Shown: positions 1 to 14,356 of the stretch, one piece after another
Numbering within the stretch: position 1 is the first letter of the stretch
How the letters are laid out: every line of letters starts with the position of its first letter
Assembly: GCA_048882385.1 (NCBI GenBank)
Contig: JBHLRQ010000081.1
Span: 1 to 14,356 of the forward strand
Source of the DNA: Candidatus Thorarchaeota archaeon
GTDB lineage: Archaea; Asgardarchaeota; Thorarchaeia; Thorarchaeales; Thorarchaeaceae
DNA length: 14,356 bases
Direction: 5' to 3'
Program-made: the position numbers and the translations under genes
Notes under the pieces: model-generated
Databases searched by the model: none
Seen by the model: only the letters and a program-made list of their open reading frames with translations
What the model was told of the DNA's origin: nothing

Positions 1-836
1 GGTCCTACAGTTTCTGCATTGAATGATGAGCATGTTGCAGCGAACAGACCAGCTCTAGAAACATCCGCTGACCTCATGTACTCTATGAGAAAGCCAATCG
101 CATAGGTGTCACCACATCCTGTTGAGTCCACCTGAGCTTTTGCGAGGACAAGTGGAATTTCAACCTGAGAATTTCTTGTATAGATTGTAGAACCTCTATG
201 GTCTCTTGTGACAAGAACTATGATTGGTCCATAGTCCAAGATTTTACTTACTATAGAGAGTTCTGACTCAGTCGTATCAGCCTGCTTCAATTCGGAGTCG
301 TGAAACTTGATAACATCAACTTGACTGAAAATCGTATCTCGCTCGACCCACTCCTTAGGAGTTACATGTCCATCGTCTGAAATTGCTCTCAGGTATCCTT
401 GAACATCTAATGATATCAGAGCGCCTTCTTCACTGACTATCTTGTAGCAAGATGGATCTATTTCATCAGGTGTTAGTGGTGAGAAATGCACTATCTTGGC
501 ATTCTGGTGTAATTCTGTGAAATCCGACGCACAAATTGGTGGAGCGATTGATTCAATTCTTTGAACACGTGTTCCAAGTTGATTATACTCATTAACAAAC
601 CGAGTGGTTTTCGCTCCTTCTACTTTGAAACCAGACAGGTCCAGACCACTTGATTCGAGAGTTCTGCGGTACTCATTCTCAAAATCTTCACCAACCTTTG
701 TAACAATAGCTGCTCCAAATGCTCCGATAGCTGGCGCAAGCATAGCATAGGCGGTGCTTCCACCTAGAGCCTCCCGTCTAGTTTCAGGAGTAATAATGAG
801 GTCTCTACTCAAGTGTCCAACAACTAATATTTCCAT
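1..836 (-). CDS. PfkB/ribokinase-family carbohydrate or nucleoside kinase (3' end runs off the window; missing from the supplied ORF track)
   Basis: Manual translation of the minus strand from ATG at 836: MEILVVGHLSRDLIITPETRREALGGSTAYA...IVTKVGEDF...LDVQGYLR...VDVIKF...VTRDHRGS...QVDSTGCGDTYAIGFL...AATCSSF. It has the N-terminal G-x-x-x-x-D/GG motif and the C-terminal D-[ST]-T-G-[AC]-G-D PfkB signature. The frame stays open to position 1. Confidence 0.9.
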   Translation of the reverse strand, partial: MEILVVGHLSRDLIITPETRREALGGSTAYAMLAPAIGAFGAAIVTKVGEDFENEYRRTLESSGLDLSGFKVEGAKTTRFVNEYNQLGTRVQRIESIAPPICASDFTELHQNAKIVHFSPLTPDEIDPSCYKIVSEEGALISLDVQGYLRAISDDGHVTPKEWVERDTIFSQVDVIKFHDSELKQADTTESELSIVSKILDYGPIIVLVTRDHRGSTIYTRNSQVEIPLVLAKAQVDSTGCGDTYAIGFLIEYMRSADVSRAGLFAATCSSFNAETVG

Positions 837-957
837 TTTCAACCTTGAAGTGCAACAGACTGCTCCTATAACTGCTGTGCTTGATGATATATGAATAACA
901 GGGCAGAAGGCAACGGTTTTAATCACATAATCTATTTGCTAGGATTGGGTGTGTCAT
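837..957. promoter_or_regulatory. Divergent promoter region between the pfkB-like gene and the moaD-aor operon
   Basis: Intergenic gap between divergent starts with AT-rich TATA-like elements (GATATAT ~886-892, TTTTAAT ~917-923). A GGTGTG SD-like sequence precedes TTG 958. Confidence 0.45.
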
Positions 958-1233
958 TTGGCTCGAGTCACAGCAAAGTTCTTCGCCACTGTCAGAGAGA
1001 TAACAGGAGTCAGAAGTGCAGAATTTGAAGCGAAAGATATCAGAGAGTTATTGGATCTTCTTACAAAAACATACCCGAAGTTTTCTGATACTGTGCTGAA
1101 TGATGACGGCAAGCTCAAGCAATTCTTCTCATGCATGGTCAATGGAAAGCGCATCGAGCTACTGGATAGCTATGATACTGTCCTAAAAGACAATGATTCT
1201 ATTGCTCTGTTTCCTCCAGTTGGAGGCGGATGA
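958..1233 (+). CDS. moaD: MoaD/ThiS/SAMP1-type ubiquitin-like sulfur carrier (beta-grasp fold)
   Basis: KFFATVREITG at the N-terminus, VNGKRI, LKDNDSIALFPPVGGG with a C-terminal Gly-Gly. Start is either GTG 949 (ORF track) or TTG 958, which I prefer for SD spacing and MoaD length. Confidence 0.88.
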   Translation: MARVTAKFFATVREITGVRSAEFEAKDIRELLDLLTKTYPKFSDTVLNDDGKLKQFFSCMVNGKRIELLDSYDTVLKDNDSIALFPPVGGG

Positions 1234-2640
1234 ATGAGTAGCACTCTCACATCTACCTTTAGAAGGCACGTGAGAGATTCTGTCGATTTAGTTGTAAAGA
1301 ACGCTCGTCTTCTTCTAGAATCTGGAGTGAGTAGAGGAGGTATTGGAGTTGTAGGTGAGAAGATTGTCATAATCGCATCGGATGACCATCTTCCAGAGGC
1401 TACAACTGTCATTGATGCTGAAGGAAAAATTCTGATGCCTGGACTCATAGACACACATGCTCACATTCATGACCCCTCAATGCTGGATCACGAAGACTTC
1501 ACAACAGGATCGCAGGCAGCTGCTGCTGGCGGAGTAACAACCATTGTGGATATGCCTCTAACAAATCAGGTAGACTCTATTGAATCAGTAGAGGAGAAGA
1601 TTGCTCAGGGAGAATCTATGAGCCTAGTTGATTTCTCCTTTTATGCAGGAATGATGAACGCGGGTAATATTAGCGCGATTCCAGAACTTATCCAGAGAGG
1701 CGTAGCCGCGTTCAAGGCTTTCACTTGTGAGCCTTATCAGACCAACAACGGTGTGATTGTGAAGTGCCTGAGTGAAGTATCAGAATATGGAGGTCATCTG
1801 ACCATACATTCTGAGGATCAAGGAGTACTGAATGAGTTTGGAAATGAGATGGATGGAAATTGGGATGCCCCCATAAGCCACGCTTTGGCAAGACCCAATA
1901 TTGCAGAGTTTCTTGCCATCCGATCCTGTTTAGATATTGTGAAGCAGACTGGTGGGCATCTACACATTGCTCACGTGACGACTAGGGAAGGAGTACATGA
2001 GATCGAGAAGGCTAAACTAAGTGGGAACATGGTGACAACTGAGGTCTGCCCACATCACCTTGTTTTCTTCAGGGATGACATGAACCGTCTAGGACCAAAG
2101 AGTAAGATGAATCCGCCGTTGCGTACAAAGGAAGATATGGCTGCGCTCTGGTCTGCTCTACTGAGAGGAGCTATTGATACAGTTGTGAGTGATCATGCAC
2201 CGTGCCCCATTGAGAAAAAAGAGGCTGGGTCAAATGACATAAGGGATGCATGGTCAGGCGTCGATGGTATACAAATGATACTCAGAATCCTTCTATCAGA
2301 GGGAATCAACAAGGGAAGACTATCGCTCTCAAAACTGCTTCGAGTGTGTTCTCGAAATCCGGCGAGAATATTTGGACTATATCCGAAGAAGGGAGTATTG
2401 CGTATTGGTGCTGACGCAGACTTTGTGATTTTTGATCAGACTCGTGAAGAGAAGATAACTGCAGATTTAATGTTCTCCAAATGTGGCTGGACACTCTATG
2501 AGGGAATGAATATGAAGGGAGTCCCAGTAATGACATTTTCAAGAGGGGTACAAGTATTCAAAGATGGTCAGTTGATTGCAAAACCAGGACACGGGAAATA
2601 TCAAGCCATGGGAAGTGGACTCAGACCTAACGGAGACTAG
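1234..2640 (+). CDS. Cyclic amidohydrolase, allantoinase/dihydropyrimidinase/dihydroorotase family (most allantoinase-like)
   Basis: PGLIDTHAH (HxH), AAAAGGVTTIVDMP, AFKAF (carboxylated Lys), HSED, HIAHV, EVCPHHL, KMNPPLR, SDHAP, AWSGVDG, NPARIFGLYPKKG, GADAD. The true start may be GTG 1270. Confidence 0.88.
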   Translation: MSSTLTSTFRRHVRDSVDLVVKNARLLLESGVSRGGIGVVGEKIVIIASDDHLPEATTVIDAEGKILMPGLIDTHAHIHDPSMLDHEDFTTGSQAAAAGGVTTIVDMPLTNQVDSIESVEEKIAQGESMSLVDFSFYAGMMNAGNISAIPELIQRGVAAFKAFTCEPYQTNNGVIVKCLSEVSEYGGHLTIHSEDQGVLNEFGNEMDGNWDAPISHALARPNIAEFLAIRSCLDIVKQTGGHLHIAHVTTREGVHEIEKAKLSGNMVTTEVCPHHLVFFRDDMNRLGPKSKMNPPLRTKEDMAALWSALLRGAIDTVVSDHAPCPIEKKEAGSNDIRDAWSGVDGIQMILRILLSEGINKGRLSLSKLLRVCSRNPARIFGLYPKKGVLRIGADADFVIFDQTREEKITADLMFSKCGWTLYEGMNMKGVPVMTFSRGVQVFKDGQLIAKPGHGKYQAMGSGLRPNGD

Positions 2641-2644
2641 AACC

Positions 2645-3136
2645 TTGACTGAACTGAAATTTGTATTTGGTGACCCAAAATTATGCTCAGGATGCATGAC
2701 ATGTTCAAACACTTGCAGTATGTATTATTTCAAAGTGATAAGCCCAGAACGAGCTCGGAATAGAGTTGTGAGAGTTGAGCCAGCATTGGACTTTCCTCTC
2801 TTCTGCCGAAACTGTGAAGATGCTGCATGTATCAAAGCATGTCCAGAAGAAGCCCTAATGCGTACATCAAAGGGAGTTGTAATAGTCAACAACAGAAAAT
2901 GTGTGGGTCATGGCGAATGTGTCAAGGCATGTCCGTATTTCGCAATCCGAATCCATCCAGACACTGGAAAGGCATTCAAGTGCATCCAATGCGGAGAGTG
3001 TGTAGAACGATGTCCTGCTGATGCGATTTGGATGACAACTGATGATGATCTCTCTAAGAGAGACAAAGATGGAACGATCAGAGATCTTCACGAACAGCAC
3101 AAAGACGTAATCTATGATAAGGAGGACTGGCTATGA
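2645..3136 (+). CDS. 4x[4Fe-4S] electron-transfer subunit (DmsB/CooF/AorA-like)
   Basis: Cys blocks CSGCMTCSNTC, CRNCEDAACIKACP, CVGHGECVKACP, KCIQCGECVERCP. I prefer start TTG 2645, just after the upstream stop and a GGAG, over TTG 2576 in the ORF track. The stop overlaps the AOR start (ATGA). Confidence 0.9.
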   Translation: MTELKFVFGDPKLCSGCMTCSNTCSMYYFKVISPERARNRVVRVEPALDFPLFCRNCEDAACIKACPEEALMRTSKGVVIVNNRKCVGHGECVKACPYFAIRIHPDTGKAFKCIQCGECVERCPADAIWMTTDDDLSKRDKDGTIRDLHEQHKDVIYDKEDWL

Positions 3137-5007
3137 TACATGGTGTTGGTGGCAAGATCCTGTGGGTGAATCTTACCAAGGGATCAATCGAAAAACGACC
3201 ACTTGATGAAGACATGATCAAGGACTACCTTCTCGGGGCAGGATATCTTTCCAGAATTCTCTTCGACCAAATTCCAAAAGGTATTGACCCGTTGAGCGAT
3301 AAGAATGTGCTTGGAATTGCTACTGGACTCCTTACTGGCTCGATGTTTCCTCAGGCCTCAAGGCATGTTGTTGCAGGACTTTCACCTCTCACCGATGTAT
3401 GGGGTGAGAGTCATGCTGCTGGATTTTGGGGAGCTGAACTCAAGTTTGCAGGGTATGATGCAATAATCTTCACAGGAGCTTCATCAAGCCCTGTATATCT
3501 CAACATAAAGGATGAGAATGTAGATATCTTGGATGCAGAGTCAGCTGGAGTGTGGGGTAAGGATGTCTTTGAAACTGATGACATCCTCAAGTCAAAGCAT
3601 GGTAAGCGGTGCAGAACTCTGTCGATTGGGCAGGCCGGGGAGAACCTGGTCAGATTTGCAGCTGTCATGAATGATAGAGACAGAGCATCTGCACGTTCTG
3701 GATTAGGAGCTGTAATGGGTTCAAAGAAAATCAAGGCAGTCTCAGTCAGAGGTTCTGGAAAGCTAGAAGTTGCCGATCCCAAGAACTACTTGAAACAGAT
3801 AGATGTGTTTCACAAGCGGATGATGGAGAATCCTTTCACGCCAGGTCGAATCAAATACGGAACCACGAGTCTTGTTGAACTAATGCAACACATTGGACGT
3901 CTACCAAGCTATAACATGAAACAGGGCGTCTTTGAAGGCTTCGAGAAGATCAGCGGTGACGCCATCAACCAAAAATACCTCGTAAAAGCAAGAGCTGATT
4001 TTTCATGTCTTCAGCGTTGTGGTCGCTATACTGCAGTAAGGACAGGACCATATGCCTATGAAGGAGGAGCTCCAGAGTTTGAAACTCAGTCATCAATGGG
4101 GTCCCGATGTGGAAACGATAATCTGGAATCAGTACTTTTCGGGCATCATCTTGCAAACCAATTTGGGATGGATACAATATCATTGGGTGCTACAATCTCC
4201 TGGGCAATGGAAGCCTGGGACGAGGGTTTGTTGACATCTGAAGATACAGGAGGAATCGATCTCAGTTGGGGAAACCATGAAACTGTTGTCAACCTGACAA
4301 GAATGATTGCTCTTCGAGAGGGATTCGGAGATGTGCTCGCAGAGGGAAGTGCTCGAGCAGCTCAGAGGATTGGTAGAGGAACTGAAAAGTTCGTTATGGC
4401 AGTGAAAAAACAGGAGATTGCAGGACAAGAGCCAAGAGCGCAGAAATCAATGGGTCTCGCTGCAGTGACTGCAGCCAGGGGTGCTGATCACCTCTATTCT
4501 TTTCCTGTGCTTGACGAGGCGGGATTTGATGATGAAATCAGAGAACGATTTGGCAAACAATACCTACCTGAGATGGCAGATCGTTTGAATCCCAAATACA
4601 AGGGAATCATGGTCAAGGAATGCGAAGATTTCATGGTAATGATTGAGAGTGTGGGTCTATGCAAGTATGGAACACAGATTCCTCCTGAATTCTTCTATGA
4701 TGATATTGCCTTGGCTCTAAAAATCCATAATGGTCTTGACTTTACTGGAAAGGAACTCCAGACTATCGGTGAACGAATTGTCAATCTCAATAGGTTGTTC
4801 AACGCACGTCTTGGAATAACAAGAGCGGATGACTGCTTACCTGATAGATTGACAAAGGAGAAAGCACCATTGGGACCGTCTTCTGGCGAGGTCGTTGAGA
4901 TAGATATGATGCTCGATGAGTACTACACTGAACGTGGATGGGACCTCAAAACGGGACTTCCACTCAAAGAAACATTGGAGCGACTTGGATTAGAAAAAGA
5001 TACTTAG
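3133..5007 (+). CDS. aor: Tungsten-containing aldehyde:ferredoxin oxidoreductase family protein
   Basis: GKILWVNLTKG, SPLTDVWGESHAAGFWGAELKFAGYD, IGQAGENLVRFA, RSGLGAVMGSKKIKA, PEFET, GMDTIS, REGFGDVLAEGS, RGADHL, GLCKY, YYTERGWD. The 624-aa length is typical of the family. Confidence 0.95.
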   Translation: MIHGVGGKILWVNLTKGSIEKRPLDEDMIKDYLLGAGYLSRILFDQIPKGIDPLSDKNVLGIATGLLTGSMFPQASRHVVAGLSPLTDVWGESHAAGFWGAELKFAGYDAIIFTGASSSPVYLNIKDENVDILDAESAGVWGKDVFETDDILKSKHGKRCRTLSIGQAGENLVRFAAVMNDRDRASARSGLGAVMGSKKIKAVSVRGSGKLEVADPKNYLKQIDVFHKRMMENPFTPGRIKYGTTSLVELMQHIGRLPSYNMKQGVFEGFEKISGDAINQKYLVKARADFSCLQRCGRYTAVRTGPYAYEGGAPEFETQSSMGSRCGNDNLESVLFGHHLANQFGMDTISLGATISWAMEAWDEGLLTSEDTGGIDLSWGNHETVVNLTRMIALREGFGDVLAEGSARAAQRIGRGTEKFVMAVKKQEIAGQEPRAQKSMGLAAVTAARGADHLYSFPVLDEAGFDDEIRERFGKQYLPEMADRLNPKYKGIMVKECEDFMVMIESVGLCKYGTQIPPEFFYDDIALALKIHNGLDFTGKELQTIGERIVNLNRLFNARLGITRADDCLPDRLTKEKAPLGPSSGEVVEIDMMLDEYYTERGWDLKTGLPLKETLERLGLEKDT

Positions 5008-5008
5008 T

Positions 5009-5245
5009 CTATTCACAGGTGGCACATACATTCGTAATAGTGTCTCTCACACCATCAACGCGACGTAGGTCATTGACGACGAAGGAACTCAGAGCTTCAG
5101 GTGTCTTGAATACACATTTGATTAGCATGTCATAGGCACCGTATATCAGATAGGCTTCTTCAACTTCGTCAAGTTTGCGTACCTCTTCGAGGATAGCACG
5201 CGACTTAGTCGATTCGACCTTGGCCATGATGAAAGCTATTATCAT
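5009..5245 (-). CDS. Stand-alone Lrp/AsnC ligand-binding (RAM) domain protein, no HTH
   Basis: 78 aa: AFIMAKVE...VEEAYLIYGAYDMLIK...LRRVDGVRDTIT is the AsnC C-terminal pattern. SD-like GAAGGTG lies upstream, with a TTTAAA box at 5283-5288. Confidence 0.88.
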   Translation of the reverse strand: MIIAFIMAKVESTKSRAILEEVRKLDEVEEAYLIYGAYDMLIKCVFKTPEALSSFVVNDLRRVDGVRDTITNVCATCE

Positions 5246-5444
5246 GCGAAAACACCTTCAATGTTCTTTCATCGCTACCAAGTTTAAAACTGTTGCTAGA
5301 AATCCTCAAGTTCAAAATTACAATCATAATTCACGATTATCAGCCCTCACCGTATCAGGAAACTAAATAGCAGAGTATTTTTGACGCCGGACTTGTTCGA
5401 GAAGGCCTTTGTGCTTGTCTAACGTCACTCCTAAATCAACGGGT

Positions 5445-5594
5445 GTTTCCAAATATCATTATACAAGCGGGAATCTCAAGATGGAGTCACGTTACACAAT
5501 GTTGAAAGTGCTGCTTAAACAGGCTGGAATATCTCCAGAGAGGGTACATCTACAAGGAGCTAGTGCGGTAGAGGGCGAGGTCTTTAATGATTAG
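5445..5594 (+). pseudogene. mvhD: Remnant of a hydrogenase/heterodisulfide-reductase Fe-S subunit MvhD/FlpD (C-terminal part only)
   Basis: YHYTSGNLKMESRYTMLKVLLKQAGISPERVHLQGASAVEGEVF matches the MvhD pattern CHYxxGN...R...LL...GI.PER..L.W.SA.EG..F. The conserved Cys reads Tyr, the Trp reads Gly, the N-terminal half is absent, and an early TAG occurs at 5592. Confidence 0.72.
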
Positions 5595-5621
5595 GTTACT
5601 GAGAAGTGTTCGTCATTGTTG

Positions 5622-6914
5622 TCAAATGAATCTAAGAAGATATGTTGTCCCAGTCACGCTGAGATCTTCAACATTGTCTGTAACATCAAGGTGAACTCCG
5701 CACAGTGTTGCAATGCCACGAATGAGTAGAACACCAAGACCAACAAGAGGCTTCTCCGATTTATATATGGCATCTGTAGAGTTCAGGAATGTCTTGATAT
5801 TCTCTGGTAGCCCACTTCCCCTATCACTGATTGCTACTTCCATGACATTTGAATCAGAATTCGACCCACAAACCTTGAGAGAAGGACTTCCATGTTTGAA
5901 AGCATTATCAAAGATATTCCACATAAGCTCATGGATTAGTCGGGGGTTTTCAACTAGGAAATCATCATGCATCTCAATTTGAATTTGCTCAGTAGTGAGC
6001 TTGTATTCTTTGATAACTCGCTCTTTCGCATCATCTAAGATTGTCGTCATTGGAATCTTTTCAGAGGGGGTTCGTGCTTGACTCAAAGATACAGAAATAT
6101 CTCGCATGTCATCTACAAAACGTCCTGCATCAACAAGAACCTCAGTTGCGATATCTAGCCAACGGTTTTCTACAACATCCGCTCCCTCCGTTAGTTCTAA
6201 TGCATGTCTGGCTGTTTGAATGTAGTTTCTGATGTCATGTTGAACCAGACCAGATATTATCTCGGATATCTGGTACTGCATTTCAAGATCTTTATTGACG
6301 GCCGCTGTAAATAGAGTGAGCATTGCCGATCCAGTTATGATTACGCCCGCAGCCTGTAAAAAGGTGAAGAATTGGAATAGATCGAAGGTAAAAACTGTCA
6401 AGGGAAAAAGTAACCATGATACTGCAATGAGTAGCATTCCAAGTATGAACCACCATTGAGATGAGTTACCATCACCGACACTCTCAAACCCGAAAACCGT
6501 GCGTGACGCTAGAATACAAACATAGACGATATGAAAACCGAGAGGCATGAAGACATACTGAAATCCTATCTGGAAAACAAGTCCTAGTATCAACAAACTA
6601 GAAAAGAGGACCGCGCCAACACCATAAAGCTGAATTCGTCTCTTTGTCAATTCAGAGCTTCGTGTTCCATCTAATATCAATGTGGCTCCAATATACATAG
6701 CTACCATTGCGAACATGTCTTGGGGAGCGAGTCCCGATGGCGATGACCCGAAAGCTCCCTGTAACGCACCAGCGGTATAGGTCAACCAACCAATAGCCCA
6801 GAGTCTATAACCGTGTCTCTTAGAATATCGGATCAGTCCCCATGCAATGGTCCCATAAAACGTGATGAACGTGAAAAGAAGAACCAAATCAAGCACGAGA
6901 TCTGTTGCCTGCAT
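5622..6914 (-). CDS. Membrane-bound sensor histidine kinase (about 7 TM N-terminal domain + HisKA + HATPase_c)
   Basis: About seven hydrophobic segments in the first ~205 aa. H-box QHDIRNY, N-box NIFDNAFKHG, G1 DRGSGLP, G2 GLGVLL, terminal GTT. Confidence 0.88.
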   Translation of the reverse strand: MQATDLVLDLVLLFTFITFYGTIAWGLIRYSKRHGYRLWAIGWLTYTAGALQGAFGSSPSGLAPQDMFAMVAMYIGATLILDGTRSSELTKRRIQLYGVGAVLFSSLLILGLVFQIGFQYVFMPLGFHIVYVCILASRTVFGFESVGDGNSSQWWFILGMLLIAVSWLLFPLTVFTFDLFQFFTFLQAAGVIITGSAMLTLFTAAVNKDLEMQYQISEIISGLVQHDIRNYIQTARHALELTEGADVVENRWLDIATEVLVDAGRFVDDMRDISVSLSQARTPSEKIPMTTILDDAKERVIKEYKLTTEQIQIEMHDDFLVENPRLIHELMWNIFDNAFKHGSPSLKVCGSNSDSNVMEVAISDRGSGLPENIKTFLNSTDAIYKSEKPLVGLGVLLIRGIATLCGVHLDVTDNVEDLSVTGTTYLLRFI

Positions 6915-7132
6915 CTTATAGAAGCCCCACTAGTATCTATTTATCAAACACGGTCGTGATTTTCACCTTGAAAATGCCAAATATACGTAGCTATGATATA
7001 TTCTCGTAATTTTATTAGCAGATTAGGCCAAAATTATGAAGTCGTAGAAGGGAGAATCAATCCGATAATTCTGCAGAGTGCATTCGGTACAACTATCAGG
7101 TGGTTTTCTCTCACATCAATTGAAGAGTTGCC

Positions 7133-7792
7133 ATGATGAATCTTAGAAATCTGGTGGATGAAAAGCACTTTCCACTCTGGGGACTGGCAGGTTCGCTGGT
7201 TGGTCTTATCTTCATATTGACTCCACAGTTATTCTATACCGGAACTCTTGGAGAACCATTCTCGATGTTTAATCATGCTGTGTCAGAGCTGGGAGAGCTG
7301 GGAGTATCCGAACTTGCATGGATGTTTAACATTGGATTGTTCCTAGCTGGAATTCTCTACATTCCATTTATGATTGGACTTGGACTGTATATTGACAACA
7401 TTGTCAGTAAGATTGCGGCTGTAGGAGGAGTATACTCAGCAGTATCAGTAGCATTGGTTGGAGTATATCCTATGAACTACATGTACGAACATTCAGTGAC
7501 TGCAATCTCGTTCTTTCTCAGTGGCATGGTCATGACTCTACTCTGGGCGATAGCAATACTGGTCCAGAAAGAGGTCAGGATTTACAAAGGACTATCACTT
7601 GGTGGATTCATCAACATGACAGTGTTTGCACTATTCCTCTATGGACCTTGGGAAGGCTTAGGTGGTCCGAGACCTGATTTTTCGATTAGATTGACCTTGG
7701 AATGGGGGATATACTGGGCAATTGTAGGTTATCTATTAGTCCTGTCAATCTATGTCTGGAAGAAAGAAAAGAGTGCTGAGAGCCCTCAGTAG
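7133..7792 (+). CDS. DUF998-like multi-pass membrane protein
   Basis: Multiple hydrophobic helices with FSMFNHAVSELG, WMFNIGL, LVGVYP..H...A..FF and a late EW, the pattern I associate with DUF998. Confidence 0.72.
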   Translation: MMNLRNLVDEKHFPLWGLAGSLVGLIFILTPQLFYTGTLGEPFSMFNHAVSELGELGVSELAWMFNIGLFLAGILYIPFMIGLGLYIDNIVSKIAAVGGVYSAVSVALVGVYPMNYMYEHSVTAISFFLSGMVMTLLWAIAILVQKEVRIYKGLSLGGFINMTVFALFLYGPWEGLGGPRPDFSIRLTLEWGIYWAIVGYLLVLSIYVWKKEKSAESPQ

Positions 7793-7799
7793 GACTCTC

Positions 7800-10700
7800 T
7801 CATTCTAAGAAGAGTGAAACTCTACCAGGCAAAGCAAACCGAGCTTTGTTCTGTGGGTCGTACGCAGCTTTCTCAGAACTATGTATGGCTATTTTCATCT
7901 TCAATTCTGAACTCATGTATTCAATAGAGTCATTTAGGGCAACCATTTCATCATTTGCACTAGATGAGTGATCCCAGAGACCATTCTCCTTAGCGATTCG
8001 ATCTACGATGTTCTTTACTAACTTACCGTGACTCTTGAATTCATCATTGGACATCAGGTGTTTCATTATGTCACCAACTATGATAGGTAGATTGTTTTCT
8101 CGTATACTTTTCATAGCTTTGAACATCCAATCGGGTGCCACGTAGATATGCACAGTAGATGCTTTCTTACCCTTCAAAAGCTTCACAATCTCCCGAATGT
8201 CCTTGACAGTGGATTCCACTACTTCTTGAGCCATCTCAACTGACGGATCAATCAGTTTCTTGTCAGCTATTGGCCAGTCAGCCATTGACACATACCCATC
8301 ACCGTTCATTTTGGCCCAGAACTCTTCACTGGTGTGAGGGATCATGGGCGAAATCAAACGGACCCACTTCTCGCACAAATATGCCATTGTTCCCTCTCTT
8401 TCCTCCTTGGGTACATTTCGTTTCTCATATTGACTGATTGATCTGATCATTTCAGACATGACCGTGATTGCATAGTCGCGTATCTTGAAGTTCTCCAGAT
8501 GGTCTGTACACTCTTGAATAATGGAATTCACACGGGACAGAATCCATCTGGTGATAGTAGTTGGGTTGTCCTTCTTAGAATATACTCTAGGTGTCTTCTT
8601 TGAGTACCTTTTCATTATCTCGCTGAACTGTCGTATACGGTTTCTTACAGCTGGGACATCCTTCTCCCGCCAGTCCATCAATGTTGCAGGTTCTGCAGCC
8701 GATAATACGTACGTCCGGAAGACATCAGCCCCATACTTTTTGGGTATCTCTCCCAGAGGGATTGTATTCCCTTTACTCTTGGACATCTTTCTACCTTCCA
8801 TGTTCATGTGCTCATTTAGACTGATGCATTGTATCCAGTGTTTCTTAGGGAATATCGCAACATGATGAAAGATTGCAAAACTCAAGTGATTAGAGATGTG
8901 CGACGGAGCAGTATGTCTTTGGTCATTGGGATACCAATACAGAAACTCATTACGCATTGACTTCAAGAGATCAGACGAAATACCTGTTTCCTTTTCCACC
9001 TTCTCCGCTTTTCCTTTGCCTAAAAAGACATGGTCAAAGAAACTCAGTGTCAGTTGTTCTGGTTTTAGTTTGTTCTGAGTGATCTTGTGTGCAACGGTGT
9101 AGAATGCCATGTAAATGGTCGAGTCAGACAGAGCTTCTATTATCCAGTCTGGATCAAATGGTAGTGGTGTCCCGATTCCTCTCTTCCTTGCACACGGACG
9201 CTGGGCTAACCAGTCAAAGGTTGACTCAAACAAGATGCGGAAGTTCTTGGGGATGATTTCCATGGAGTTTAACGCATCCCACGCCTTGTCTTTCCATCCA
9301 GGGCTCTCATAGTCCAAGAACCACTGTCCGGATAAGACTGCAATCTGTACATCGGTACCGCATTTGCAGATGACTGGTCGTTCATCGGGTTCAAAGAACA
9401 CATCACCTCTGTTTTGTGTCTTTAGCCATTCAACGACATCATCCTTTACTTCACTGACCTTTCTACCTGCAAAAGGACCACAGTTGTCCATCATGGTTCC
9501 TTCATAGTATTCAGCCTTGTAGACTTCTTGAGTTGCCTCTTCTAGCTTCTCACCATCATTTTGGGACTCCACACCGATTTTCTCTACCACATCCTTTGTC
9601 AGAAATTCACTACCACCTTCGATAGATATCATCATGACTATCTCGATATCACGTACATCATTGGGGGAGATCCCATAGTCTTTCAGTGCAGATGGATCTT
9701 TCCACAAGTCCCTCAATGCAACATAATCGAATGGGGCATGCCCAGGTACTGAGTAGACAACTCCTGTTGCATTAGTTACATCGACAAAGTCTGCAGGGAG
9801 AATCAGCTTGCTACTCCCATCGTGAACTGTCTTGAATGTCTTTCCAATCAGCTTGGAACCGGAAAATGTTTCCAAGACCTCAACCTCTTTCGCCTGTAGC
9901 TTTAACTTCTCTACAGCGATGGAAGAAACGATCCATTTCTCACCATTCACATTGGCTTTGACATACTCTTCCGATGGATTGATCCACAGGTTCGTAATGC
10001 CAAAGGTGGTTTCGGGCCGCAGTGTTGCGGCAACTAGAAATCCGTCCTCGAAAGGATATTTGATTGTGGTAAACTCCTTTACCTTAGCTGTAGTTCCCTC
10101 TAACAGATCATCTTCGCCAACTGGATTCCCGCAGTTGGGACAGTACAGTAATGGATAGGATCCTTTCTTGATGTACTCTAAGTCCATGAACTTCTGGTAC
10201 TGCCAAGTGATGAATTGATTGTAGATATCGTCACCTGTGGTGAAATTGCGTCTCCAATCGATACTGTAGCCCAAGGCCTTGAAGTCTTTCGAAATAACAT
10301 CTGCGAAAAATCTGACTGTCACCCATGGATCTGTGAACTTCTTCAACTGAGCATCAATTTTATCCTCATCGTCCATATACACGCGCATGTCGCGTTTGTA
10401 ATTTTCAATCGCAAAAGGATCTCCATGTTTTAGTCGGTCCACCATTCCTAAGATAGGTGTGCCAGTGATATGGGATGCCATTGGAAATAGGACGTTGTAT
10501 CCTTGCATTCGCTTATATCGAGCAATAAGATCCCCCATAGTGTATGTTCTACCGTGGCCCATGTGCAATGCACCATTGGGGTATGGATACGGAACAGTTA
10601 GAAAGAACTTGTTTCTTTTGGGGTCTGGATCAGCCTCGAAGATTCTGTCCTTACTCCAACGTTTTTGCCATTTCTGCTCTAGTTTAGCGAATTCACTCAT
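7800..10700 (-). CDS. leuS: Leucine--tRNA ligase, archaeal/eukaryotic type
   Basis: PYPYPNGALHMGH (HIGH), KMSKSKGN (KMSKS), CP1 editing domain ATLRPET...TGVVYSVPGHAPFD, IEALSDSTIYMA, C-terminal KARFALPGR; 966 aa. SD-like GAGGT upstream. Confidence 0.97.
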   Translation of the reverse strand: MSEFAKLEQKWQKRWSKDRIFEADPDPKRNKFFLTVPYPYPNGALHMGHGRTYTMGDLIARYKRMQGYNVLFPMASHITGTPILGMVDRLKHGDPFAIENYKRDMRVYMDDEDKIDAQLKKFTDPWVTVRFFADVISKDFKALGYSIDWRRNFTTGDDIYNQFITWQYQKFMDLEYIKKGSYPLLYCPNCGNPVGEDDLLEGTTAKVKEFTTIKYPFEDGFLVAATLRPETTFGITNLWINPSEEYVKANVNGEKWIVSSIAVEKLKLQAKEVEVLETFSGSKLIGKTFKTVHDGSSKLILPADFVDVTNATGVVYSVPGHAPFDYVALRDLWKDPSALKDYGISPNDVRDIEIVMMISIEGGSEFLTKDVVEKIGVESQNDGEKLEEATQEVYKAEYYEGTMMDNCGPFAGRKVSEVKDDVVEWLKTQNRGDVFFEPDERPVICKCGTDVQIAVLSGQWFLDYESPGWKDKAWDALNSMEIIPKNFRILFESTFDWLAQRPCARKRGIGTPLPFDPDWIIEALSDSTIYMAFYTVAHKITQNKLKPEQLTLSFFDHVFLGKGKAEKVEKETGISSDLLKSMRNEFLYWYPNDQRHTAPSHISNHLSFAIFHHVAIFPKKHWIQCISLNEHMNMEGRKMSKSKGNTIPLGEIPKKYGADVFRTYVLSAAEPATLMDWREKDVPAVRNRIRQFSEIMKRYSKKTPRVYSKKDNPTTITRWILSRVNSIIQECTDHLENFKIRDYAITVMSEMIRSISQYEKRNVPKEEREGTMAYLCEKWVRLISPMIPHTSEEFWAKMNGDGYVSMADWPIADKKLIDPSVEMAQEVVESTVKDIREIVKLLKGKKASTVHIYVAPDWMFKAMKSIRENNLPIIVGDIMKHLMSNDEFKSHGKLVKNIVDRIAKENGLWDHSSSANDEMVALNDSIEYMSSELKMKIAIHSSEKAAYDPQNKARFALPGRVSLFLE

Positions 10701-10749
10701 ATCACATAACCTCTATTGACACTGAAGGACTAGAACTTTCCAAGATGGT

Positions 10750-10765
10750 GTCCTCTATAAAGGAC
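10750..10765 (-). promoter_or_regulatory. Putative leuS TATA box (TTTATA on the minus strand, 10756-10761) inside a short GTCCT-N6-AGGAC inverted repeat
   Basis: Sequence gtcctctataaaggac, about 55 nt upstream of the leuS ATG. Confidence 0.4.
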
Positions 10766-10908
10766 TCGCAAAAGGAGCATGTGTTAGATATCGAGAACGC
10801 AATCCATCCTGGTTCACTCTTACCACTCATGCAATAGGGGCTCCCTTATTAGAGCTATGGTTAGCTGGAATTGACTAGAACTGCTACAGCAATTGAAGTG
10901 AATGAAGA

Positions 10909-11535
10909 ATGGATGAGCAAGATGAGCTTCTCGACATCCATAGAGAGCTTTTGCCCTACGCTGAAGTTCTCCGATTCTTCCAAGAATTGGAACAGAAAGG
11001 AAACGCGAAGTCGTACTGTAATGGGTCGAATGCTGCAGGTAGATGGGTCTTCCAGATTTTTAGCATCGAGTTTGTAGAAGAGCTTGCTCAGGCAATCAAC
11101 AAAGCATTGGGTAGAAGAAAAAAGAAGCCACCAGTTCTTGAGGTAATGGGTGGTGATGGACGGCTAACAGAATTTCTTCAACCCTTGATTAAAAGACAGT
11201 GTATTGCGACAGACAGTAAGGACGGACGATACAACATTGCATATCCAAAGTGGGTAGAAAAGATAGATGCAATGGAAGCAGTTCGAAAGTACTCACCTTC
11301 ATTTGTGATAATTTGTTGGGAGCCCTTTTTGTCTACGACGGGAATAGATATTGTGAAGTCAGGTGTGCCAACTGCTTGGATTGGAAATCCGAACAAGTGT
11401 GGTCATACGGACATCTTTGGTCAACCCCACATTCCGAAAGAAAGTAGATATGCTCTGAGTAGACATGATTACTTTCTGGAGGGAGATTTCAAGACAGACA
11501 TGTTCTTCTTCAATTGCAAACCAGAATGGATCTGA
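10909..11535 (+). CDS. Class I SAM-dependent methyltransferase-like protein, unknown substrate
   Basis: Motif I-like VLEVMGGDGRL, acidic end of beta-2 (IATD), then IDAMEAV and VIICWEP in Rossmann-fold order. Confidence 0.6.
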   Translation: MDEQDELLDIHRELLPYAEVLRFFQELEQKGNAKSYCNGSNAAGRWVFQIFSIEFVEELAQAINKALGRRKKKPPVLEVMGGDGRLTEFLQPLIKRQCIATDSKDGRYNIAYPKWVEKIDAMEAVRKYSPSFVIICWEPFLSTTGIDIVKSGVPTAWIGNPNKCGHTDIFGQPHIPKESRYALSRHDYFLEGDFKTDMFFFNCKPEWI

Positions 11536-11600
11536 GGTCTTACACTGCTTCATATTTTTGCAGGACTTGTTAAAATCAATAGTTGATAGAAGGTATTGCT

Positions 11601-12542
11601 ATGGTGAAAGCAATAGTGGATGCCGTTGACATCGACCCAAAGACAGGAACTACGATTGGCTACTACACGTTTGGAGAAGAGAGGCCAAACATGATAATCA
11701 TTGCCGCAATGAATGGTCGTTCTGCCACTGATGTCTATGCGAGCTATCTCATAATGAAATATCTTGAGAGTTTGGATCGAATTGATGGCTCGGTCACATT
11801 TCTACCCGTAGCAAGCCCGTTGGCATTTCGTCTTGGAGTCAAAGTGTCTCCACTTGATTCGAGAGACCTTGACACTGTATTTCCAGGAAACGAGTATGGT
11901 TCTGTGACTGAAAGAACAGCATGGGAAATCTGGCGTAGAGCTTCAGCTTCAGATTTTATTATTGAACTTAGAACGGGATGGCAGAACTGTAGCAGTCACA
12001 TTGTGGCAATGCATCGTGATTATATCCATGTCCGTAATCTTGCTTCACAAATTGCTTTACCATATGTCGCTCAATCTGCTGGAATAAGAGGAGCTCTTAC
12101 TACGGAAGCAGCGCACGAAGGAATCCCTGCTGTCACTGTTGAGATGCGAGGCGACACAGACCAAGTAGACTCACAGGCGGCTGTAGAGGTTAGAGAAGCA
12201 ATTCTGAATTTGATGCGTATCAAAGACATGATTCCTGGAGAGAAGATTGAATCGTCAAATACACTCATGGGACGACTTCAACACATTAACTCAGATACAG
12301 AGGGATTCTTTGTTCCAAAAGTGAACCTCGGGGAAACCGTAAATTCTGGAGATGTGATTGGTCAGGTTCAGGACAAGAATGAGATTGTTACACCACATGA
12401 TGGTGCTGTAATCTCAGTGAGTCGCATCAACTATGTTTTTGAGGGGGATATGATAGCACGGATTGCAGCTCCTCTTGGAGACCAATGGACTTCTATGGAA
12501 GTTGAACAAGAAGAGCCAATTCCAAAAAGAAGGAAATGGTGA
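11601..12542 (+). CDS. Succinylglutamate desuccinylase/aspartoacylase (M14 ASTE) fold protein with C-terminal lipoyl/biotinyl-like barrel; predicted catalytically inactive
   Basis: GSVTFLPVASPLAF, RDLDTVFPG...GSVTER.A, DFIIELRTG, GIPAVTVE, then GFFVPKVNLGETV..GDVIG...PHDGAV. Start is ATG 11601 (after GAAGGT) or TTG 11583. Confidence 0.82.
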   Translation: MVKAIVDAVDIDPKTGTTIGYYTFGEERPNMIIIAAMNGRSATDVYASYLIMKYLESLDRIDGSVTFLPVASPLAFRLGVKVSPLDSRDLDTVFPGNEYGSVTERTAWEIWRRASASDFIIELRTGWQNCSSHIVAMHRDYIHVRNLASQIALPYVAQSAGIRGALTTEAAHEGIPAVTVEMRGDTDQVDSQAAVEVREAILNLMRIKDMIPGEKIESSNTLMGRLQHINSDTEGFFVPKVNLGETVNSGDVIGQVQDKNEIVTPHDGAVISVSRINYVFEGDMIARIAAPLGDQWTSMEVEQEEPIPKRRKW

Positions 12543-13000
12543 TTTTGAACGACGATTGTGACCAGATTCGTTATTTGATGAGGACAAATGTTGGAGACAA
12601 ACGTCTACGAGAAAATCCGAATCTCTTCTTGATTGGAAGTTGTATGGATCGCTTTCCTGATTTTGTAAGGGAAATATGCGAGAGGGAGGGGAACCCGTCA
12701 ATCCTCCAGATTTGCCTAGAAGAAACTCATGTCAACCAAGCTGGCTTCAAAATTGGCTCGATTGTGAAATATTCAGGCATCAAAAAAGTGGTAGTTCTAT
12801 CTATCGATGGAAGCCCTCATTGTGTACAACTACATTATGTTGTAGAAGACATCAAACGTCACTTCGCAAAAGAAATTGAAACCGTTCATTATGTAATTGA
12901 GAAAGGCACCTTACATGAGATATCACCAGATGCTGTAAAACGTTCAAGACATCTTTCAAAGATTCAGAGTATGATTGATGAATATTCAGAATCATCGTAA
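12536..13000 (+). CDS. Small Cys/His-motif putative Fe-S or metal-binding protein
   Basis: Motifs LIGSC, CLEETH, DGSPHCVQLH resemble a conserved family usually auto-annotated as 4Fe-4S ferredoxin, although there is no CxxCxxC. It overlaps the upstream stop by 7 nt, suggesting translational coupling. Confidence 0.6.
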   Translation: MVILNDDCDQIRYLMRTNVGDKRLRENPNLFLIGSCMDRFPDFVREICEREGNPSILQICLEETHVNQAGFKIGSIVKYSGIKKVVVLSIDGSPHCVQLHYVVEDIKRHFAKEIETVHYVIEKGTLHEISPDAVKRSRHLSKIQSMIDEYSESS

Positions 13001-13573
13001 TTTTGGAAATATGAATCCAGTAGTCTTCTTGTATTCGAGGTATGTATCACCATAATACTTCACTAATTTACGCTCCTCAAAATAAGCTCCAATCATTGTG
13101 TAGAATATCATAGACACCGAAAAGACAATGACAGATGGAAATGGATAGATTAGGGCTAGTGAAGTAAATATCATGAACACAGCTAAATACAAGGGATGAC
13201 GAATTCGAGAATAGAGTCCTTCAGTGACTAGTTCAGCTTTCCTATGCGGCCTCATGTCAGCCACTGTACTGACGGATATCACTCTCGATGCCATTATGGC
13301 CAATGAAATTCCTGCTAGACATAGGATTATTCCAGGTACCAATAGTAACAGATTGATTTGAGAAGGTTGTGTGATAAAATAAAGCCAGTCGCCAAAGTTC
13401 ATTGATAGAAATGCAACTGCTAGCGTGATCAGACTCGTTATAGTGAATATCCTTGCGTATCCAGATTTCCCCCACTTTCTAATGATTTTCCCCTTTACTC
13501 GTAGAGCTGAAAGCCCACTGTGTTGTATACCGAATAGAGTTGAAGCCAGAATGATGATGATGTATTCAATCAT
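12992..13573 (-). CDS. Isoprenylcysteine carboxyl-methyltransferase/PEMT superfamily membrane protein (MddA/Nurim-like)
   Basis: FGIQHSGLS, LVTEGLYSRIRHPLY, EERKLVKYYGDTYLEYKK, FIFP. I prefer ATG 13573 (after GAAGGA) over the ORF-track start at 13606. Confidence 0.85.
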   Translation of the reverse strand: MIEYIIIILASTLFGIQHSGLSALRVKGKIIRKWGKSGYARIFTITSLITLAVAFLSMNFGDWLYFITQPSQINLLLLVPGIILCLAGISLAIMASRVISVSTVADMRPHRKAELVTEGLYSRIRHPLYLAVFMIFTSLALIYPFPSVIVFSVSMIFYTMIGAYFEERKLVKYYGDTYLEYKKTTGFIFPKLR

Positions 13574-13623
13574 GACAGATTCCTTCTCGAATGTTCCAAA
13601 TATCAAGACATTAACCTTATAAG

Positions 13624-13652
13624 TTAACTATTGTGTAATTAACAATAGTTAA
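13624..13652. promoter_or_regulatory. Perfect 11-bp inverted repeat TTAACTATTGT-N7-ACAATAGTTAA, putative operator between divergent genes
   Basis: The arms at 13624-13634 and 13642-13652 are exact reverse complements. A palindromic TTATAA TATA-like box is adjacent at 13617-13622. Confidence 0.65.
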
Positions 13653-13679
13653 AATAATCCCGTTAAGGGTGAATAATCA

Positions 13680-14252
13680 ATGATTGAAGCAAGTAAGAAT
13701 CCCTTCTCTGCAATAGAGATGTGGGATGATACTATGGTCACCGTGAATGAAGGTGAAGAGAAGAAGAGAGTAGACGCTAAGCATTACAGGATACGATACC
13801 TTGTAGGGGAAAGCGAAGACAAGAGATTTGTCGATGGTGGTACTGATGATATCTCCGAATTGTCTGAAAAGACGCTATTCCTAGCACCATCAGTTCACAG
13901 GCTCAGTGGAGATCCGTTTCACTATGATCACTCCAGGGTTGAGAGTATCACAGGTAAGATGAGAATCGCTGAGAGAACTAAGGAATTGCATCGACACCCA
14001 GCATGTGAAGAGCACAAGACTGTTGAGGTCATCTTCGAGAGTCCGGGTGTAGAATGCTGCGCCATGTCAAAGGAACAGGCAGAGGAAATGCGTGTTCCAG
14101 TTCAGTATGTTGCAGGATACATGTTAGGCAAGAAAGAGGGTATGATTAAAGTAGCCCTCTCAAAGACTGTTGTCGACGAAGACACTGAGTATTACGATAA
14201 TATCCATATTATCCCAGAGTCTGCAGTCAAGATGCTGTCTTGTCTAGAGTAG
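13680..14252 (+). CDS. Hypothetical protein (190 aa, beta-rich, possibly two small domains)
   Basis: Long ORF with GGGTGA SD-like sequence before the ATG and protein-like composition. No family recognised with confidence. Confidence 0.75.
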   Translation: MIEASKNPFSAIEMWDDTMVTVNEGEEKKRVDAKHYRIRYLVGESEDKRFVDGGTDDISELSEKTLFLAPSVHRLSGDPFHYDHSRVESITGKMRIAERTKELHRHPACEEHKTVEVIFESPGVECCAMSKEQAEEMRVPVQYVAGYMLGKKEGMIKVALSKTVVDEDTEYYDNIHIIPESAVKMLSCLE

Positions 14253-14267
14253 ATTGTAACTAACCAA

Positions 14268-14346
14268 GAGGTGGAACGCTCGATCATCTCCTTGATCTGG
14301 CTGCCCCCACACAGCTAGACATCCTTTCGCTTCGGGCGTTCACCTC
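14268..14346 (+). ncRNA. Candidate structured RNA (long closing stem plus internal hairpins), class unknown
   Basis: GAGGTGGAACGCTCGA (14268-14283) pairs with TCGGGCGTTCACCTC (14332-14346), giving 15 bp with one bulge and one U-G pair. Inner hairpin TCTGGCTG-CCCCCACA-CAGCTAGA (14296-14319) has one G-U pair. The wobble pairs favour the + strand. Confidence 0.5.
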
Positions 14347-14356
14347 ATCCCTATTT

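Follow-up and report, generated by a model that had tools for sequence, protein, structure and literature searches.

The window analysed here is a 14,356-nucleotide stretch of a Candidatus Thorarchaeota archaeon genome. Near its start lie four tightly packed genes, for a sulfur carrier, a cyclic amidohydrolase, a polyferredoxin and a tungstopterin enzyme of the AOR family (AOR1), with a PfkB-family kinase gene and a gene for an Lrp-domain protein on either side (Table 1). A sequence-only reading had described this six-gene layout, with its divergent kinase, convergent Lrp-domain protein and packed junctions, and every gene and junction letter was borne out. In the window sequence, moaD, hydrolase, polyferredoxin and AOR1 follow one another at spacings of 0, 4 and -4 nt: the first junction is TGA-ATG (1231-1236), the second is TAG, 4 nt and TTG (2638-2647), and in the third, ATGA (3133-3136), the small-subunit stop overlaps the AOR1 start. 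The mechanical open reading frame of the polyferredoxin opens at TTG 2576; relatives align from TTG 2645, which favours the 4-nt gap. For pfkB the true start codon is in doubt, as alignments with relatives begin at about residue 23-31, and the C-terminus of its product is truncated by the contig start. GC content varies little over the window (0.40-0.46).

Table 1. Genes of the AOR1 cluster and its two flanks, in window coordinates.
Feature	Position	Strand	Evidence and remarks
PfkB-family kinase (pfkB)	3..926	-	PF00294 66.8 bits; divergent from moaD
MoaD/SAMP-type ubiquitin-fold sulfur carrier	949..1233	+	PF02597 55.2 bits; C-terminal GGG
Cyclic amidohydrolase, DHOase/allantoinase/hydantoinase family	1234..2640	+	PF01979
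Polyferredoxin, WorS/AorA-type AOR small subunit	2645..3136	+	Pfam Fer4 families; TTG start
AOR-family tungstopterin enzyme (AOR1), WorL-type catalytic subunit	3133..5007	+	PF02730 237.9 bits, PF01314 414.5 bits
Lrp/AsnC ligand-binding (RAM) domain protein, 78 aa	5009..5245	-	PF01037 56 bits; convergent on AOR1

The only equivalog cut-off that the hydrolase passed was that of the TIGR03178 allantoinase model, and by just 0.35 bits (358.2 against 357.85). It clearly failed two allantoinase equivalogs (352 vs 631 and 273 vs 688 bits), and scored below the cut-offs of TIGR02033, the HyuA/dihydropyrimidinase model (319.1 vs 393 bits), and of all PyrC equivalogs. The nearest solved structure is L-hydantoinase 1gkr (266 bits), followed by allantoinases (231-236 bits) and DHOases (about 186 bits), and the metal-ligand set is complete (HxH, a Lys expected to be carboxylated, His, His and Asp). 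The sequence-only reading had asked whether this might be the genome's only true PyrC. It is not: an above-cut-off PyrC lies at C108:4992-6305 (TIGR00857 333.8 bits, cut-off 279). Identity with the genome's dihydropyrimidinase was likewise rejected, as that gene is on contig C28 (TIGR02033 493.8 bits, cut-off 393). Judged by these matches, the window hydrolase is a third paralogue in the genome, closest to L-hydantoinase and the allantoinases. Its orthologues (61-82% identity), called 'allantoinase AllB' in public records, were present in 74 of 85 family genomes and absent from all 314 other Asgard genomes, one of which carries a 40% homologue; the closest non-Thorarchaeota cluster among 1.84 billion representatives searched is 44% identical. 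The nearest reference relatives sit with adenine deaminase and TRZ/ATZ amidohydrolases, and also beside RuBisCO and a ribose-bisphosphate-isomerase-like gene; none of 80 such loci in species-representative genomes had an AOR within 10 kb.

AOR1 was closest to 9mqx_D, the WorL of A. mobile (432 bits), and 1aor, the P. furiosus AOR (392 bits), ahead of 8c0z (350), FOR (278), BamB (213) and WOR5 (208). With BamB so far behind, the idea of BamB-like ring reduction by this enzyme was not sustained. By its nearest solved structures AOR1 would sit with the broad-specificity 'clade 87' enzymes rather than with BamB; the window's WorSL-type pair may nevertheless lie outside clade 87, since that clade holds no heterodimeric WorSL enzymes in the available part of its description (PMC12318220). 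Both AOR1 and AOR2, a second island enzyme introduced below, retain the Glu and the His found in ordinary aldehyde oxidoreductases, and ordinary aldehydes are what their closest solved relatives oxidise. AOR1 has Asp in place of the first cluster cysteine. The resulting D-x-x-C-x-x-x-C motif occurs in 15/15 Thorarchaeota AOR1 orthologues and 5/6 others, and the genome, which has about ten AOR paralogues, keeps Cys at that position in six of the seven others aligned (paralogue C10 does not align there). In our tree the AOR1 clade had support of 100/100 and was nested, at 95/94, in a clade of island AORs that comprises three subclades and is separate from five other paralogues of the genome. Grouping with ordinary broad-specificity AORs had been named beforehand as counting against a special role; the structures do give that grouping, yet AOR1 is a member of a pathway-linked, Asp-bearing subclade. 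Its polyferredoxin has four [4Fe-4S]-type motifs and resembles 9mqx_E (WorS, 79 bits), the WOR5 Fe-S subunit (75 bits) and AorA 8c0z_C (66 bits). The third motif is CxxHxxCxxxCP, giving 15 Cys and 1 His in total. This His form turned up in 14 of the 49 loci scanned, a set that only partly consists of orthologous fdx1 loci.

The moaD product scored 74.8 bits with both TIGR01687 (cut-off 49.5 bits) and NF041918, above cut-off in each case, and its solved relatives are MoaD and SAMP1. Of the five ThiS-family matches in the genome it scores best, and none of the others lies inside an AOR cluster; it presumably serves tungstopterin synthesis. For pfkB, the top NCBIfam match, ribose-1-phosphate kinase, reached 43 bits where the cut-off is 330, and the best solved relatives of an orthologue were TM0415 (75 bits) and MJ0406 (68 bits); with matches this weak and mixed, the proposed salvage of ribose by the kinase is unsupported. 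The Lrp-domain protein consists of the ligand-binding domain without a DNA-binding domain, and is a possible small-molecule sensor. Its gene lies downstream of AOR1 in 15 of 18 loci from other genera, and it had no match in six non-Thorarchaeota Asgard loci.

The window gene order was kept in all 21 same-genus loci and in all 18 loci that represent 14 further genera of the family, so that the predicted hydrolase-AOR linkage held in 39/39 Thorarchaeota loci. These are not 39 independent observations, because genomes of one family share ancestry. The gene directly upstream of the hydrolase was always moaD, and pfkB adjoined moaD in 19 of the 21 same-genus loci (the other two contigs end inside the hydrolase) and in 17 of the 18 others. 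Four of the 18 other-genus loci carry insertions of unrelated genes between hydrolase and polyferredoxin (TFIIB; PAS kinases; a B12-mutase-like plus an octopine-DH-like gene), and co-transcription of the hydrolase with fdx-AOR is therefore not obligatory. The window arrangement is not due to chance.

The window forms one arm of a conserved island of about 17 kb. Another contig of the genome, C91, abuts the window start and bears TRZ/ATZ, fdx2-AOR2, PreA-like and M24 genes. The island runs from a TRZ/ATZ deaminase, a PAS kinase, polyferredoxin-AOR2 and a PreA/UacX-like flavoprotein, through an M24 hydrolase and PfkB on the opposite strand, to MoaD, the cyclic amidohydrolase, polyferredoxin, AOR1 and the Lrp-domain protein. 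TRZ/ATZ, fdx2, AOR2, PreA-like, M24 and pfkB genes were together in 14 of 16 wider loci (15 genera, the window's own included). In the PreA-like protein E[FY]STH replaces the LSCPH cysteine loop, which its two paralogues retain. The TRZ/ATZ protein matched 5'-deoxyadenosine/MTA deaminase at 412 bits vs 231 for SsnA, and could be a housekeeping gene product; the genome's SsnA-like protein (397 bits, below the cut-off of 444) is encoded far from any AOR. The best solved relative of the M24 hydrolase is prolidase, at only 98 bits. Mo-hydroxylase (PF02738) had zero matches in this 95%-complete genome. Neither YgeX (48 bits vs 532) nor YgeW (151 vs 500) was found in it; the downstream half of the bacterial pathway discussed below is therefore missing, and the end products must differ. 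Pyrimidine catabolism is separately and completely encoded on C28 (PreA 431.8 > 335, dihydropyrimidinase 493.8 > 393, MMSDH 525.5 > 448.5 bits), so the window genes are additional paralogues; the genome thus holds, in parallel, a separate PyrC, the PreA and dihydropyrimidinase cluster, and a third DHO_dh-family/cyclic-amidohydrolase pair.

The link between hydrolase and AOR1 recurs outside the family, in unrelated metagenome contigs. Two of these (L215/L216) read fdx-AOR-PreA-like-fdx-AOR-hydrolase (44% identity)-AOR1 (59% identity), the genes lying about 20 nt apart; others carry PreA-like-hydrolase (44%)-fdx (L210) or PreA-like-hydrolase (46%) (L225), and a PreA-like gene accompanies an SsnA-type gene in 20 of 66 non-Thorarchaeota metagenome loci. 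Rearranged islands occur in three other Asgard families, where all six loci examined keep AOR1 (61-64% identity) with a second fdx-AOR, a PreA-like gene, a DadD-like deaminase and an SsnA-like gene. One (G044) is a single co-directional string whose SsnA copy, at 455.6 bits, exceeds the curated cut-off of 444. No pfkB was found in the Asgard and metagenome islands examined outside Thorarchaeota. The N-heterocycle setting suspected from the window alone is strengthened by what surrounds it: a PreA/UacX-like reductase, TRZ/ATZ and SsnA-type amidohydrolases and an M24 hydrolase.

In the available parts of 10.1101/2025.05.19.654654, the bacterial reductive uric-acid pathway uses UacX (a FAD-less PF01180 reductase, proposed to be ferredoxin-dependent) and SsnA, then the hydantoinase HyuA and a metallopeptidase. 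The E. coli 2,8-dioxopurine cluster comprises XdhD-YgfM, YgfK, SsnA, HyuA, YgeW/YqeA, YgeY as well as YgeX, and a C. difficile variant has UacX and UacY (available parts of 10.1101/2025.05.19.654654 and 10.1101/2025.04.24.650524). Neither main text mentions tungsten or archaea. We put it at somewhat better than even that the island is a tungsten-AOR-linked analogue of this pathway, with the window hydrolase in a HyuA-like role. The island most likely breaks down an N-heterocycle anaerobically and reductively, with a purine-type ring as the probable substrate.

Gene content, order, conservation, protein families and intact catalytic residues are what the sequences show; the substrates and steps that follow are all inferred. 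The PreA-like FMN/2x[4Fe-4S] enzyme would dearomatise the ring with low-potential electrons, and the reductive step once proposed for the AOR ahead of hydrolysis is better given to this flavoprotein. An SsnA-type amidohydrolase, whose gene is outside the island in this genome and inside it in other Asgard families, would open the six-membered ring; the window hydrolase would open the remaining five-membered ureide ring, as HyuA does, and the M24 enzyme would take off ureido or amide groups. MoaD would supply tungstopterin synthesis, and the two heterodimeric WorSL-type tungsten enzymes may be integral redox partners, wired through their own polyferredoxins. One possibility is that they oxidise an aldehyde released from the ring once it is reduced and opened, and give the electrons back; another is that they put hydroxyl groups on the ring or take them off, like the molybdenum enzyme XdhD in bacteria. 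If so, a tungsten-type AOR family would be at work in the O2-free breakdown of purine-like nitrogen rings.

The same island might instead act on a small ring of pyrimidine-like or other type (orotate, hydantoins or a modified base), with the PreA-like protein and hydrolase as a third DHOD/DHOase-type couple beside PyrD-like (C29) plus PyrC and PreA plus dihydropyrimidinase. We consider this unlikely, although the three parallel pairs and the missing YgeX and YgeW favour it, as does the replacement of the LSCPH loop, from which the PreA-like substrate should differ from uracil or orotate. Against it, conventional pyrimidine catabolism is already complete on C28, adenine deaminase lies beside the hydrolase's nearest reference relatives, and SsnA-type genes, used as a marker of purine-ring cleavage in the available parts of 10.1101/2025.05.19.654654, accompany the PreA-like gene in other lineages.

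It is also conceivable, though distinctly improbable, that there is no shared pathway, and that an ordinary heterodimeric AOR operon, with MoaD for its cofactor, neighbours the ring enzymes by inherited order. The aldehydes would then come from fermentation or detoxification. The broad specificity of the closest solved relatives, the insertions in other genera and the AOR-free reference loci fit such an arrangement, and about ten AOR paralogues make chance neighbours likelier than usual. However, the association survives extensive rearrangement in at least four Asgard families and unrelated metagenome contigs, some rearranged islands run as one co-directional string with spacings of about 20 nt, and the island AORs form a clade apart from the genome's other paralogues. 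We give very little credence to the earlier suggestion that the hydrolase is a true allantoinase and the AOR an oxidant of glyoxylate-type aldehydes from ureide breakdown. The TIGR03178 score, the public names and the second-best structures point that way, but the cut-off was passed by a hair, both allantoinase equivalogs were failed, the best structure is an L-hydantoinase, and the neighbours are of reductive (PreA-like, SsnA-type) and not ureide type. Allantoin formation normally needs oxidative urate cleavage, and a Mo-hydroxylase able to make urate was not found in the genome.

Among known systems, the window hydrolase shares its fold family over the full length with the L-hydantoinase of Arthrobacter aurescens (1GKR), with allantoinases (3HM7, 3E74, 8HFD) and with D-hydantoinases/dihydropyrimidinases and HyuA; its binuclear-metal ligand set is as complete as theirs, whereas its genomic partners differ. 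Canonical pyrimidine catabolism (PreA/PydA, dihydropyrimidinase, a beta-ureidopropionase-type amidase, aminotransferase and methylmalonate-semialdehyde dehydrogenase), here on C28 and apart from the window, follows a reduce-then-hydrolyse logic like that of the island and draws on the same two protein families. With the bacterial uric-acid clusters the Asgard set shares a pterin-metal oxidoreductase, a UacX-like PF01180 FMN/Fe-S reductase without FAD domain, an SsnA-type protein (inside the island in other Asgard families, once above the curated cut-off), a hydantoinase-type cyclic amidohydrolase and a metallopeptidase-fold hydrolase. It differs in having AOR-family tungsten-type enzymes and polyferredoxins in the place of XdhD, M24 instead of M20, a hydrolase that fails the HyuA/dihydropyrimidinase model, a PreA-like protein without the catalytic cysteine loop, and no YgeW, YqeA-type partner or YgeX.

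The tungsten enzymes compared are WorSL of Acetomicrobium mobile WorABCSL (9MQX; available part of PMC12318220), whose WorL subunit is the closest to AOR1, AorABC of Aromatoleum aromaticum (8C0Z) and the AOR of Pyrococcus furiosus (1AOR). AOR1 shares with them the two-domain build of a WorL catalytic subunit. The window has in common with WorS and AorA a four-cluster polyferredoxin small subunit, and with known tungsten aldehyde oxidoreductases a MoaD-like gene in the cluster and the conserved catalytic Glu and His. Unlike WorABCSL and AorABC, AOR1 has no adjacent BfuABC or FAD subunit genes. It also differs in that the whole AOR1 clade has Asp for the first cluster cysteine, Thorarchaeota orthologues have EFE[ST]Q for EYE, and AOR1 is embedded among ring-processing enzymes.

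The gene pairing on whose conservation the sequence-only reading had made its proposal depend, that of a cyclic amidohydrolase (the hydrolase) with an AOR-family enzyme (AOR1), is conserved in relatives. The order moaD-hydrolase-polyferredoxin-AOR was seen in all 18 loci from 14 other genera, with the Lrp-domain gene in 15 of these loci. In the 21 same-genus loci the polyferredoxin always follows the hydrolase, and the AOR comes next in 20, the last locus stopping before it. Hydrolase orthologues (61-82% identity) are present in 74 of the 85 same-family genomes, which are not independent observations, and in 15 of 16 genera. At E <= 1e-85, the 314 other Asgard genomes held none except two homologues in a single genome (G029; 40% and 38% identity), with no AOR and nothing informative nearby. 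Between hydrolase and polyferredoxin, 4 of the 18 other-genus loci carry an insert of 1.3-3.5 kb, encoding TFIIB in one, two PAS histidine kinases in another, and B12-binding mutase-like and octopine-dehydrogenase-like proteins in a third (the fourth locus is L060). Therefore, moaD-hydrolase and polyferredoxin-AOR are separable units, yet they are kept together.

Domain searches found every gene listed in the earlier reading (pfkB, moaD-like, amidohydrolase, polyferredoxin, AOR and Lrp-domain), and the sequence at the junctions bore out the tight packing it had described, with a TGA/ATG junction, a 4-nt gap and an ATGA overlap. The window is contig C81 of a genome that comprises 3.7 Mb in 256 contigs, is 95.3% complete and, by the public names given to near-identical proteins, belongs to Thorarchaeota; GC is even along the whole window. 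In one of the four polyferredoxin motifs a His stands in place of the second Cys; this third-motif His was considered as a clade feature and rejected, since the His form occurs in only 14 of 49 scanned loci. Among the three genes that follow the cluster, only LeuRS recurs downstream elsewhere (2 of 18 other-genus loci), and we therefore place the histidine-kinase-type ATPase, DUF998 and LeuRS genes outside the island, the conserved Asgard gene set of which the window is one arm. Farther on, DoeB, the best match of the AstE/AspA-family protein, is an ectoine-pathway deacetylase, and the ORFs at 10909-11535, 12536-13000 and 13680-14252 (154-208 aa) have no Pfam or NCBIfam match. None of the 20 listed public runs holding the stretch is RNA.

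Features of the window, and the PreA-like copies of the island used in alignment
Feature	Location	Strand	Remarks
PfkB kinase	3-926	minus	runs off contig start
MoaD/SAMP-like protein	949-1233		C-terminal GGG
Cyclic amidohydrolase (hydrolase)	1234-2640		468 aa
Polyferredoxin	2645-3136		four cluster motifs
AOR-family enzyme (AOR1)	3133-5007
Lrp/AsnC ligand-domain protein	5009-5245	minus	78 aa
Histidine-kinase-type ATPase protein	5622-6914	minus	downstream of cluster; no recognised sensor domain
DUF998 membrane protein	7133-7792	plus	downstream of cluster
Archaeal LeuRS	7800-10700	minus	downstream of cluster
AstE/AspA-family protein	11583-12542	plus	best NCBIfam match DoeB, weak (43 bits vs 403)
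PreA-like copy	L068:9197-10291		own contig C91
PreA-like copy	L165:5918-7105
PreA-like copy	L168:6999-8186
PreA-like copy	L047:1348-2442

In relatives, the genes beyond pfkB encode an M24 hydrolase, a PreA-like protein (a flavoprotein of the DHO_dh family that bears two [4Fe-4S] motifs at its C-terminus) and a second AOR (AOR2). In the present genome, the end of contig C91 abuts the start of the window and carries the remaining island genes in the order ABC-2 permease, TRZ/ATZ amidohydrolase, PAS kinase, polyferredoxin (fdx2)-AOR2, ClC channel, PreA-like and M24; the ClC channel was seen in no locus other than the single same-genus one that was read. Sixteen wider loci, which represent 15 genera with this one included, were compared; TRZ/ATZ, fdx2, AOR2, PreA-like, M24 and pfkB occur together in 14 of them, and the remaining two hold part of the set only. 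Judged by their matches, the PreA-like, M24, TRZ/ATZ and PfkB proteins are all distant from characterised enzymes. The best match of M24 is prolidase, at 98 bits; TRZ/ATZ reaches 412 bits with the model for 5'-deoxyadenosine deaminase, whose cut-off is 522, and 248 bits against an MTA/SAH deaminase structure; and the PfkB orthologue gives 75 bits to TM0415 and 68 bits to MJ0406.

The island is not confined to Thorarchaeota. A second Asgard family has AOR1 orthologues (61-65% identity) in 14 of its 19 genomes, and two further families have them in one genome each. All six non-Thorarchaeota Asgard loci that were read (families f12, f15 and f33) encode polyferredoxin-AOR1, a second polyferredoxin-AOR, a PreA-like protein (53-55% identity) and MoaD-like proteins, in varying order and orientation, together with a further TRZ/ATZ protein that is best matched by the SsnA model. 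Five have a 52-53% identical orthologue of the DadD-like deaminase; its counterpart in the sixth, G044, is 34% identical and matches the DadD model with 430 bits (cut-off 522). Cyclic hydrolase, M24 and PfkB genes are absent from all six. In G044, whose SsnA scores 455.6 bits against a cut-off of 444, the genes form one co-directional string of SsnA, deaminase, PreA-like, polyferredoxin, MoaD-like, AOR, polyferredoxin and AOR1, preceded by a divergent fdx-AOR pair, giving three AORs in 12 kb (L168:1678-13361, contig C11).

A metagenome scan with the PreA-like alignment as query returned 80 loci, in 66 of which the PreA-like protein is less than 65% identical to that of the present genome. Among these 66, an AOR was seen in 20, an SsnA-type gene in 20 and a hydrolase homologue in 6. 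Loci L215 and L216, from two assemblies with an identical arrangement and probably representing one population, read polyferredoxin-AOR-PreA-like-polyferredoxin-AOR-hydrolase (44%)-AOR1 (59%) with gaps of about 20 nt; in L210, SsnA is divergent from PreA-like-hydrolase (44%)-polyferredoxin; L225 has PreA-like-hydrolase (46%); and in L209 a 41% homologue lies 1.2 kb from polyferredoxin-AOR-PreA-like-polyferredoxin-AOR. These strings extend the link between hydrolase and AOR past one family. Directly upstream of the AOR1 string, L215:1912-7548 holds six co-directional ORFs (399, 354, 333, 292, 247 and 235 aa) whose sizes resemble those of a binding-protein-dependent ABC transporter.

Three full-length members of the cyclic amidohydrolase family are encoded in the genome. 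In an alignment with relatives and with the genome's own PyrC and dihydropyrimidinase, the metal site of the hydrolase is complete, DTHAH, FKAF, HSE, HIAH and SDHAP matching the invariant columns, so that its predicted ligands are those of the family: HxH, a Lys predicted to be carboxylated, two more His and an Asp. As the sequence-only reading required, this is not the genome's PyrC. That identity was rejected in favour of C108:4992-6305, which does better on TIGR00857 (333.8 bits, cut-off 279); the hydrolase falls below the cut-off of every PyrC equivalog and passes only this broad domain model (309 > 279). Dihydropyrimidinase/D-hydantoinase, including HyuA, was likewise rejected, with 319.1 bits on TIGR02033 (cut-off 393.25), on which C28:20916-22343 scores 493.8. 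In a search of 1.84 billion cluster representatives, the top match was the cluster of the hydrolase's own family (65% identity), and the second was only 44% identical. Amidohydrolase matches in several genomes were flagged for internal stops; the flagged match in this genome begins upstream of an intact ORF, and the others are presumably the same artefact.

The PreA-like protein is neither a true PreA nor a class 1 DHOD. It reaches 182 bits on the PreA model NF006183 (cut-off 335) and about 100 and 90 bits against solved DHOD 1B and DPD, and in all four aligned sequences, from three Asgard families, the LSCPH loop, whose cysteine we take to be catalytic in PreA and DHOD, is replaced by E[FY]STH with a 12-residue deletion. 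Two CxxCxxCxxxC motifs are retained. The genome's own PreA and a DHOD-like protein on contig C29 keep SCPH. No PreT-like or PyrK-like partner adjoins the PreA-like gene in the loci read.

AOR1, in which AFOR_N and AFOR_C domains were both found, is by sequence an AOR/WOR-family protein and a putative tungstopterin enzyme. Against solved structures, AOR1 and AOR2 score 432 and 409 bits with WorL of Acetomicrobium mobile WorABCSL (9MQX), 392 and 397 bits with P. furiosus AOR (1AOR), and 350 and 370 bits with AorB (8C0Z), FOR, WOR5 and BamB lying well below. The earlier suggestion of a BamB-like ring reduction by the AOR is thus not borne out, BamB (4z3w) giving 213 bits vs 432 and 392 for aldehyde oxidoreductases. 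The best solved matches of the polyferredoxin are WorS, the WOR5 Fe-S subunit and AorA, and its gene's directly upstream, ATGA-overlapping position and four motifs fit the predicted heterodimeric WorSL type. According to the available part of PMC12318220, WorL, AOR and AorB-type enzymes fall in 'clade 87' of 92 WOR clades, a clade in which that text places no heterodimeric WorSL enzymes.

In a maximum-likelihood tree of 29 sequences (midpoint-rooted, without named references and with three long-branch rows), the island AORs form one clade (support 95/94) of three subclades: that of AOR1 (100/100); one encoded downstream of the PreA-like gene (100/99), which takes in the genome's C38 paralogue, now outside the island; and one encoded upstream of it, that of AOR2 (87/78). 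Five other AOR paralogues of the genome fall outside. Near residue 290, AOR1 has Asp for the first Cys of the CxxCxxxC motif (R[AS]D[WF]xCLQRCGR), whose cysteines are presumably [4Fe-4S] ligands in P. furiosus AOR, and keeps the other three of the four presumed ligand cysteines. This Asp is found in all 15 Thorarchaeota orthologues and in 5 of 6 from other lineages, the G044 lineage having Cys; some orthologues have an additional Cys immediately before the second ligand. The first Cys is kept in P. furiosus AOR and in 6 of the 7 other paralogues aligned from this genome (that on C10 does not align there). The Glu and His that align with the P. furiosus active site, and that we assume to be catalytic there, are kept in AOR1, and the adjacent Tyr is Phe in Thorarchaeota copies.

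On balance, we lean towards a reading in which the island encodes a pathway for the reductive breakdown of N-heterocycles, purines being the likeliest, with the hydrolase as a hydantoinase-type ring opener and the AORs as integral redox partners. A true allantoinase, with the AORs acting on ureide-derived aldehydes, seems very improbable to us. The hydrolase does exceed the cut-off of one allantoinase model, TIGR03178, by 0.35 bits (358.2 vs 357.85), and falls below those of NF004839 (352.4 vs 631) and NF005960 (272.8 vs 688); among solved structures its best match is L-hydantoinase, at 266 bits, with allantoinases at 231-236 and dihydroorotases at about 186. Its public names, 'allantoinase AllB' or 'dihydroorotase', are probably misleading. 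We think it quite unlikely that the neighbours share no pathway at all, as might be said from a scan of reference genomes in which aligned hydrolase relatives of 37-44% identity served as query: among 80 loci, read to 10 kb on each side, none had an AOR nearby, 22 had TRZ/ATZ and 3 a PreA-like gene. The order seen across 14 other genera and the metagenome strings speak for a shared function. That the same island serves a ring class other than purines is unlikely as well. Within this Asgard genome, C28:15801-22343 (L066) is a complete cluster for reductive pyrimidine catabolism of the conventional type, comprising CoA-acylating methylmalonate-semialdehyde dehydrogenase (525.5 > 448.5), PreA (431.8 > 335), a class-III aminotransferase, a nitrilase-family amidase and dihydropyrimidinase (493.8 > 393), the three scored proteins lying above curated cut-offs. 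The contexts of the nearest reference hydrolase relatives are nucleoside-type: in a Desulfurococcales MAG (L087:6670-11335) the hydrolase gene starts inside the end of an adenine deaminase gene, and TRZ/ATZ and RuBisCO genes lie within 5 kb, whereas in a Bathyarchaeia MAG (L085:3105-10409) its neighbours encode a NUDIX-IF-2B fusion, a TRZ/ATZ protein and a MobA-like nucleotidyltransferase.

Under the favoured N-heterocycle reading, the AORs could form an aldehyde-oxidising electron loop or act as direct (de)hydroxylases; both are compatible with the data. Enamidase, in nicotinate fermentation, is a precedent bearing on ring reduction followed by an amidohydrolase to yield an aldehyde. In the second case, which we consider unlikely though conceivable, the island AORs would in vivo be tungsten-dependent purine (de)hydroxylases rather than aldehyde oxidoreductases, with the task that falls to the molybdenum enzymes XdhD/XDH in bacteria. 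Purine (de)hydroxylation is formally equivalent to aldehyde oxidation, being hydroxylation of an sp2 C-H, and Mo aldehyde oxidases act on both aldehydes and purine-type substrates. The AOR1, upstream-of-PreA-like and downstream-of-PreA-like subclades could then each serve a different ring position (C2, C6 or C8), and deaminated purines would be converted to the substrate of the PreA-like protein as dearomatising reductase.

Asgard archaea have many AOR copies, and these are treated as generic aldehyde oxidisers in genome papers, going by the available text of PMC11291895. Tying one AOR clade to ring-reducing and ring-opening enzymes gives that clade a specific, testable role, and suggests a way in which nucleobases could be fermented by sediment archaea that have no molybdenum hydroxylase. 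Action of the tungsten enzymes on the ring itself would broaden the range of reactions catalysed by the AOR family. Were they to oxidise an aldehyde derived from the ring and return the electrons via iron-sulfur wires, the island would contain a compact redox loop of its own, serving a dearomatisation that is otherwise unfavourable. Our literature searches found nothing joining tungsten, aldehyde oxidoreductase and hydantoinase. Among the matches listed, none joined Thorarchae* with allantoinase, hydantoinase or dihydropyrimidinase, or with purine or nucleoside degradation; no title for Thorarchaeota and aldehyde ferredoxin oxidoreductase concerned this cluster; those for AOR, purine, Asgard and amidohydrolase held three of the four terms; and those for SsnA and tungsten all concerned skin sympathetic nerve activity.

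Among the closest known systems is the bacterial reductive uric-acid pathway. As described in the accessible text of the preprint 10.1101/2025.05.19.654654, XdhD reduces urate to 2,8-dioxopurine, which YgfK dearomatises; in C. difficile, an FAD-less PF01180 protein, UacX, replaces YgfK, with reduced ferredoxin as the proposed donor. The reduction is detectable only if SsnA cleaves the ring in a coupled reaction; the hydantoin is then opened by HyuA, the ureido groups are removed first by YgeW or UacY and next by YgeY, and YgeX forms pyruvate. The roles of SsnA and HyuA agree with the accessible text of 10.1101/2025.04.24.650524, and neither 'tungsten' nor 'archaea' occurs in the main text of either paper as available. 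In the present, 95.3% complete genome, the Mo-hydroxylase PF02738 had no match, control genomes responding, and the best scores for YgeW (TIGR03316) and YgeX (TIGR03528) were 151.5 (cut-off 500) and 48.3 (cut-off 532).

SsnA-like genes were found in 123 of 400 Asgard genomes searched, 4 of them above the curated cut-off. SsnA shares an island or locus with the PF01180 reductase, here the PreA-like protein, in the six loci of the other Asgard families and in 20 of the 66 diverged metagenome loci. The SsnA-like gene of the present genome is off-island (C79:11815-14145, L171; 397 bits, cut-off 444), adjoining an Amidohydro_2 protein downstream of a HEAT-repeat protein, in a neighbourhood without an AOR or PreA-like gene. 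The Asgard island is an analogue of the bacterial pathway and not a member of it. Both combine a reductase with a hydantoinase-type hydrolase, predicted as such in the island, and in other Asgard families the island also holds an SsnA-type gene; however, the bacterial pathway has an M20 protein where the island has M24, and XdhD where the island has AOR-family enzymes.
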